A stretch of 64,000 nt of DNA from Patescibacteria group bacterium (GTDB lineage: Bacteria > Patescibacteriota > Doudnabacteria > UBA920): the NCBI GenBank assembly GCA_036726225.1, contig DAIMCS010000001.1:69776-133775 (forward strand), in the 5' to 3' direction. Shown here in pieces: positions 1 through 64,000 of this stretch. How positions within the stretch are numbered: the stretch's first letter is position 1; every line of letters begins with the position of its first letter. The position numbers were made by a program, and so were the translations under genes. Under the pieces are notes generated by a model, which saw nothing but the letters and a program-made list of their open reading frames with translations, was not told where the DNA came from and searched no databases.

Positions 1-99
1 ACACCTGGCCATTTGCTATGGATGCCGGTATACATACAACGGCATCAAAAGCGTGAGACCAACGGCGCAGAGAATCAAAAACTTCATCATTGAGGAAGT

Positions 100-340
100 A
101 AAAAAACTCCGGAGGTGATACTTTTACAGCCGCGCGAGGCTGATCATCCCACCATAAAGGCAAGTTCGCCTGTCTACCTTCGGTAGACGCACTTGCCTTC
201 CTTCCAAAGTTCATCAATCCCCTCATCCGGCCTTCGGGCCACCTTCTCCCGCCCGCCTGCCGGACGGCAGGCAAGAGGAGAAGATGATAATGAAAATCTT
301 TTGTAAATTTTGGAAAGACAACAACAGCACGATTGTAGCG
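100..340 (+). other. GC-rich structured non-coding region with stacked hairpins. Examples are GTCTACC-TTCG-GGTAGAC, GGCC-TTCG-GGCC, and CTTCTCC[GCCTGCC-GGAC-GGCAGGC]GGAGAAG. It may be a 3' UTR or a cis-regulatory RNA. No long ORF occurs in any frame checked.
   Basis: Several perfect UUCG/GNRA-capped stems. A triple in-frame stop TGA-TAA-TGA lies at 285-293. GC is higher than the flanks. Confidence 0.3.
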
Positions 341-342
341 GC

Positions 343-380
343 CGCTACAATCGTGCTGTTTTAATTTTTATGTTTATTTA
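343..380 (+). terminator. Intrinsic terminator AACAGCACGATTGTAGC-GGCC-GCTACAATCGTGCTGTT followed by a T-run
   Basis: Perfect 17-bp stem followed by TTTAATTTTT. Confidence 0.7.
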
Positions 381-387
381 CAAAAGT

Positions 388-416
388 TTAATAAAATGCT
401 AGAATATTAAGTCATT
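388..416 (+). promoter_or_regulatory. Sigma70-like promoter TTTACA-N17-TAGAAT for the 483..866 gene. A 5' UTR hairpin ATTTCTGTTTG...CAAACAGAAAT lies at 421-460.
   Basis: Near-consensus -35 and -10 hexamers with 17-nt spacing. An AGGAGG SD sits before the ATG at 483. Confidence 0.55.
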
Positions 417-482
417 TCTGTTTGGATGCGGAGAGGATTGCAAACAGAAATCAAAAGTTCAATCGTTTAGGAGGAATAACGG

Positions 483-866
483 ATGTCTTCGAAAAGAAAA
501 CCGAAAAAAATGAGCCCGGAGCATATCTTAACTCAACGGTTTGCGGTACTGGGACCAATGGTTCTTGGGCCGGAAGATAGCGACAAAGTTCAGGCCCATT
601 TGAAAAAATGTAAGGAGTGCCAAAAAAATTATTCAGAATTCACAGTGCCTCACTTTCTTATATTCGGGCACAGCATCCATGAAGAACCGGTCAAGCTCTT
701 GGCCTATGCCGCAAGATTCGAGTTCTCTCCACAGGCAATGGGAAAGCTGTCGGGCATTTTGAAACGAGGCGATCTACTCGACATAAAAATGCATTTACCC
801 ATTTGCTTTGGATGTAGAAAGCTCGTCACCGATTTCCGCGATTTTCTAAAGCGGATACGACGCTAA
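483..866 (+). CDS. Small soluble protein with two zf-HC2-type motifs (H-x3-C-x2-C); putative anti-sigma factor-like zinc-finger protein
   Basis: HLKKCKECQ and HLPICFGCRK motifs. AGGAGG RBS. Confidence 0.5.
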   Translation: MSSKRKPKKMSPEHILTQRFAVLGPMVLGPEDSDKVQAHLKKCKECQKNYSEFTVPHFLIFGHSIHEEPVKLLAYAARFEFSPQAMGKLSGILKRGDLLDIKMHLPICFGCRKLVTDFRDFLKRIRR

Positions 867-1015
867 ACACTAATTCTGCACTAAGCCGTATTTCATCCAA
901 CCCAACAATCTGCACACAAGGGAGAAGTATTACATTACTCTCCCTCCTTCCAAAGCACATGATTCATCGTGAATTTTGGAAAGATAAAAAGTTTAATTTC
1001 AAATGGAGGAAATGA

Positions 1016-1336
1016 ATGGAACACCTAACCGACCGGGAACTCACTGATTATTTAGAAGGGATTGTCCCTGAACCAAGGCGCCAGGAAATAGAAGGCCATC
1101 TTCTCTACTGCAAGGATTGCAGAGGTGAATTGGCCCACATAATGCAGATTTTGTGCAAAGAAATTTCCCCCCAGGAGGCTTTTGACCGAGACAAAATCCA
1201 GCAGAAGTGGAATGAGAAAATGATGGAGGTTGAAACCCCCGGCTCAAAAGAGGGGCACAAGCTCCCAAAGCTGACCGTTCCTATCATCATCATTCTGGTC
1301 ATCGCAGCTATTGTTTGGATCGTAAGCCGATTCTAG
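1016..1336 (+). CDS. Membrane-anchored zf-HC2 anti-sigma factor-like protein (N-terminal H-x3-C-x2-C, C-terminal TM helix)
   Basis: EGHLLYCKDCRGEL motif. C-terminal hydrophobic VPIIIILVIAAIVWIV. GGAGGA RBS. Confidence 0.55.
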   Translation: MEHLTDRELTDYLEGIVPEPRRQEIEGHLLYCKDCRGELAHIMQILCKEISPQEAFDRDKIQQKWNEKMMEVETPGSKEGHKLPKLTVPIIIILVIAAIVWIVSRF

Positions 1337-1361
1337 CAACAGCTGCTCATCCCCAAGAAGC

Positions 1362-1400
1362 GAATATTGCCCCCGGCATATTCGCTTCTTTCTTTTTAAC
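1362..1400 (+). terminator. Hairpin GAAGCGAATA-loop-TATTCGCTTC followed by a T-run
   Basis: 10-bp stem followed by TTTCTTTTT. Confidence 0.6.
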
Positions 1401-1504
1401 TATTTTGCCTGCTCTGTTGGTTACATTAGAATCCTTAAATATCAAAATTATTTCATAAAAAATATCCGGGAGCCAAACCTTTGGCCCCCGGAACAGCTTT
1501 AAGT

Positions 1505-2245
1505 CTAACGAAACGACTCCATAACGTCGGTAGCTTCCTTCAGAGAAAGTCCAAGCTCGGCGGGAGGGATCCAAAACACGGTGAGAGCTGAGCGCAAAAA
1601 CCACCTGTCGTCAAAAGACAACTCCTTTTGCTGCAGAAGCTTTGGAACCACTTCTTTGGCGTATTCAATGACCTTTTGTTTGATTTCCGGGAATTTCATG
1701 ATTAAACGTCTTCCGGAGGCATCTGTTGTTAAATCCTTGGAAACGGCGCCGGTGGGATCATTCAGCAGCCACAAAATATATTCGGCCAACCGAAACGGGT
1801 TCTCCGCCTTAAGCGGGTTGTAAAGCACTCTGCTGTGCCTATCGACCCGCGGAGATATCAAACCGCGCGAATTGTCACACTCAATTGGATAGGTTCGCTC
1901 TGTTTGATTTTCTAAAATATCCGTATAGACAACTGCCAACTCACGACTGACTTTCACCCGTAAAGCGGCCAACTCTTCCTTGCTCTTTCGCAATAATTGG
2001 ACAACGGACAGGGTCCGGCCATTGTAAGTAAGCTGCCGATTCTTTTCGTACTGCCTCTCGAGTATCAGGCTTACCTGATAACGGACATAAGCCGGACAGA
2101 TGTCGTCGGACAACGGGTCAGTTTGTAACGCGGCCAGTGAGTTTAAAAGCTCTTGGGCGCTTGGCTCTTCGTCTGAAGACTGCCCTGCAGAAGTTAACGG
2201 AATCAAAACTACCAACAACACGACGACGAAAAATGTTCTAAACAT
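1505..2245 (-). CDS. Secreted hypothetical protein (signal peptide MFRTFFVVVLLVVLIPLTSA)
   Basis: Long ORF with a signal peptide. AAGGGGGAAGT RBS. Downstream hairpin 1469-1497 followed by a T-run. Confidence 0.5.
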   Translation of the reverse strand: MFRTFFVVVLLVVLIPLTSAGQSSDEEPSAQELLNSLAALQTDPLSDDICPAYVRYQVSLILERQYEKNRQLTYNGRTLSVVQLLRKSKEELAALRVKVSRELAVVYTDILENQTERTYPIECDNSRGLISPRVDRHSRVLYNPLKAENPFRLAEYILWLLNDPTGAVSKDLTTDASGRRLIMKFPEIKQKVIEYAKEVVPKLLQQKELSFDDRWFLRSALTVFWIPPAELGLSLKEATDVMESFR

Positions 2246-2383
2246 ACTTCCCCCTTATGGTTTTGAGTCATCTAAATGGAAGTTTAGAACAAAATTAGAT
2301 AATTTGTCCAGATTCAACTACCTCGACAAGAGACTTATTTTTATGGTAATATTACAAAGATTTAACACACAATAAAGAAAGGA

Positions 2384-2436
2384 TTCCCAAAAATCAGGAG
2401 CGCAGTCTCAAAGAGACGAGCACGGATTTTTGGGAA
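2384..2436 (+). repeat. Copy A of the hairpin-repeat family: TCCCAAAAATC-AGGAGCGCAG-[TCTC AAAG AGA]-CGAGCACG-GATTTTTGGGA. It lies about 65 nt upstream of tRNA-Ser.
   Basis: Same outer stem and conserved internal strands as the copies at 10808, 21056, 49463, 50001 and 58751. Confidence 0.7.
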
Positions 2437-2503
2437 AAAGGAGTAAACGGCATACTGTAGCAGCCTGCGGAGCAGGATGCGGAAGTGATGCCGATTACGA
2501 CGT

Positions 2504-2593
2504 GGAAGCGTCGCATAGTGGTCTAGTGCACACGCTTGGAAAGCGTGCAACCTGTCAAAGGGTTCGAGGGTTCGAATCCCTCCGCTTCCGCCA
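2504..2593 (+). tRNA. tRNA-Ser (anticodon GGA), type II with a long variable arm
   Basis: Acceptor GGAAGCG/CGCTTCC. 3-bp D stem. Anticodon loop TTGGAAA. Variable arm AACC-TGTCAAAG-GGTT. T arm GAGGG-TTCGAAT-CCCTC. Discriminator G followed by CCA. Confidence 0.85.
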
Positions 2594-2595
2594 AA

Positions 2596-2628
2596 AAATC
2601 CCGACATGATGTCGGGATTTTTTGTTTT
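2596..2628. terminator. Bidirectional intrinsic terminator AATCCCGAC-ATGAT-GTCGGGATT with T/A runs on both sides
   Basis: Perfect 9-bp stem. It sits downstream of the tRNA-Ser 3' end and downstream of the ppsA stop. Confidence 0.75.
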
Positions 2629-5083
2629 ACCTACCAAGTTTATCTTCTACTGCCTTGATGTTTATGGAAGCTTTTAAGACTGTGTCGGGGTTAAGTGATA
2701 TTGAGTCGATCCCTAGGCCTACCAAAAATTCACCAAAGTCCGGGAAGTCAGAAGGCCCCTGGCCGCAAATGCCCACCTTCAGGCCTTTGGCATGGGCCGC
2801 AGGAATTAAAATACCAATTAATTTTTGCACGGCTTTGTTGCGCTCGTTGCCAATGTGAGCAATGAGTTTGCTGTCGCGATCAAGTCCCAAAGTTAACTGC
2901 GTAAGATCGTTTGAGCCAATTGAGAAACCATCAAAAATTTCAGCGAATTCGTCCACCTGTAAAATGTTGGAAGGAATTTCTGCCATAACCCAAATCTCAA
3001 GTCCTTCTATTGGTTCCCCATTTTTTTTGTTTTTACGGGCTTCGGGTGTAATGCGGTTGGTAAGGCCGTGGCGGTTAATAATTTCCACAACTTTCTTCCC
3101 CTCTTCCGGCGTGCGGCAAAACGGCACCATAACACTTAAATTCCAAAGTCCCATTTCTTCGCGCACTTTTTTTACAGCCGCAACTTCCAAAGAAAACGCT
3201 TTTTCAAAACTCGGGTCGTAGTAGCGGCTTGCGCCTCTCCAGCCCATCATTGGGTTTTCTTCAATCGGTTCATAAAGTTTGCCGCCAATTAGGCCGGCAT
3301 ATTCGTTACTTTTGAAATCTGAAAATCTAAGCAACACGTCATACGGATAAAACGCCGCCGCCAGCTGGCCTACGCCGTAAGCAAACTTGTCCAAGTAGTA
3401 TTGCACTTTGTCTTTATAGCCGGCAGTTAATTCATCAATTTGCTGTTTAACGCCCATATCGGTCAATTTCTCGTAGTCTATTAAAGCGTTAGGATGAATT
3501 TTAATAAAATTAGAAATAACAAATTCCACGCGCGCCAAACCTACACCGCGATGAGGCAGGAAAGAATAGTTAAATGCCAGTTCCGGGTCAGCGGCAATCA
3601 TTTTTATGTCTGTCTTTGGGGGCTGGAAGTTAGTTAAGTCTGTCCTGTCCACTCTAAATTTTAAAAGCCCTTCGTAAACTTTCCCCACTTCACCTTCTGC
3701 GCAAGACACTGTAACTTCCATTCCGCCGGAAATTGCCTCTGTGGCATTGCCGGTGCCGACTACAGCAGGAATACCGAGCTCGCGCGAAACTATGGCCGCG
3801 TGAGATGTACGCCCACCCGCGTTAGTTACAATAGCCGAAGCAATTTTCATAATTGGTTCCCAGTCAGGGTCAGTAATTTCTGTAACCAAAACTTCGCCCT
3901 TTTGAAAATCACTTAACTGCGAGGCGTCTTTAATATAGCGCGCTTTGCCCTGGCCAATTTTGGCTCCCACAGCCGCGCCTTTGGCAATAATTTTTCCGGT
4001 TTGTTCCATTACAAACTCTTCCAAAACTTTACCGGTTTTCCTGGCCTGTACTGTCTCGGGGCGGGCTTGGACTACGAACAATTCCTGCATAAAACCGTCG
4101 TAAGCCCATTCAATATCCATTGGCCTTTGGTAATGTTCTTCTATAATTACCGCCCATTTGGCAAGTTTTAAAATTTGGCCGTCGTCCAAAGTAAAGCGGT
4201 GGCGGTCAACCGGGTCTACCCCCTGCTCCGTGGTAGGCTCCACGCCGCCGTGGGCATACACCAACTTTTTTTCCTTGCTGCCCATTCTTTTGCTGATAAT
4301 AGATTTAAAACCTTTTTTGAGTGTAGGTTTAAAAACTTTAAACTCGTCGGGTGTAACCATTCCTTTTACCACAAACTCCCCAAGGCCCCAGGACGAGTTA
4401 ATTAAAACCAAATCTTTAAATCCGCTTTCTGTATCGAGCGTAAAAATAACGCCGCTGGAGCCGCGGTCACTGCGGGCCATTTTTTGTACTGCGACCGATA
4501 AGGCCACGTTGAAGTGGTCGTAATTTTTGTCCTGTCTGTAGGAAATAGCGCGGTTGGTAAACAGGGACGCAAAAGCTTTTTTTATGGACTCCAAAAGCTC
4601 GTGTTCACCGCGGACGTTTAAATAACTTTCCTGCTGTCCGGCAAAAGAAGCGTCGGGCAAATCTTCTGCAGTGGCCGAAGACCTTACAGCCACGTCTAAA
4701 TCTGCTGGCGAAAGTTTAAGTTTATCGCCCAGAGTTTTAAAAGCCGCTAAAATATCTTTTTGTAAATCTTGCGGGAAAGGCACGCTTAAAATTAGCTCCC
4801 TTACCTTTTGGCCACACTCTTCTAACTGTTTAATATTATGGGTATCTAAGCCGGCGAGCGCGTCCCTAATTTTTTGGTCCAAATTATTTTCTTTTACAAA
4901 ATGCCTGTAAGAATGGGCAGAAACCGCAAAACCAAAGGGCACAGAAATTTTTTCGCCCGGGAAAAGTTTGCTTTCCGCGCCGGTTAAATTCCTGTACATT
5001 TCCCCCAAGTTTGCGTTCTTGCCTCCTACCAACCCTACGTCGTCTTTGCCAATTTCGTCGAACCAAAAAATGAATTTATCCAT
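2627..5083 (-). CDS. ppsA: Phosphoenolpyruvate synthase (pyruvate, water dikinase)
   Basis: 818 aa. PEP-utilizing mobile domain GGRTSHAAIVSRELGIPAVVG. N-terminal ATP-grasp-like domain and C-terminal TIM barrel. Confidence 0.85.
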   Translation of the reverse strand: MDKFIFWFDEIGKDDVGLVGGKNANLGEMYRNLTGAESKLFPGEKISVPFGFAVSAHSYRHFVKENNLDQKIRDALAGLDTHNIKQLEECGQKVRELILSVPFPQDLQKDILAAFKTLGDKLKLSPADLDVAVRSSATAEDLPDASFAGQQESYLNVRGEHELLESIKKAFASLFTNRAISYRQDKNYDHFNVALSVAVQKMARSDRGSSGVIFTLDTESGFKDLVLINSSWGLGEFVVKGMVTPDEFKVFKPTLKKGFKSIISKRMGSKEKKLVYAHGGVEPTTEQGVDPVDRHRFTLDDGQILKLAKWAVIIEEHYQRPMDIEWAYDGFMQELFVVQARPETVQARKTGKVLEEFVMEQTGKIIAKGAAVGAKIGQGKARYIKDASQLSDFQKGEVLVTEITDPDWEPIMKIASAIVTNAGGRTSHAAIVSRELGIPAVVGTGNATEAISGGMEVTVSCAEGEVGKVYEGLLKFRVDRTDLTNFQPPKTDIKMIAADPELAFNYSFLPHRGVGLARVEFVISNFIKIHPNALIDYEKLTDMGVKQQIDELTAGYKDKVQYYLDKFAYGVGQLAAAFYPYDVLLRFSDFKSNEYAGLIGGKLYEPIEENPMMGWRGASRYYDPSFEKAFSLEVAAVKKVREEMGLWNLSVMVPFCRTPEEGKKVVEIINRHGLTNRITPEARKNKKNGEPIEGLEIWVMAEIPSNILQVDEFAEIFDGFSIGSNDLTQLTLGLDRDSKLIAHIGNERNKAVQKLIGILIPAAHAKGLKVGICGQGPSDFPDFGEFLVGLGIDSISLNPDTVLKASINIKAVEDKLGR

Positions 5084-5121
5084 AGTTTACTTTAATATTA
5101 AATTAATTATACCAATTTGGC

Positions 5122-6465
5122 TTAAAATAAAGCAACTTGCTTACCCTTTTTACTTAGTTTTTCCCGCTCTTTGTCTGAATAAATATGGATCTTACCAAAA
5201 ACCCCGTCGTAGCCGCCTTCTATATTTACCTTGCCCTCCCTTACGCGGATAATTGACTGTGCAATTTGCGGAGTGCTGATTTTCGCGATTTCATTTTCTG
5301 ATAAATCTAAAAGGATAGAAAATTCATCACATAACTCCCCCTCGCTTCGCTCTCCCCCTCTTAATTTAAGAGGGGGCCGGGGGGAGTTAACCATTTGTTC
5401 GTATAAAACCGAAACTTTTTTACTGCTCACGCCAACATCTAAAGTATCGGCGATAACTTCTTCCAGCGGAATAACACTTTTAAACGGAATAGCTTTTGGT
5501 GGTGTAAATCCAAGTTCCCTGTCTGCCAACTCATCAACTCTATTTAATACACCGACCAATAATTTTTTCCCGCACACCGGACATACGCCGCCCAATTTTT
5601 TGGTCTGGGAAGGCAGGCAGGAAAATTTACAGTCCCTATGCCCGTCTAAATGGTATTTGCCTTCTTCAGGAAAAAACTCAATGGTATACAAAAATTCTTT
5701 GGGATTTTTACTATAAAGCACGCGGATAATTTCAGAGTAGGATAATTTCTTTTCGTCGATTTCGAAACAGTTAGCTTCCCTGCCAATCTTCCTTAAACTG
5801 TGAGCATCGGAATTAGAAGTTAGGGAATATTTATCTAACCCCGATATTTGCCAATTCATTTTAGGGTCGCTTGATAAGCCTGTTTCGATCGCATGGATAT
5901 ATTTGGCTTGATCGCCAAACGCTTCTTCTACGCTATTAAAGCCGGACAAAGACCCAAATACTCCAAAATGCGGCGTCCAAGCGTGAGCTGGGATAACTTC
6001 CGCTTGAGCGTCTGCATCTTTAACTATTTTTACTAATTCATCACAATGGATGCCCATAATTGGCCGGCCGTCTGCTTTCAAGTTGGCACCTCTCTTTTCT
6101 AAACCACTGATGATTCTATCCACCGCTTCAAAGTTCGGCGCAAAAATCATACTGTGCACGCGCCTTACTTTGTCGCCTTGTTTATATATAGAGGAAACTT
6201 CCGAAGTCAGCATAAAATGCGCCCTCACAGAGGATTCCCCTCTTGCAAGAGGGGAATCCTCTGCTTTGAGCTGATACAGTCCGGGTTTGGTTTCCTCGAG
6301 CGCGGATTTTAATTCAGCTAACCACCCGGGATGAGTGAAATCCCCGGTGCCAATAACTCCTATGCCCTTTTTGTCCGCCCACACTCCGATGTTAGGCGGG
6401 GTTAAATCCTGTGAGCAAGCTCTTGAATATTTACTATGAATTTGAAGATCTGCGATAATGCGCAT
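5122..6465 (-). CDS. PHP-domain metal-dependent phosphoesterase with a zinc ribbon (EndoQ / TIGR00375-like putative nuclease)
   Basis: N-terminal IADLQIHSKYS and TGDFTHPGW PHP motifs. CPVCGKK zinc ribbon. Two in-frame palindromic insertions (see repeats). Confidence 0.55.
   Translation of the reverse strand: MRIIADLQIHSKYSRACSQDLTPPNIGVWADKKGIGVIGTGDFTHPGWLAELKSALEETKPGLYQLKAEDSPLARGESSVRAHFMLTSEVSSIYKQGDKVRRVHSMIFAPNFEAVDRIISGLEKRGANLKADGRPIMGIHCDELVKIVKDADAQAEVIPAHAWTPHFGVFGSLSGFNSVEEAFGDQAKYIHAIETGLSSDPKMNWQISGLDKYSLTSNSDAHSLRKIGREANCFEIDEKKLSYSEIIRVLYSKNPKEFLYTIEFFPEEGKYHLDGHRDCKFSCLPSQTKKLGGVCPVCGKKLLVGVLNRVDELADRELGFTPPKAIPFKSVIPLEEVIADTLDVGVSSKKVSVLYEQMVNSPRPPLKLRGGERSEGELCDEFSILLDLSENEIAKISTPQIAQSIIRVREGKVNIEGGYDGVFGKIHIYSDKEREKLSKKGKQVALF
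5331..5388. repeat. Nested palindrome inside the PHP-gene CDS: AACTCCCCC...CCCCCTCTTAA-T-TTAAGAGGGGG...GGGGGGAGTT. It is in frame and encodes PPLKLRGGERSEGEL.
   Basis: Seen directly. Core at 5354-5376. Confidence 0.6.
6228..6263. repeat. 36-nt perfect palindrome CAGAGGATTCCCCTCTTGCAAGAGGGGAATCCTCTG inside the PHP-gene CDS. It is in frame and encodes EDSPLARGESS.
   Basis: Seen directly. It shares the CCCCTCTT...AAGAGGGG core with the 5354-5376 palindrome. Confidence 0.6.
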
Positions 6466-6496
6466 ATTATTTGTCTTTATAGATCGGTCAGATTAT

Positions 6497-6557
6497 TCTT
6501 CGACCTTGTGGAGAAGATAATCTTACGATATGTTCTCGACAAGCTCGAACAATATTG
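6497..6557. promoter_or_regulatory. Conserved bipartite element CTTCGACCTTGTGGAGAAG ... GTTCTCGACAAGCTCGAACAATATT, upstream of the PHP-ppsA transcription unit
   Basis: Near-identical copy at 8411-8457, upstream of gap. Confidence 0.5.
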
Positions 6558-6603
6558 TCAGACGGACTCCTCGCAATGACGATTATCTGTTATAATACCC
6601 CAT

Positions 6604-7368
6604 ATGAATAATGAAAAATATCTTAAAGTTGCAATTTTAGCTGCCAAAAATTCCGGAAAAATTTTTAAAAAATATTTTGGCAAACCCAAGGACATTCAAA
6701 TGAAAAACGGGGATCCGCGGAATTTGGTAACTGAAATAGACAAAAAAATTGAAACCCAAATTCGAAAGTTAATTTTAAAAAATTTTCCTGCTCATAAAAT
6801 TATTGGCGAAGAGTTTGGCAGCCACAAGCTAAAAAAAGATGATCTTGTTTGGATTATTGACCCTATAGACGGCACCATAAACTTTATTCAAGGTCTGCCC
6901 CTTGGCTGCATTTCCATTGCCCTGTGGGACAAAAATGGGCCGGTTGTCGGGGTAATTTACAACCCGGTTTTAAATTATCTATTTTCATCCCTCAAAGGAC
7001 ACGGCGCATTTTTAAACGGTAAAAAAATTAAAGTTTCCAATAAACAGCATTATGGAGGGTTTGGCTGGGGAAGGAGACCGAAAAAGGCTGCTAAAATTTT
7101 TCCGGTCATAGTCCATCAACTTCCCAAAATACGGGCTCTGGGGTCATGTACATTGGAGTTTGCTTTTGTGGCTGCCGGGATTTTCGATTTTCATGTGCAG
7201 GCTGAAATTAATGTTTGGGATTTTGCTGCTGCTACTTTGTTAGTTGAGGAAGCAGGCGGACGCATTACAGATTGGAAAGGGCGTAAAATTTCCATGAGCA
7301 CAACTCATGTGGTTGCGGGAAATAAACAAGTGCATCAAAAATTGGTCCGGACCTTAAAAAAGTTTTAG
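6604..7368 (+). CDS. Inositol monophosphatase family protein (SuhB/IMPase-like)
   Basis: WIIDPIDGTINF metal-binding motif. 254 aa. Confidence 0.8.
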   Translation: MNNEKYLKVAILAAKNSGKIFKKYFGKPKDIQMKNGDPRNLVTEIDKKIETQIRKLILKNFPAHKIIGEEFGSHKLKKDDLVWIIDPIDGTINFIQGLPLGCISIALWDKNGPVVGVIYNPVLNYLFSSLKGHGAFLNGKKIKVSNKQHYGGFGWGRRPKKAAKIFPVIVHQLPKIRALGSCTLEFAFVAAGIFDFHVQAEINVWDFAAATLLVEEAGGRITDWKGRKISMSTTHVVAGNKQVHQKLVRTLKKF

Positions 7369-7370
7369 CC

Positions 7371-8396
7371 TCAAATTTTTTTTGCTATGTGTTCAACCAA
7401 ATAAACTGCCTGCTTAACATAGCCCATCTCATTGTCATACCAGGCAATTAAGTTAAGCAAACTGCCGTTAACTACTTCTGTAGCAAGCAAGTCTACTATT
7501 GCGCCGTTTTTGTTGGCCCTAAAATCCGTAGAAACTAAAGGCAAGTGACTCACCGCAAGGTGATTTTTTAATTCTCCTAATGAAGCTTTAATAAAAGCTT
7601 TGTTTACGCTATCTTTACTGGCGTGTTTTTTAAGTTCAGCTGTATAAACAATAACCGAAGGGTTTAACACAGGCACGCGCAAGGAAAGCGCTGAAACCTT
7701 GCCATGCAGGTGCGGGTAAATTTTACCAATGGTTTTACTCACGCCGGTGGAGGTGGGAATAATGGATTGTGAGGCGGTCCTGGCTCTGCGCAAATCTTTA
7801 TGTGTGCCGTCCAGCAAACTTTGGTCAGAGGTGAAGGCATGGATGGTATTAATAAAGCCCTGCTTTATACCAAAATTTTCTTCTAAGACCTTGGTGGTTA
7901 ACATACTGCAAACCGTGGTGCAGGAAGCCGCGGAAATAATTTTGTGGATTTGGGGTTTAAAATTTTTGTGGTTGACTCCAAAAACAAAAGTCTCGTCTGC
8001 GTCATCCATGGGCGTGGTGCACACCATATATTTTGCACCGGCATTTAAATGTTTTTGGGCCTGTTCTTTTTTGGTATACGCGCCGGTGGCATCAACAACA
8101 ATATCTACTTTTAACTTTTTCCAGGGAAAATGACCGTCTTTGTCTTGAACAAAGGGAATGGCCTGATTACCAATAACAAGTTTATTGTTTTTCACTGCCA
8201 CCTCTTTGTCCCAAACTCCGTAGGTGGAATCGTACTTTAAAAGATGCGCGTAAGTTTCAAGGCCGGAGCGGCTGGAAACTGCGGCAATTTCAAAATTTTT
8301 ATTTTGGTGAGCCAGGCGCAAAAAAACACGGCCAATGCGGCCAAGTCCATTTATTGCTATTTTTGTTTTTCTTTTAGACGATGTTCTTGCCTTCAT
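7371..8396 (-). CDS. gap: Glyceraldehyde-3-phosphate dehydrogenase
   Basis: INGLGRIGR NAD-binding motif. ASCTTVC active-site motif. Confidence 0.9.
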   Translation of the reverse strand: MKARTSSKRKTKIAINGLGRIGRVFLRLAHQNKNFEIAAVSSRSGLETYAHLLKYDSTYGVWDKEVAVKNNKLVIGNQAIPFVQDKDGHFPWKKLKVDIVVDATGAYTKKEQAQKHLNAGAKYMVCTTPMDDADETFVFGVNHKNFKPQIHKIISAASCTTVCSMLTTKVLEENFGIKQGFINTIHAFTSDQSLLDGTHKDLRRARTASQSIIPTSTGVSKTIGKIYPHLHGKVSALSLRVPVLNPSVIVYTAELKKHASKDSVNKAFIKASLGELKNHLAVSHLPLVSTDFRANKNGAIVDLLATEVVNGSLLNLIAWYDNEMGYVKQAVYLVEHIAKKI

Positions 8397-8410
8397 ACTT
8401 AAATTTTAGT

Positions 8411-8457
8411 CTTCGACCTTGTGGAGAAGCTAAAATTTGTTCTCGACAAGCTCGAAC
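8411..8457. promoter_or_regulatory. Second copy of the CTTCGACCTTGTGGAGAAG ... GTTCTCGACAAGCTCGAACCATATT element, 15-60 nt upstream of the gap start codon
   Basis: 19+19 nt identical to the 6497-6557 copy, with a variable linker. Confidence 0.5.
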
Positions 8458-8461
8458 CATA

Positions 8462-9301
8462 TTAATGATTATTGTTTATTTGCTTAACAGCCTGTTTATA
8501 CGCCGCACTGTTTGAAATATCCAGCCATAATCCTTCGTAAGGATAACCAAATAACTTTCCTTCCTCCGCCAGCCTTGGAAAAACATCACTCTCCAGCTTG
8601 TCTGCTTTGCCAATAAAACTGAAAATTTGCTGCTCCATCATATAGATGCCGGCATTAACCAGGCGAGAAAAAGTTTTTGGCTCTTTAGGTTTTTCTTCAA
8701 ATGCCACTATTTTATTGCCCTGCAACTTGGCCAGGCCCCACTGTTCTACCGCATCCGTACTTGCCAAAGCAATGGTACACACAGAAGACTTTTGGCCGCG
8801 ATGAAATTCCACAAAATCCCCAAAATCAACGTCCGAGAGCACGTCGCCGTACAAAAGCAGGAAACTGCCGTGCATATAGTCTTTGGCTTGCATTAAGGGC
8901 TGCGCATTGCCCCCGTTGCCGGCTGTCTGGTGAAGGTAAGTAATATCCATACCCATTCTGCCGCCGTCGCCAAAATAGTCGGTTATGGTTTCCCCGCCCT
9001 CACCTATGGAAATATATACTTCTGTAAGCTTGGCGGCTTTAAGGCGCTGTAAAGTTTGCTCAAGGAGCGGCTTGCCTGCAATTTTTACCATAGCTTTGGG
9101 CAAACTTTTTTTCTCACTTTCAAAATAAACGGGTTTGCCGCCAGCTAAAATTAAAACTTTCACGGCTTTAAGCCCCAAAGAGCGCGACAAAAAATACTCA
9201 ATAGCATGGCTGCGGTTACGCAGGCGCTGCCCGTCAATTTCACTGTCAAGCGCTTTAAGCAAATCGTTTCGTAATGTAATTGTAAGTCTTTCCCTATTCA
9301 T
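8462..9301 (-). CDS. Sugar-phosphate nucleotidyltransferase with an N-terminal ribbon-helix-helix (CopG-like) domain
   Basis: N-terminal MNRERLTITLRNDLLKALD is RHH-like. NTP_transferase-like LILAGGKP...GKPLLE follows. Confidence 0.55.
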   Translation of the reverse strand: MNRERLTITLRNDLLKALDSEIDGQRLRNRSHAIEYFLSRSLGLKAVKVLILAGGKPVYFESEKKSLPKAMVKIAGKPLLEQTLQRLKAAKLTEVYISIGEGGETITDYFGDGGRMGMDITYLHQTAGNGGNAQPLMQAKDYMHGSFLLLYGDVLSDVDFGDFVEFHRGQKSSVCTIALASTDAVEQWGLAKLQGNKIVAFEEKPKEPKTFSRLVNAGIYMMEQQIFSFIGKADKLESDVFPRLAEEGKLFGYPYEGLWLDISNSAAYKQAVKQINNNH

Positions 9302-9364
9302 ATTGTGTCATTCCGAACGAAGTGAGGAATCCCTTAAAATATTTTAGATGCTTCACTTTATCCA

Positions 9365-9381
9365 GTATGATAATATCATAC
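9365..9381. promoter_or_regulatory. Perfect 17-nt palindrome GTATGATAATATCATAC in the promoter region of the RHH-nucleotidyltransferase gene (candidate autoregulatory operator)
   Basis: Seen directly. It overlaps the putative -35/-10 region on the minus strand. Confidence 0.4.
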
Positions 9382-9406
9382 ATTTTATTTTTTCTCTAGA
9401 AAATTG

Positions 9407-9445
9407 GGTGGTGATGGTTTGCGGGGAACGCAAGCCACCACCACA
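9407..9445 (-). terminator. Long hairpin GTGGTGATGGTTTGCG-GGGAAC-GCAAGCCACCACCAC downstream of the aminotransferase gene
   Basis: 15-bp stem (one G-U wobble). Confidence 0.5.
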
Positions 9446-9470
9446 TCCGAATTCCAAAAGAGGGGCTAAT

Positions 9471-10646
9471 TCAAGCGTACTGGCGAACCAATTCATGTGC
9501 CACTTCGGCTACACGAATTATTGAACCGTCCGGGCCTGATATGCGATACCGGATGTACTTACCGGTGCCCGAAAACATCAAATCGGTATAGCTCACGATG
9601 CCATGTTGTGCCAAAGCCATCGCGAACTCATACGAATTTTTCCCAGCCCTGAGCCAACCCTCCGGTAAGAGGATATACAAAAAGATACTCGCAAGCCACT
9701 GCGGAACTTCCTTCCATCCAGCTTCATTGAAGAGCTCGAACGTTCTGTCCCCAAGAGTCGTGTAAATCTTGCGGGTCTCTTCAATTGCGTTGGGGCTAGT
9801 CAGACAGCCATTGAGACCGGCAGCAAAACCAACCTGGGCGCTGCGGCTGCCGCCTTCAAATTCGCTGCGATTAATTGCTTTTACCTGACTAACTACGTGC
9901 TGGTCTCCCATAAGGCCTCCGCTCATCAAGCCCGGATACCGCAAAAACTTGGAAGCGGAATTGGTTGTTACAACCTTCCTCTGCAAAGCACCCTGTACCC
10001 GCAAAGCGCTTGCGGGAAAAGCTCCTCGGGTGATGTAGCGATAAGCATCGTCAAACCAGGTAATCGCATTAACCCTTTCACTTATCTCAACTGCTCGTTC
10101 TGTTTCCTGCCAAGTCATAATCTCGCCGGTTGGGTTGTCAACAGGAAGATGAACGAAAACGTCGGCAGCAAAATCACCGACAACTTCTTCATCGAGCCTG
10201 TCAACGTATCGGTCCTTGCCAAATTCGTATTCAACGAAACGGCAGATCCCCCCGGCTTTTTCTATTGTTGCAACGTGCCCACCATAGCATGGCTTACGAA
10301 GAACAAAGACCGGCGGTCGTCCTAACTTATTACGAAGAGCGTCAGCTAGTTGACCAGTAAAGCGCCTTGTACCTGCTGCGCCAATCATAATATTGTCGTC
10401 ATCCAGCTCAACACCGTCAATTTGGCTGGAAAAAACTTGTAGGGCTTCAATGCATTTTTGCAATCCCTTTCTGGGAGCATAGTGATGCATTTTTGGCTGC
10501 CGTTTTGCCTCTATCTCTGCTTCGAGTGTGACTGGATCAGGTTCCCCTTCAGGATTACCCAAGCCACTATCGTGATAGAACTTACCGAAAGCCTCGGCCG
10601 TGCTCTCGATATTAAATCTCATGGCTTCTGGACTCAGTTGAATCAA
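9471..10646 (-). CDS. PLP-dependent aminotransferase (class I/II fold)
   Basis: NPTG motif and TNSASKFL (SxSK PLP-lysine motif). GC content clearly higher than neighbours. Confidence 0.65.
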   Translation of the reverse strand: MIQLSPEAMRFNIESTAEAFGKFYHDSGLGNPEGEPDPVTLEAEIEAKRQPKMHHYAPRKGLQKCIEALQVFSSQIDGVELDDDNIMIGAAGTRRFTGQLADALRNKLGRPPVFVLRKPCYGGHVATIEKAGGICRFVEYEFGKDRYVDRLDEEVVGDFAADVFVHLPVDNPTGEIMTWQETERAVEISERVNAITWFDDAYRYITRGAFPASALRVQGALQRKVVTTNSASKFLRYPGLMSGGLMGDQHVVSQVKAINRSEFEGGSRSAQVGFAAGLNGCLTSPNAIEETRKIYTTLGDRTFELFNEAGWKEVPQWLASIFLYILLPEGWLRAGKNSYEFAMALAQHGIVSYTDLMFSGTGKYIRYRISGPDGSIIRVAEVAHELVRQYA

Positions 10647-10807
10647 TTTCTTTCTCCCCTATTTCAAAAATCGTTATTGTCCCTCGTTGAAATTTTTAAA
10701 ATGCCTCAAATTACCCTCTGTTTGGGAGGTAGCGGCACGCGCAAAAATACCAACTAATTCTTGCGCTTACCGCCTAGGCCCCAAAATTTACACCAGAAGA
10801 ATGAGGG

Positions 10808-10980
10808 CTCCCAAAAATCAGGAGCGCAGTCCCGATGACCATCGGGACGAGCACGGATTTTTGGGAATGCGGGGCAATGTCCCGAAGGCTGAAGTGGGCG
10901 AAAAACCTTTCGCACACGTAAGCCGCAGGGACAATTGACCCGCAGTGGCGGGGGCCTAAAAATTTTTGTTTTAGGTCCCC
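10808..10980 (+). repeat. Copy B of the hairpin repeat (10808-10866) plus a ~90-nt structured module homologous (reverse orientation) to the tRNA-Ile and tRNA-Ala 3' flanks. It ends at a tRNA-3'-end-like minihelix GGGGACCUAAAA...UUUUUAGGCCCCCGCCA on the minus strand.
   Basis: Manual alignment: GGGGCAATGTCCCGAAGGCTGAAG...ACGCGTAAGCCG.AG.ATTGACCCG matches the reverse complement of 49928-50000 and 49388-49460. The inner hairpins covary. Confidence 0.65.
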
Positions 10981-11085
10981 ACAACCACTTTCAATCATAC
11001 TTTATCATACAATGTCATACAAAATATTGTCAAAAAACATATTTTGGCTTATGTAAGCCAAAACGATTTGAACAATCCACACCTT

Positions 11086-11817
11086 TTACACCAGCTTTTC
11101 GGCCAGTTTTAAGTCTTCCTGGCTATTTACGCCAATAACTTCACCAGGATCTATGGTCAAATTTACAATATTTTCTCCAACTTCAACCGCTTTCTCTATT
11201 ATGTCGGTCAAATAATATTCTTGTTGTGCATTTTGGTTTTGGATTTTTTCCAAATTTTCCCACAACCACTTGCTGTTGAACATATAAATGCCCGCTATCA
11301 ACTCTTTTATTTCCAGCTCATTCTGCCCGGCGTCTTTGGCTTCAACATTTTTTACAATTTTTCCGTCTTTACGGATTATTCTGCCAAAATTTTTAAACGC
11401 TTCAAATCCCCCTTCAAAATTCGGCACCACGGTTGTAAACAAACTAATGTTGGAATTTTCTTTGTGGTGAAGGGTCATTAATTTTTTTAAACTTTCTGCT
11501 TTTATAAAAGGATGGTCGCCATAGAGAACTAAAATATTTTCTCCGGTGACTTTATGTTTGGCTGCCAGCAAAGCGTGAGCCGTGCCAAGCTGTTTGTCTT
11601 GGATTGCATACAAATAACCGTCTCCCAAAACTTCCCGAACTTTTTGGTACATATACCCCACAACAATAACCGGTTTGGCCAGCTGGTTTATTTTTTCTAC
11701 CTCGTCCAGCAAATGCAAAATCAGCGGCTTATTTTTTAGCATTACCAAAACCTTGGGCACATTTCCGCCCATTCTGGTTCCTTTTCCGGCTGCAAGAATG
11801 ACAATTTGATTCCTCAT
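11086..11817 (-). CDS. Sugar-nucleotide pyrophosphorylase, GlmU N-terminal-domain-like (UDP-GlcNAc pyrophosphorylase family), with no acetyltransferase domain
   Basis: VILAAGKGTRMGGNVPKVL and LGTAHA motifs. 243 aa. Confidence 0.65.
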   Translation of the reverse strand: MRNQIVILAAGKGTRMGGNVPKVLVMLKNKPLILHLLDEVEKINQLAKPVIVVGYMYQKVREVLGDGYLYAIQDKQLGTAHALLAAKHKVTGENILVLYGDHPFIKAESLKKLMTLHHKENSNISLFTTVVPNFEGGFEAFKNFGRIIRKDGKIVKNVEAKDAGQNELEIKELIAGIYMFNSKWLWENLEKIQNQNAQQEYYLTDIIEKAVEVGENIVNLTIDPGEVIGVNSQEDLKLAEKLV

Positions 11818-11875
11818 ACCGCTGATTTGTCGCTGATGAGTACGCCGATTGATAGCCGAACGCTTGAGTCAGCGT

Positions 11876-11896
11876 TATGTCAGCGTACCTATCTGC
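11876..11896. repeat. 21-nt direct repeat GTCAGCGTACCTATCTGCGTC. A second copy (19/21 identical) lies at 12267-12287. The two flank the GNAT gene.
   Basis: Seen directly. Confidence 0.55.
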
Positions 11897-11912
11897 GTCT
11901 CATTCAGCGAAT

Positions 11913-12245
11913 TTAGAAATTAACTCGGTACTCCACTCCCCAGACTTCCAAGCCAAATTTTGCGTAAAATTTTTGCAATTCCGGTTTAGAATTTCTACTC
12001 GTAGCAATGAGCTTATAACAACCTTGTGCTTTTGCTTCGTCAACAGCTCTTTGAACCAGTTGAGACCCTAAACCATGATTTCGGTGCGATTCCTCAACAA
12101 ATACATCTTCCAACAGACCAAAAGGCTCCTTGTGCAATTCGTTTTTTAAAATATAAAGCAAGCACCTGCCCACTACTTTGCCGTCTTCCTGGGCAGTAAT
12201 TTTGATGGCGAAAGTATCTTTTAAAATTTCTTGTTTGAATTCCAT
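11913..12245 (-). CDS. GNAT family N-acetyltransferase
   Basis: HRNHGLGSQLVQRAV acetyl-CoA-binding motif. Confidence 0.7.
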   Translation of the reverse strand: MEFKQEILKDTFAIKITAQEDGKVVGRCLLYILKNELHKEPFGLLEDVFVEESHRNHGLGSQLVQRAVDEAKAQGCYKLIATSRNSKPELQKFYAKFGLEVWGVEYRVNF

Positions 12246-12266
12246 AAATTTTTCAGCGTGGGATCA

Positions 12267-12287
12267 GCGTACCTATCCGCGTGAAAT
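12267..12287. repeat. Second copy of the direct repeat flanking the GNAT gene (ATCAGCGTACCTATCCGCGTG)
   Basis: Seen directly. Confidence 0.55.
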
Positions 12288-12301
12288 CCGCGGTCAAAGG
12301 T

Positions 12302-13261
12302 TTATACTAGTTCCCAAATTAATTTTGAAAGTTTTTTAGAGTCGTGTCGCAGTAAACTTCTGGTTAATTTATCACCGGACTTTTTTTTAAAAATTTGTTC
12401 CGAAAGTAAATCCGCAGCAATAGTTTCGACTGGAGTTTTTGCCAGCTCTTTTACATCCGGCTCAATAAACTTAGATTTTTGTTTAGCGTAGACTTGCAAA
12501 ACTTTTTTGCCAGGACGGCGTTTGTTTACTAAAGCTAGGTCTATTCTACCTTTTAAATACCGCTCCAAAACTTTCACAAAATCGGCAGGTTTATATCCGT
12601 CGCTTTGCCCAAATTTAGTCATAATATTGGTAATTAAGATTTTTTTAGCCCGGGATTTATTAATCGCTTCCGGTATGCCTTTGACTAACAAATTGGGTAA
12701 AGTACTAGTAAATAAGTCGCCCGGACCAAAAATTATTACATCGGCGTTTTTAATTTTTTTCAGGGCTTGTGGGTTTGCCTTCATGCTCGGGCGCAAATTT
12801 AAATTTTTAATTTTAAATTTAAATTTGCCACTTGGCTCATCTATATTATGTTCGCCATGTATCACATGTCCATTTTCTAAAATCGCAGAAAGTTTAGTTG
12901 CTTTAAGAGTTACCGGAATAACCTGACCTTTAACTTTCAAAAATCTGGCAAAATGGGCTATTGCGCGCTCTATACCAAAACGGTATTGATATTGCGCTAG
13001 CGCGACATTCATCACGACATGTCCGTTATCAAATCTGTAAGCCATATTTTCTTTTATGTTTTCCGAAGCGCCTGATAAAGCTAATAAACAAGCGCGAATA
13101 TCGCCGACTGGAACGCCGCCATATTGCTCTCTTAGCCTACCAGTTGAACCGCCATCATCTGCAGTACTAACAACTGCAGATAAATTTACTGGATATTTTT
13201 TCAACCCTACGAGCAGGGTAGAGGTTCCCGTACCGCCCCCGATTATTACAATATTTTTCAT
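12302..13261 (-). CDS. YvcK/CofD (UPF0052) family protein; gluconeogenesis factor / 2-phospho-L-lactate transferase-like
   Basis: N-terminal IVIIGGGTGTSTLL. About 320 aa. Confidence 0.65.
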   Translation of the reverse strand: MKNIVIIGGGTGTSTLLVGLKKYPVNLSAVVSTADDGGSTGRLREQYGGVPVGDIRACLLALSGASENIKENMAYRFDNGHVVMNVALAQYQYRFGIERAIAHFARFLKVKGQVIPVTLKATKLSAILENGHVIHGEHNIDEPSGKFKFKIKNLNLRPSMKANPQALKKIKNADVIIFGPGDLFTSTLPNLLVKGIPEAINKSRAKKILITNIMTKFGQSDGYKPADFVKVLERYLKGRIDLALVNKRRPGKKVLQVYAKQKSKFIEPDVKELAKTPVETIAADLLSEQIFKKKSGDKLTRSLLRHDSKKLSKLIWELV

Positions 13262-13286
13262 TGCGACTACTTTAATAACTTCTGGC

Positions 13287-15668
13287 TTAGGAAGTTTTCC
13301 ACTTCCAGTTTTTCACTTCAGGCATATCCTCGCCGTATGTGTTAACGTATTTCTTGTGCGTGGTAAGTTTTTTATCCATAAGTTTTATAAGCGCCCTTTC
13401 TTTGGCGCCTTTTTTGGGCAAAGAATTGACTACGTACTTGACCAAATGGTAACGGTCTATACCATTTAAAACTGTCATGTCAAAAGGCGTTGTCGTTGTA
13501 CCCTCCTCCATATAGCCGTATACGTGCAGATTTTCGTGATTCGGCCTACTGTAAGTTAGGCGGTGAATGAGAGACGAGTAGCCGTGATAAACAAACGTGA
13601 TGGGTTTTTGCTTCGTAAAGAATTTTTCAAACTCCTTATCCTCAAGGCCATGAGGATGGTTTTTGTGGGGCCTTAAGGTCATTAGGTCTACTACATTTAT
13701 AACACGAAGCTTCAAGTTAGGCAGATATTCTTTTAAAATAGAAACGGCCGCCAGTGTCTCCAAGGTCGGCACGTCGCCGGCGCACGCCAATACCGCATCG
13801 GGCTGTCTGCCTCCATCGGAACTGGCCCAGGGGAGAACGCCAATGCCTTTTTTAAAGTGCGCCGCAGCCTCCTTCATGGAAAACCATTCCGGCATAGGAT
13901 GCTTACCCGCCACGACGATATTTATTTTGTTTGAGCTTTGAAAACATCCATCCATAGCCGCCAAAAGACTGTTGGAGTCAGGCGGTAAGTACGCCCTGAC
14001 GATATCGGCTTTTTTTACATATACGTGATCCAAAAATCCCGGATCTTGGTGAGTAAAACCATTGTGACCCTGCCGCCATACGTGGGAAGTAATGAGATAA
14101 TTTAGCGACGCAATGGGTTTCCGCCACGAGATATCCATGGCGGCATCCAGCCATTTGGCATGCTGGTTGAACATCGAGCTTACAATATGTATGAACGCCT
14201 CGTAGCAGGTGAAAAGCCCATGCCTGCCGGTGAGAAGGTATCCTTCCAGCCATCCTTGGCATTGGTGTTCGCTCAATACTTCCATTACGCGGCCGGAAGG
14301 CGCTACATTGTCATCATCCTTTGTATATGTACCCATCCACTGTCGGTCAGTTACCTCGAAGACCGCGCCAAGACCGTTTGAATTTACTTCGTCCGGACCA
14401 AAAAGTCGAAAATTAGTTTGGTTAATTTTTATAACGTCACGTAAGTATTTCGCAAAGGCGCGCGTCGCTCCTTCTCCCATTTCCCCCCTCTTGTGCACAG
14501 ATACGCCATACTTTTTTAGTTCCGGTAACTTGAGCTTCTTTAGGAGAAGCCCCGCATTCGCATGCAGATTAGCCCCCATACGGCTACGCCCTTTCGGTGC
14601 CAGTGCCAAAAGCTCTGGTACAAGCTTCCCTTTTTTGTCGAAAAGCTCTTCGGGTTTGTAGCTTTTGAGCCACGAAGCAAACTCGTCGAAGTGCTTTTTG
14701 TTGGTCTTAAGGCCCCCGTAGATGACCTGATGTGAGCGATGTGTTCCCGTATTGCGTCTGCCGTCAATGGCTTCTGGCCCTGTCCAACCCTTCGGAGTTG
14801 TTAAAATAATCATTGGCCAACGCGGGCGTTCGGCAGTTCCCCCTTTGCGCGCATTTTTTTGTATACGCCTTATATCTTCTACGGCCGCATCTAAAACTTG
14901 GGCAAATTTTTGGTGCATGCTTTTGGGCTCTTCTCCTTCAACAATGTAGGGCATCCATCCGTAGCCCAAGAAAAGCTCTTGGAGCTCTTTGCGCGGTATT
15001 GAAGCAAGAATGGTCGGATTCGATATTTTATGCCCGTTTAAATGCAGTATTGGTAAAACCGCGCCGTCACTTGAAGGGTTTAGAAACTTGTTAGAATGCC
15101 ACGCGGTTGCCAAAGGACCTGTCTCCGCTTCCCCGTCACCCACCACGCAAGCCACAACCAATTCCGGGTTATCAAACACAGCGCCGAATGCGTGAGAGAG
15201 AGAATAACCAAGCTCTCCACCTTCGTGGATGGAGCCCGGAGTCGCCGGCGTGGCATGGCTGCCCACGCCACCAGGAAATGAGAATTGCTTAAAAAGCTTC
15301 TTCATTCCTTTTTCGGACCTAGTGATGTGTGGATACACTTCACTATACGTGCCTTCTAGGTAAGTGTTCGCGATAACAGCTGGCCCGCCGTGTCCGGGGC
15401 CAGAAATATAGATCATATTGAGATCGTATTTTTTTATTGCACGGTTTAAATGCACGTAAATAAAATTCTGGCCCGGTGAAGTTCCCCAGTGTCCCATAAG
15501 GAGGGGTTTAATGTCTTCCTGCTTTAGTGGGCGCCTCATCAACGGGTTATCATAAAGATATATCTGTCCAATTGAAAGGTAATTGGCCGCGCGCCAATAC
15601 GCATCCATTTTGGTGACGGTATTTTCTGGCAGGTAGTTGCGGGTTTTTTTCATATTCTTGGAGGGCAT
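13287..15668 (-). CDS. xfp: Xylulose-5-phosphate/fructose-6-phosphate phosphoketolase
   Basis: 793 aa. N-terminal [13 protein letters not shown] signature. TPP-binding regions. Confidence 0.9.
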
Positions 15669-16606
15669 TGTGAAGCAATAAGCGTAACTATGTTAACAAT
15701 ATCTTTTGCACTCGCTCCGCGGGAAAGGTCACTCATCGGCTTATTCATTCCTTGCAAAATAGGCCCGAGAGCAACTGATCCGGGTATTAAATTTGCCACT
15801 AGCTTATAGGCAATATTCGCAGAATCAAGGGAAGGAAAAATGAGAATATTTGCCGTGCCAGCGAGGGAACTTTTTGGTGTTTTTCGCTGTGCTATAGAAG
15901 GTATGAGCGCCGCGTCTGCCTGTATTTCTCCGTCAAACAATAGCTTCGGGCGACGTGCGCGCAAAATTTCAGCCGCATTTTTAACGGTGTCAACAGAAAG
16001 GCCGGCTCCGGATCCGTGTGTGCTATACGAAAGAAGTGCTACTCGCGGCTCATCACCTACAACAAGCGAACGCGCATCGACCGAGGCGATTGCTATATCG
16101 GCAAGCTGCTCGGCAGTCGGCTCTGGCACAACAGCACAATCGGCAAAGGTAAAAATTTCTTCTTTATCCCCTCCGCGAAAAACCGGCAGCACCATGTACA
16201 TAGAACTTGAGACTGTTTGTATGCCCTCTGCCTTTCCGATGAGCCATAAGCCCGCTCTAACCACTTCAGCGGTCGTGCGCACAGCTCCAGCCACCAAACC
16301 GTCGGCTTCGCCCAAACGTAAAAGATACATACCATAATAAAGCGGGTCTAAGGCAAGTTCCCGCGCTTTTTCTGGAGAAAGTTCATCTTTAGTCCCCACT
16401 TTTGGCGAACGAATTTCCAGGAGCAGTTTTTCAAGTTCTTGGCTACGTTTTTCGTCTACTTCTACAAACACCGGCTCAGCCAGTTTTTCATCTTTGAGTA
16501 TCCGTGCCGCTTCTTGTATCCGCTCGTCACCCGTTTCGGGTAAAAGTATCTTCCGCAAATACCCTTGAGTGGCACGGGGACGAAGTTGGGTTAAAAAGTC
16601 ATTCAT
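15650..16606 (-). CDS. pta: Phosphate acetyltransferase
   Basis: 318 aa PTA_PTB fold. It lies upstream of xfp in the same orientation with a 19-nt overlap (operon). Confidence 0.8.
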
Positions 16607-16679
16607 GCAAAGGGAAATTAATTAATAATGTCGTGACGTAATATCTCTAAACTAACACTAACCATTTAGTCTTACTCTT

Positions 16680-16708
16680 GTCAAAAATTAGTGCCTTCAT
16701 TATAATTT
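16680..16708 (+). promoter_or_regulatory. Consensus sigma70 promoter TTGTCA-N17-TATAAT
   Basis: Followed by AAGGAGGGG and the ATG at 16731. Confidence 0.6.
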
Positions 16709-16730
16709 TGTTGTTTCTTAAGGAGGGGAT

Positions 16731-17078
16731 ATGTTTTCAGTTATTAAAAACAAGATCCTGTTAACTAAGCGAGAAAGTCGGTACTCTTCGTTCATTTCCC
16801 AATACTGGCCGAGGCCGGGAAAAGTTTTGAACGGCATTTGGACAAGCCCGTTGACTATTTTGGTGCTTGAACCAAACGGCTCCATTAGTTCAGTCCGGAC
16901 TTCGCTGGAGCCGGGACGAAATTTCTACAACGCAGTTATGGCGGTTTTGGAGGAAGAGGGCCACAACCCGGGGACGCTTATAGACGAAGTCTTTCAGTTC
17001 TTGCGGGTGGAGGAACGCCGTCACACGGATGATTGTTTAATTGTTCGCCGTAAATATGTTATGGAGGTAGCGGCATGA
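16731..17078 (+). CDS. Hypothetical protein (115 aa)
   Basis: Strong promoter, strong SD and a downstream terminator. Confidence 0.5.
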   Translation: MFSVIKNKILLTKRESRYSSFISQYWPRPGKVLNGIWTSPLTILVLEPNGSISSVRTSLEPGRNFYNAVMAVLEEEGHNPGTLIDEVFQFLRVEERRHTDDCLIVRRKYVMEVAA

Positions 17079-17106
17079 AACAAACATTGGGGCGATTTTT
17101 GTTGGA

Positions 17107-17150
17107 AGGATTCCAGCAGAAGTCGCCCCTTTCTGCTTTTCAATTTAGCT
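17107..17150 (+). terminator. Hairpin GGGGCGA...TCGCCCC followed by TTTCTGCTTTTC
   Basis: Seen directly. Further hairpins GCAATCT-TTTATT-AGATTGC and GCCCC-ATTC-GGGGC lie at 17190-17235, which is the glmS 3' region. Confidence 0.5.
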
Positions 17151-17245
17151 GTATCTTTTCTTTATTTGTCATTGCGAGGAGCGTAAGCGACGAAGCAATC
17201 TTTTATTAGATTGCCACGCCCCATTCGGGGCTCGCAACGACAGAA

Positions 17246-19075
17246 TTATTCAACAGTAACTGATTTTGCCAAGTTGCGCGGGCGGTCCACGTCGCGGCCC
17301 AAAGCTACCGCCACGTGGTACGCAAATAATTGTAAAGGTATGGTGTTCAGCAAAGGCTCAAGTAATTCCATAGTTTTTGGGACGTAAATAATTTCATCCG
17401 CAACTTCTTTGGCTTCCTCGTCGCCCTCGTTGGCGATAATTAACGTTCTTGCCCCACGAGCGCGAACTTCCTGAATGCTGCTTTTCATTTTTTCATAGAG
17501 CTGGTTTTTGGTCAAAATGGCAACCACAGGAACATCTTTAGAAACCAGCGCCAAAGGCCCGTGCTTAAGTTCCCCGCCGGAAAAACCTTCGGCGTGAATG
17601 TAAGAGGTCTCTTTCAGCTTCATAGTCCCTTCCAAAGCCACCGGATAATTTATGCCGCGGCCAATAAAAAGAATACTTTGATATTGTTTATACTGCTGCG
17701 CAATATTTTTAATAAAATCATCCTGCTTTAAAATTTCATTCATTTTTTCGGGAATTTCCAAAAGGGATTCCAACATTCTTTTTCCCGTGGCCACCGATGT
17801 GCTTTTTAGCCTGCCGAACTGCAAAGCATACAAAAGCAAAACCGCCACCATATTTGTGTAAGCCTTAGTAGAGGCCACAGAAAGTTCCGGTCCTGCGTGA
17901 ATGTAAGTACCAGCACTGGTTTCGCGCGCAATGGTTGAACCAACCACGTTAATAATGCCGCGCACTACCGCGCCTTTTCTTTTGGCTTCCCGCACGGCCA
18001 TTAAAGTGTCTGCGGTTTCGCCGGATTGAGAAATGGCAAAAACTAAAGTTTTTTTGTCTAAGATAGGGTCCCGGTATCTAAATTCAGATGAAAAGTCCAC
18101 TTCTGTGGGCAAGTTTGCCAAACGTTCAAAAGCGTATTTAGCAATAAGGCCCGTGTACCTAGCCGTACCTTCTGCAATTATGACAACGCGATTTATTTTG
18201 CGCATTTCCTCGTCGCTCATGTTCAAACCGCCCAGCCTTGCAGTACCTTCTTCCATGTTCACGCGGCCGCGAATGGCATCTTCAAATACCGTAGGCTGAT
18301 CAAAAATTTCCTTGAGCATAAAATTTTCAAAGCCCCCCTTTTGCGCTTTTTCTTGATTCCAATCAACGATGATTACTTTACCTAAAGGACCTCTAACATT
18401 AATTGGTAAAACATCACGGTCATTTAAAAATTGAACTCTTTTAGTATGAGGTAATAAAGGAGTAACATCACTAGCAATAAATATTTCTCCTTCACCAAAC
18501 CCTATTACAACTGGACTACCTAGCCTCGCTGCGACTAATTCCTCAGGACTATCGACATGCATCACCAAAATTCCATATGTGCCCCTAACTTTATACAAAG
18601 CATTTTTTACCGCATTCTGCAAAATTGGCGATGTTGAATAGCTTTCGCCTTTCTTTTCTAAAAGTTGATACTCCCTTAAAATTAAAGCCCCTAAAACTTC
18701 CGTATCAGTGTCCGATTTAAACTTAACCCCTTCTTTTTCTAATTGCTTTTTCAACTCGCGATAGTTCTCAATTATCCCATTATGGACAATAGCTAGTTTT
18801 TCATCTACGACGTGTGGATGAGCATTGAATTCAGTAACTCCTCCATGCGTAGCCCAGCGTGTATGTGCAATTCCAATATTACCCAGCAAATTTTTACCTT
18901 CAATTTTTTTGGCCAACATTTCTACTTTTCCCACTTCCCGAACTATACCAATTTTGCCATTATCTAAAACCGCCACTCCTGCACTGTCGTAGCCACGATA
19001 TTCCAAATCGCGCAATCCTTGTAAAAGAATTGGCAGAGCTTGTTTATTTCCAATATAACCAACAATTCCGCACAT
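17246..19075 (-). CDS. glmS: Glutamine--fructose-6-phosphate aminotransferase
   Basis: MCGIVGYIG N-terminus. 609 aa with two SIS domains. Confidence 0.9.
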   Translation of the reverse strand: MCGIVGYIGNKQALPILLQGLRDLEYRGYDSAGVAVLDNGKIGIVREVGKVEMLAKKIEGKNLLGNIGIAHTRWATHGGVTEFNAHPHVVDEKLAIVHNGIIENYRELKKQLEKEGVKFKSDTDTEVLGALILREYQLLEKKGESYSTSPILQNAVKNALYKVRGTYGILVMHVDSPEELVAARLGSPVVIGFGEGEIFIASDVTPLLPHTKRVQFLNDRDVLPINVRGPLGKVIIVDWNQEKAQKGGFENFMLKEIFDQPTVFEDAIRGRVNMEEGTARLGGLNMSDEEMRKINRVVIIAEGTARYTGLIAKYAFERLANLPTEVDFSSEFRYRDPILDKKTLVFAISQSGETADTLMAVREAKRKGAVVRGIINVVGSTIARETSAGTYIHAGPELSVASTKAYTNMVAVLLLYALQFGRLKSTSVATGKRMLESLLEIPEKMNEILKQDDFIKNIAQQYKQYQSILFIGRGINYPVALEGTMKLKETSYIHAEGFSGGELKHGPLALVSKDVPVVAILTKNQLYEKMKSSIQEVRARGARTLIIANEGDEEAKEVADEIIYVPKTMELLEPLLNTIPLQLFAYHVAVALGRDVDRPRNLAKSVTVE

Positions 19076-19077
19076 AT

Positions 19078-19431
19078 TTATTGTTTATAATTATCCAACC
19101 ATTCCAAAATTATTCTATTGTGCCTGTCATCTTTCCTTGACTCCACAAAATGCGGCAAAAAATATTTTCCTTGGTTTCCCTTCAAAAAATTCTTTAACTC
19201 TTCTATGCCGCCTAGCGAATGAATTCGTTTTTTAATTTTATTCTCAAGTGATTCTTTCATTTTCATACTTTTCTCATCAGAAAAATTTTCTTTTTCTTCG
19301 TCCATCAAAAGTAAATTAAAAACTTCCTGAAATACCTGCTTAACTTCAGCCACAATCGGGTCTTTCGACTCAGGTTGATAACTTCCTTTTTCAATATTCA
19401 TAAATTTATAATTTCTCCCAGTTAAATTCAA
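19078..19431 (-). CDS. Hypothetical protein, probably starting at the ATG at 19401. It is translationally coupled between the trmB-like gene and glmS.
   Basis: ORF track. 2-4 nt gaps to both neighbours. Confidence 0.4.
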   Translation of the reverse strand: MNLTGRNYKFMNIEKGSYQPESKDPIVAEVKQVFQEVFNLLLMDEEKENFSDEKSMKMKESLENKIKKRIHSLGGIEELKNFLKGNQGKYFLPHFVESRKDDRHNRIILEWLDNYKQ

Positions 19432-20158
19432 AAATTAACTTCTGCGTCTCATAAATTGCTTCATTTTGAATAACTACACCTACCGGATTTTCTTTTTCGT
19501 CCAGTCCCAAATGCGCAACTTTTCCGGCGTAAATAATTTCATGGGTAGACTTTATGTCTTTTCCGCCCGTTGGCATTTGCTTTCTTTCATCCAAACCCGC
19601 CAACTGCCCGCCTTCACCCAGGGAAATAATTTTTACGCTAATTTTTTTTGCAATGCGTTTTTTGCTAAAATCCGGCATAGCCTCGTAAACGTTCTTGCGA
19701 TCTTTTACAGTTGAGGATGAATATAAAGAATATTCTTTATTTTGAAGTTTGGCGACTTCTTGTAAAACATCTTCCAAAATTAATTTAATCCCTTGTCCGC
19801 CTTCGTACAATTTTACCGCCGGCTTGCCTCCCTGTTTTTCAAACAGGGTCTTAATAAGAGGTAGGCTTTGCTCAATGTGCCCACGGACTTCGTCTAAACC
19901 TTCTTTTTTCTGGTCTATTGCAGCCAGTAATTTTTCCGGCGGCTCTGCAATAAAATATTGTTTGGACTCTTTATTGTAATAGGACACTATGCCCATATCC
20001 ATTAGCGCCTTTAAAATATCGTAACTTGTGCCGCGGTTAACTTTGGACTTGGCAGATATTTCCCTAACAGACGAAGGCCCAAGTTCAATAAGCGCCAAAT
20101 ACACGGCAATTTCTTTTTCCGAAAGTCCGAAGTTCTTTAAAATGACTTCTATTTGCAT
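19406..20158 (-). CDS. TrmB-family HTH transcriptional regulator
   Basis: N-terminal LSEKEIAVYLALIELGPSSVREISAKSKVNRGTSYDILKAL. Possibly a leaderless mRNA. Confidence 0.65.
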   Translation of the reverse strand: MQIEVILKNFGLSEKEIAVYLALIELGPSSVREISAKSKVNRGTSYDILKALMDMGIVSYYNKESKQYFIAEPPEKLLAAIDQKKEGLDEVRGHIEQSLPLIKTLFEKQGGKPAVKLYEGGQGIKLILEDVLQEVAKLQNKEYSLYSSSTVKDRKNVYEAMPDFSKKRIAKKISVKIISLGEGGQLAGLDERKQMPTGGKDIKSTHEIIYAGKVAHLGLDEKENPVGVVIQNEAIYETQKLIFEFNWEKL

Positions 20159-20165
20159 ATTTCAG

Positions 20166-20194
20166 ATAATACTCCTTGATTTATATCTTGTCAA
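20166..20194 (-). promoter_or_regulatory. Consensus promoter TTGACA-N17-TATTAT immediately upstream of the trmB-like ATG (leaderless)
   Basis: Reverse complement of 20166-20194. ATG about 7 nt after the -10. Confidence 0.55.
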
Positions 20195-20226
20195 GATTTT
20201 TCCTGCAAAAAATGTGCATAAATTAA

Positions 20227-20254
20227 AATAACCCTTATATAAGGGTTATTTTAA
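20227..20254. terminator. Perfect palindromic hairpin AAAATAACCCTTATATAAGGGTTATTTT
   Basis: Seen directly. It lies downstream of the methyltransferase gene. Confidence 0.6.
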
Positions 20255-20282
20255 TTAGACATTAGATATATATTGCCTACAA

Positions 20283-20813
20283 TTATACCCTATACACATA
20301 AATTTCGTGCTCTTTGGGCAAATGGTATTTTTCCGAATGTATCATATTCGGAAAAGGAAAATCGCGTACTACTGCCACACTGCCCGGTTTCATTTCTGCT
20401 CTGAACTTGTCACAAATCCTGCCCATAAGATGCGGGTATAAGTAGCAGTAAATAATATTTGCCTGCGACCAGTCTTGTTTGAAAAAATCACGCCGTATAA
20501 ATTTGGCTTTGGAGCGCATAAGAATCTTTTGAATGCGAGCCCATAAATGGGTCCACAAGGTTAACTCATAACCCGTAACTTGTGCGCCCGACAACTTTTC
20601 AACCAAAAACACAACTTTCCCGTTGCCGCTGCCTAAGTCATAAAAAGTATCTTTCGATGAAATCTTAAGTTTGTCGACAATTAACTTAATATCGTCAGCA
20701 TAAGTTGGCACAAAAGGCACGCGGGTAATTAAAAAACCAATAAAGGCGCTGGTAACTACAAAAAGCATTAAGATCGCAAAAAATAAAAATAAAACCAAAA
20801 TAACTGTAAACAT
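20283..20813 (-). CDS. Class I SAM-dependent methyltransferase with an N-terminal TM helix
   Basis: FYDLGSGNGKVVF motif I. Confidence 0.55.
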   Translation of the reverse strand: MFTVILVLFLFFAILMLFVVTSAFIGFLITRVPFVPTYADDIKLIVDKLKISSKDTFYDLGSGNGKVVFLVEKLSGAQVTGYELTLWTHLWARIQKILMRSKAKFIRRDFFKQDWSQANIIYCYLYPHLMGRICDKFRAEMKPGSVAVVRDFPFPNMIHSEKYHLPKEHEIYVYRV

Positions 20814-20835
20814 GGCTTTATTATAACATAATAAA

Positions 20836-20866
20836 AAACCCTCGCTTTAGACGAGAGTTTTTTATA
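20836..20866 (-). terminator. Hairpin flanked by A/T runs, downstream of 5S rRNA (end of the rRNA operon)
   Basis: AAAAAACCCTCGCTTTAGACGAGAGTTTTTTAT. Confidence 0.55.
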
Positions 20867-20870
20867 AATA

Positions 20871-20984
20871 AGGCAGCCACCTACTTTTGCACATACATGC
20901 GTATGACTATCATTGGCCCGTGCGCGTTTTACTTCTGAGTTCGGGATGGGATCAGGTAGAGCCGCGCTGGAAATGCCACCCTCG
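20871..20984 (-). rRNA. rrf: 5S ribosomal RNA (ends approximate)
   Basis: The reverse complement contains CCTGATCCCATCCCGAACTCAGAAGTAAAACGC and ...AGTAGGTGGCTGCC, matching the 5S loop C and helix I regions. Confidence 0.65.
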
Positions 20985-21055
20985 TCGTACTTTATTCCGG
21001 GCTTTCGTCCCGATTTATAATCGGGACTCTCGCCCTCCATAAAGTACTCCTCTTT

Positions 21056-21107
21056 CCAAAAAATCCGTACTCGCTCGCTTACGCTCGCTCCGTTCCTGAT
21101 TTTTTGG
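21056..21107 (-). repeat. Copy C of the hairpin repeat, in the 23S-5S spacer: CCAAAAAATC-AGGAACGGAG-[CGAGCG TAAG CGAGCG]-AGTACG-GATTTTTTGG. A related hairpin GTCCCGATTTATAATCGGGAC lies at 21009-21029.
   Basis: Seen directly. Same orientation as the rRNA. Confidence 0.65.
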
Positions 21108-21453
21108 AATCTTGGATAAACCTTTATGGAATAAAATTCAACGAGGATGCACTTAGTTTATGGTCTTATTGCGTTTACTGAATTTTGCGTGGCTATAAAG
21201 AATGCTGCGGTTACAAGCAAAATTAACAAAATAACGCCATAAACCTTTAAGTGTTGTCTCATTGTATATACAAATTAACAAATGGCACAAATGAAACGAA
21301 TAACCACAAATCTGTTAATATCAGTTTCATTTGTGCATCCGTATATTTGTATCTTACACACTCACAAATTGCTAGTCAAAAAAGTTAAAATTTTCGATTG
21401 ATTAGTACTGCTCGGCTGAACACATTACTGTGCTTACACCTGCAGCCTATAAA

Positions 21454-21518
21454 TCAGTAAACAGTTCACAGTACGCAGTATACAGTATTGCTACTGTCTA
21501 CTGTTTCCTGTTTACTGA
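21454..21518 (-). repeat. Palindromic hairpin insertion TCAGTAAACAG...CTGTTTACTGA in the 23S 3' domain
   Basis: Absent from the E. coli-type sequence between conserved blocks. Confidence 0.5.
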
Positions 21519-21865
21519 GCACTGATGAAATACGCGGTAGTCTTCCGCGAATCTGTATTATGTATTGCTACATAAAACGAAACCTAGTTTTGTAGACGGC
21601 TTCACGCTTATATGCATTCAGCGCTTATCCAAACTAGACCTAGCTACCCCGCCATGCCCTTGACAGGACAACGGGTACACCAGAGGTCTATGCATCTCGG
21701 TCCTCTCGTACTAGAGATGCGACTACTCAAGTTTCGAACACCCACAGCAGATAAGGACCAAACTGTCTCACGACGTTTTGAACCCAGCTCGCGTACCACT
21801 TTAATATGCGAACAGCATAACCCTTGGGAGCTTCTTCACCCCCAGGATGTGATGAGCCGACATCG

Positions 21866-22362
21866 TACATAATCCATACTTTCGTATGGGGCAGACTATA
21901 TCTTGTTCTTGTCAGCGGTTTTAGGATCTGTCTCCATAACCTGCTTTTTTTTGACAAGACTCGGCGTATTATGGAAACAAGTATTAGGTATTATGTATAA
22001 CGTATTAAGCGCTGCAGACTGCAGTCGCCTTATACCTTATACTATATACTTTATACCTGCTTACATCTTCCCTTTCGGGTCAGTCGTTACGGGGTCAATG
22101 ACTAGTATTACGTATTATGTATAAAGTATTAGGTGCTGCAGTTGCAGTCACGTTATACCTTATACGTTATACTTTATACTACCCACGACTTCCCACGGTG
22201 TTGCCGGTTACTTCTTGTTTCCACTTAAGTAACTACGGGTTCACCGTTATAAGCCGAATTTATTTTCTTAGAATTATTATCACTCCGACTATTACGTCGG
22301 AGCAGACGGAACTAAGACACTTAGGTATGAGATTGCTCTCAAAGCACCCCGATTGATGGTTA
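21866..22362 (-). other. About 500-nt insertion in 23S domain V. It sits between ...GGTTTGGCACCT and CGATGTCGGCTC, next to the peptidyl-transferase centre. Its AT-rich interior contains two large palindromic hairpins built from GTATAA/GTATTA hexamers around GCTGCAG..CTGCAG loops.
   Basis: Conserved exon-like blocks were identified on both sides. The insert does not end in G, so it is not an obvious group I intron. Confidence 0.6.
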
Positions 22363-23103
22363 AGGTGCCAAACCCTCTCGTCGATGTGGACTCTTGGAGA
22401 GGATCAGCCTGTTATCCCTAGAGTAACTTTTATCCGTTGGGCTTTGCGTCTTCCACTCGAACGCATCGGATCACTAACTTCCACTTTCGTGCCTGCGCGG
22501 GTCGCCGCCCTTGCAGTCAAGCATGCTTATGCGTTTGCACTATCGGCATGATTTCCATCCATGCCTAGCATACCTTAATAAACGCCTCCGTTACCATTTA
22601 GGAGGCAACCGCCCCAGTTAAACTACCCACGAGCCACTGTCCCAAAGTAGGTTAGACTTTGGTTAGCAATTTCACTTCTACAGGGTGGTATTTCACCTGT
22701 TGCCTCCATTTCAGCTGGCGCCGAAACTTCAAAGGCTCCCACCTAGGCTAAACAATAAAAATAAAATTGCAATGACACGCTATAGTAAAGCTTCATAGGG
22801 TCTTTCCGTCTTGCTGCGGGTAGACGGCATCTTTACCGCCATTGTAAGTTCATCGGAATGTTCGTTAAGACAGTCCTCTACTCGTTATGCCATTCGTGCG
22901 GGTCGCAACTTACGCGACAAGGAATTTCGCTACCATAGGACAGTTATAGTTACTGCCGGCGTTCATCAGGGCTTGGCCAACCACCTTGCGGCGGTCGGTT
23001 TAACCTTCTGACACTGGCCAGGCATCAGCCCGTATACATCAGCTTAACGCTTTAGCACGGACCTAAGTTTTTGGTAAACAGTCGGGAGAGGTCTTTTGTT
23101 GCA

Positions 23104-23417
23104 GCCTAAGTCTTTACTTTTTGGAAGTGATGCTGTTGATAAACCCATTTTTCATATGTTAGAAAATGGATTAGTATATGAATAGCATCGCTGATCGTAA
23201 ATGAAAGAAAGGGAGGATCCAAGATGACGCCAACGGTATCAATTATGGTCGGAATAGCGCTGTGTCTATTCGCAATCACCGTTCCGGTGGTTCCTGTTCT
23301 GTGGGACACGCTCAAGGAACGCTAATGCGTTTGATGGCTGTCGAACGGGGTTGCTTCGCAATCCCGTTTTTTCTTTCTTTAAAATCTTTTTCACTTACAA
23401 AAAGTAAAGACTTAGGC
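23104..23417 (-). other. 314-nt insertion in the 23S helix-63 region, bounded by a perfect 20-bp inverted repeat GCCTAAGTCTTTACTTTTTG / CAAAAAGTAAAGACTTAGGC (IVS-like)
   Basis: The flanks match GGCAAAA...GG and GGCTGCAAC...GACGCCTG...GGAAGGTTAA of 23S. Confidence 0.6.
23224..23325 (+). CDS. Candidate 33-aa hydrophobic peptide MTPTVSIMVGIALCLFAITVPVVPVLWDTLKER. It is encoded antisense to the 23S rRNA, inside the IR-bounded insertion.
   Basis: GGGAGG SD 7 nt upstream of the ATG. Intrinsic terminator AACGGGGTTGC-TTCG-CAATCCCGTT followed by TTTTTT at 23344-23372. Confidence 0.3.
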   Translation: MTPTVSIMVGIALCLFAITVPVVPVLWDTLKER

Positions 23418-24087
23418 AAGGTATATACCTAAGGTACACCTGCTTTTTTGCCGAGTTCCTTAACGAACATTGCTCCGGACGCCTTGGGATTCTCTCCCCA
23501 TCCACCTGTGTCGGTTTACGGTACGGACACCATTAAACATGATTACGACGGTTTTCTTGGCACCTTGATTCACACTAATTCCCGTTGCCAGGTTTCTTTA
23601 TACTCTCGAGCTTGAAACCGGCTGCAAGTCCTTTTGGGACCGACAGACAGTAATGAGTTGCGGATTTGCCAACAACTCACCCTACAAGTACAACAACGCA
23701 AATAGTCAGATTACGCTAGTGTTATCATGATGCGTCACGCCTTAAATAATTTAATGGTGGTTATGGAATATCAACCATATTTTCCATCGGGTGAATCCCT
23801 TGGGACCCACTCTTAGGATCGACTAACCCAGGGACGACGATCGTTGCCCTGGAAACCTTGGATATTCGGCGAAGAGGATTCTCACCTCTATATATATTAC
23901 TTATTCCAACATTCTTACTTGTACACTGTCCAGCGCCGCTTACGCATACGCCTTCAGCCTGTGTACAACACTCCTCTACCACCAATGCAATGTTACTCGC
24001 ATTGATCCACGTCTTCGGCACCTAGCTTAGCCCCTATATATTGTCGGCGCAGGATCGCTTGACCAGTGAGCTGTTACGCTTTCTTTA

Positions 24088-24124
<37 letters not shown>

Positions 24125-24517
24125 GGGCAATCCCACATCCTTTGCACTATAGCTAGGATTTGGGGGCCTTAGACGGTGGTGTGGATTCTTCTCCATTTGT
24201 CTCGTGAAGCTTAGACCTCACGGACTGACTGCCGAGATCTTGACCAAAAGAATTCGGAGTTTGGTTGGAGCCTACCGATTGCTCAGCAGGTTTCCATTCA
24301 GTGCTCTACCTCTTTTGGGAACTCTCGACGCTAGCCCTAAAGCTATTTCGAGGAGAACCAGCTATCACCCGGTTCGATTGGAATTTCTCCCCTACGCACA
24401 GCTCATCCCCTATTTTTGCAGCAATAGTGGGTTCGGACCTCCCGTTGCTTTTACACAACGTTCATCCTGGCCATGCGTAGCTCACGCGGGTTTCGGGTCT
24501 AACTCATGCGACATATA

Positions 24518-24603
24518 AGTAGGTATAAAGTATTACGTATTAAGTATTAGGTATCAGGGCAAATGCCGAGATACGTTATACCTTATACTTCATACTTTAT
24601 ACA
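24518..24603 (-). repeat. AT-rich palindromic hairpin insertion in 23S (GTATAAAGTATTACGTATTAAGTATTAGG...ATACCTTATACTTCATACTTTATAC), the same family as 25212-25296 and the pair inside 21866-22362
   Basis: Seen directly. Confidence 0.55.
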
Positions 24604-24721
24604 AACTTATTACGGACTATTCATCCTCGCTTTCACTACACTTTCGTCTTTGTTAAGACTTAAGTAAGCCGCATAAGATTAACTCGTTGGATCATTCTTC
24701 AATAGGCACGCGGTTAGCCAT

Positions 24722-24816
24722 CACAGATACACTGATTTACACTGATTTCGCAGATATATATAGATTTAATCTATATATAAATCTGTGTTATCTGCGTCCA
24801 TCAGAGTATCTGTGAT
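24722..24816 (-). repeat. Palindromic hairpin insertion in 23S (CACAGATACACTGATTT...AGATATATATAGATTTAATCTATATATAAATCT...TATCTGTG)
   Basis: Seen directly. Confidence 0.5.
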
Positions 24817-24878
24817 CGGGCCTTCCACTCCTTGTAAGTATACGGTTTCAGATACTATTTCATTCCCCTTCCGGGGTG

Positions 24879-24919
<41 letters not shown>

Positions 24920-25211
24920 ATATGAGTATTTAGCCTTAGATCTTAGTCGACCTGATTTCCGACCAGATTTCTCGTGTCTGGTCGTACTCAAGAAAAAGTT
25001 AGGAAATTGCATGGTTTTTCGCGATACGGGACTATCACCCTCTTTGGTCCGCCGTTCCAGGCGTGTTCTGCTAAACAGCAAACATAATTCCCTGCCCCTT
25101 TACAGCGGGGCAATAACTTCCACTTATAACACCTAATTAGCAACGACTGTAATCTTTAATTCTCCGCCTTGCGGCTTTGAAAACACTAATTAAGTTTGGG
25201 CTAATAAAGCA

Positions 25212-25296
25212 AGTATAAAGTATTATGTATAACGTATTACGCATCCGGGCAAAAAGCCAAGATACTTTATACCTTATACTCTATACTTTATACAAA
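25212..25296 (-). repeat. AT-rich palindromic hairpin insertion near the 23S 5' domain (GTATAAAGTATTATGTATAACGTATTACG...TTTATACCTTATACTCTATACTTTATAC)
   Basis: Seen directly. Near-identical arms to 24518-24603. Confidence 0.55.
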
Positions 25297-25591
25297 CTCT
25301 ATATACTTCCGCTTTCGCTCGCCACTACTAACGGAATCTCGTTTCGTATTGCTACGAAATTGATTTATTTTCCACGTGCTACTGAGATGTTTCACTTCGC
25401 ACGGTTCCCGCATACTATACCCCACGGCATAGCAGCACATACTCTTCCAGTATGTGGGTTTCCCCATTCGGACATCCACGGATCAAAGCTCTGTTGCCAG
25501 CTCCCCGAGGCTTTTCGTAGGCTCAAACGTCCTTCATCGGCTCATATTACCTAGGCATCCACCGTATACCCTTAACTTATTTTAACTTTTA

Positions 25592-25671
25592 CAAACTGAT
25601 TAACACTTACGAGAACGGATTAACACGGAGTCCGTGTCCTTCCGTTGCCCTCATCTGTGTTCATCTGTTTG
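25592..25671 (-). repeat. 80-nt direct repeat, copy 1, in the 23S leader. It contains the perfect palindrome ACACGGACTCCGTGT. Copy 2 lies at 25892-25971 (78/80 identical).
   Basis: Seen directly. Confidence 0.7.
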
Positions 25672-25891
25672 CTTATATTTGACTAGCAATTTGTGACTAC
25701 CATCCCTCGGCAAGAGTGATGATAAACAAAAAGCTTAAGGATACAATGTTCTAGAATTATCTAGATTAAACTTACATGTCTAAACAACTACTGTTGTTTA
25801 GATCTACCCATAAGTCATCCACGTCTGATTCTAATACGTGGTGACTTATTTTATTTAGTTTTTAAAGATCTGTCCGATTCAAAACCGTAAC

Positions 25892-25971
25892 CAAACTGAT
25901 TAACACTGACGAGAACGGATTAACACGGAGTCCGTGTCCTTCCGTTGCCCTCATCTGTGTTCGTCTGTTTG
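25892..25971 (-). repeat. 80-nt direct repeat, copy 2, in the rRNA leader
   Basis: Seen directly. Confidence 0.7.
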
Positions 25972-26084
25972 TTTTCTTACCACCATATAGCTACTGCTCA
26001 AACCGTTCTGCTAGCCTGATACCCAAAGTAATATTGGTACGCTTAGAGATCCGTGAGCAGTAAATATATAGTGATAAATTTTGA

Positions 26085-26100
26085 TAAAGAGCTATTCTAC
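26085..26100 (-). promoter_or_regulatory. boxA-like antitermination element (GCTCTTTATCA on the rRNA strand). It is preceded by two GC hairpins (26100-26140), a boxB-like arrangement.
   Basis: Similarity to the E. coli rrn boxA GCTCTTTAACAA. Confidence 0.4.
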
Positions 26101-26255
26101 CCCGACGCTGCGGTCGGGGTGCCCCGAAGGGGCACAAAAAAACCGCATTTAGCGGCAGTAAAGGCACAATTTAAATTGGCCGTTTACATAAACCGCTTTT
26201 TGGTGACTAAATTTAATGTTTTTAACATAGGCGCTGCTACCTTTGTTTAATGTAA

Positions 26256-26289
26256 AGATATTCTAAATTATTATGAGGTGGATGTCAAG
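26256..26289 (-). promoter_or_regulatory. Strong promoter TTGACA-N17-TAGAAT on the minus strand with an upstream AT-rich UP-like element; candidate rRNA operon promoter
   Basis: Reverse complement of 26256-26289. About 680 nt upstream of the 23S 5' end. Confidence 0.5.
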
Positions 26290-26444
26290 AGAAACCCTAT
26301 AAAATTTGCCTATTAAATATGCCTTATATAAGAGCTTTTTTATATCCATAAAACACTGTTCCACAGAATAACCACAAGGGTAAGGATGTAGGAATTCGGA
26401 ATTAGGAGATAGACAGGTCACTTATTAATTCCTAATTCCGTCCG

Positions 26445-26473
26445 TTGACTCCCTCCCCGCCTTTTGCTAACCT
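26445..26473 (+). promoter_or_regulatory. STAS cassette promoter P1: TTGACT-N17-TAACCT (extended -10 TGCTAACCT)
   Basis: Same architecture as P2-P4. Preceded by the 11-bp inverted repeat CGGAATTAGGA...TCCTAATTCCG. Confidence 0.5.
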
Positions 26474-26510
26474 CCAAACATTCGAGTTAAAAAACAAAGG
26501 GGGAGTTCAA

Positions 26511-26828
26511 ATGAGCTTTGAGGTATCATTTCCTTTTCTGGTGAAAGTCAGGGGGAGCATTACAACTGAGATAGAAAAAACAAATTTTCTTTCCACACTT
26601 CACAGCCGTGTGCCAAAAGACAGCAATAGGGTGTTTATTGACCTGGGAGAAGACGGTTTAAACGTGACGCCGAAATTAGCTGAAGCGTTGTGGCTCGCAA
26701 AGGAAGTTACTCTTAGGGAACACACGATTGTCTTTCTGGATCGACGAGGTGAAATAAAGAAAACGCTCAATTGCTATAAGGGCATTGGAGACAGCTTTTC
26801 CTACATATCCGATACAAATGAAATATAG
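26511..26828 (+). CDS. STAS-domain-like small protein (105 aa), paralog 1 of 4
   Basis: Start placed at the ATG at 26511, which has a GGGGGAG SD. The ORF-track start at 26445 overlaps the promoter. RVFIDLGE...LNVTPKLAEAL is STAS-like. Confidence 0.5.
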   Translation: MSFEVSFPFLVKVRGSITTEIEKTNFLSTLHSRVPKDSNRVFIDLGEDGLNVTPKLAEALWLAKEVTLREHTIVFLDRRGEIKKTLNCYKGIGDSFSYISDTNEI

Positions 26829-26845
26829 CAACCCTTGTCGCATCC

Positions 26846-26890
26846 AAAACGGCGGGCGGACACGAAATTCGTGTTCCGACCCGCCGTTTT
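26846..26890 (+). terminator. Cassette terminator T1: AAAACGGCGGGCGG-[ACACGAA A TTCGTGT]-TCCGACCCGCCG followed by TTTTTT
   Basis: Conserved outer arms and a covarying inner stem, as in T2 and T3. Confidence 0.65.
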
Positions 26891-26896
26891 TTAATG

Positions 26897-26925
26897 TTGA
26901 CCTCAAGGCAGGCTTTTGCTAACCT
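26897..26925 (+). promoter_or_regulatory. STAS cassette promoter P2: TTGACC-N17-TAACCT
   Basis: Identical to P4 over about 45 nt. Confidence 0.5.
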
Positions 26926-26969
26926 CCAAAGTATCCCGCGCCGCAAAGCACGGTAAAACTGGAGGACCA

Positions 26970-27422
26970 ATGATCTTTAAATTGTCAAAAAAAGAAACTA
27001 ATGGGGTTGTTGTACTGACACTATCCGGTCGCTTAACCAGCCCAGAACCAGATGATGTAATCAATCCGCTACTGGTATTGCGTAATGCTATTGGCGAAGA
27101 AAAAGCCAGAGGTAATAGAAAAATCCTCCTTAATTTGAAGGATGCCACTTATATCAGCAGTGCAGGATTGGGGCAACTGATTACGGCGATAGGAACCATT
27201 ACCCAAATGGTTTGTAGTTCCTGCGGTGTGCCTGTTTCTAGGGACAAAAACGAGAATTTCGAAAAGTGCGCCAACTGCGGCAGTTCGGAACAAAAAAATT
27301 GGGGGCAGGTTAGACTTTCAAATTTACGCCTTCAACCCGAGGACCTAATCAATTTCACCAAACTCAACACTGTCCTCGATATTCACCCCGACGAAGAGGA
27401 CGCACTCGTCAAGTTTACATAG
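26970..27422 (+). CDS. Anti-sigma factor antagonist (SpoIIAA/RsbV-like STAS) with a C-terminal CxxC...CxxC zinc ribbon (150 aa from the ATG at 26970)
   Basis: LSGRL and ISSAGLGQL (the conserved phosphorylatable-serine motif DSSGLG). GGAGGA SD. Confidence 0.6.
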   Translation: MIFKLSKKETNGVVVLTLSGRLTSPEPDDVINPLLVLRNAIGEEKARGNRKILLNLKDATYISSAGLGQLITAIGTITQMVCSSCGVPVSRDKNENFEKCANCGSSEQKNWGQVRLSNLRLQPEDLINFTKLNTVLDIHPDEEDALVKFT

Positions 27423-27446
27423 GCCGAGCGATGACAATCACGAACG

Positions 27447-27497
27447 CAAAACGGCGGGCGGTGTGCCTCTGGCACATCCGACCCGCTTTTGTTTTTG
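27447..27497 (+). terminator. Cassette terminator T2: AAAACGGCGGGCGG-[TGTGCC TCT GGCACA]-TCCGACCCGC followed by a T-run
   Basis: Seen directly. Confidence 0.65.
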
Positions 27498-27499
27498 TA

Positions 27500-27528
27500 T
27501 TGACCTAACGGTAGCGTTTTGCTAACTT
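27500..27528 (+). promoter_or_regulatory. STAS cassette promoter P3: TTGACC-N17-TAACTT
   Basis: Seen directly. Confidence 0.5.
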
Positions 27529-27552
27529 TTTATTAGTGATTAGGAGGTTCTT

Positions 27553-27897
27553 ATGAAGATTGATGAAAAGGTTCTCCGCGTTGTGACTGTTGTTGGAGAG
27601 GAAGAACGAACAGGCCTTGATGAATTGACAAAAGTACTTCGGGAAAATCCAGAAGGCAATACCGTAGTGCTTTTCGACGAGCTGCGCATGAGTCTTCAAT
27701 TCTTCAATGAGCTATGCGACCGCGTAAAAAGCTTCTCCAAGGAGGTCGATGAACATCAGGGCTTTCTTGCAATGGTCGGAGACCGTCTCATATTGAGCGA
27801 CAGAATGAGCGGTAGCGGCATTACAATCTTTCCCACTCTCGAACAGGCTGTGAGCGCCGTTGAGTCCAGCATTTTTCAGCAAGATGACGGTGATTAG
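27553..27897 (+). CDS. STAS-domain-like small protein (114 aa), paralog 3
   Basis: AGGAGG SD. TVVLFDELRMS...GITIFPTLEQAVSAV is STAS-like. Confidence 0.5.
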   Translation: MKIDEKVLRVVTVVGEEERTGLDELTKVLRENPEGNTVVLFDELRMSLQFFNELCDRVKSFSKEVDEHQGFLAMVGDRLILSDRMSGSGITIFPTLEQAVSAVESSIFQQDDGD

Positions 27898-27916
27898 TAA
27901 CCCTTTATCACGAACG

Positions 27917-27966
27917 CAAAACGGCGGGCGGTCTCCCTACAGGAGATCCGACCCGCCGTTTTTTAA
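27917..27966 (+). terminator. Cassette terminator T3: AAAACGGCGGGCGG-[TCTCC CTACA GGAGA]-TCCGACCCGCCG followed by TTTTTT
   Basis: Seen directly. Confidence 0.65.
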
Positions 27967-27968
27967 TG

Positions 27969-27997
27969 TTGACCTCAAGGCAGGCTTTTGCTAACCT
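27969..27997 (+). promoter_or_regulatory. STAS cassette promoter P4: TTGACC-N17-TAACCT
   Basis: Seen directly. Confidence 0.5.
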
Positions 27998-28034
27998 CCT
28001 ATTACCTGTGCGGAGCACGGGTAAAGAGGGGGAA

Positions 28035-28391
28035 ATGATAAAAATCGGGTATATAGAAATCACGAAAGAGTGGATTAACGGTATTATAGTAATTTCTCAT
28101 TCAGGAAGCTTTACCGGCCACAATCTGAACCTGCTTCTGGCTGAATGCCTGCAAGATACAAAGAAGGTCGTGCTGAACCTGAAAGAAGCGGTCATTTATA
28201 AGTGCGGCTTTTCGGAAATAGCTCGCTTCCACAAAGAAAACGCCAAGGACGTTCGGCTGATTGTTGTGGTTGGCCAAGCAGATAAGCTAGCAAAGAAAGG
28301 TAAGGAAATGCTGTTAAGCCAAGACATAACTGTCGATAGCGTCGACGCCGCGATTGAAATCTTAAACCGTGAAGAAGCCCAAGCCTCGTAA
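28035..28391 (+). CDS. STAS-domain-like small protein (119 aa from the ATG at 28035), paralog 4. It lacks the phospho-serine: YKCGFSEIA sits in place of SSAGLG.
   Basis: GAGGGGGAA SD. NGIIVISHSGSFT...VVLNLKEAV aligns with paralog 2. Confidence 0.5.
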   Translation: MIKIGYIEITKEWINGIIVISHSGSFTGHNLNLLLAECLQDTKKVVLNLKEAVIYKCGFSEIARFHKENAKDVRLIVVVGQADKLAKKGKEMLLSQDITVDSVDAAIEILNREEAQAS

Positions 28392-28430
28392 GGGACGGTG
28401 TGCGCAAAAGCACACCGCCCCTTTGTTTTT
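28392..28430. terminator. Bidirectional terminator GGGACGGTGTGC-GCAAAA-GCACACCGCCCC followed by a T-run
   Basis: Seen directly. It lies between convergent genes. Confidence 0.6.
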
Positions 28431-28446
28431 ATTTACTTCAACTGTA

Positions 28447-29652
28447 TTATTTCAAACTATAAATAAATTTATAGAAAACTATAATTTGAAAAGCCTGCAG
28501 TAAAAAAAATACGGCCGCTAAATAATAGGCTGTTCGAATATATTGTTTTTGCAAAAGCTTAAGCCAGCCTAAACCGTAAATAAAAAAAATAAGCGGACAA
28601 AGGGTAAAAAAATAATACAACCTCAATCCGAAAGTGCTCCCCATAGGCAATAGCAAAACTATACTGGGAACTAAAAACCATAGCCACAAAACAAAACGCA
28701 AATTATGTATTGGCGTAAGATTTAAATTCCAGGAGAGAGTTTTGGGATTTTTAATATCAAAACGCAAAAAATATATTATTGGCAGACACAAAATACCCAA
28801 AGCCGCTACAAATTTATAGCCAATTATATCAACAATGTCGAACATTGGGTTAACTAAAATTGCCGGCGAAAGCCAAAAACCAAAATACTCAACTAAGCGC
28901 GTAGAAATAGGAAGATAAATATTATCCCCGCCCGCCAATAAAAATAGTGCTCTGATATTAGAAAAATTATTGGTAAACTCGTAATACAGGTAAGGGCTGT
29001 TAAGGGCTAAGCAAATAACTACAAACAATAACCATAACTTTACAGAAAGTTTTAATTTTTTAAATACAATTACCGAAAGCAACATTAACGGCAAAGCAAC
29101 CATAGGTACAGCGTGAAGTTGAATGGCCACACCAAACCCTGTTGCTAGCAAAAAAACATTTTTATATTCATTTCGCTTTTCTAAAAGCTCAACTAAAGCA
29201 TAAAAGAAAAGTAGCACAAAAAACGGTACGGGATTGGGGTTGGAAATATATTTTTCTGTTTGTACCGTAAATAAAGAAACCGCCATCATTACACAAACCG
29301 TATAGGCCAAAAACGCGTTTTGCCACCATTTTTTTACTACAAAAAACGAGAGCGCAATTGTAGCCAGCGAGAAAAATAAACTTGCCCACACTAAAGAGTA
29401 AGGGGCAAAATTTCCTAAGCGTGCAAACGGAAAAAGTAAATAATAATAGATAGGGCCAAAGTGAAAGCCGCCCATTTGCGAAACCGGCCCCAAAAAAACC
29501 CACTGCCCTTGTCTTAACTGATCTACCACTCCTAAATCGCGGTAAAGCTCGTGAATTGCGTAGGTGGAATGCAGTTGCGGGTCGGGAAAACCTAAAATCG
29601 CCGCTAAAGCTAATATTAAAATTAAAATATTGTATTTTTTTAATGTTTCCAT
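28447..29652 (-). CDS. Polytopic membrane protein, GT-C-fold glycosyltransferase-like (ArnT/PMT COG1807-like), paralog 1
   Basis: ELYRD...LGP.S...GGFHFGPIYYY motif shared with 29652..31115 and 50132..51421. About 10 TM segments. Confidence 0.45.
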   Translation of the reverse strand: METLKKYNILILILALAAILGFPDPQLHSTYAIHELYRDLGVVDQLRQGQWVFLGPVSQMGGFHFGPIYYYLLFPFARLGNFAPYSLVWASLFFSLATIALSFFVVKKWWQNAFLAYTVCVMMAVSLFTVQTEKYISNPNPVPFFVLLFFYALVELLEKRNEYKNVFLLATGFGVAIQLHAVPMVALPLMLLSVIVFKKLKLSVKLWLLFVVICLALNSPYLYYEFTNNFSNIRALFLLAGGDNIYLPISTRLVEYFGFWLSPAILVNPMFDIVDIIGYKFVAALGILCLPIIYFLRFDIKNPKTLSWNLNLTPIHNLRFVLWLWFLVPSIVLLLPMGSTFGLRLYYFFTLCPLIFFIYGLGWLKLLQKQYIRTAYYLAAVFFLLQAFQIIVFYKFIYSLK

Positions 29653-31115
29653 TATTTTTGCTCAACCTTTAAGCATAAATTCCGCTCTTCGCATTGGCTA
29701 ATTTCAAAAATCGTGTACGCTCCCCTGCTTGGCCTGCTTGATACCTCAAGCCCGTTTGTTTTTAAATAATAGTGGAATTGATTTATGTCTAAAGCCTTAT
29801 TTATTATAAGGTATTCATTTTGTCGGCTTAATTTTATTTCCGAAAATATCTTTTGAATATTTTGGTCAGATAACTCGGGCCTGTAAATAAAATTGTAAAA
29901 AACTCCTACGGATACGCCTTGAAGCAAAATATAACAAACCAAAATAAACCAAAAATAATTTTTGGAAAATTCGTAGAGTGAGTTTAGCCACCAGGCAAAA
30001 ACTATAATTGGCAAAGGCCACATAACCAAAAAATAATAGTAAATTGGCTGAACGGGAAATATTAAATACATAGCGAGGCCCGAAAACAACCAGCTAAGTA
30101 ATATAAACTTTCCGGGAAGTAAAATTTCTGCTTGTGGTGGCCTAAAACCTTTTCTCAATATTAGCCAAACCATAGCCAAAATTATTAACCCGGCTAAACC
30201 TATGGCTGTAAAAAACCAGGGCGCGTATGTGGGATAAAAGCTGAATGAACCGTCTTTAAAAATTAGTATACTGCCAAAAAAATTAAACAAACCGCCTATT
30301 ATGCCCAAGCGGCTACCGCCGGCGGTTTGCTCTCCCCCAATGGCAAACAATGCCCTGCTTAAAGCAAAATTATTTTGGAATTCATAAATAATAAAAGGTA
30401 AATAACAAACGCAAAACACAAGCAAAGCTAATATTACATTTAAAACTTTTGGCTTAATTTTATATTTTATTAAAAACGCAAGCAGCATAATTGACATTAT
30501 CACCAAAGCTGTGGTGTGCAGTTGAGTGGCTATGCCTAAAGTTAATCCCAAAGCCAAATAATTAATAACTGAATTGCTTTCTTTAAATTTCGTTAACAAA
30601 TAAGCAAACACCAGCATAAAAAATGGCAAATAGTTTGGGTTGGAAACATAATAAGCATTTTGGATGTCAAATAAACTTAAGGTTAAAAGCCCCACGGCAA
30701 GAATTGCGACGTGGGGATTTTTAAACCATCTTTTACATAATAAATAAAGCACCGGCAAAGACAGTACTGAAAAAAAGGCGCTGGAAAAAGTAGCGCCGTA
30801 TGGCCTAAAGTTAAATAAAGCCACAAACACAGCCTCTATATAATAGTAAACAGCTCCAAAATAAAACCCGCCTAAAGCGGAAGAGGGGCCAAGCAGTGGG
30901 TAAATATGGTTATTATTCAAATCCCAAATTATTTGCAGGTCTCTGTAAAGTTCACCTACCTGCCCATAAGTTGCAACCGGCAGCAAAATCAGTCTTAAAA
31001 TCGCAGCAATAAAAATAAGAACCAATACCAGCCTAACTGGCCGTGATATTGATAAAAGCTTTCTGTTAACAAAACTATAAAGATGCAAGTAACTAAATTT
31101 AATCTTTGACTTCAT
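29652..31115 (-). CDS. Polytopic membrane protein, GT-C-fold glycosyltransferase-like, paralog 2
   Basis: ELYRD...LLGPSSALGGFYFGAVYYY. Confidence 0.45.
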   Translation of the reverse strand: MKSKIKFSYLHLYSFVNRKLLSISRPVRLVLVLIFIAAILRLILLPVATYGQVGELYRDLQIIWDLNNNHIYPLLGPSSALGGFYFGAVYYYIEAVFVALFNFRPYGATFSSAFFSVLSLPVLYLLCKRWFKNPHVAILAVGLLTLSLFDIQNAYYVSNPNYLPFFMLVFAYLLTKFKESNSVINYLALGLTLGIATQLHTTALVIMSIMLLAFLIKYKIKPKVLNVILALLVFCVCYLPFIIYEFQNNFALSRALFAIGGEQTAGGSRLGIIGGLFNFFGSILIFKDGSFSFYPTYAPWFFTAIGLAGLIILAMVWLILRKGFRPPQAEILLPGKFILLSWLFSGLAMYLIFPVQPIYYYFLVMWPLPIIVFAWWLNSLYEFSKNYFWFILVCYILLQGVSVGVFYNFIYRPELSDQNIQKIFSEIKLSRQNEYLIINKALDINQFHYYLKTNGLEVSSRPSRGAYTIFEISQCEERNLCLKVEQK

Positions 31116-32187
31116 TAACTATATTGGGTTTAGAGTCAACCAATATTACATCAAAACGTATACTGCCTATGTGCTGGCCCCGGTCTGTTAAAACATTTAC
31201 CTTCCAGCGTCCGGGCTCGGGGTTAGATTTTATTGAATAAGTCCTAAAGCCTCCCTTACGGCCGCCGACTACGGAAAGGCTTGTTTTGTTTTGGGTTACC
31301 CATTCCCCGGTTTTGTCATCCTTTTTTTGCCACTCATGAAAAATTTGCATTTTAAAAGCCTGGGGTGAAAATATAGCGCTATAAACATATAAGGGCTGAC
31401 CTTTTTGTTTATGGATATCGGGGTACAAACTCAAAAAACTTAAGCGGCCTTTGGGCTCTGCGCCAACCTCATAATTACCCTGCGTATTCCTTCTTAAACT
31501 ATGGTAAACGCCCGCGTCTTTAAGGGACAGCGGAAAGGGAGGGATTAAGTTCGTAAAATAAAGTACGTTCATTACCGCAAAAATACAAAGTATAGAGAGA
31601 ATTAAAATATTTCTGCTTCGAAAAAATTCTTCTTTTGCGGCTGACTTAAGTAGGAAAATAAACAGCGCTATTACTAAAAGTGAAACTAAACCTGAAACAA
31701 TAAACATCCATGCCCCTATTTTGTGTGAAAGTATAGGCACAAAAAATATGGCAAAGGTAAAAATAGACAAAAAATACAAAGAAATTTGGAAAACTAAACG
31801 AACGTAATGGCGCTTAAAAGATTCGTTTGCCCAAAAAGCCAGAGCCAAAATTAATAAAAACGGCCAGCTTACAGATATGTCTGCACTGCGGAAATAAGAA
31901 ACTAAAAAGGTGGAAAGCATACCCCCAAAAAAGAACTGGAGAATGTTGACCAGCCAAAAATGCGCTTTGGAGGGGTTGGCTTCATCGCCCTCATTTTTTT
32001 CCAGCCAGTGGACTAAAATAATACAAGTCCCCACAATTACCAAATTGGCAATAATCCAGACGTTTTGCCAATACAAGCTTACCGCTTGGATTGTAAGAAT
32101 GTCCACAACGAACCCGCCAAGCAAAAATAACGACGAAACCGGCCGTTCGTATTTTCCGTACCAAGTTTTAATTTTCAATATTACCAT
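31099..32187 (-). CDS. Membrane protein with a C-terminal beta-rich soluble domain (DUF-like)
   Basis: 6-7 N-terminal TM helices. C-terminal GRWKVNVLTDRGQHIGSIRFDV. Confidence 0.4.
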   Translation of the reverse strand: MVILKIKTWYGKYERPVSSLFLLGGFVVDILTIQAVSLYWQNVWIIANLVIVGTCIILVHWLEKNEGDEANPSKAHFWLVNILQFFFGGMLSTFLVSYFRSADISVSWPFLLILALAFWANESFKRHYVRLVFQISLYFLSIFTFAIFFVPILSHKIGAWMFIVSGLVSLLVIALFIFLLKSAAKEEFFRSRNILILSILCIFAVMNVLYFTNLIPPFPLSLKDAGVYHSLRRNTQGNYEVGAEPKGRLSFLSLYPDIHKQKGQPLYVYSAIFSPQAFKMQIFHEWQKKDDKTGEWVTQNKTSLSVVGGRKGGFRTYSIKSNPEPGRWKVNVLTDRGQHIGSIRFDVILVDSKPNIVNEVKD

Positions 32188-32189
32188 AT

Positions 32190-32280
32190 TAACTAATTAA
32201 ACTCAAAAATTCTTTTTCATTTAAAATTTTTACTCCTAATTTTTCGTCCCGATAGTAGAAACTTCGTTTCACTACGGGAC
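32190..32280 (-). pseudogene. Short duplicated remnant of the ligA 3' end (...EKLGVKILNEKEFLSLIS*), immediately downstream of the intact ligA terminus (LGVKILSEAEFLKMIE*)
   Basis: Manual translation of the minus strand. Repeated aatttttactcctaa at 32226 and 32318. Confidence 0.45.
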
Positions 32281-32281
32281 T

Positions 32282-34345
32282 TCATTCTATCATTTTTAAA
32301 AATTCAGCTTCGCTTAGAATTTTTACTCCTAAGGAATTCGCTTTTTGCGCCTTTGATCCCGGTTCGCTTCCCACAACAACATAGTCGGTATTTTTGGAAA
32401 CTGATGAAACCCAATCCCCGCCGGCGGCGCGGATTTTTTCTTTTGCCTGGTCTCGCGATAAAGATTCTAATGTCCCGGTAACTACAACTTTTTTGCCCAA
32501 AAGCGGTCCGGATTTTTTTGGAGAGGACTGATGCGCTATTTGCACTCCGTTTTTTAAAAGTTTACGCACGAAATCTAAATTATGCCCGTCCTGAAAAAAA
32601 TTGTAAATAGATTTAGCCACGGCTCCGCCAATGTTTTCTATTGAATCAAATTCCTCAAAACCCGCGCTTTGTAATTTTTCAATGGACCCGAAATGTTCTG
32701 CGAGATCAATTGCAGTCTCTTCGCCTACATGCAAAATACCGAGTGAATAAATAAATTTAGCTAAGGATATTTTTTTGTGGTCGTTAATGGATTTTATAAT
32801 ATTTTCAGCGGATTTTTCCCCAAACCTTTCAAGCGGCTCAATGTCTTCTTTTTTCAACGTAAAAATATCCGCGGCATCACTAATAAGCCCTTCGTCTTTA
32901 AACCGCTCAATAATTTTTGGGCCAATAGTGTAAATCTCAAACGCGTTTACCAGGTGCCCTATGGCGCGAAGATTCTTAGCCGGACAGTTGCGGTTTACGC
33001 AAACCGTGGCTGCGCCTTTTTCGTCGCCGGCTGATATCATTTGCCGCTCCGTAGACGATCCGCATACCGGACATTTTTTGGGCATCTTAAAAATTTTTTC
33101 TTTGCCGCTGCGCATTTTTTGCAGGACTTCAACAATTTGGGGAATAACATCGCCCGCCCTTTGGACGACCACGGTGTCGCCAATTTTAAGTCCCAGGCGG
33201 TTAATTTCATCTTCGTTGTGAAGTGATGCGCGCGCAACAGTAACCCCGCCCACCTCCACGGGCTTCATAATTGCCACAGGAGTTAAATTCCCCTGCCTGC
33301 CGACTTGGACTTTTATATCTTCAACAATGGTAGTAGCTTTTTTTGCGGCAAACTTAAAAGCAATACTGCCGCGCGGCGCTTTGCCTACCACGCCAAGGCG
33401 GTTAAATGTCGCGCGCTCATTAACCTGGACAACTATGCCGTCTATTTCAAAAGATAATTTGTCGCGTAATTTTTCTATTTCTTTTTTATAAACAAAAACT
33501 TCAGCCAAATTCCTGCAAACTTTGCTGTGCTTATCTGTCACAAAACCCAAAGCCTGGGCCATAAAATGTTCCTGTTCATGAGTTTGCTGGCCTAAATCTG
33601 TAACCAAGGCATAGGCATGCCAGGAAAGGTCGCGGCTCGAGGAAATTTGCGGGTCCAGCTGCCTGACACTGCCGGCCGCCGCGTTGCGGGGATTTGCAAA
33701 AATAACCTCTCCGTTTTTTTCCTGCCTTCGGTTTAACTCCATAAAAGCCTTTTTGCTCATTAAAGTTTCGCCCCTAAATTCAACGCGTTTATTTTTCGGC
33801 AAATTTTTTTTAAGCATTTGCAAAACTGCGTCCGGAATTTTTTGAGTATTATTTAACTCTAAATTCAGCCTCAAAGGAATGGCGCGTATGGTTTTTAAAT
33901 TCTGGGTAATATCTTCGCCTACAAAACCGTCACCCCGCGTTGCCCCAACTAAAAACCGGCCATCTTGAAAAACCAAACTTGTGGCAAGCCCGTCAAATTT
34001 TAATTCGCACATATAACTCCACGAAGCCGTAGGCTCTAATTTTTTTATGCGGTCTTCCCAGTCCTGCATTTCCTCTTCGGAAAACGCGTCGTTTAAAGAC
34101 ATCATCCTAGAGCCGTGTTTGACCTTAACAAATTTATCCAGCGGCTTGCCGCCAATCCTCTGGGTTGGCGAATTTAAGGAAGTTAAAGCCGGAAATTGCG
34201 CTTCTAATGCTTTTAGCTCCCGGGTCAGTGAGTCATAAACGTCATCGGTAACTTTTGGATCATCTAAAACATGGTAGCGGTAGCGCAAATCTTCTATTTG
34301 GCCGCTTAATTTTTCTATTCTGCTTTTTGCTTCAGATAGGTTCAT
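32282..34345 (-). CDS. ligA: NAD-dependent DNA ligase
   Basis: KxDG adenylation motif CELKFDGLA. Zn finger CPVCGS...C. C-terminal BRCT domain. 687 aa. Confidence 0.9.
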   Translation of the reverse strand: MNLSEAKSRIEKLSGQIEDLRYRYHVLDDPKVTDDVYDSLTRELKALEAQFPALTSLNSPTQRIGGKPLDKFVKVKHGSRMMSLNDAFSEEEMQDWEDRIKKLEPTASWSYMCELKFDGLATSLVFQDGRFLVGATRGDGFVGEDITQNLKTIRAIPLRLNLELNNTQKIPDAVLQMLKKNLPKNKRVEFRGETLMSKKAFMELNRRQEKNGEVIFANPRNAAAGSVRQLDPQISSSRDLSWHAYALVTDLGQQTHEQEHFMAQALGFVTDKHSKVCRNLAEVFVYKKEIEKLRDKLSFEIDGIVVQVNERATFNRLGVVGKAPRGSIAFKFAAKKATTIVEDIKVQVGRQGNLTPVAIMKPVEVGGVTVARASLHNEDEINRLGLKIGDTVVVQRAGDVIPQIVEVLQKMRSGKEKIFKMPKKCPVCGSSTERQMISAGDEKGAATVCVNRNCPAKNLRAIGHLVNAFEIYTIGPKIIERFKDEGLISDAADIFTLKKEDIEPLERFGEKSAENIIKSINDHKKISLAKFIYSLGILHVGEETAIDLAEHFGSIEKLQSAGFEEFDSIENIGGAVAKSIYNFFQDGHNLDFVRKLLKNGVQIAHQSSPKKSGPLLGKKVVVTGTLESLSRDQAKEKIRAAGGDWVSSVSKNTDYVVVGSEPGSKAQKANSLGVKILSEAEFLKMIE

Positions 34346-34451
34346 AATTTAGTATAATTATACAATTTTTCAGCGTAGATATCCACAGCACAATTTGTGT
34401 TAGAATCAAGCTAAGATAACAAACAAAAATAGCTTCAACTAACCAAGACTC

Positions 34452-34832
34452 ATGGCCTTCCGCAAAACAAAATTTGAACTTTCCCCCAGGCTCAAACTCG
34501 GAGTCGGAAGAGGCTATTCCCAAAATCAAATATTGAAACTTGCGGCAATTCTTTGCCTGGTGCTTGCTTTGGGCCTAACGGTTAACGCCATTAGGCTTAT
34601 GGTTAAAGGCAATGGCCAAAAAAGCCCGCAACCGGAAGTTTTAGGGGCAAGTACTGACAATAGCAGTGCGCCGACCATTGAATTTACCAGCTATACAGTA
34701 GAAAAAGGTGATACTTTATTCAACATTAGCCAAAAACTAAACATTAGCTGGACTAGCTTGGCAGCAATAAATAGTTTAAAAAGTCCTTTTTACCTAAAAC
34801 CCGGACAAACTTTAAAGGTTCCCAAACAATAA
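34452..34832 (+). CDS. LysM-domain protein with an N-terminal TM helix
   Basis: YTVEKGDTLFNISQKLNISWTSLAAINSL...PGQTLKVP. Confidence 0.65.
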   Translation: MAFRKTKFELSPRLKLGVGRGYSQNQILKLAAILCLVLALGLTVNAIRLMVKGNGQKSPQPEVLGASTDNSSAPTIEFTSYTVEKGDTLFNISQKLNISWTSLAAINSLKSPFYLKPGQTLKVPKQ

Positions 34833-34840
34833 AAAACAAA

Positions 34841-34873
34841 AAAACCTCCACCGGTCGGTGGAGGTTTTTTTAA
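34841..34873. terminator. Bidirectional terminator AAAAAAACCTCCACCGGTCGGTGGAGGTTTTTTT
   Basis: Perfect stem with A/T runs on both sides. Confidence 0.75.
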
Positions 34874-34879
34874 ATTGCT

Positions 34880-35734
34880 TTAGTCGCTTGGCACTTCTAC
34901 TTTTACTTTCCTGCCAACCTGTCCATTTTCCGTCCTAATAATTACACCTGTCTTGCCTACATAGGGCAGGCCTTTGCCAATGTTGCCGGTGTTGTCGAAG
35001 GTAGATACCGTGTAAAAAATTGTACCCGGGCTGCTGGGGTTGGTAATAATTAATTCTTGCTGCAAATTCGGATTCAAGGTCCAGCTTGCACAATTCATAT
35101 TGGAATTTGGAATAAGCGCAATAGAACCGTTACTACCAAGGTTTGGGACACTAGCGTCAACACCGCATGAAGTCGGGTCTGAAACCGGGGCAATCCAATA
35201 ACCATCGCCGACATTTTCAACGCTGCAAGGCGCACTGGGGTAAGGTCCGTTGGGATTTGGGTCCCACTCACATAAATAAGCAAACAAATAGGAACCGGGC
35301 GGGGCGGAAGAGAATTTCAGCACTATTTTGCCAAAGTCACAGCCGCTATCTTGGGCTCCTGTCGGGCAAAATTCGTATATCTTTTTAGTATTACTAAAGT
35401 GCGAACCGGTTTGGATATAGTCTGAAAAACTGGCATTGGTGGTGGTGCTTAGCTCCGGGGCGCCTTTTAACGATACATTATTGTTAAAGGAACTTATATA
35501 GCTGTCGGGGTCTTCTAGATTCCTGATATAGTTAAAAAATGCCTGCTCCCCAACTCCGGTAGCACCATAAAGAGACCCTTCTGTTTTTAGCAGGTCGCTT
35601 GAGCTTTTTACCTCAATGAAAATAATGGTAGTCAGGCTGAAAGAAATGGCCAAAACTGCCGACAACAATAAAATGCCTAAAATTAAAGTTACGCCTGCCT
35701 GACTGTTTTGATTTTTATTCTTTTGGAAGGTCAT
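34880..35734 (-). CDS. Pilus-associated protein with a single N-terminal TM helix (PilX/minor-pilin-like). The start is probably the ATG at 35734.
   Basis: QAGVTLILGILLLSAVLAISFSL. Position at the distal end of the pilin gene run. Confidence 0.35.
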   Translation of the reverse strand: MTFQKNKNQNSQAGVTLILGILLLSAVLAISFSLTTIIFIEVKSSSDLLKTEGSLYGATGVGEQAFFNYIRNLEDPDSYISSFNNNVSLKGAPELSTTTNASFSDYIQTGSHFSNTKKIYEFCPTGAQDSGCDFGKIVLKFSSAPPGSYLFAYLCEWDPNPNGPYPSAPCSVENVGDGYWIAPVSDPTSCGVDASVPNLGSNGSIALIPNSNMNCASWTLNPNLQQELIITNPSSPGTIFYTVSTFDNTGNIGKGLPYVGKTGVIIRTENGQVGRKVKVEVPSD

Positions 35735-36422
35735 ATTTTGTCGTTGAAACTGAAGTTTGATAATAAATAGGCAATTGCTCGCCTGTGGGAAGCCTAACAA
35801 TAAACTTTGCAACAATTGCCACCATGGGCTGGACTTCGACTAAACCACCGTCATCTATATAAGGGTCTTTAAGCGGCCTAATTAAAAACATTAACTGGTC
35901 TACCACTATGTTAGATGGGTTTAAAATTTGGGGCGAACTTACTCCCGTCTTTTCCAAAACTAAAGTAGAACCGGTGGGTGAGGCAAAAATAGTGGGCACA
36001 CTGCCCGGCGGGGAGTTTACATATACACCGTTGCTGTCGCCGTAATAAAAACATTCCTGTATGTTTTCCGAATTCAAAATGCCTAATTTATTGTCCCTTG
36101 AAGTATAGGTGGGATCGGCGTCTGCCGCCCCTCCCGGAGTGCCGGGAGGCACACACGCGGAAGTGACACTGTTATTTACAGCCCCAATATAAGTATCTCC
36201 ATTTGCAACATAATAGTCAACCTGGCCGTTGCGGATTTCCTTAACTAAAAATTCCATAAAATTACGCACCCCCTGCGAGGCTTGCCTTAAAACTTCTGTG
36301 CGTCTGTTAATTTTTAAAACGTAATTAAAAAGCGAAAGTAAAGATCCGGAAATAATTACAAAAAGTACCGAAGACACTAAAATTTCCATTAAAGTAAACC
36401 CTAATTGTTGTTTTGTCTTCAT
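35715..36422 (-). CDS. Type IV minor pilin (prepilin-type N-terminal cleavage/methylation domain)
   Basis: GFTLMEILVSSVLFVII. Confidence 0.6.
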   Translation of the reverse strand: MKTKQQLGFTLMEILVSSVLFVIISGSLLSLFNYVLKINRRTEVLRQASQGVRNFMEFLVKEIRNGQVDYYVANGDTYIGAVNNSVTSACVPPGTPGGAADADPTYTSRDNKLGILNSENIQECFYYGDSNGVYVNSPPGSVPTIFASPTGSTLVLEKTGVSSPQILNPSNIVVDQLMFLIRPLKDPYIDDGGLVEVQPMVAIVAKFIVRLPTGEQLPIYYQTSVSTTKYDLPKE

Positions 36423-36443
36423 GGTAAGTTTAAGCAGCAGGGG

Positions 36444-37205
36444 CTAATAATTTTTCCAATTAGTTAAATAAGTGTCCAGTTCCATTCTGCAGCTTGGGCT
36501 GGCATTGCTAAAATCAGCTGCCCTGGGACATTTTTTGTCTACCCACCAAACTTGCGACCGGACATACAACAGTGTCATATTGGGATCTTGGTCGTAAGGC
36601 GCATCAGTTTGCTTAGTAATAACAATTTTCCGGCAATAATCTGCCATGCCAGCGGCATTGGCACAGTTAATGTTACCGGGCGTGTAATAATACCCCCTGC
36701 CTGCGGAATTAGTGGAATTAAATGTTAATCCGTACCGGTTATTATTAATTTGTTTTGATAAAATCCAAAAATTTGTTTGGGTGTAATCGAACCCCAGGGC
36801 ATAATTGGTAGTCAGCGCGCCGCCCGAACAATTGACATTCGGACTATTGGTGGGGTCTATACAAAAAGGCAAATCTGGGTCCGGCGGATCGTCTGTCCCA
36901 AGCCATCTTTTATAACACTTGCCGTCCATGCTGTTTGGCGCAGTAAGATCTTCATAGTTGTAGCAATCTTCGTCAATGTCCATATGCTTTAGCCAATTAG
37001 TGTCTCGCATATTCCTAACTGCCTCTATCCCCTCTCTGGCTAAACCGGTGGCAACAATTTGCTTTACAATGCTGGTGGAAGAATTTAAAGCATACACCGC
37101 CAAACCCACCGAAGCGCTGACGCCCGTTACTAAAATAAAGAGCGCTGCCATGGTTTCTATTAAAGTCTGCCCTTTTTGGCCAAAAAATTTACGCATAAGA
37201 ACCAA
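36444..37205 (-). CDS. Type IV minor pilin / pseudopilin-like
   Basis: GQTLIETMAALFILV. Confidence 0.55.
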   Translation of the reverse strand: MVLMRKFFGQKGQTLIETMAALFILVTGVSASVGLAVYALNSSTSIVKQIVATGLAREGIEAVRNMRDTNWLKHMDIDEDCYNYEDLTAPNSMDGKCYKRWLGTDDPPDPDLPFCIDPTNSPNVNCSGGALTTNYALGFDYTQTNFWILSKQINNNRYGLTFNSTNSAGRGYYYTPGNINCANAAGMADYCRKIVITKQTDAPYDQDPNMTLLYVRSQVWWVDKKCPRAADFSNASPSCRMELDTYLTNWKNY

Positions 37206-37208
37206 AAC

Positions 37209-37940
37209 TTAATAACTCTGTTGGCAAGCCCAAGTTGCCGCCTTTGGACAAACCGAACCGGTTACGGCATTGACCATTACTGCAGGAATAGCTGCATTGG
37301 CAGTATGTTTTATAAAAATTCCCAACTTTGAGTCTGTGCTGGCGCTGCAAATTTCAGGATTGTAAGGCGGGAAGCTTAAACAGCCTACACTGTTCTGAAA
37401 ATTAATAATTTTTGCATAGTAATCGTCAGTCGGCACCAAAGTTGCCGGATTAGCCGAATCTGCGACACTACAACCGTCATTGAATATAGTTTTTCCAAAA
37501 GGTGCCGCAAAAGCAAGCAAAACGCAGCCGTTTAAAATGTTTTGAGTAATGGGATTTAATTCACGCACCACGGTAAGTGAATTTATGTTTATGTTGGGCG
37601 GGAAGTTTACTGTCTCAACATCCACTAATTTAGGCGCCGTGCTCACATTGTAGATTGCCTGAATTTTATAGCTTCTGGTATTGCTTAAATTAAACTTTAT
37701 TAAATAAAACTGCGCCAATTCTCCTGAAGGCAAAGCCCTTGAAGAAAGCGTATAGCTTTGGACTTTACGAATATCACTAACAAGTTTATTTACTGCCAAA
37801 CGAGTATCACGGGCAGCCCTGCCTGATGTTAAATTTATGGATACCGCAAGAGTCAAAAGCCCCATAATGGTAATAACTACCATTAATTCTATAAGGGTAA
37901 AGCCTTTTTGGGAATCGGCATAAAATATTTGGTTTGGCAT
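37209..37940 (-). CDS. Type IV pilin-like protein
   Basis: KGFTLIELMVVITIMGLL. Confidence 0.6.
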   Translation of the reverse strand: MPNQIFYADSQKGFTLIELMVVITIMGLLTLAVSINLTSGRAARDTRLAVNKLVSDIRKVQSYTLSSRALPSGELAQFYLIKFNLSNTRSYKIQAIYNVSTAPKLVDVETVNFPPNININSLTVVRELNPITQNILNGCVLLAFAAPFGKTIFNDGCSVADSANPATLVPTDDYYAKIINFQNSVGCLSFPPYNPEICSASTDSKLGIFIKHTANAAIPAVMVNAVTGSVCPKAATWACQQSY

Positions 37941-37994
37941 TTTTCAGGTTTTATTTCAAAAGAAAGATCTCTCAACTTCTACAAAATTATACCA

Positions 37995-38786
37995 TTAAAT
38001 ACCCAAAAGTGCCAAATACCAGGCTATTAACCTGTCTCCATAAAAAAAGGCAATCAGCGCACCAACAGTTAAGAAAGTCCCAAATGGTACGCGGCTTTTT
38101 AAAGTTTTAGAGGCCAGTGCCAGCAAAAATGCGGACACCACTCCCCCCAATAAAATAGCAAGCATAAAACCGGCTAAGACTTTAGGCCACCCTAAGACCA
38201 GACCTAAAAATATGGCAAATTTGACGTCACCAAAACCCAAAGCCCTGCCCCGGGATATATACCATGTAAAAAAGAAAAGCAAAGTTAAAACCAAAGCGGC
38301 AAACAGGCCGGAAATAAAGCGGCTCTCAAAGCCTAAGGCAGGCTTAGTCAATAAATCTAAAACCAAATTTAGCAGGCCTGCCCCAATACAGCCGACCAGG
38401 ACGACTTTGTCTAAAATTAAAAAGTGTTCTAAATCTATTACAAAAACTGCAAGCAAAACACTAATTACAAGCCAGGCATTTATAAGCTGTAAAAATAACA
38501 CTAAAGAGTCGGGCTTAAAAAAACTCCAGGCAAACACAAACAGCAGCCCGGTCAGCAGTTCTATAAAAGCGTACCGCCACGATATTTTCGCTTTGCAGTA
38601 ACGGCACCGGCCTTTTAAAAAAAGAAAACTAAACACCGGCACTAAGTCTAAGGCCGCTAAATTATGTCTGCAAGAAAAACAGTGTGACCGGCCCGTTAGG
38701 GGCTGCTCCATAGGCAGTCTTAAAATTACCACGTTTAAAAAGCTGCCAATTAAAGTACCAAAAATAAAAACTAAAATTGCTTCCAT
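37995..38786 (-). CDS. pilD: Prepilin peptidase (A24 family)
   Basis: N-terminal CxxC...CxxC zinc domain (CFSCRH...CRYCKAK). Polytopic with FGDVKF. Confidence 0.75.
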   Translation of the reverse strand: MEAILVFIFGTLIGSFLNVVILRLPMEQPLTGRSHCFSCRHNLAALDLVPVFSFLFLKGRCRYCKAKISWRYAFIELLTGLLFVFAWSFFKPDSLVLFLQLINAWLVISVLLAVFVIDLEHFLILDKVVLVGCIGAGLLNLVLDLLTKPALGFESRFISGLFAALVLTLLFFFTWYISRGRALGFGDVKFAIFLGLVLGWPKVLAGFMLAILLGGVVSAFLLALASKTLKSRVPFGTFLTVGALIAFFYGDRLIAWYLALLGI

Positions 38787-38788
38787 AA

Positions 38789-40786
38789 TTATTCAACCCT
38801 GCCTAAAGAAAGGCCGACACCAAAAGGCACTTGGCTTATATCCGGCAGGCTCTTGGCTAATTTTATAAGGTTAATAAGGGCAATTTTGTCCCCGTCGTAT
38901 TTTGCCGCCTCCCATAAGGTTTTAATTAGCATTTCGCGGTTGCCTTCAATCTGGTAGAGTTTTGCCAAAAACACTATTGCCTCGACATTTTGAGGATCCA
39001 TTTCCAGCCCTTTTGTCACAGCCGCCTTGGCATTCGGCAAATCTGCAAACGCGAAATAGAATTGTGAAAGTATAAAATAATTACTCCCCGAATGCGGGTC
39101 CAGGCTCATTGCGGTTTTTACATATTCTAAAATCACCTCTTTATATTTTGGGTCCAAAGTTTCATAAAACCTGAGATAATAAATATTTGCCAATGTTATG
39201 TAACTATAGCCTCTGGCTTTATGGAAGCGGGCAACGGCGCGGATATTTTTATTTATTTCCTCCTCCGGCAGCTTTGCACGGATGGAACTAGCTGCTATGT
39301 ATTGATAGTACAAATTATTAACCGGGTTTAAATAAACCGCCGCTTTTGCCAGCTTATTAGAACTAAAATAATCACGCCTGTTGTAAGCTTTTATTGAGGC
39401 AAAAAATAAATGCTCAGCCAGTAAAAAACTAACTGAGTAAACAAGCAATAAGGCAAAAACCGAAGCGCCTGCTATTTTATACACAGCAAGTTTGGGCACT
39501 TGATACGTGAAAGATTTTTCAACAAAACCGCTAAGCAAAAAAACTAAAGCTACATAGCAAGGGACGGCAACGGGCGTAAAAAAAGCCGCTACCATCCAAG
39601 CGCAAACACAGCCCAGCAAAGCAATATTTTGCCACGACCGGTCATTTTTTTCAGCAAAAACCTGTTTTAACGAGCCTAATAGCGGAAAAAAAACTAAAAA
39701 CAAGAATAAAAACAAGAACGGGATTCCCCCGCTAACCGCTAAATACAAAAACAAATTGTGGGGGTCATCAAAAAAACCGCTTTTAATTGAACTTAAATCC
39801 CTATTTTGCTCGAAAACTAATTCAAAGTTACCTAAACCATGCCCAAAGACTGGTTTTCTAAAAATGCTAATCCAGGTCATATCCCAGACCCCGAACCGGG
39901 TTTGGATGTTAGTTTCGTTTAAATTAATTTTGGCCGCAACAGAACCCGGCCTGGAAAAATTTAAAAATGCAAAAATAAGAATGAAAGCAACCCCTAAAAA
40001 AAGTGCGCACCAAAGGGCAAACCGGTTAAAAGCTTTCTTAATGACAAGAGTAAAAAACAGGCACGCCGACAAACCGGCAATTGCAGCCAGCACGCTGCCT
40101 CGGCTGGCAAATGCAACAACTGACCAAATTTGTAAAAAAACACTTAAGGCGTAAAAGACCTTTGACCAAAAATTGCCGGCTGTAAGCAAAAAATAAACGC
40201 CTAAAGGAACAAAAGTCGCCACAAACATACTGGAAAAATTCGGGTTGCCCAAAAAACTGGGTGAAGCCCTGGAAAAAAAATCAAAAGTTTGGCCCTGGTA
40301 ATAGCCTATGCCTAAACTTTGAAGCATACCCCACAGCGCGGTTAGGACTGCGCAAAAAAACAGCAATTTAATTAAGAGCCATAATTGGATTTTATCTAAA
40401 GCCGAGACGAGTAAAAATAAAATTGCCCATAGACTATAAAATAAAAAACCATTGGTAAAACGCGGGTAAAAGCCAAAAAAACTGAAATTTTTATCCTGGG
40501 CCAAAAGTGAGGAAACGAGCGCCCAGGCTAAAAATAGGCACAAACCTAAAAAAAATGTCTTGCTCATCCGCAAGACTAATGGTGAAGACTTCTGTATAAA
40601 ATATCTTTTTACAAACACCAAGCCCGCAACTGCGACTAAAAACATAAGCAGGCCGAACTTAATAATTTCGAAGCTTTCAAAATTATATACGTCAAAGGCG
40701 AGCGGAATTAAAAAAACAATTAACAGCAGGGAACCAAAAAAATAATCGTTACGATAGGGTAAGTGGAGTTTGGGGGGAAATAGCAT
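38789..40786 (-). CDS. Large membrane protein with a Wzy_C/O-antigen-ligase-like domain and C-terminal TPR repeats; candidate pilin O-glycosyltransferase (PglL/PilO-like)
   Basis: Multi-TM N-terminal region with a long loop. C-terminal TPR-like helical repeats. Position inside the pilus locus. Confidence 0.4.
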   Translation of the reverse strand: MLFPPKLHLPYRNDYFFGSLLLIVFLIPLAFDVYNFESFEIIKFGLLMFLVAVAGLVFVKRYFIQKSSPLVLRMSKTFFLGLCLFLAWALVSSLLAQDKNFSFFGFYPRFTNGFLFYSLWAILFLLVSALDKIQLWLLIKLLFFCAVLTALWGMLQSLGIGYYQGQTFDFFSRASPSFLGNPNFSSMFVATFVPLGVYFLLTAGNFWSKVFYALSVFLQIWSVVAFASRGSVLAAIAGLSACLFFTLVIKKAFNRFALWCALFLGVAFILIFAFLNFSRPGSVAAKINLNETNIQTRFGVWDMTWISIFRKPVFGHGLGNFELVFEQNRDLSSIKSGFFDDPHNLFLYLAVSGGIPFLFLFLFLVFFPLLGSLKQVFAEKNDRSWQNIALLGCVCAWMVAAFFTPVAVPCYVALVFLLSGFVEKSFTYQVPKLAVYKIAGASVFALLLVYSVSFLLAEHLFFASIKAYNRRDYFSSNKLAKAAVYLNPVNNLYYQYIAASSIRAKLPEEEINKNIRAVARFHKARGYSYITLANIYYLRFYETLDPKYKEVILEYVKTAMSLDPHSGSNYFILSQFYFAFADLPNAKAAVTKGLEMDPQNVEAIVFLAKLYQIEGNREMLIKTLWEAAKYDGDKIALINLIKLAKSLPDISQVPFGVGLSLGRVE

Positions 40787-40805
40787 GATTAAATTATAGC
40801 CCTTT

Positions 40806-41198
40806 TCACTTATGCTCGCTAATTTTATTCCAACCTTTCTTAAAATTTCCTAAATTCGTTGCCAGACAAAAATCCAGTTCGTAATTTTTTGCAGATACTC
40901 TTTTATAATCAAAATTTGCCAGACAGTTCGAGTTTTTTGAAACATTGTCCGGCAGCTTGGAAAAATAAGTCAGCAAAACATTGGTGTCGGAAAATTCTTC
41001 TACGGAAGGGAAGCGGTCCTGGTCCTTAAAAAAAATATCCAGGCCCTTTTGGAGCTCTATAACTGTGACATTCACATTTTTGGCTTTAGCCACTAAAACT
41101 CCCTTTTGCAATCCCAAGAAAAGGCTAATTAAGAAAAGAACAGTCACCGTAATGACTGCCAAATAAGTTGCATTAAATTTTGGAAGAGACAATGGCAT
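40806..41198 (-). CDS. Small membrane-anchored hypothetical protein in the pilus locus
   Basis: N-terminal TM helix YLAVITVTVLFLISLFLG. Confidence 0.35.
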   Translation of the reverse strand: MPLSLPKFNATYLAVITVTVLFLISLFLGLQKGVLVAKAKNVNVTVIELQKGLDIFFKDQDRFPSVEEFSDTNVLLTYFSKLPDNVSKNSNCLANFDYKRVSAKNYELDFCLATNLGNFKKGWNKISEHK

Positions 41199-41257
41199 AG
41201 GTTACAAAATAGGCGGAAATTGGGCGCCCCATTTTAGGAGCGCCCAATTGAAGTGTA

Positions 41258-41719
41258 CTATTGAATTCCGGCCTGTGTCAAAGTGTGGGTTCCTTGTGAG
41301 TAACCACCGGTAACCGCACCCAGACAGAAAGTTACTGCATAAGTGGCAACTAAGTTACCGCTTCTGTTATCCAACCAGTAATAGTTGTTAGCGCCTTGTG
41401 TTGCTGTGCTGGCGCATGTACCATCAGCTGGGGTTGGAGCATTTGGAATTAAACCAATGTAGTTTGGAACAATGTTTGGGGATCCGATACCTGCTGTTGG
41501 CAAAGCAGCTGCTGCTGCTGTTGGATAACCGTTAATGTCGTTGAAGTAAAGCTCCAATGCTGAAGCTAACTGTCTAACGTCAGCGAGTCTTTTGGCGTCC
41601 CTGGACTTGGCTCGAGCCGAGTTTAGGGCAAGTAAAACCACAGAAGCTAAAAGACCGATTATGGCAATAACCACCAACAATTCAATTAATGTAAAACCTT
41701 TTTCGTTTTTATTTCTCAA
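41258..41719 (-). CDS. pilA: Type IVa major pilin. TTG start preceded by a GGAGGTG SD.
   Basis: KGFTLIELLVVIAIIGLLASVVLLALNSARAKSRDAKRLADVRQL. C-terminal Cys pair. Confidence 0.8.
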   Translation of the reverse strand: MRNKNEKGFTLIELLVVIAIIGLLASVVLLALNSARAKSRDAKRLADVRQLASALELYFNDINGYPTAAAAALPTAGIGSPNIVPNYIGLIPNAPTPADGTCASTATQGANNYYWLDNRSGNLVATYAVTFCLGAVTGGYSQGTHTLTQAGIQ

Positions 41720-41775
41720 TGTTTTTCACCTCCAATCAAGTGAGGAATTGAAATAAATTCAATTTAATTAGTATT

Positions 41776-41804
41776 ATTATAACATTTTGTAAACTAGCTA
41801 ACAA
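41776..41804 (-). promoter_or_regulatory. Consensus promoter TTGTTA-N17-TATAAT for pilA
   Basis: Reverse complement of 41776-41804, about 75 nt upstream of the start. Confidence 0.55.
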
Positions 41805-41880
41805 GGGTACTTATACACATATGTAAGAAAAAACAACAATTTGCGATTAAGAAATAGCGTATGAGCGTTAATGAAGTCGC

Positions 41881-43086
41881 CTATCCTGCCGTACTGGCCA
41901 TGTTGTAAATGGGCAGCAAAATACCGGCCACTAAACCGCCTACAGCCACACCTAAAATTATCATAATAATCGGTTCCAACAAGGTGGTTAATGTTGCGAC
42001 CTTGGTGTCAACTTCTGCTTCATAAAACTTGCCCAACTTTGCCATAATTGCATCTATCTGGGCGGTTTGTTCGCCGACCTTAACCATTTGCGTAACAATG
42101 GAGGGAAACTCAGGGTGACCGGAAAGGCTTTCGCTAATACTTTTGCCGCCTTTTATTTGGACAACTGCATCTAAAATAATATCTCTGTAAACTACATTGT
42201 TAATAATTTCAGCTACAATTTGCAAAGCTTTAATTATTGGGATTCCGCCCATAGCCAGCGTGGCTAAATTGGAAGAAAAACGGGCGAGATAAATTTTTTG
42301 GAAAATATCGCCAATAATAGGGGCGTGGATTTTTAAAGTATCCCAATTATGCCTGCCTGCCGGAGTAGTGATAAAAAATCTCAAGCCTAAAATACCTGCG
42401 GCCATAAGCAATAAAACGACCCACCAAAACTTGTTAAAAAATTTAGTAAAAGCAATAAGCGCCAAAGAGATGGCCGGCAAACTGCCGCCTTGCTCTTCTA
42501 AAACAGAAGTTAGGTTGGGCAAAACGAATTTAAACATAAGCAAACCAATAACCACCAATGCTCCGAGCACGAACACCGGGTAAGTCATGGCGCTTTTCAC
42601 TTTACTTTGCAGCTGATAATTTTTTTCCAGTTGGTCCGCCAAATAGCCCAAAGATTTGTCGAGTGAGCCTGAAACTTCGCCCGACATAACCATGCTCACA
42701 TATACGTTGCCGAACACTTCCTCGTGTTTGGTTAAAGCATTGGACAGGCTGTCGCCGTTTTCCACAGAAGCAATTAAATCACCAATTATTTGGAGCAGGT
42801 ATTTGCTGCCAATTTGTTCGCGCAAAATCCTTAAAGCCTGGATAATTGGCACTCCTGCGGAAATAAGCGTTGCCAGCTGCCTGGAAAATAGAACTAAATC
42901 TTTGCTTTTAACAGACTTGCCGAATGGGTTAAATTTTTCGAATATGCTGGCTTCCTGGACATTTAAAGCGACAATGGCTAAATTATTTTGCGCAAGCAAA
43001 GCCTCGGCTTTATTTTGGTCAGCCGCCAAAACCACACCACTTTGGATGTTGCCGTCTTTGTCCCTGGCTTTGTATGCGAATTTCAT
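41881..43086 (-). CDS. pilC: Type IV pilus inner-membrane platform protein (GspF family)
   Basis: 401 aa with two T2SSF repeats. Confidence 0.8.
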   Translation of the reverse strand: MKFAYKARDKDGNIQSGVVLAADQNKAEALLAQNNLAIVALNVQEASIFEKFNPFGKSVKSKDLVLFSRQLATLISAGVPIIQALRILREQIGSKYLLQIIGDLIASVENGDSLSNALTKHEEVFGNVYVSMVMSGEVSGSLDKSLGYLADQLEKNYQLQSKVKSAMTYPVFVLGALVVIGLLMFKFVLPNLTSVLEEQGGSLPAISLALIAFTKFFNKFWWVVLLLMAAGILGLRFFITTPAGRHNWDTLKIHAPIIGDIFQKIYLARFSSNLATLAMGGIPIIKALQIVAEIINNVVYRDIILDAVVQIKGGKSISESLSGHPEFPSIVTQMVKVGEQTAQIDAIMAKLGKFYEAEVDTKVATLTTLLEPIIMIILGVAVGGLVAGILLPIYNMASTAG

Positions 43087-43173
43087 ATGGAAAGTTAGTA
43101 AGTAAATAAGCCTATAAGTACTTAAGGGAGTCCTTACTTATTACCTTACTCACTTATGTACTTATTCACTTGC

Positions 43174-44244
43174 TTAAGATATTAATGAGAGGAAATATTC
43201 GTTATCCAAAACATAATTTTTCGCCGTATCAAATTCCACTAAACCCTGTTTTACTAAAAGCGCGAGCGTTTTGTCTAAAGGCACCATACCTTCTTCCAGG
43301 CTGGTATGAATAATGTTTGGGATTTCATAAGTTTTATTGTCGCGGATAACGTTCCTTATGGCGTGGTTTACAGTCATTATTTCGTAAGCCGGTACCTGGC
43401 CGCCCCCAATCTTGCGCAGCAACCTTAAAGATACAGCGCCAATAAGCACGCTGGCAAGCTGTCCCCTTATTTGCTGCTGCTGCCCCGGTGGAAAAACGTC
43501 TACAATTCTATCAATGCTCTGGGAGGCGTCGTTAGTGTGCAGGGTGGCAAATACCAGGTGTCCGGTTTCAGCCACGGTTAAAGCGGTGGCAATGGATTCC
43601 AAGTCACGAATTTCACCTACCTGCACAACATTAATATCTTCCCGAAGCGCAGCTCTTAAGGCTGCGGCAAATGAAGGCGTATCCTGATACAGTTCTCTTT
43701 GCGAAATAATAGATTTGTTAGGAGTAAAAACATATTCAACCGGGTCTTCAATAGTTAAAATATGTTCTGCCCGGGTGTTGTTTATTTCATTAATTAAAGC
43801 GGCTAAAGCCGTAGATTTTCCGTGACCCGTAGGTCCGACCATTAAAAACAAACCCTGCTTTCTTTCTATAAATCTTCTTATACTGCTGGGCAGGTTTAAT
43901 TCTTCCAAAGACTTAACATAGTTAGGAATGAGCCTTAGGGCCGCGCTTAGCACACCCTTTTGTTTGTAGGCATTCACCCTAAAACGCACATTGTCCTTAA
44001 AGGCGTAAGAAAAGTCCAATTGCAGTTCTTCTTCAAACTTCTTTTTCTGCTCCGGCCCAAGTAAGACATTCAACAAATCGGCAATGTTGTCGTTGGAAAG
44101 CACCTGGTAGTTATCTAACCTTATTAATTCGGTGTCCACACGAATAACCGGCGGCTCCCCCACCATTAAGTGCAAATCGGAAGCATTTCGTTCCAGCACT
44201 ACCGAAAGTAATTTATTTAGTTCGAGTTCGCTAGCTTTGTACAT
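43174..44244 (-). CDS. pilT: Twitching-motility retraction ATPase
   Basis: 356 aa. Walker A GPTGHGKST. AIRNVIRDNK and PilT-type motifs. Confidence 0.8.
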   Translation of the reverse strand: MYKASELELNKLLSVVLERNASDLHLMVGEPPVIRVDTELIRLDNYQVLSNDNIADLLNVLLGPEQKKKFEEELQLDFSYAFKDNVRFRVNAYKQKGVLSAALRLIPNYVKSLEELNLPSSIRRFIERKQGLFLMVGPTGHGKSTALAALINEINNTRAEHILTIEDPVEYVFTPNKSIISQRELYQDTPSFAAALRAALREDINVVQVGEIRDLESIATALTVAETGHLVFATLHTNDASQSIDRIVDVFPPGQQQQIRGQLASVLIGAVSLRLLRKIGGGQVPAYEIMTVNHAIRNVIRDNKTYEIPNIIHTSLEEGMVPLDKTLALLVKQGLVEFDTAKNYVLDNEYFLSLIS

Positions 44245-44316
44245 AAAAGTTAATAGGTTAATAAGTAGATGAGTTAATAAGCTGGTTAACTAATTAACTT
44301 ACACACTTATTTACTG

Positions 44317-44721
44317 TTAATTAATAATACTTTTTACAATAACCGCTAAATCTGAAGGCCTGGAAAACCTTCTATTAATGTGGCCTAAAACTCCTAATTG
44401 CATTAGTTCTTTAACCCGCTCACCGCCGGCAAAACTTGTACTGACTAAAAGCAGCTGCGGGAAATCCGGTTTCAAATTCAGCAAAAATTTTATTGCCAAA
44501 TCGCCGTCAATGTTAAAAACCAAAACGTGGGGTTTAAATACGTCTACCGCCGGCCTTACTGCGTCCAGAGAACGGGTATGGGAAACTAAAAAGTGCTCCT
44601 TTAAATAAAGCTCGTAAACCCCGGCCAAATATTCTTCCGGTTCAAAAATTAAAACTTTTTTTGAAGCCGCCGGGTTAATTAAGTCGGTAATATTAAACTT
44701 TTGTCTGAAAAGATAAGCCAT
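44317..44721 (-). CDS. Receiver-like (pseudo-receiver) domain protein in the pilus locus
   Basis: REC fold pattern (VLIFEPEE / HVLVFNIDGD / LLVSTS) with a degenerate acidic pocket. Confidence 0.35.
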   Translation of the reverse strand: MAYLFRQKFNITDLINPAASKKVLIFEPEEYLAGVYELYLKEHFLVSHTRSLDAVRPAVDVFKPHVLVFNIDGDLAIKFLLNLKPDFPQLLLVSTSFAGGERVKELMQLGVLGHINRRFSRPSDLAVIVKSIIN

Positions 44722-44778
44722 AAATTAGTTACAAGTGACAAGTTGCAAGTCTTTTCACTTTCAACTTGTCACTTGTCA

Positions 44779-46536
44779 CTATTCTGTTGTCACTCTAATT
44801 ACTTCGTCCATAGTGGTCTCACCGCGCAAAACTTTTATTACCCCGTCCTGCTTCATTGTAATCATACCCATTTTCAAAGTCTCTTCGTAAATTTTGTGCG
44901 CTGAAGCTTTGCCCATAACTAAATCTTGAATTTCCGGCACAATGGGCAAAACTTCAAAAATTCCGTACCTGCCCACATAACCGGTGCGACCGCATTTTTC
45001 GCAGCCCTGGCCTTTGAAAGTTTTTAAGTCGTTTTTGTCGAAACCCTGGAAGTAATCTTCAGGAATGGTGGACAGATTTTTTTTAATTTCCTCCTCCAGA
45101 CCTTTGGACAAAGGCACTTCTATTTTGCAATCCTGGCAAATTTTTCTAACCAGCCTCTGCGCCATAACCACATTGACAGATGCAACCAGCAAAAACGGCT
45201 CAATGCCCATGTCCACCATACGCGGCATAGCGCCAATGGAGTTGTTGGTGTGGAGCGTGGAAAAAAGTAAGTGCCCGGTAAGGGCCGCATGCACGGCAAT
45301 TTCACAAGTTTCCTTGTCCCGGATTTCACCGACCATCACAATGTTAGGGTCCTGGCGCAAAATGCTCCTTAGGCCCGATGCAAAAGTAAGGCCAATATCC
45401 TGGTTAATTTGGCTTTGGTTCGCGCCTTCTAAAAAATATTCCACCGGGTCTTCCAAAGTGACAATGTTAACCGACGGCGTATTTAAAATACTTAAAATAG
45501 AATATAAAGTTGTGGATTTTCCGCTGCCGGTTGGACCGGTAATTAAAAAAATTCCGTGGGTCTTCCTAATATTCTCCTGCACCCATTGCAGGGCCCTGCC
45601 GCGGATGCCTAACTGGTCTAAAGTCGGGGCTTTGGTGGTTTTGTCCAAAATACGCATGACGATTTTTTCGCCATAAATTAAGGGCAAAACGGAAACACGC
45701 AAATCCACCGATTTTCTGCCGACCTCCATATGAAAACGTCCGTCCTGCGGCAAACGGGATTCGTCAATTTTTAGGTTAGACAAAATTTTTATACGGGTGA
45801 CTATAGAAGGCTGGACACTTTTAGGGAGCATTAAAGAAGTATGCAAAATGCCGTCTATGCGGTAACGAACCCTTACATCTTTTTCCGAAGGCTCTACGTG
45901 AATATCAGAAGCATTGGCTTCAATTGCGTTGCTAAGTATGACCTCTACAATCTTAATTATAGGCGCTTCTTCAATAACCTGAGGTGCGGCTTCTTTTTTT
46001 ACTTCTTCCGGCTTTTTCAAACCTTGAGCTGTTGTCTGAATGTCCTTTAAAGCCTCGCCAACTACTGTTTTTAAATTCTGCTTTTTGCTGATGACTGCAT
46101 GAACCGAAGTTTCCGAAGCAAGGTAAAGTTGTACCTGCAAATTTTGCTTAACACCCAAAAATTCCAAAGCTTCGAGCGCAGACAGGTTAGTCGGGTCGGT
46201 AATTGCGACTTTCAAACCTTTGCCCTGCAGCTCAAAAGGGACAAAATTGTAAAAATTTATGGATTCAATCGGAATTAAATTTAAAACCTGGGCAGTAACC
46301 TGAATTTGTCGCAAATCTGCGTAAGGCAAGTTAAAAAAAGCGGCCTTAGCCTTAGTCAGTCCTTCTTCGTCCAAAATTTTCTGGCTTATAAGCAACTGGC
46401 TAAAGTCCTGCGGCTTTTGTTTTTGCAGCTCCTGCAGCTGGCTTAACGCTTCGGCTTTTAAAAATCCGTTATCAACCAAAAATTTTTCAAAACCAACTGT
46501 GGGCGAATTGCCATTTGTTTTTACTATGGAACCCAT
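44779..46536 (-). CDS. pilB: Type IV pilus assembly (extension) ATPase, GspE family
   Basis: 585 aa. Walker A GPTGSGKSTT. C-terminal tetracysteine CEKCGRTGY. Confidence 0.85.
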   Translation of the reverse strand: MGSIVKTNGNSPTVGFEKFLVDNGFLKAEALSQLQELQKQKPQDFSQLLISQKILDEEGLTKAKAAFFNLPYADLRQIQVTAQVLNLIPIESINFYNFVPFELQGKGLKVAITDPTNLSALEALEFLGVKQNLQVQLYLASETSVHAVISKKQNLKTVVGEALKDIQTTAQGLKKPEEVKKEAAPQVIEEAPIIKIVEVILSNAIEANASDIHVEPSEKDVRVRYRIDGILHTSLMLPKSVQPSIVTRIKILSNLKIDESRLPQDGRFHMEVGRKSVDLRVSVLPLIYGEKIVMRILDKTTKAPTLDQLGIRGRALQWVQENIRKTHGIFLITGPTGSGKSTTLYSILSILNTPSVNIVTLEDPVEYFLEGANQSQINQDIGLTFASGLRSILRQDPNIVMVGEIRDKETCEIAVHAALTGHLLFSTLHTNNSIGAMPRMVDMGIEPFLLVASVNVVMAQRLVRKICQDCKIEVPLSKGLEEEIKKNLSTIPEDYFQGFDKNDLKTFKGQGCEKCGRTGYVGRYGIFEVLPIVPEIQDLVMGKASAHKIYEETLKMGMITMKQDGVIKVLRGETTMDEVIRVTTE

Positions 46537-46542
46537 GGGGGT

Positions 46543-46875
46543 TTATTCTTCCTCGACTATTATTATTGGCGTAATTAAATTCTGTTCGTCAATTCCCACC
46601 TCAGTCGAAGGGTTAAGTGTGGGATATTTGGCTATGTTGTACTTAAAACGCACTTCATTTATAGCTGCCTTAAAATCTAACTTCTCCCCGTTAGGCAAAA
46701 TTTCCTGATCCACAGGTACCTCCCCTCCCACTGCGCCCACACCCCCCAGCCCGACCACGCCAAGCTGTGAAGGAACCGGACTAGCTTTGTCTTTAAACAT
46801 TCCGAAATACAAAACCAAGCCGGAAGCGGCGAAGGCAATAATAATAATAATTATTTTTATAAGATTTTTATTCAT
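46543..46875 (-). CDS. Small TM-anchored protein, possibly PilP-like
   Basis: N-terminal TM helix. Position after pilO. Confidence 0.3.
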   Translation of the reverse strand: MNKNLIKIIIIIIAFAASGLVLYFGMFKDKASPVPSQLGVVGLGGVGAVGGEVPVDQEILPNGEKLDFKAAINEVRFKYNIAKYPTLNPSTEVGIDEQNLITPIIIVEEE

Positions 46876-46884
46876 ACCCTTTTT

Positions 46885-47499
46885 CTACTGGCCAAAATAA
46901 TAGCTGTTGATAGTTAACCTTAAATTTAAATCCCCGTTTGTACCGGCGTCTATGCCCACATCAGTAATGTCAATTAACCTGCCGCTGGTTTCTACTTTTT
47001 CTAAAAAGCCTTTGAGCTGATTTAAGGTGCCAATTACAACAACTGAACCGCTTAATTTTTGCAGCTTTCTGTCTACTTTAAAAGGTTTATCCAGCGCAGC
47101 TAAGTCCCCGGCTACCGGCCCTGTGCTTGGGGAGGAAACATTAAGATTGCCCAGTGTAACTCCGGCTTGTTGGGCCAAAGCCTCAATTAAAAAATGAAAC
47201 CTGGTTATTCTACCGTTAAGCGGTAAGGATTGGTCAAGCAGCTCAATTTCCTTTTCGCTGGCATTTAAGGAATCGACCAGTTCTTGCAGCCTGGCCAGCT
47301 GGCCGGCAATTTCGCTTTCCTGTTTTTTTATAACTGCAAGCGCCTCTTGCTTAAGTGCTAAGTCGGATCTTTTAGGCAAAATAATAAACCAGGTAAAAAG
47401 CGCCGAAACCACAATTAACAAAACTATCTCAATCATTGGGTTACGCACACCTGGCATCTTAATGCTTGTGCCTATATTTTTAGAAAGGTTTATAGCCAT
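46885..47499 (-). CDS. pilO: PilO-like pilus assembly protein
   Basis: TM helix, coiled coil and C-terminal domain. Gene order M-N-O. Confidence 0.45.
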   Translation of the reverse strand: MAINLSKNIGTSIKMPGVRNPMIEIVLLIVVSALFTWFIILPKRSDLALKQEALAVIKKQESEIAGQLARLQELVDSLNASEKEIELLDQSLPLNGRITRFHFLIEALAQQAGVTLGNLNVSSPSTGPVAGDLAALDKPFKVDRKLQKLSGSVVVIGTLNQLKGFLEKVETSGRLIDITDVGIDAGTNGDLNLRLTINSYYFGQ

Positions 47500-47511
47500 A
47501 GGGCAGCTGGA

Positions 47512-48084
47512 TTATTTTTCCTCATACTGAATTATTTGGGGATTGTATTTCATATCAACTCTAAACTTAATTGAACTGCCGTCTTTAGTCTGGGCTTTAT
47601 TAAACCCGCCAATTCTAATGTCATTAAAATTTTTGTTAAATTGCGGCAGATCAAAAACCTGCATAAATTTGTCTAAATCAACCAAACTAGGCACTGTTGT
47701 TTCTAAAGAAATTCTGCCGTCGGCCCCGCCCGCGGTTAAACTGGCGTAACTGGCGGTTTTTAAAGTTACTTCTGCAATCTCGGGAAGCAATTGCGACCAA
47801 TAGACATGGCCGCCTACCAAGCCTGTCAAAGCTTTTAGCTGCGCTTGCCTGGTTAAAAGCTCGTCTCTTTCCTCCATCTCTAAAGCTTCTTTCTTTTTAT
47901 TTGCCATTGACTGCTGGAGGGTTTTTGCCTGCTCTTCGATACTTTTAGACTGAAAGTACAGCCAAACATAAAAGCCAACCAGGCAAATTAAAACCAAAAG
48001 CAGCACCCAGGCAAAAATTTTGGGGGCGCTATCGGAAAAACTGCCGCTGCTGGTATTTTGTTTTAATAAATTTATTTCGGGCAT
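47512..48084 (-). CDS. pilN: PilN-like pilus assembly protein
   Basis: TM helix and coiled coil. Gene order M-N-O. Confidence 0.45.
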   Translation of the reverse strand: MPEINLLKQNTSSGSFSDSAPKIFAWVLLLVLICLVGFYVWLYFQSKSIEEQAKTLQQSMANKKKEALEMEERDELLTRQAQLKALTGLVGGHVYWSQLLPEIAEVTLKTASYASLTAGGADGRISLETTVPSLVDLDKFMQVFDLPQFNKNFNDIRIGGFNKAQTKDGSSIKFRVDMKYNPQIIQYEEK

Positions 48085-48103
48085 TTTATTTTACAAAAGA
48101 ACT

Positions 48104-49126
48104 CTATTCGTTCCTTAAAGCAAGGCCTATGGCTATGGAAAGATTCAAAGCGTTGCGTTTTAAAATTGGCTCCAGGCTTTGGCTATAACCGACAGCTGCC
48201 AAAGGGTTACCCAATTCAACTTTTACTTTCAAATCTTCAAAAAAACTTACTATTTCCGGCAAATTTGCGCCGCCTCCCACTAATAAGATTTTTTCTACCT
48301 TTGTGTTTTGTGACTGATAAATGGTCAAAAGCTGCTTGACTTCATTTTTTATTGAATCCAAAACCGGCCTTATGGTTTCCGGGATTAAAGTTGCTTTACT
48401 TACGCCAAAATCTTTTTTAAATTGTTCCGCCCGATAACGGCTGATTTTAAGAGTTTCCGCAATTTTATCTGTAATTGTGTCACCACCCAAGTTCAAATTT
48501 CGTGATAATCTTAAAAATCCGTTTTCTATAATATTAACCCCCGTGGCTCTGGCACCTATATCTATTATAACACAATTAATAGGTAGTCCCCCAATTAATG
48601 ACCGAATAAGCGCAAGAGCTTCAATTTCCCCGGTTTCCGGACGCAAACCCGCCAAAGCAAAAACCTTCATATAGTTTTCCGTAATCTGTTTTGGCACTGC
48701 AGTAAGCAAAACTTTTATTTGCTCATTCGTAGCTCCGCCGGCAATTACCGACCAGCCTAAATTGGTCTCCGATATTGGCAAGGGCACATATTTTTTTGCC
48801 TCAAATTCCACTGCCGAAGCCAGTTCCTTGTTGCTCATTTTAGGCAAACTAATAACCGAGGTAAAAACTGCGCTATTAGGGAGGCTAATGACGCAGCGTT
48901 TGGTGGTAACTCCGGCTCTGGCAAGCAAATCCTTTAAAACATGGGCCATTTGGGCAATTACTTGCTCGTCATTCTTTCCGCCTAACTGGTAATCAACATT
49001 TACTAACCCGTAAGTGTCCAAAACCGGCTTTGGGTTGTGGGAAATTTGGGCAAGTTTAATGTTAGATGTGCCAATATCTACACCTATAATGGATTTTTGC
49101 TTACCAAAAAAATTAGAAAACAACAT
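48104..49126 (-). CDS. pilM: Type IV pilus assembly ATPase-like actin-fold protein
   Basis: IIGVDIGTSNIKLAQIS. 340 aa. Confidence 0.75.
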   Translation of the reverse strand: MLFSNFFGKQKSIIGVDIGTSNIKLAQISHNPKPVLDTYGLVNVDYQLGGKNDEQVIAQMAHVLKDLLARAGVTTKRCVISLPNSAVFTSVISLPKMSNKELASAVEFEAKKYVPLPISETNLGWSVIAGGATNEQIKVLLTAVPKQITENYMKVFALAGLRPETGEIEALALIRSLIGGLPINCVIIDIGARATGVNIIENGFLRLSRNLNLGGDTITDKIAETLKISRYRAEQFKKDFGVSKATLIPETIRPVLDSIKNEVKQLLTIYQSQNTKVEKILLVGGGANLPEIVSFFEDLKVKVELGNPLAAVGYSQSLEPILKRNALNLSIAIGLALRNE

Positions 49127-49307
49127 CGGGCTTTTTTTGTTATTTTGGTTTCAAAAAGTGAAAGGAATCTAATTAATAATAATATAATTTACGAGTATTG
49201 TCAAAATTTCGGATATTTGGTAAAATTTGATGGAATTGGTTTAAAAGGCTCCCAAAAAATCAAGCAACTTTTTAGGAAAAAAGTACTACCACAAATCGGG
49301 ACAACGC

Positions 49308-49382
49308 GCGCGTGTGTAGCTCAGTGGTAGAGCACGTCACTGATAATGACGGGGTCGCAGGTTCGATCCCTGCCACACGCAC
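49308..49382 (+). tRNA. tRNA-Ile (anticodon GAT)
   Basis: D arm GCTC-AGTGGTA-GAGC. Anticodon loop CTGATAA. T arm GCAGG-TTCGATC-CCTGC. 3' CCA encoded. Confidence 0.8.
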
Positions 49383-49387
49383 CACAA

Positions 49388-49516
49388 CAGGTCAATCGTT
49401 CTTTCGGCTTCCGCGTCCTGAAAAATTCAGGCCGCTGCAGCCTGCAGAACGTTGCCCTTCATCACAAAAATCCGTGCTCGATTCGCTTTCGCGAATCTGC
49501 GCTCCTGATTTTTGTG
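49388..49516 (+). repeat. Conserved structured tRNA 3'-flank module, copy 1: GGTCAATCGTTCTTTCGGCTTCCGCGTCC-[CTGAAAAATTCAG]-GCCGCTGCAGCCTGCAGAACGTTGCCC... It ends in hairpin-repeat copy D at 49463-49516.
   Basis: Aligns base for base with 49928-50076 and with the reverse complement of 10808-10942. Confidence 0.7.
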
Positions 49517-49581
49517 AATTAAAGGCTCCGCGTTTTAGGAGCCTTGACAAGCCCTTTAGACTCTAAATTAAAAACAAAAAT

Positions 49582-49803
49582 ATGAGATTTCTTTTTGCCC
49601 CACTATTATTCGCATTAGGCGTGCTGTGCATGAAGTATTCTGTATTTATTACCGACCAATTCACGGGACGAATTGATATGGCGGAAAAAATTTTTGGCGC
49701 CGGGATGGGCGCAGGCACATATACTTGGTGGAAACTTTTTGGTTTAGGCATGTGTATTTTAAGTCTTTTGTGGATTACCGGTTATTTAAAATTTGGAATT
49801 TAA
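49582..49803 (+). CDS. Possible small two-TM membrane protein between tRNA-Ile and tRNA-Ala (no SD; doubtful)
   Basis: ORF track only. Confidence 0.2.
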   Translation: MRFLFAPLLFALGVLCMKYSVFITDQFTGRIDMAEKIFGAGMGAGTYTWWKLFGLGMCILSLLWITGYLKFGI

Positions 49804-49849
49804 AAATCCTCCGCAAAAACGAGGAGCGCAGTTCCGACAAGTCTGACGA

Positions 49850-49925
49850 GGGCCCTTAGCTCATTTGGTAGAGCGCCACATTTGCAATGTGGAGGTGACC
49901 GGTTCGAGCCCGGTAGGGTCCACCA
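49850..49925 (+). tRNA. tRNA-Ala (anticodon TGC) with the G3:U70 identity pair
   Basis: Acceptor GGGCCCT/AGGGTCC. Anticodon loop TTTGCAA. T arm ACCGG-TTCGAGC-CCGGT. Discriminator A followed by CCA. Confidence 0.85.
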
Positions 49926-49927
49926 CG

Positions 49928-50076
49928 GGTCAATCATTCTTACGGCTTACGCGTCCCCGAAAGTCGGGGCCGCTTCAGCCTTCAGAATGTTGCCCCTTAT
50001 CCCAAAAACCCCTGCCTGCCGGCAGGCAGGCGTACTCGTCCCAATGGAAATTGGGACTCCGTTCCTGGTTTTTGGG
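49928..50076 (+). repeat. Conserved structured tRNA 3'-flank module, copy 2. Its inner hairpin CCCCGAAAGTCGGGG covaries with the copy-1 hairpin. It ends in hairpin-repeat copy E (50001-50076), which carries an extra GC hairpin CCTGCCTGCCGGCAGGCAGG.
   Basis: Seen directly. Confidence 0.7.
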
Positions 50077-50098
50077 AACCCTAATATAAACAAAAATT

Positions 50099-50122
50099 AC
50101 CGCCTAATGGGCGGTTTTTTGT
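50099..50122 (+). terminator. Intrinsic terminator ACCGCC-TAATG-GGCGGT followed by TTTTTTG
   Basis: Seen directly. Confidence 0.7.
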
Positions 50123-50131
50123 TATAATTGA

Positions 50132-51421
50132 TTGGTGATAAAAAAATTGATACAAAAATATCCTTTTGAAACTGGCTTTGCGGCGCTGGCAATGCTTAGC
50201 CGCCTGCCCTCATTGTCCAATTTTAATTTTGCCAATTTTCCGGAATTTTACCGCGACTACTATATGGCCGAAAATATTTTGCTGGGGCATATTCCCCTGC
50301 TCGGTCCGCCTTCAATGCAGGCGCATTTTAATTTTGGGCCCGTCTATTACTACATCCTCTCCCCATTTCTGTTCATCTTCGGAGGGCATCCCTCGGCCCT
50401 TATTTTTGCAGGTTTTTTACTTTACACCCTTTCCGCAATAGTTTTTTATAAACTCCTAAAGCTTTGGCTGCACGACGGTTATTCGGCAAAAGTGGGGACA
50501 CTTTTTTACGCCATTGCCATCTATGGAATTCATTTAACTTCTTACATCTCAAACCCAAACTTTTTGCCGCTGTTTGTGCTGCTGTATTTTTATTATCTAA
50601 GTAAGATAGTACAGTTAGAGGAATCCGGCTATAAAAATTATTTTATTTTAGGACTAGTCTTTGGCATAGCTGCCCAACTGCACGTAACTGCCGCTATCCT
50701 GCTTCTTGCTTCAGTCTGGCCGGTTGCAAAAATTTTCAAACATCAAAATTTTACTTCAACTTTAAAAAAAATAGGGGTGGGGTTACTGGGAGTAATTTTT
50801 ATTTCTGCGCCATACGTCTGGTTTGAGCTTACCCACAAATTCCAAAATCTGTTGAGCCTTTTAGGTTTTGGTCAAAACCATTTAACCGGCGGCGGGACCG
50901 CAAACGGCCTTGAAGCAGTTTTAAACTTTTTTTCCGCCGCCATAAACCCCTTTGAGCTCAAAAATAGTTATTCTTATTTAGAACCAAACTTTCTTTATGC
51001 TTTTGTGGCGGTGGCGGCCGCTGCTTTGGCTATGATTGTGATTTTCGCCGCAATAAAAAATAAATCGCCCATTTCAAAGAATAAAATCTTTTCCACAACT
51101 GCGCAAAAAATCCTGCTCGGTTGGTTTGGGTTTGGGTTACTTTTAACTTTACTGTTTAATCGCGGATTGCACGACCACTATTTAATTATTCTTTGGCCTC
51201 TGCCCGCAATTTTAATTGCAGCCGCAGCGCAGTGGCTAAAAAATTGGCTAAACGTTACTTACCCCTTTGTCATATTTATTGCGTTAATCAGCGCTCTGCA
51301 GCTTTACTCTTTTTACCACAAACCCACCTTAAGCTGGCAGGAATTTTTTGGCATCTACCCGGTGCGCTACCAAAACAACCCCAACACCGCGGACATAGGC
51401 TTTTCTCCCGTTCAATGGTAA
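50132..51421 (+). CDS. Polytopic membrane protein, GT-C-fold glycosyltransferase-like, paralog 3. The start is uncertain: a TATAAT box sits 4 nt upstream, so the mRNA may be leaderless.
   Basis: EFYRDYY...LLGPPSMQAHFNFGPVYYY. Confidence 0.45.
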   Translation: MVIKKLIQKYPFETGFAALAMLSRLPSLSNFNFANFPEFYRDYYMAENILLGHIPLLGPPSMQAHFNFGPVYYYILSPFLFIFGGHPSALIFAGFLLYTLSAIVFYKLLKLWLHDGYSAKVGTLFYAIAIYGIHLTSYISNPNFLPLFVLLYFYYLSKIVQLEESGYKNYFILGLVFGIAAQLHVTAAILLLASVWPVAKIFKHQNFTSTLKKIGVGLLGVIFISAPYVWFELTHKFQNLLSLLGFGQNHLTGGGTANGLEAVLNFFSAAINPFELKNSYSYLEPNFLYAFVAVAAAALAMIVIFAAIKNKSPISKNKIFSTTAQKILLGWFGFGLLLTLLFNRGLHDHYLIILWPLPAILIAAAAQWLKNWLNVTYPFVIFIALISALQLYSFYHKPTLSWQEFFGIYPVRYQNNPNTADIGFSPVQW

Positions 51422-51475
51422 GTAAAATAACTTTGATAAGCTGGAAATTTTCATATATAATAGATAAATAAACTA

Positions 51476-53089
51476 ATGCTCCAAACCTTTAAAAAAGCTA
51501 GCGATGTTGCTTTAGCCGAAATAGCCGAAGAAAAAAAAATCCGAAAAACGGATGAACTATTTCTGCTCTTTAGCATGGGCAGCCAGTTTGATCATTTGAT
51601 CAAACAAAAACTCGACGCCTTGGGCGTTTTTTGTTTAGTGGCAGACCCTGCCTCTGTTACGGCCGAAGATGTACAAAAGATTGGGCCGATAGGAATAATT
51701 TTATCCGGCGGCCCGGCTTCAGCTTACGAAGAACCCCCCTTTGACGGAAAAATTTTTAACCTTGATGTGCCAATTTTAGGCGTGTGCCTGGGTTTTCAAA
51801 TGTGGGCGCACCATATTGGCGTTAAAGTTTCTCTTTCTGCCAAGCGGGAATTTGGCACACATACCTTCACTATTTTGAAAAACTCTCCGCTTTTTGAAGG
51901 CTTGCCAAAAGAATCTAAGGCTATGGAAACCCACGGTGACATTATTTCTCCGGATGAAAAGTTAACAGTAATCGGGACCACCGACAACACTCCGGTAGCC
52001 GCAGGCCAATATAAAAATTTATACGGCGTGCAGTTCCATCCGGAAGTTACGGAAACCGAATACGGAAATAAAATTTACGAAAATTTTTGCTTTAAAATTT
52101 GCGGAGCGAAAGATAAATTTCCGGCTTCACAGATTGCTAAAAAGAAAATTGAAGATTTAAAAAACCAAATCGGCGACAAAAAAGTTTTGCTTGCTCTTTC
52201 TGGCGGCACCGACTCATCCGTAGTCGCCTATCTGCTGAAAGAAGCTATCTCCCACCTCCTAATTCCTAATTCCTCTCCCAGCATTTTAGGCGTCTACATA
52301 AAAGGTATTGACCGTCCCGATGACGAAGCCAATGTGGAAAAATATTTTGGTAAGCAGGCCTGGATGGAAATTAAAACCGTGGATGCCACCACTGAATTCC
52401 TCGAAGCACTAAAAGGTAAAACCGGAATGAATGATAAAAGACTGGCAATGAGGGGAATTTATAAAAACATTTTAGAGCAGGAAGCAAAATCTTTTGGGGC
52501 GGATTTTATTGCCCAGGGAACTTTATATACGGACATTTCCGAAAGCGGCGGGGGCTATGACAGCGGCGCTAAAAAAGCGCAAATAAAAATCCACCATAAT
52601 GTGGACCTGAAATTTTCTTTGCCGGAAATTCAGCCTTTGTCGGATTGTGTTAAAGACACAGGCCGACAGCTTGGAAAATCTTTGGGCGTGCCCGATGATT
52701 TGCTGTTAAGGCAGCCTTTCCCCGGCCCCGGGTTGGTGGTTAGAATTGAAGGCGAAGTAACAGCAGAAAAATTACACACCGCAAGATTAGTGGACGGCAT
52801 TTATATTGAGGAAATGCGGAAATGGAAACTTTACGATGAAATTTGGCAAGCCGGCGCAGTAGTTACCAACTCAATGACCACCTGCACTAAAGGCGACGAT
52901 GCTGCCGAAGGCCACGTAATTGCTCTTTGGGCGGTTTGGTCTATTAATGGTTTTACAGCCAGGGCCGCTGAACTTCCCTACGAATTTTTAAAACGTGTTT
53001 CCCAAAGAATGACTAACGAGATAAGGGAAGTTGGCGGAGTAGTTTATAGGATTTCTGACAAACCCCCGGTTACTATTGAGTGGGGATGA
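51476..53089 (+). CDS. guaA: GMP synthase (glutamine-hydrolysing)
   Basis: GATase1 catalytic Cys in GVCLGFQ. PP-loop LALSGGTDSS. Confidence 0.85.
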   Translation: MLQTFKKASDVALAEIAEEKKIRKTDELFLLFSMGSQFDHLIKQKLDALGVFCLVADPASVTAEDVQKIGPIGIILSGGPASAYEEPPFDGKIFNLDVPILGVCLGFQMWAHHIGVKVSLSAKREFGTHTFTILKNSPLFEGLPKESKAMETHGDIISPDEKLTVIGTTDNTPVAAGQYKNLYGVQFHPEVTETEYGNKIYENFCFKICGAKDKFPASQIAKKKIEDLKNQIGDKKVLLALSGGTDSSVVAYLLKEAISHLLIPNSSPSILGVYIKGIDRPDDEANVEKYFGKQAWMEIKTVDATTEFLEALKGKTGMNDKRLAMRGIYKNILEQEAKSFGADFIAQGTLYTDISESGGGYDSGAKKAQIKIHHNVDLKFSLPEIQPLSDCVKDTGRQLGKSLGVPDDLLLRQPFPGPGLVVRIEGEVTAEKLHTARLVDGIYIEEMRKWKLYDEIWQAGAVVTNSMTTCTKGDDAAEGHVIALWAVWSINGFTARAAELPYEFLKRVSQRMTNEIREVGGVVYRISDKPPVTIEWG

Positions 53090-53191
53090 CTTTACGGAGT
53101 ACGGAGAGAACATTACGGATATACGAATTTTAAAAACCACCGGTTTAAGGTGGTTTTTCCGTATATCCGTATGAGTCCGTATTCCGTAAAG
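53090..53191. terminator. About 100-nt extended imperfect palindrome between the convergent guaA and guaB genes, with the central terminator AAAAACCACC-GGTTTAA-GGTGGTTTTT
   Basis: Outer arms CTTTACGGAGTACGGA / TCCGTATTCCGTAAAG and ACGGATATACG / CGTATATCCGT. Confidence 0.6.
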
Positions 53192-54286
<1,095 letters not shown>

Positions 54287-54445
54287 TTAGTAATTAATGA
54301 ATCCTGAAGAGATAAAAAATGTTATTACTTTTCAAAAACGATTAATAACAAAATGAATCTCTAACGGGATCATATTGAAAGGATTCTACCACAACACCTA
54401 CTTCTATGTCAACCGACTTTATAACTTTACAAACTTTAAGAACTT

Positions 54446-55897
54446 TTAACCTGCTCTTACTACCATCGCCTCCCTGCCCGGGCCGGTGCCGACCAACAAA
54501 ACAGGAACGCCGAGATGTTTTTCCAAACGCGATAAAAATTCTTTGGCAGACGGCGGCAATTTTGACTCATCGTTAATTCCAAAAATACTTTCTTCAAAAC
54601 ACGGCCAGTCTTCTTTTATAATTTCTACCGATGATAACTCCCAGGCCGCAGGCAGTTTGCCCGGTGGTAAAATCTCGCCTTTGTATTTATACCCTAAAAC
54701 CACGGGAATTGATTTAAGGCCTGAAAGCATATCAAATCGGGTTAATGCAATATATTTTGGCCCGTTAATGCGGATAGCATACTGCAGCCAGGGAATGTCT
54801 AAAAATCCTACCGATCTACCCCGGCCCGTGGTTGCCCCGCGCTCATCACCCAAAACCTGGAAGTATTGCGACATTTCTGCCGGCGATGCAGATTGGGAAT
54901 TAATTTTTTCAAGCATTGATGATAAAAATTTATCCTTCGCCTCGCCTTTGGAAAATAATTCAAGATGTTCCTTAGCAAAACCCATTGCCGCTTCCCTCTC
55001 CCACATCTCGGACGGAAATGGCCCGTTGCCCACGCGCGTGGGTAAAGTTTTGGCAACTATTATAGCAACCGGAAAATTATCCATAGGCAGTCCCGTGCCA
55101 ATGGAAGCGCCGGTGGCAACAGAGTTGCCTGAAGAGACGAAAGGATATGTCCCCCACCAGGCATCGAGTCCCGTTGCCTGCGCGCCTTCAAACAAAATCT
55201 TTTTGCCTTTTTTTAACTCTTCGTGCAGCAAAAAACCGGTGTCTTCCACAAAATCTTTTATTAAATTCGCTTGATCCAATAATTGCTTTAATACTGAATC
55301 GACAGAAGGAAATTCATCTGTGCCCACTTTTAAAACCTCAACACACGGCAATAAAACTTTATACAAACTTTCTAAGGATGCTTTAAGCAAATCCGGCTCA
55401 AATAAAAACCCGACCAGGGGAGCCAAACGCAGTTTATACAAACCTTCCAAAGGCCCAATGCCTTTGTTGGTGGTGCCGATTTTTTTATTCCCCCGCATTA
55501 CTTCTATGTAAGTTTCCATTAAGCGGTGGTACGGCGTCCACAAGGTGGCTTGTTTGTCTATGTATATGGGCGCAAGCTTGCCGCCTAAAACTGCTTTAGT
55601 TTCCTCCAGCTCCTTAATAAATAATTCCAAATTAAAAAATTCCCCGCGAGCCAGAACGCAAATTTTGTTTTGCGCAAGCCCGCAAGGAATTAAATGACTG
55701 ACTAATTTTTGACCCGTTGGGGTAAAAACCGTATGTCCGGCATTTGAGCCGCCGGAAAACCTGGTAACTATGTCAAAATTCTCCATTATAAGGTCTATGA
55801 CCTTACCTTTGCCTTCATCTCCCCAATTGGCGCCTACGACAATAAGGGTTTGGTAATTTTTGAAAACCTCCCGAAGTTTCTGCTTTGTATCTGACAT
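54446..55897 (-). CDS. purA: Adenylosuccinate synthetase (unusually long, 483 aa)
   Basis: GANWGDEGKGK P-loop. Confidence 0.8.
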   Translation of the reverse strand: MSDTKQKLREVFKNYQTLIVVGANWGDEGKGKVIDLIMENFDIVTRFSGGSNAGHTVFTPTGQKLVSHLIPCGLAQNKICVLARGEFFNLELFIKELEETKAVLGGKLAPIYIDKQATLWTPYHRLMETYIEVMRGNKKIGTTNKGIGPLEGLYKLRLAPLVGFLFEPDLLKASLESLYKVLLPCVEVLKVGTDEFPSVDSVLKQLLDQANLIKDFVEDTGFLLHEELKKGKKILFEGAQATGLDAWWGTYPFVSSGNSVATGASIGTGLPMDNFPVAIIVAKTLPTRVGNGPFPSEMWEREAAMGFAKEHLELFSKGEAKDKFLSSMLEKINSQSASPAEMSQYFQVLGDERGATTGRGRSVGFLDIPWLQYAIRINGPKYIALTRFDMLSGLKSIPVVLGYKYKGEILPPGKLPAAWELSSVEIIKEDWPCFEESIFGINDESKLPPSAKEFLSRLEKHLGVPVLLVGTGPGREAMVVRAG

Positions 55898-56044
55898 GCC
55901 TTAGTAATATACTACAAAAATAAAAAGCGCGCCAATGCCTGTATAGGCACTGGCGCACGAATGTGTACTGCTTAAAGCCCCGGACAAAATTTTCTCCATT
56001 GCTTTTTTGCCTCCTGCCAAGCGTTCCTGTTCTGCTCACCGGAG

Positions 56045-56233
56045 CTACTTTTGTTTCTTAATTTTCCAGTGAGAAAACAAATACTTGTGCCCGCACCTAG
56101 GACATTGCCACGCTCCTTTGACAGGGTCAGCGTCTCGTCCATGGAACATTTCAACTATGAGGTGACAATGCAGGCACATTGTAGGATTGCTTAAAACTTT
56201 ATCCGGTTTAGGTTTCTTTTCCCCGATTCCCAT
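56045..56233 (-). CDS. Small zinc-ribbon protein (62 aa)
   Basis: CLHCH...CPRCGH. AAGGAGGGATT SD. Confidence 0.5.
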   Translation of the reverse strand: MGIGEKKPKPDKVLSNPTMCLHCHLIVEMFHGRDADPVKGAWQCPRCGHKYLFSHWKIKKQK

Positions 56234-56339
56234 AATCCCTCCTTAAGGGATTTAACTATATATCAAAATCTCTCCAAAATCAACAACAAAAAAGCCGCCC
56301 CTTTTAGGCGGCTTACTTAAAAACTTTTAAAAAACTAAC

Positions 56340-57596
56340 TTACCCTGCCCAAAACAGCAGGGCGGCAAAAATTACTACAAAACTGCTGTTTGCAATTAAA
56401 GAAAGATGCTGGACGTGGCGCTTTATTGCAATGGCTAAAATTAACACGGAAAGCAGGCCAGCAATAAAAATTAAATACACTTTGGCTTCAAAACTTTTGG
56501 GGTCAAAAGTCCGGTTTAGAAAAGTTGCGTACGTGGGCGGCGTACTCCCCACGGTATGGTAATTCTGCTGGATGCTGGCCGCAAAGTCAGCCAGCTGCAG
56601 CTGCACACTTTCTCCTTTTATGTCGAAAGCTTTAATTGTTACTTCTTTGTTGCTTTGGGTCAAGCTGCCCAATACCATTTGCCCTACCCAAACATTGCCT
56701 TCCCTGGGCGAAAGCATAACCGCCTGCTGTCCAAAATAGGCAATAACTTTTACGGCCGGGCCTTCGACTTGGGCGGTAATTTCCACATTGTCCCCCAAAA
56801 TTTTTACTTCGCCGCTTTTAACATTTAAAACTTTTAGGATGGGCTGTCGGTTTTCGCTTTGCCCTAAAGCAGAGCCCTGGGCAGGAGCAATATTATTTAT
56901 TGGCGGCGGCACAGCCTCAACCTGCACTACCGTAGGCTCCCCCTCAAGCGCCACTTGCTGCTCTATAGGCGTGCCGAACATTTGGACGACAAAAATCGCC
57001 GCATGCCCCTGGTATTGCCCTTGCGAAATACCAATGCCAATTTCTTCAAAATTTTTATTAAGGATATTGGCTTTATGGCCCGGACTATTCATCCACGCCT
57101 CTTCCACGTCTTCACTTTCCGTAAAATTTACGGCCAAATTCTCCCCGGCCATAATGTAGGTATAACCGGCGGCCTTAATAAATTCCCACGGACTTTTGCC
57201 GTCCGGCGTCAAATGGGAAAAATAGCCTTTTGCCAGCATATCGTCGGCTTTAGCCTGGGCTGCAATATCTAAAACCGAATTTTGGCTTAAAGCGGTTAAG
57301 CCAAAAGCTTTGCGGGATTCATTGGTTAAATTAATAATATTTTGCGCGGTGATGGCGGAGGAAAAAGCTGTCGCCGCCGGGCTTAAAGAAAGCGCGCTTA
57401 AGGTAAAAATTTTAACCCCAACTAAGAGGGCGGACATTAAAGCCAGGTTCCTGTGGCCCAAAATATGGGGATGGTAATTGTTGCGCGGGTGGGGTATGAA
57501 ATGGTCATGCAAATGCGCAGCAAAAACGCCTAAAGGAGCAAACGCTCTTTTTAGGCTTCTGTTTTGAAAGCCAATTAACTGCGCCACATATTCCAT
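56340..57596 (-). CDS. CAP/SCP (PR-1-like) domain protein with TM segments
   Basis: MAGENLA...WMNSPGHKANIL CAP signature. Confidence 0.6.
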   Translation of the reverse strand: MEYVAQLIGFQNRSLKRAFAPLGVFAAHLHDHFIPHPRNNYHPHILGHRNLALMSALLVGVKIFTLSALSLSPAATAFSSAITAQNIINLTNESRKAFGLTALSQNSVLDIAAQAKADDMLAKGYFSHLTPDGKSPWEFIKAAGYTYIMAGENLAVNFTESEDVEEAWMNSPGHKANILNKNFEEIGIGISQGQYQGHAAIFVVQMFGTPIEQQVALEGEPTVVQVEAVPPPINNIAPAQGSALGQSENRQPILKVLNVKSGEVKILGDNVEITAQVEGPAVKVIAYFGQQAVMLSPREGNVWVGQMVLGSLTQSNKEVTIKAFDIKGESVQLQLADFAASIQQNYHTVGSTPPTYATFLNRTFDPKSFEAKVYLIFIAGLLSVLILAIAIKRHVQHLSLIANSSFVVIFAALLFWAG

Positions 57597-57689
57597 TTTG
57601 ATTTTTTCCGCCGAAATTCAGCGGTTTTTGTTTTGGTTTCTTTAAATGAAAATCTTCCAATTATTTTGATTGGAAGATTACTTTATCTA

Positions 57690-57725
57690 TATGTATTATA
57701 GCACACTTTAAATTTTTTGTCTACC
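57690..57725 (-). promoter_or_regulatory. Promoter with the extended -10 AAAGTGTGCTATAAT for the CAP-domain gene. A 5' UTR hairpin CTTCCAATTATTTTGATTGGAAG lies at 57655-57680.
   Basis: The same AAGTGTGCTATA(A/T)T block recurs at 58135-58150 (minus) and 59297-59313 (plus). Confidence 0.5.
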
Positions 57726-57900
57726 CCGTTACGATTTCTCTGATAAAATTTTTAAATAAATTCCTTTTTGCAACAATCGTAGTGACCTTCTGACAGCGAG
57801 GTAACAGAAATTGGTACGGGGTCTACCCCCGGCGCAGAATTTTAGACTTCAATAAAAAAATTGTGATTCTGCCGGACGTTAATGTGGATGCGGTAAAAAA

Positions 57901-58092
57901 TTACTCTTTGTGTCCTGAAATGTTGGCAAAAGCCGGGACATCACTTTCAGTCGTGTCGCTTAAAACAATGTAGCCAACTAAAGAAATTCCGGTTACCACC
58001 AAAAAAACAATTGTCCACACAAACCAGCGGGCGTCGTAACCGTTTTGCGCTCCCGACACACTTACCGGATTGACTCCGTTATAAGTTCCCAT
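57901..58092 (-). CDS. Small membrane protein (63 aa)
   Basis: ORF track. Single TM helix. Own copy of the TGCTATAAT promoter at 58135-58150. Confidence 0.35.
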   Translation of the reverse strand: MGTYNGVNPVSVSGAQNGYDARWFVWTIVFLVVTGISLVGYIVLSDTTESDVPAFANISGHKE

Positions 58093-58159
58093 AATTTTAC
58101 AAGGTTAATTTTATATTTATTTTAGCTTACTGTATTATAGCACACTTTTTTAAAATTTG

Positions 58160-58585
58160 CTAAAGTGGATTATTTTCTGACTTATGTTCAATGTTAATGT
58201 CCAAAATAAATAAAATGATGTTTAAGACATCGACCACCAGGCAGTACTGGCAAACTTTTTTAAGGACAAAAAATTGGATGCCGAGCAGGACCAAGGAAGA
58301 CAAAGCGCCAAAACCGAGCAAAAAAGTCAGTAATTTACGCCAATTTGGGTAGTGATTGGCCATTAAAGCGCTTATAATTACGCCAAAAAAGTAAGCCGAG
58401 CCCCAAACTGAAAGCGGCAAACCAAGGAAAGATGAATATTTGCTGTTTAATACCACTTCGCAGCCTCCGGTTATGTCGCAAGGAACGGCAATGCCTAAAT
58501 AATGGCTAACAGCCAAATAAACACTAACCCCAAAACCGACTACCGCTAAAATTACAATAATATCGTATTTATGTCTTTTATACAT
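58160..58585 (-). CDS. Vitamin K epoxide reductase (VKOR) family protein; DsbB-like disulfide oxidoreductase
   Basis: Four TM helices. CDITGGC (CxxxxC loop cysteines) and the CQYC active site. Confidence 0.6.
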   Translation of the reverse strand: MYKRHKYDIIVILAVVGFGVSVYLAVSHYLGIAVPCDITGGCEVVLNSKYSSFLGLPLSVWGSAYFFGVIISALMANHYPNWRKLLTFLLGFGALSSLVLLGIQFFVLKKVCQYCLVVDVLNIILFILDINIEHKSENNPL

Positions 58586-58750
58586 AAAAATATATTAGCA
58601 TAAAAAAACTCCCCCAAAAAGGAGGAGTTTAAATCGTAAGATTTATAGCGCCGAGGGGACGGATTCATTCCGTGCCCGAGGCAACTTTGCGAAAAAGATA
58701 GGATTCGCCCGAAGGGCGAATGTTTGGAAAGAAAAACAGTTTTCAAGGGT

Positions 58751-58777
58751 TCCCAAAAATCCAATGGATTTTTGGGA
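58751..58777 (-). terminator. Minimal copy F of the hairpin repeat, TCCCAAAAATCC-AATG-GATTTTTGGGA, in the 3' UTR of the RRM gene; probable terminator
   Basis: Followed on the minus strand by the T-rich CTGTTTTTCTTTCC. Confidence 0.55.
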
Positions 58778-58807
58778 TGAAACTTAGTTTTGTCTTTCCA
58801 ATAATCT

Positions 58808-59140
58808 TTAATAGCTGTCGCGTCGGCCGTAACCGCCGCCACCGCTACCGCCGCGTCCGCCGCGGTCACCAAAGCTTCTCTTTGGCCTGTCTTCGAGGGG
58901 CCTTGCTTCCTTGACTACCAAGGTGCGGCCGCCGAAGTCGGAGTTGTTCAAAGCAGATGCAGCTGCATCGGCTTCAGCGTCGTTTTCGAATTCTACGAAT
59001 CCGAAACCGCGACTTCTGCCGGTCATTTTGTCAGTGATGACAGTCGCCGAAGCGATAGTCCCGTGCTGACTGAATAATTGCTGCAAATCGTCAGAAGTGG
59101 TTGCCCAAGGGATACCACCGACGAAAAGTTTCTTAGCCAT
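58808..59140 (-). CDS. Glycine-rich RNA-binding protein with a single RRM
   Basis: RNP-2 KLFVGGI and RNP-1 RGFGFVEF. C-terminal RGGRGGSGGGGYG. Confidence 0.8.
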   Translation of the reverse strand: MAKKLFVGGIPWATTSDDLQQLFSQHGTIASATVITDKMTGRSRGFGFVEFENDAEADAAASALNNSDFGGRTLVVKEARPLEDRPKRSFGDRGGRGGSGGGGYGRRDSY

Positions 59141-59338
59141 TTTTTATAGGCTTTCTATTGAAGAGCTCACCTTACACTCTTTCTAACTATTTAAAATAAA
59201 CTTTAAATGCTACTCTTGAGCTCTTTTTTAGAGGCCTTACGATTGACACTTAAACTTAAGATGATAAAGACAGTATAGCCTATTTAGCCAATAAAAGCAA
59301 GTGTGCTATATTTAGCTTAGCTTCTTAGGGAGGAAGTT

Positions 59339-59485
59339 ATGAATATCAACAACAAGAAGATTTACAACCCAAATCCGCTGTGGTTTCTTATCCCGTTCCT
59401 TGCCGTAACAATTCTAATGAGCATTTACATAGGAAACAAAATAGCACCTTTGGTGGAGTTTCTTTTATGGAAATTGTTCCGATAA
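59339..59485 (+). CDS. Small membrane protein, 48 aa (MNINNKKIYNPNPLWFLIPFLAVTILMSIYIGNKIAPLVEFLLWKLFR), missed by the 60-aa ORF track
   Basis: TGCTATATT promoter at 59305-59313. GGGAGG SD 7 nt upstream. Terminator hairpin followed by CTTTTTTCTTTT at 59487-59535. Confidence 0.45.
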   Translation: MNINNKKIYNPNPLWFLIPFLAVTILMSIYIGNKIAPLVEFLLWKLFR

Positions 59486-59547
59486 TGCTTGAGGGGAAAA
59501 GCGCTTGCGCAATCCCGCTCAAGCCTTTTTTCTTTTCCCGTTTTGTG

Positions 59548-60291
59548 TCATTCCAACAAAAGCAGCAAAGCCATTGCAGCTATGCCTGCTAAAAACCAAA
59601 TTAGCTGCCAGAAAGATTTTTTGGCAACTGTTTCTAAATGGAGCTGCGGCACAATGTCGGAAAGCGAAATGTAAATAAAACTTGCCGCACCCAAACACAG
59701 AAGCCAGACCGGCGCGCCGGCTTGGGATTTGAAAAAAAGCAAGACTATTACTGCGCCCAAAACAGCAAAGAGCGCGGAAACAAAATTGTACAAAAGCGCC
59801 TTGTTTTTACTCCAGCCTCCGTGAAGTAAGATGGCAAAATTGCCTATTTCCTGGGGAATTTCGTGAAAGATTACCGCAATTGTAGTGGCTATACCAACAT
59901 GCGGGCCGGCCAAAAAACTTCCCGCAATAATAAGGCCGTCAATAAAATTATGCAGGCTGTCGCCAACCTGGGTTAAATACACCAAACTATGGACATGCTC
60001 TTCGTGCTGCCCGTGCCTGTGCTGCCACAAAATAAATCTTTCTAAAACAAAAAATATAACCAGGCCCAAAAGTATGTACAACCCTTCCTTTGCCCCAAAA
60101 CTTATTTCTGAAATTTCCGGCAGCAAATGTAAAAACACGTCGCCCAAAAGCGCTCCGGCAGAAAAGCTGACTAAATAAGTCAGCCATTTTTTTAGCCTGT
60201 ACTCGTTTATAGACAAAGTTACAACCCCGACTAAAGAAATTAGGCTAACAATAAATACGCTAATTAATGTATACACCCACAAATTTAACAT
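59548..60291 (-). CDS. ZIP-family metal (zinc) transporter
   Basis: HEIPQEIGNFAIL and HNFIDGLII motifs. 247 aa, polytopic. Confidence 0.7.
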   Translation of the reverse strand: MLNLWVYTLISVFIVSLISLVGVVTLSINEYRLKKWLTYLVSFSAGALLGDVFLHLLPEISEISFGAKEGLYILLGLVIFFVLERFILWQHRHGQHEEHVHSLVYLTQVGDSLHNFIDGLIIAGSFLAGPHVGIATTIAVIFHEIPQEIGNFAILLHGGWSKNKALLYNFVSALFAVLGAVIVLLFFKSQAGAPVWLLCLGAASFIYISLSDIVPQLHLETVAKKSFWQLIWFLAGIAAMALLLLLE

Positions 60292-60326
60292 AGCTACAAT
60301 ATTTTAACATTATTATGCTCTTTTGC

Positions 60327-60662
60327 TCAACTATTTATTTCCCTTTGTAGCAATTTTAAATTTCTGCGGTTGGTCTTAAACCAGGCGCCAAAAAAGTCGC
60401 CGACTATTGGCACCAGGCCAATTAAAAAGCTAATAAAAATATTTAGCAGCATCCTAAACTTTATCCAGGTGGAAACTTTGTATTTTATAGCCAGGTTAAA
60501 AACATAAAAATCCAAAATCGGGGCAATTACATCCCCCACTCCCGGAACAAGGTCTATTAACAAACTTAAACCAAACCTAAAACCAAAAACTTCGAACTGA
60601 TCGTCCAAAAGGGCGGTTAAATTTTCAATTTCCGGATAAATTCTTCTAATATTTTCTTGCAT
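60327..60662 (-). CDS. Small membrane protein, DUF4112-like
   Basis: LIDLVPGVGDVIAPILDFYVFNLA. Confidence 0.4.
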   Translation of the reverse strand: MQENIRRIYPEIENLTALLDDQFEVFGFRFGLSLLIDLVPGVGDVIAPILDFYVFNLAIKYKVSTWIKFRMLLNIFISFLIGLVPIVGDFFGAWFKTNRRNLKLLQREINS

Positions 60663-60737
60663 ACAAACTGTAACGTTTAAAAATTGCTTTTAAGTTCAAG
60701 GATTTGAAAAACCCATCTTTTTGATGGGCTTTAAGGC

Positions 60738-61109
60738 TTACTTTAGATTCAATTTTTCCTTCACCCTTTTAACCAGGTCCTTGGGGTTCCAGTCACTTTT
60801 GACCAAAAAATCATACACGCCGCTTTGTAAAGCCTGCTCAATAGTTTTGTTGTCGTTTAAGTTAGTGAGAATAATAGCCGGAGTATTGGCTAGTTTAGAA
60901 TTTTGCCGAATTTTATTGAGCATAGTTATGCCGTCCATTTTCGGCATTAAAATGTCAACTAAAATTACGTCCGGCAATTCTTTTTGTGCCGTTGCCAAAC
61001 CTTCACTGCCGTCTTTAGCCAACAAAGCCGAAAATCCGGCGTGGGTAAATTCGTCCCGCAAAACTTCTAACAGTAACGCTTCATCCTCGACAATTAAAAT
61101 TTTCTTCAT
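60738..61109 (-). CDS. Stand-alone response-regulator receiver (CheY-like)
   Basis: ILIVEDE...VILVDILMPKMDG...LTNL...KPF-like pattern. Confidence 0.75.
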   Translation of the reverse strand: MKKILIVEDEALLLEVLRDEFTHAGFSALLAKDGSEGLATAQKELPDVILVDILMPKMDGITMLNKIRQNSKLANTPAIILTNLNDNKTIEQALQSGVYDFLVKSDWNPKDLVKRVKEKLNLK

Positions 61110-61122
61110 GGTATTTTTCGTT

Positions 61123-63522
61123 TTATACGAAAGATTCGTTTAAATCTTTTGCCCCGGTTCTGGCCTTCATTCTTAAAGGAAGTTTAACATAAAAGGTGGT
61201 ACCTTTGTCAACTTTGGATTCAAACCAAATTTTCCCCTTTACCTCGTTAACTATGGCTTTGACCACATACATTCCCAAACCGTTACCGTTAGGGTCAATT
61301 TGCCTGGCAGCTTCGGTCCTGAAAAATTTGTTAAAAATTTTGTCCTGGTCCTCGGGCAAAATGCCGACGCCGGTGTCCGTAATTGTAAATAACACTTCGT
61401 CTTTTACCGTCTCAATTTTAATTGAAATTTGGCCTTTGGGAGGGGTGTATTTAATTGCATTGGTTAATAAATTTTGGAACACAATCCTAACTAACCTCGG
61501 GTCCAAAAGCGATTTGGTGCTACCGGTAGGGTAACTTTTCCTCAATTTGAATTTTTTCATTTGTATTTCTTCTTCCATCTCTTCCAAAATCCCGTCCACA
61601 ATTTCCTGCAGGGAAATTTCCACCGGCTCTACGGCCAGTGTGCCCAACTCAATTTTGGAAATATTTAAAATCGCGTTGACCAGCTCAATCATTCGCTCGT
61701 TAGTTGTGTAAACATTTTGGGCCCTTTTGTGGTAATTTTTAAAATCTAACTTTTCTTCCGCCTCTTCAAGCTCGTTCACCAGTTGGGATGACTGCCATTT
61801 CATTATGGTCAAGGGCGTGCGCAACTGGTGGGAGGCTAAAGACACAAATTCGGTCTTGGCTTTGTCAATTTGCTTTTCCACTGTAATGTCGCGCACGACT
61901 TTAATGCCACCAATAATTTTGTCATTTAACAACAAAGGTGTGGCGGTAATGGAAGCGGGAAATTTGGATTTATTTTTTTTGGACAGGTAAAAATTTCCGG
62001 TAATTTTTTTGCCGCTGGCAAGAGCCAGCCTCATAGGTCGGTCGGACTCTAACACCGGCTTACCGACTTCCTCTTCCATAGAAATTAATTGGGTAAGTTG
62101 TTTGCCCGTAACTTCCGAAGCCTGCCAGCCAAACAAATCTTCAAAAGCTTTATTGACCAAAATAATCCGGCCTTCGTTGTCCGTGGCTACAATGCCTTCC
62201 CCAATGCTGGCAAGCAGCACCTCTGCTTTGGCTTTTTCTTCAGCCAACCTTTGGGCAAAAGCGACCAGTTCACCCTGGGACCTTTTGTTCTCACTAATAT
62301 CCCGGTAATTTACCACCAACGCCCCGACAGCCGGCTCGTGCAATAAATTTGTTAAAACGGCTTCCACCCATATCCATTTCCCGTCTTTGCGCCTGATGCG
62401 GGTTTCTAAATCCAGAACTTTGCCTTGCGAACTGACTAAATCTTTAAGCAAATGGGATATCCTCTCTTTGTCGGCCGGGTCCACCAATGACAGCCCGTTC
62501 ATTCCCACAAATTCCTCGGGCGAAAAACCCAAAACCCTCAAGGTGGAAGGGCTGGTATAAAGCACATTGGTTTGTAAATCTATTAAAGTAATTGCGTCGG
62601 AACTGTTTTCAATAAGTCCGCGGAAGCGGCCTTCCAATTTTTTACCTTCCCAAATAGCCGAACTTAAAGCCAGGGAAACAATTGACATTATTATGGTGAA
62701 AGCCTGCAGCAGCAATAAAGATTCATTTGAGCTGGGGCGGGAAAACGGGCCAAAGCCCTGTAAAGTTCCGTGTACAGCTAAGGTAGCAAGAACAATAATG
62801 GCAGTTGCCGATTCCTTTCTGCCAAAACGTAAAGCCACCCACAAAATAACCGGAAAGGTTAAAAAAGCTACGGGATAATTTTGTATTCCAAAAACAGACA
62901 AATCACTAAACACGGCCTGGCTGACCACCAGCAAAATAAACAACACCACCGCCGCCTCTAAAACTTTTAAAGGTTTAAAGCGATTAAAAGTTTCCACAAC
63001 CCACAAAATTAAAAACGGGGTCACCACTAAAGCCCCGCCCATATCTCCAAGCCACCAGGTAAACCAAATAGCATGGTACTGATTAAGTTCGGCCAAGCCG
63101 CCTAAAACTAAAACGCTTACGCCAATACTTGCGCTTATGGCAGGGGCAACGATGCCGACAAAAAGCACGAATTTAAAAATATTTAGAGGTTTACTGAAAA
63201 CCTCCCTGCCCGAAGCGTAACGGTTTATTAAATACACCCCCACCACGCCTTCTGCAGTGTTACCAAAGGCAATACCTAAAGAAGTCGGGATATCACCGGA
63301 AGTAGTAAGATTAACTAAAAAAGCGCCTAAAAATATTGCCGGCCAAAAACGGAAACCCAAAATAAGCAGGGCGGCTAAAGCAATCCCGGTGGGAGGCCAG
63401 ACCGCGCTGGCGCTTTCGTTAACAAAAGCTAAAGACAGACCCAATTTTCCGGCAAAAAAATACGCAACTAAAAGAGCTGCGCCAATAGCAACATTTTTTA
63501 AAATGTGCCGGTAGTTTTTCAT
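61123..63522 (-). CDS. Sensor histidine kinase: MASE1 membrane domain, two PAS domains, HisKA and HATPase_c
   Basis: N-terminal ASAVWPPTGIALAALL (MASE1-like). H-box SHQLRTPL. N/G boxes NLLTNAIKYT / DTGVGI. Confidence 0.75.
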   Translation of the reverse strand: MKNYRHILKNVAIGAALLVAYFFAGKLGLSLAFVNESASAVWPPTGIALAALLILGFRFWPAIFLGAFLVNLTTSGDIPTSLGIAFGNTAEGVVGVYLINRYASGREVFSKPLNIFKFVLFVGIVAPAISASIGVSVLVLGGLAELNQYHAIWFTWWLGDMGGALVVTPFLILWVVETFNRFKPLKVLEAAVVLFILLVVSQAVFSDLSVFGIQNYPVAFLTFPVILWVALRFGRKESATAIIVLATLAVHGTLQGFGPFSRPSSNESLLLLQAFTIIMSIVSLALSSAIWEGKKLEGRFRGLIENSSDAITLIDLQTNVLYTSPSTLRVLGFSPEEFVGMNGLSLVDPADKERISHLLKDLVSSQGKVLDLETRIRRKDGKWIWVEAVLTNLLHEPAVGALVVNYRDISENKRSQGELVAFAQRLAEEKAKAEVLLASIGEGIVATDNEGRIILVNKAFEDLFGWQASEVTGKQLTQLISMEEEVGKPVLESDRPMRLALASGKKITGNFYLSKKNKSKFPASITATPLLLNDKIIGGIKVVRDITVEKQIDKAKTEFVSLASHQLRTPLTIMKWQSSQLVNELEEAEEKLDFKNYHKRAQNVYTTNERMIELVNAILNISKIELGTLAVEPVEISLQEIVDGILEEMEEEIQMKKFKLRKSYPTGSTKSLLDPRLVRIVFQNLLTNAIKYTPPKGQISIKIETVKDEVLFTITDTGVGILPEDQDKIFNKFFRTEAARQIDPNGNGLGMYVVKAIVNEVKGKIWFESKVDKGTTFYVKLPLRMKARTGAKDLNESFV

Positions 63523-63545
63523 CTAAAAAAATATTTTTTTAGCCG

Positions 63546-63896
63546 TTATTTTTCTTTTTTCCTTCCTCTTGGCTCTGACTCCCGGTTTTCCAGCCTGGCG
63601 CTAACGCCCTGGGCCTGTGCCCTATTTTTTAAATCAAAAATTTCCTTGTCTAAATCTTTTGCCGACTGCTCCCTGCCCCTTTGCCTTAATTCAACCTGCG
63701 CCGCTTCTACCGCGCTGACTGCCTCATCAATCGCTTTCCTCGCCTCAATCTTGGCCCTGCTTTCAATTTCAGATTCCGCGCGGCTGTTTTTTAAATTTTC
63801 TCCGGACAATTTAGAAGCAGGCTCATTGGCTTGCTCACCATTTTGGGCGGGCAGGCTTTCTTGTTCGGGCATTTTTGGGCCTGAAATTATTTGCAA
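63546..63896 (-). CDS. Coiled-coil, charged hypothetical protein. The N-terminus may extend beyond the listed Met toward the window edge.
   Basis: ORF track. Confidence 0.3.
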   Translation of the reverse strand: MQIISGPKMPEQESLPAQNGEQANEPASKLSGENLKNSRAESEIESRAKIEARKAIDEAVSAVEAAQVELRQRGREQSAKDLDKEIFDLKNRAQAQGVSARLENRESEPRGRKKEK

Positions 63897-64000
63897 CTCT
63901 GCAAGCCTCTCCTGCGCTTGCTTTACCTTTAGCCCTGCCTTGTTCTCATTTGAGCTGGCAATCTGTAATTCAATTTTTTCCTTAAAACGCTTTACGCCGT

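Follow-up and report, generated by a model that had tools for sequence, protein, structure and literature searches.

A putative lineage-specific double-hairpin repeat family in the flanks of tRNA, 5S rRNA and 16S exon sequences of Candidatus Doudnabacteria

The genomes of CPR bacteria are tiny; their rRNA genes are unlinked, their rRNAs interrupted and their set of RNases reduced. Elsewhere, repeated hairpins are associated with the genes for stable RNAs. In the mitochondria of Neurospora crassa, GC-rich PstI palindromes are said to flank tRNA and rRNA genes; as reportedly described by Yin, Heckman and RajBhandary in 1981 (Cell 26:325), they have a sequence-invariant core of ~18 nt and were proposed as processing signals. 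Fungal and sponge mitochondrial DNA carries double-hairpin or repetitive hairpin-forming elements, both in intergenic regions and within rRNA genes (PMC2800124). In rRNA precursors, leader-trailer helices and the intervening sequences excised by RNase III are structured, co-transcribed and then discarded (PMC11404451, PMC10250234).

The element described here is a covarying module of ~140 nt, found at tRNA, 5S and 16S-exon ends with nucleotide precision and in both orientations. It offers a testable handle, either on a lineage-specific processing signal or on a repeat with an unusual target rule, and is of evolutionary interest as a bacterial parallel to the palindromes flanking mitochondrial tRNA genes. 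It also matters for annotation, as the modules create spurious ORFs and mimic tDNA-integration scars or novel sRNAs in a 0.5-Mb genome. No prior description of the module was found in the open-access literature.

The window, by which we mean the whole 64-kb stretch of DNA analyzed, contains five copies according to a covariance model (CM) search (Table 1). Three of them, A, B and C, had been noticed in a sequence-only reading; the other two, D and E, had been missed. They abut tRNA-Ser and 5S rRNA, respectively, at the 5′ end, each on the strand opposite to its gene. Every tRNA gene in the window, and the 5S gene, has a module flush at one end. The core GGTCAAT of module A begins 5 nt past the CCA of tRNA-Ile, and module B starts 1 nt past that of tRNA-Ala, with the junction CCA-C-GGGTCAAT. 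Read on the tRNA strand, module D is the 5′ leader of tRNA-Ser and terminates in ...CGAC-GT/G(+1) (a slash marks the boundary). On the rRNA strand, module E lies within the 23S-5S spacer and terminates in ...GTACGAC-GA/G at the 5S 5′ end. Module C has a promoter-like site on one side and an aminotransferase gene (9471-10646) on the other. The 23S gene of the window has an ordinary leader-trailer helix.

Table 1. Modules, adjoining RNA genes and predicted transcription signals in the window
Feature	Position	Strand	Basis
Promoter before module D	2323-2352	+	promoter prediction
Module D, leader type (inverted)	2378..2504	-	CM 60.5 bits, E 3e-12
Module D, hairpin 1	2498-2443		
Module D, hairpin 2	2436-2384		
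tRNA-Ser(GGA)	2504..2593	+	ARAGORN; Rfam
Bidirectional terminator after tRNA-Ser	2592-2624		
Module C, trailer type	10802..10944	-	CM 149 bits; fold
Module C, hairpin 1	10944-10868	-	
Module C, hairpin 2	10867-10808	-	
~19-bp hairpin before copy C (the 'minihelix' of the sequence-only reading), end ...GCCAC	10946..10988	-	fold
Promoter-like TTGACA-N18-TATGAT near copy C hairpin	11033-11004		promoter scan
5S rRNA	20868..20983	-	Rfam 73.6 bits
Module E, leader type (inverted)	20980..21115	+	CM 47.9 bits, E 3e-9; sequence
Module E, hairpin 1	20987-21047		
Module E, hairpin 2	~21055-21109		
Promoter-like site upstream of tRNA-Ile	49198-49226		promoter scan
tRNA-Ile(GAT), CCA encoded	49310..49384	+	ARAGORN; Rfam 75 bits
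Module A, trailer type	49386..49524	+	CM R1 152 bits; fold
Module A, hairpin 1	49389-49458		
Module A, hairpin 2	49462-49517		
tRNA-Ala(TGC), CCA encoded	49850..49925	+	ARAGORN; Rfam
Module B, trailer type	49924..50084	+	CM 151 bits; fold
Module B, hairpin 1	49927-49996		
Module B, hairpin 2	50000-50077		
Intrinsic terminator after module B	50099-50115 + T-run		terminator prediction

Copies A, B and C align over their full length with pairwise identities of 0.70, 0.66 and 0.73, which bears out the earlier remark that the sequences behind tRNA-Ile and tRNA-Ala match each other and a third copy at C. The motif GGTCAATNNTNCNTNCGGCTTNCG occurs three times, against 0.00 expected by chance. RNAalifold on these copies returns two hairpins with 49 pairs, 20 of which have changes on both sides. 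Individual hairpins fold far better than shuffled sequences (z -5 to -9.6; -9.6 for the module E fold).

The family shares a double-hairpin architecture and a length of ~110-160 nt. Hairpin 1 (~60-75 nt) consists of a basal helix, a 4-bp inner helix with small pyrimidine-pyrimidine internal loops on either side, and a variable tip. A linker of 3-4 nt leads to hairpin 2, whose lower stem is palindromic (YCCCAAAAAT...ATTTTTGGGR) and is followed by a conserved 4x4 internal loop and again a variable tip; in module B it carries an additional hairpin, inserted at 50011-50030. Among the five window copies, hairpin 2 is near-invariant in its internal loop and lower stem. Across 13 leader-type copies, 91% of cells pair, a share that falls to 56-58% if the partner is shifted by one column; changes on both sides occur in 81 cells, compared with 27 in shuffles. 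Given these comparisons and the compensated pairs, the secondary structure of the module is under selection.

The trailer and leader subfamilies align end to end; hairpin 1 was not alignable in a joint MAFFT alignment of both, and the subfamilies were therefore analyzed separately. Identity in hairpin 1 reaches at most 81% between any two copies, the closest pair being two orthologous 5S leaders, which points to an old and maintained family rather than a recent burst. Searches against Rfam 15 with the modules, and with the odd upstream RNAs of loci L045 and L047, gave no match at gathering score and only chance-level ones at E<=10.

Metagenome loci were retrieved with the hairpin-2 pattern as query, and 18 of the 19 contain the module; the L055 match is a chance one within a GC-rich coding region. 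Related metagenome contigs hold more than 20 copies, and the positional rule is the same in 18 of these contigs as in the window. Trailer-type modules follow tRNA-CCA-C on the same strand. Leader-type modules are inverted, lie between the promoter and the RNA gene and stop exactly 2 nt short of the tRNA, 5S rRNA or 16S exon 5′ end, with the RNA reading ...GAC-GW/+1. Hairpin 1 is directed toward the RNA gene in both types. The metagenome trailers come after tRNA-Gly, -Leu, -Arg, -Lys, -Ile and -Ala and after a T-arm/acceptor/CCA end, while the leaders abut tRNA-Lys, -Asn, -Glu, -Arg, -Met, -Gly and -Ser and two more 5S genes, at a constant spacer of 2 nt. In L049, an inverted module terminates exactly at a 16S insertion boundary (...CTGACGA/GCCAGCAGC). 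Another scan, of genome contigs, used a hairpin-1 pattern built from copies A to C and was too narrow; its 26 matches, in GC-rich Proteobacteria and other unrelated genomes, are regarded as chance since none scored with the covariance model.

These positions bear directly on the integration scar at a tDNA 3′ end that the sequence-only reading had preferred. Further copies do lie beside tRNA ends, but they also occur at 5′ ends, at 5S rRNA and at a 16S exon, and no att-site model predicts inverted copies at tRNA, 5S and 16S 5′ ends. The string ...GGCCCCCGCCA-CTGC-GGGTCAAT, taken as a tRNA 3′-end remnant, is indeed present upstream of copy C, and such a helix-N-CCA string would suit a genomic island or phage remnant integrated at this site. 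It is nevertheless not a tRNA fragment. The 'minihelix' is a ~19-bp hairpin whose CCAC pairs with a GUGG upstream of it. Its loop, of 6-7 nt, is A-rich, a T-loop sequence is absent, and the two strands of the 'acceptor' are both there, so that it is not the 3′-end fragment of a tDNA. The aminotransferase gene next to C does have the highest GC of the 41 ORFs in the window (0.495, z 2.1), as an island would allow, yet it is not a clear outlier: three ORFs lie within 0.02 of its value, GC3 of the gene is unremarkable (z 1.2), and other 1-kb windows go up to 0.488. No integrase was found near the copies; in the 20 flanking ORFs, Pfam detects nothing but pilus genes and housekeeping enzymes. No second copy of the final 22 nt of tRNA-Ile, -Ala or -Ser occurs in the window at up to 5 mismatches, and a scan of viral contigs gave no module match. 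The scar is therefore not supported, and an island or phage remnant is exceedingly improbable. The other reading offered at the time, a trailer or processing RNA of tRNA precursors, fits better than integration but is too narrow, because the module also forms 5′ leaders, also flanks rRNA and behaves as a palindromic repeat at the DNA level in both orientations.

Predicted sigma-70-like promoters lie just outside the leader-type modules and are directed at the tRNA, while predicted terminators come after trailer-type modules; this placement is consistent among the predictions for the window and for L042, L046, L048 and L058. With promoters and terminators outside them, the modules would be transcribed as leaders or trailers, and from these predictions we infer that they are co-transcribed with the RNA gene and removed. 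With moderate confidence, we propose a lineage-specific double-hairpin repeat family in the transcribed flanks of stable RNAs, occurring in one Candidatus Doudnabacteria clade.

In the proposed sequence of events, one transcript would include the module and its tRNA, 5S rRNA or 16S fragment, and the module would fold during transcription into two imperfect hairpins. Inversion keeps the Watson-Crick stems of a hairpin, so the same helices form in either orientation. End maturation would then remove the module, with RNase P acting at tRNA 5′ ends and an endonuclease just 3′ of the CCA for trailers, possibly with an extra cut by a double-strand-specific, RNase III-type enzyme. Where both flanks are present, as at the tRNA-Gly of L043, they may pair as a leader-trailer helix. 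The family itself may have spread and been kept up through copying, in both orientations, of a DNA palindrome, and is not an integration scar. Our best reading is a palindromic repeat family that would serve as, or be tolerated as, processed stable-RNA flanks.

Three other Doudnabacteria have no module behind tRNA-Ile/Ala, with nothing there in L039 and unrelated trailers in L037 and L062, and glmS in the window is without the leader module that precedes glmS in L054. The module is dispensable at orthologous loci, which, like the placement of two copies (C and L054) in mRNA 5′ regions, counts against a role as processed flank of stable RNAs.

Such variation between species at the same loci would also be expected of a selfish or neutral hairpin repeat, MITE-, REPIN- or PATE-like or resembling the mitochondrial double-hairpin elements, which we consider possible, if on the unlikely side. 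Here, strand-specific insertion machinery would target positions just 3′ of strong stems in single-stranded DNA. Since a tRNA or 5S gene folds on either strand, one orientation would place copies at 3′ ends and the opposite orientation would place them at 5′ ends, where they would persist because the flanks of precursors are lost in any case. Every copy indeed has, on the module's own strand, a stem-forming sequence on its 5′ side; for C, L045 and L052a this is a plain hairpin, and for the others a tRNA or an antisense tRNA or 5S. The copies are multiple imperfect palindromes in intergenic DNA (5 in 64 kb, >20 in the metagenome contigs), in tandem in L052 and in one case within an rRNA insertion. 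In L045, the 12 nt cctgggcaCCAC, identical to the tRNA-Leu 3′ end of L052, occur without a preceding tRNA.

Neither the number of G.U relative to A.C pairs nor the folding energy singled out one strand as the target of selection: G.U pairs are rare on either strand (2-4%), and the reverse complement always has the better folding energy, by 1-12 kcal/mol, because purine mismatches score better. In both subfamilies, the module's own strand is rich in pyrimidines at unpaired positions, so that leader RNAs carry purine mismatches. The pyrimidine asymmetry and the rarity of G.U fit a DNA or fixed-strand constraint better than a purely RNA-level role, and a mismatch asymmetry tied to one DNA strand in both orientations favors a selfish repeat. 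Several features argue against one, however. There are no target-site duplications or terminal inverted repeats: the module ends (GGGTCAAT... and ...GGGAACCCTAA) do not form an inverted repeat, and no duplication is common to the flanks. The sequence downstream of leader-type junctions has no common motif. The maximum hairpin-1 identity of 0.81, between orthologous 5S leaders, gives no sign of recent movement, and Pfam detects no transposase within the 64-kb window of this ~0.5-Mb genome. A Y1 (RAYT-like) transposase is present in a related genome, L037, but its gene is flanked by different 27-nt palindromes of its own, unrelated to the module, and a RAYT/REPIN origin was rejected.

Alternatively, the module could itself be the product, a stable small RNA freed by tRNA-processing enzymes from tRNA or hairpin precursors and acting in trans, for example via the conserved CUCCU-containing internal loop of hairpin 2. 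Copy C, with its own promoter-like site and a helix-N-CCA-C junction that mimics a tRNA, would suit this role, as would the near-invariance of hairpin 2 noted above for the window copies; hairpins would also protect both ends of the released fragment. However, leader-type copies are transcribed as the reverse complement and would yield a different RNA sequence. In the metagenome set, hairpin 2 conservation is partly ascertainment, as the hairpin-2 pattern was the query, and copies found by the covariance model alone diverge at the hairpin 2 tips. Relatives also live without the module, and we judge a trans-acting product improbable.

The fixed boundary raises the question of a new self-cleaving, protein-independent element, cut at its gene-proximal side to release mature 3′ ends (trailer) or 5′ ends (leader) by analogy with HDV-like theta ribozymes. 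The leader boundary is constant, 2 nt past the hairpin base, whether a tRNA, 5S or 16S exon follows, and ribozymes abutting tRNA 3′ ends have precedent (PMC10879173). Copy L054, which with C is one of the two located in mRNA 5′ regions rather than beside a stable RNA, places its hairpin base 4 nt upstream of the glmS start codon; yet the conserved GGAG at the 5′ foot of its hairpin 1 could instead be a Shine-Dalgarno sequence brought beside the AUG by the hairpin. Against self-cleavage, no ribozyme family of Rfam gives a match up to E<=10, the fold consists of two simple nested hairpins and lacks a pseudoknot, and leader and trailer RNAs are complementary and so have no common catalytic core. 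To our knowledge, none of the HDV-like, hairpin-ribozyme, BHB, boxA, attC or K-turn elements fits the module consensus. Self-cleavage is thus very unlikely.

A more speculative extension, which we hold to be doubtful, is that the module represents a hitherto undescribed means by which a CPR lineage defines its RNA ends, as a portable 'end-maker' or a structure-guided mobile hairpin. One possibility is that the gene-proximal hairpin directs a cut at a fixed 2 nt from its base, whatever comes next, giving the 5′ ends of tRNAs, 5S and 16S fragments and, with slightly different spacing, a near-leaderless glmS mRNA. The other is a new kind of mobile hairpin that targets the ends of stable-RNA genes, whichever strand they are on, and always inserts with the same polarity.

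Among the known systems that resemble the module are the Neurospora PstI palindromes, which are likewise said to be conserved hairpin-forming repeats on either side of tRNA genes in long transcripts. The module differs from them in being bacterial, ~140 nt long and built of two hairpins with much covariation, and in keeping a constant polarity and distance with respect to the RNA end. With the mitochondrial double-hairpin elements it shares two hairpins, multiple copies, lineage specificity, an occurrence both between genes and within rRNA genes, conserved or compensated stems and the lack of flanking duplications; those elements, however, are not tied to RNA gene termini and are reportedly kept in transcripts (PMC2800124), whereas the module abuts mature ends.

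The minimum-free-energy fold of the L043 tRNA-Gly, which pairs leader with trailer, recalls the leader-trailer helices of rRNA precursors. Unlike these, most modules are single-sided and self-folding, flank tRNAs and 5S rather than 16S/23S, and belong to one repeat family shared by many genes. Theta ribozymes 3′ of phage tRNAs are also structured RNAs immediately past a tRNA 3′ end (PMC10879173), but the module has no Rfam HDV match and no double pseudoknot, the CCA is encoded and retained upstream of it, and an inverted version occurs at 5′ ends. Finally, REP/REPIN-RAYT and IS200/IS605-derived palindromes resemble the module as imperfect DNA palindromes with few G.T pairs, many copies and compensated stems. 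In the aligned module copies, no 5′ GTAG-type tetranucleotide is evident by eye, the window holds no associated Y1 gene, and divergence among the copies far exceeds that in typical REPIN populations. The strict tie to RNA gene ends is a feature of the module and not a REP property.

The host organism is Candidatus Doudnabacteria (CPR), and the tRNA and 5S rRNA genes of the window are bordered by a two-hairpin module of about 140 nt. The stretches 3′ of tRNA-Ile and tRNA-Ala (copies A and B) align over their full length with a reverse-strand stretch (copy C), at pairwise identities of 66-73%, and a 24-nt degenerate motif derived from the three occurs three times against 0.00 expected from shuffles. 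Their RNAalifold consensus comprises two hairpins with 49 pairs, 20 of which have changed on both sides with pairing kept. The sequence-only reading had described a structured module in three copies, and this alignment, motif count and covarying fold show that description to be correct. Against shuffles, the folds of individual module sequences are better by 4-10 standard deviations.

A covariance model (R1) built from A, B and C detected two further copies, D and E, and no sixth copy in the window even with its filters off. D begins at the first base of tRNA-Ser and E at the 5′ end of the 5S rRNA, within the 23S-5S spacer, each on the strand opposite to its gene; with A and B at tRNA-Ile and tRNA-Ala, a module thus lies flush against one end of every tRNA gene in the window (3/3) and of the 5S gene. 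Hairpin 2 (CCCAAAAATCCGTRCTCG...CTSCGYTCCTGRTTTTTGGG) is common to all five copies, and hairpin 1 of D and E forms a separate subtype (GTCGYA...TRCTCC instead of GGGTCAAT...ATTGCCCC). No Rfam 15 family matched the module, either at the gathering score or at E<=10.

Coordinates of genes, module copies and neighbouring features (L0xx, metagenome contig loci; ORF, open reading frame; CM, covariance model)
Feature	Sequence	Position	Strand	Remark
tRNA-Ser	window	2504-2593	+	
tRNA-Ile	window	49310-49384	+	
tRNA-Ala	window	49850-49925	+	
23S rRNA gene	window	21381-25587	-	
5S rRNA gene	window	20868-20983	-	
Copy A	window	49386-49524	+	
Copy B	window	49924-50084	+	
Copy C	window	10802-10944	-	
Copy D	window	2378-2504	-	CM R1, 60.5 bits
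Copy E	window	20980-21115	+	CM R1, 47.9 bits
Promoter-like site of copy D unit	window	2323-2352	+	
A6-stem-T6 hairpin	window	2592-2624		
Direct repeat, two copies	window	~25593-25670 and ~25893-25970	-	
23S leader strand	window	~25690		
23S trailer strand	window	~21378		
Spot syntenic to Y1 gene	window	54272-54445		empty
Y1 transposase gene	L037	14772-15471		
Small tRNA-Ile/Ala ORF	window	49582-49803	+	
Small tRNA-Ile/Ala ORF	L037	7897-8169		
Small tRNA-Ile/Ala ORF	L039	~9568-9790		
Small tRNA-Ile/Ala ORF	L062	3585-3854		
Trailer-type module	L047	858-1001	-	after T-arm/acceptor/CCA end of an unassigned RNA
Cloverleaf-like stretch	L045	354-472	+	
16S insertion	L049	11473-12067	-	
glmS leader	L054	595-725	+	
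Insert near tRNA 5′ end	L037	7552-7661		
Insert near tRNA 5′ end	L058	~40-150		

Searching genome contigs with a hairpin-1 pattern gave chance matches only. A hairpin-2 pattern run over metagenome contigs returned 19 loci, 18 of which the covariance model confirmed; L055 proved a chance match. Placement, worked out from model matches, ARAGORN, Rfam and flanking sequence, follows two arrangements. Trailer-type modules lie on the tRNA's own strand (junction ...CCA-C, then GGGTCAAT), after tRNA-Gly (L043), tRNA-Leu (L052, two modules in tandem) and tRNA-Arg and tRNA-Lys (L046), besides the L047 case in the table. Leader-type modules occupy the strand opposite to the RNA, the RNA-strand junction reading ...ATTGCGAC-GW and then position +1, with a constant 2-nt spacer; they stand at tRNA-Lys (L042, L046), tRNA-Asn (L048), tRNA-Glu (L051), tRNA-Arg (L057), tRNA-Met (L059) and tRNA-Gly (L043), and at 5S rRNA in two more species (L044, L050). 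Both flanks are present at tRNA-Gly (L043) and tRNA-Lys(CUU) (L046). The two types can be aligned over their full length and so form one family in two orientations, with hairpin 1 on the gene-facing side in both.

The secondary structure of the module is selected. Among 13 leader-type copies, both sides have changed in 22 of 33 pairs, and 91.4% of cells pair, a share that falls to 56-58% once the partners are shifted by one column; cells changed on both sides number 81 versus 27 +/- 4 in shuffles, with a covariation score of 0.51 versus 0.21. Identity between any two copies of hairpin 1 never exceeds 81%, and the nearest pair consists of orthologous 5S leaders (L044, L050), which points to an old family that has been maintained, not to a recent burst. 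Its existence, its covarying fold, and its fixed polarity and spacing to stable-RNA ends are established.

Promoter and terminator positions suggest that the modules are transcribed flanks. The copy D unit runs from a promoter-like site through the inverted module and tRNA-Ser to a predicted bidirectional terminator. At four loci (L042, L046, L048, L058), TTGAYA-N17-TAGAAT/TAAAAT sites directed towards the tRNA lie 10-30 nt outside the leader-type module, on its distal side, so leader modules would be transcribed as the reverse complement. Predicted intrinsic terminators come after trailer-type modules, and copy C has its own promoter match (11/12). Inverting a hairpin preserves its Watson-Crick stems, with loops, mismatches and wobbles alone differing; in hairpin 2 the lower stem is perfectly palindromic and so yields the same helices in either orientation. 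A symmetric A6-stem-T6 hairpin separates tRNA-Ser from the convergent pyruvate phosphate dikinase gene; it shares the last 2 nt of the tRNA-Ser CCA and looks like a bidirectional intrinsic terminator.

The modules are probably co-transcribed and then discarded, and their likeliest role, which we hold at about even chances, is that of a processed leader or trailer. Such a module would fold co-transcriptionally and could be removed by RNase P (at tRNA 5′ ends), an endonuclease 3′ of CCA and/or a double-strand-specific RNase; an enzyme with two-fold symmetry would tolerate both orientations. In the minimum-free-energy fold of the two-flank unit in L043, the second hairpins of leader and trailer pair with each other, as in an rRNA leader-trailer helix; the L046 unit shows that such pairing need not form. 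A released small RNA is an improbable identity for the module, and a new ribozyme a very improbable one.

Several DNA-level features keep alive the reading of the module as a selfish, structure-guided repeat, which we consider doubtful yet worth weighing. G.U pairs are scarce on either strand (2-4%), and in both subfamilies the small internal loops, read on the module's own strand, set pyrimidine against pyrimidine (5′-UNC/5′-UNC, flanking a 4-bp helix, in trailers; TTTC/TCTC in the leader type), so with inverted transcription leader RNAs would have purine-purine loops. The orthologous tRNA-Ile/Ala loci of other Doudnabacteria lack the module, their trailers being short and unstructured in L039 and about 130 nt long and unrelated to it in L037 and L062. 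This scarcity, strand-tied loop bias and patchy presence fit a palindromic repeat family copied in either orientation. Against a selfish repeat stand the absence of target-site duplications, terminal inverted repeats and near-identical copies, and of any transposase within the window. A Y1 (IS200/IS605-type) transposase gene of 207 aa does lie between guaB and purA in L037, with one copy of an identical 27-nt palindrome (TAGTGTCAAGGGCGACCCTTGACACTA) on each side, a RAYT/REP-like layout in the genome of a CPR bacterium; the gene was rejected as the mobiliser because this palindrome differs from the module.

The sequence-only reading had proposed an integration scar at a tDNA 3′ end, which now seems scarcely credible. 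Genes neighbouring the modules are all housekeeping genes, with no integrase near the sites; no tRNA 3′ end is directly repeated in the window, and no viral contig contains the module. The 'minihelix' beside copy C, taken for a tRNA 3′-end fragment, is a hairpin of ~19 bp with its CCAC paired and no T-loop. In L045 and L052, too, a comparable hairpin that is not a tRNA and ends ...gcaCCAC stands before the module. The helix-N-CCA-C junction therefore has the appearance of a component that the trailer type requires or was copied together with, and not that of an att scar. The adjacent aminotransferase gene, described as GC-anomalous, does rank first in GC among 41 ORFs, yet its lead is only 0.01-0.02 and its GC3 is ordinary.

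Two loci are exceptions to the placement at tRNA and 5S ends. In L049 an inverted module lies within a 16S rRNA insertion, beside a group I intron, and its end coincides exactly with the edge of that insertion (exon 1 ...CTAACTCTGT, insert ending ...CTGACGA, exon 2 GCCAGCAGC). The break is equivalent to E. coli ~516/517, and the intron (Rfam, 74 bits) precedes the module; the final insert base is A, not the G expected at a group I intron 3′ end, which means that the exons, as drawn, cannot be joined by simple self-splicing. In L054 an inverted module ends ...GCGACGAAT directly before the ATG of glmS, whose product is 69% identical to the window GlmS; the window glmS has no module. The L054 hairpin brings a conserved GGAG (5′ foot of hairpin 1) beside the AUG (...AAGAGGAG, hairpin, CGACGAAUAUG), with no second Shine-Dalgarno sequence in the leader, and could constitute a split Shine-Dalgarno arrangement.

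Between tRNA-Leu(CAG) and the trailer-type module of L045, ~120 nt adopt a closed three-arm cloverleaf-like fold (z -4.8) recognised by neither ARAGORN nor Rfam, with a 3′ end (cctgggcaCCAC) identical to that of tRNA-Leu(UAA) in L052. A canonical T-arm, acceptor 3′ strand and ACCA precede the L047 module (cccggTTCGAGTccggg tcccgca a CCA), the matching 5′ acceptor strand being absent from the upstream 110 nt; this may be a long-intron tRNA, or else a different tRNA-like RNA truncated at the contig end. L037 and L058 carry a different insert of ~100 nt (CCTCCTTCGC...GGAGGGCGAGA...) after the first 12-13 nt of a tRNA, and those nucleotides are then repeated where the intact tRNA begins (in L037, GGGCGTGTAGCTC occurs twice). 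The insert appears to be a second type of small element that inserts at tRNA 5′ ends, and in L058 a leader-type module adjoins the upstream partial tRNA copy.

The window 23S gene measures 4207 nt against a 2925-position model and thus holds insertions totalling ~1.3 kb; it contains neither an ORF of >=120 aa nor a reported Rfam intron. Upstream of the gene stand two copies of a ~78-nt direct repeat (AAACAGAYGAACACAGATGAGGGCAACGGAAGGACACGGACTCCGTGTTAATCCGTTCTCGTMAGTGTTAATCAGTTTG), of which the nearer stops a few nt short of the 23S 5′ end, and leader (CACAAATTGCTAGTCAAA) and trailer (TTTGACTAGCAATTTGTG) form an ordinary leader-trailer helix. With no 16S gene in the window, and 24 kb separating tRNA-Ile/Ala from the rRNA genes, the rRNA operon is unlinked. 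A small ORF of 73-90 aa between tRNA-Ile and tRNA-Ala, conserved in four Doudnabacteria species (MRF(F/I)L(A/S)P...CMKYSV.ITDQF(T/S)GKID(M/F/L)AEK..G.G.GAGTYTWWKLFGL) and without a Pfam match, appears to be co-transcribed with both tRNAs.

The module family is real, lineage-specific and previously uncatalogued, no earlier description having been found in the open-access literature; its importance would rise to high if the fixed-distance boundary reflected a new end-defining or homing mechanism. Its closest analogues are organellar. Mitochondrial tRNA genes of Neurospora are reportedly flanked by GC-rich palindromes. Mitochondrial DNA has double-hairpin or repetitive hairpin-forming elements (PMC2800124). 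Other parallels are offered by leader-trailer helices of rRNA and by intervening sequences (PMC11404451), by the HDV-like theta ribozymes located 3′ of phage tRNAs (PMC10879173), and by REP/REPIN elements. The module does not display the full defining features of any of these systems, and it belongs with the known structured palindromic flanks of stable-RNA genes.
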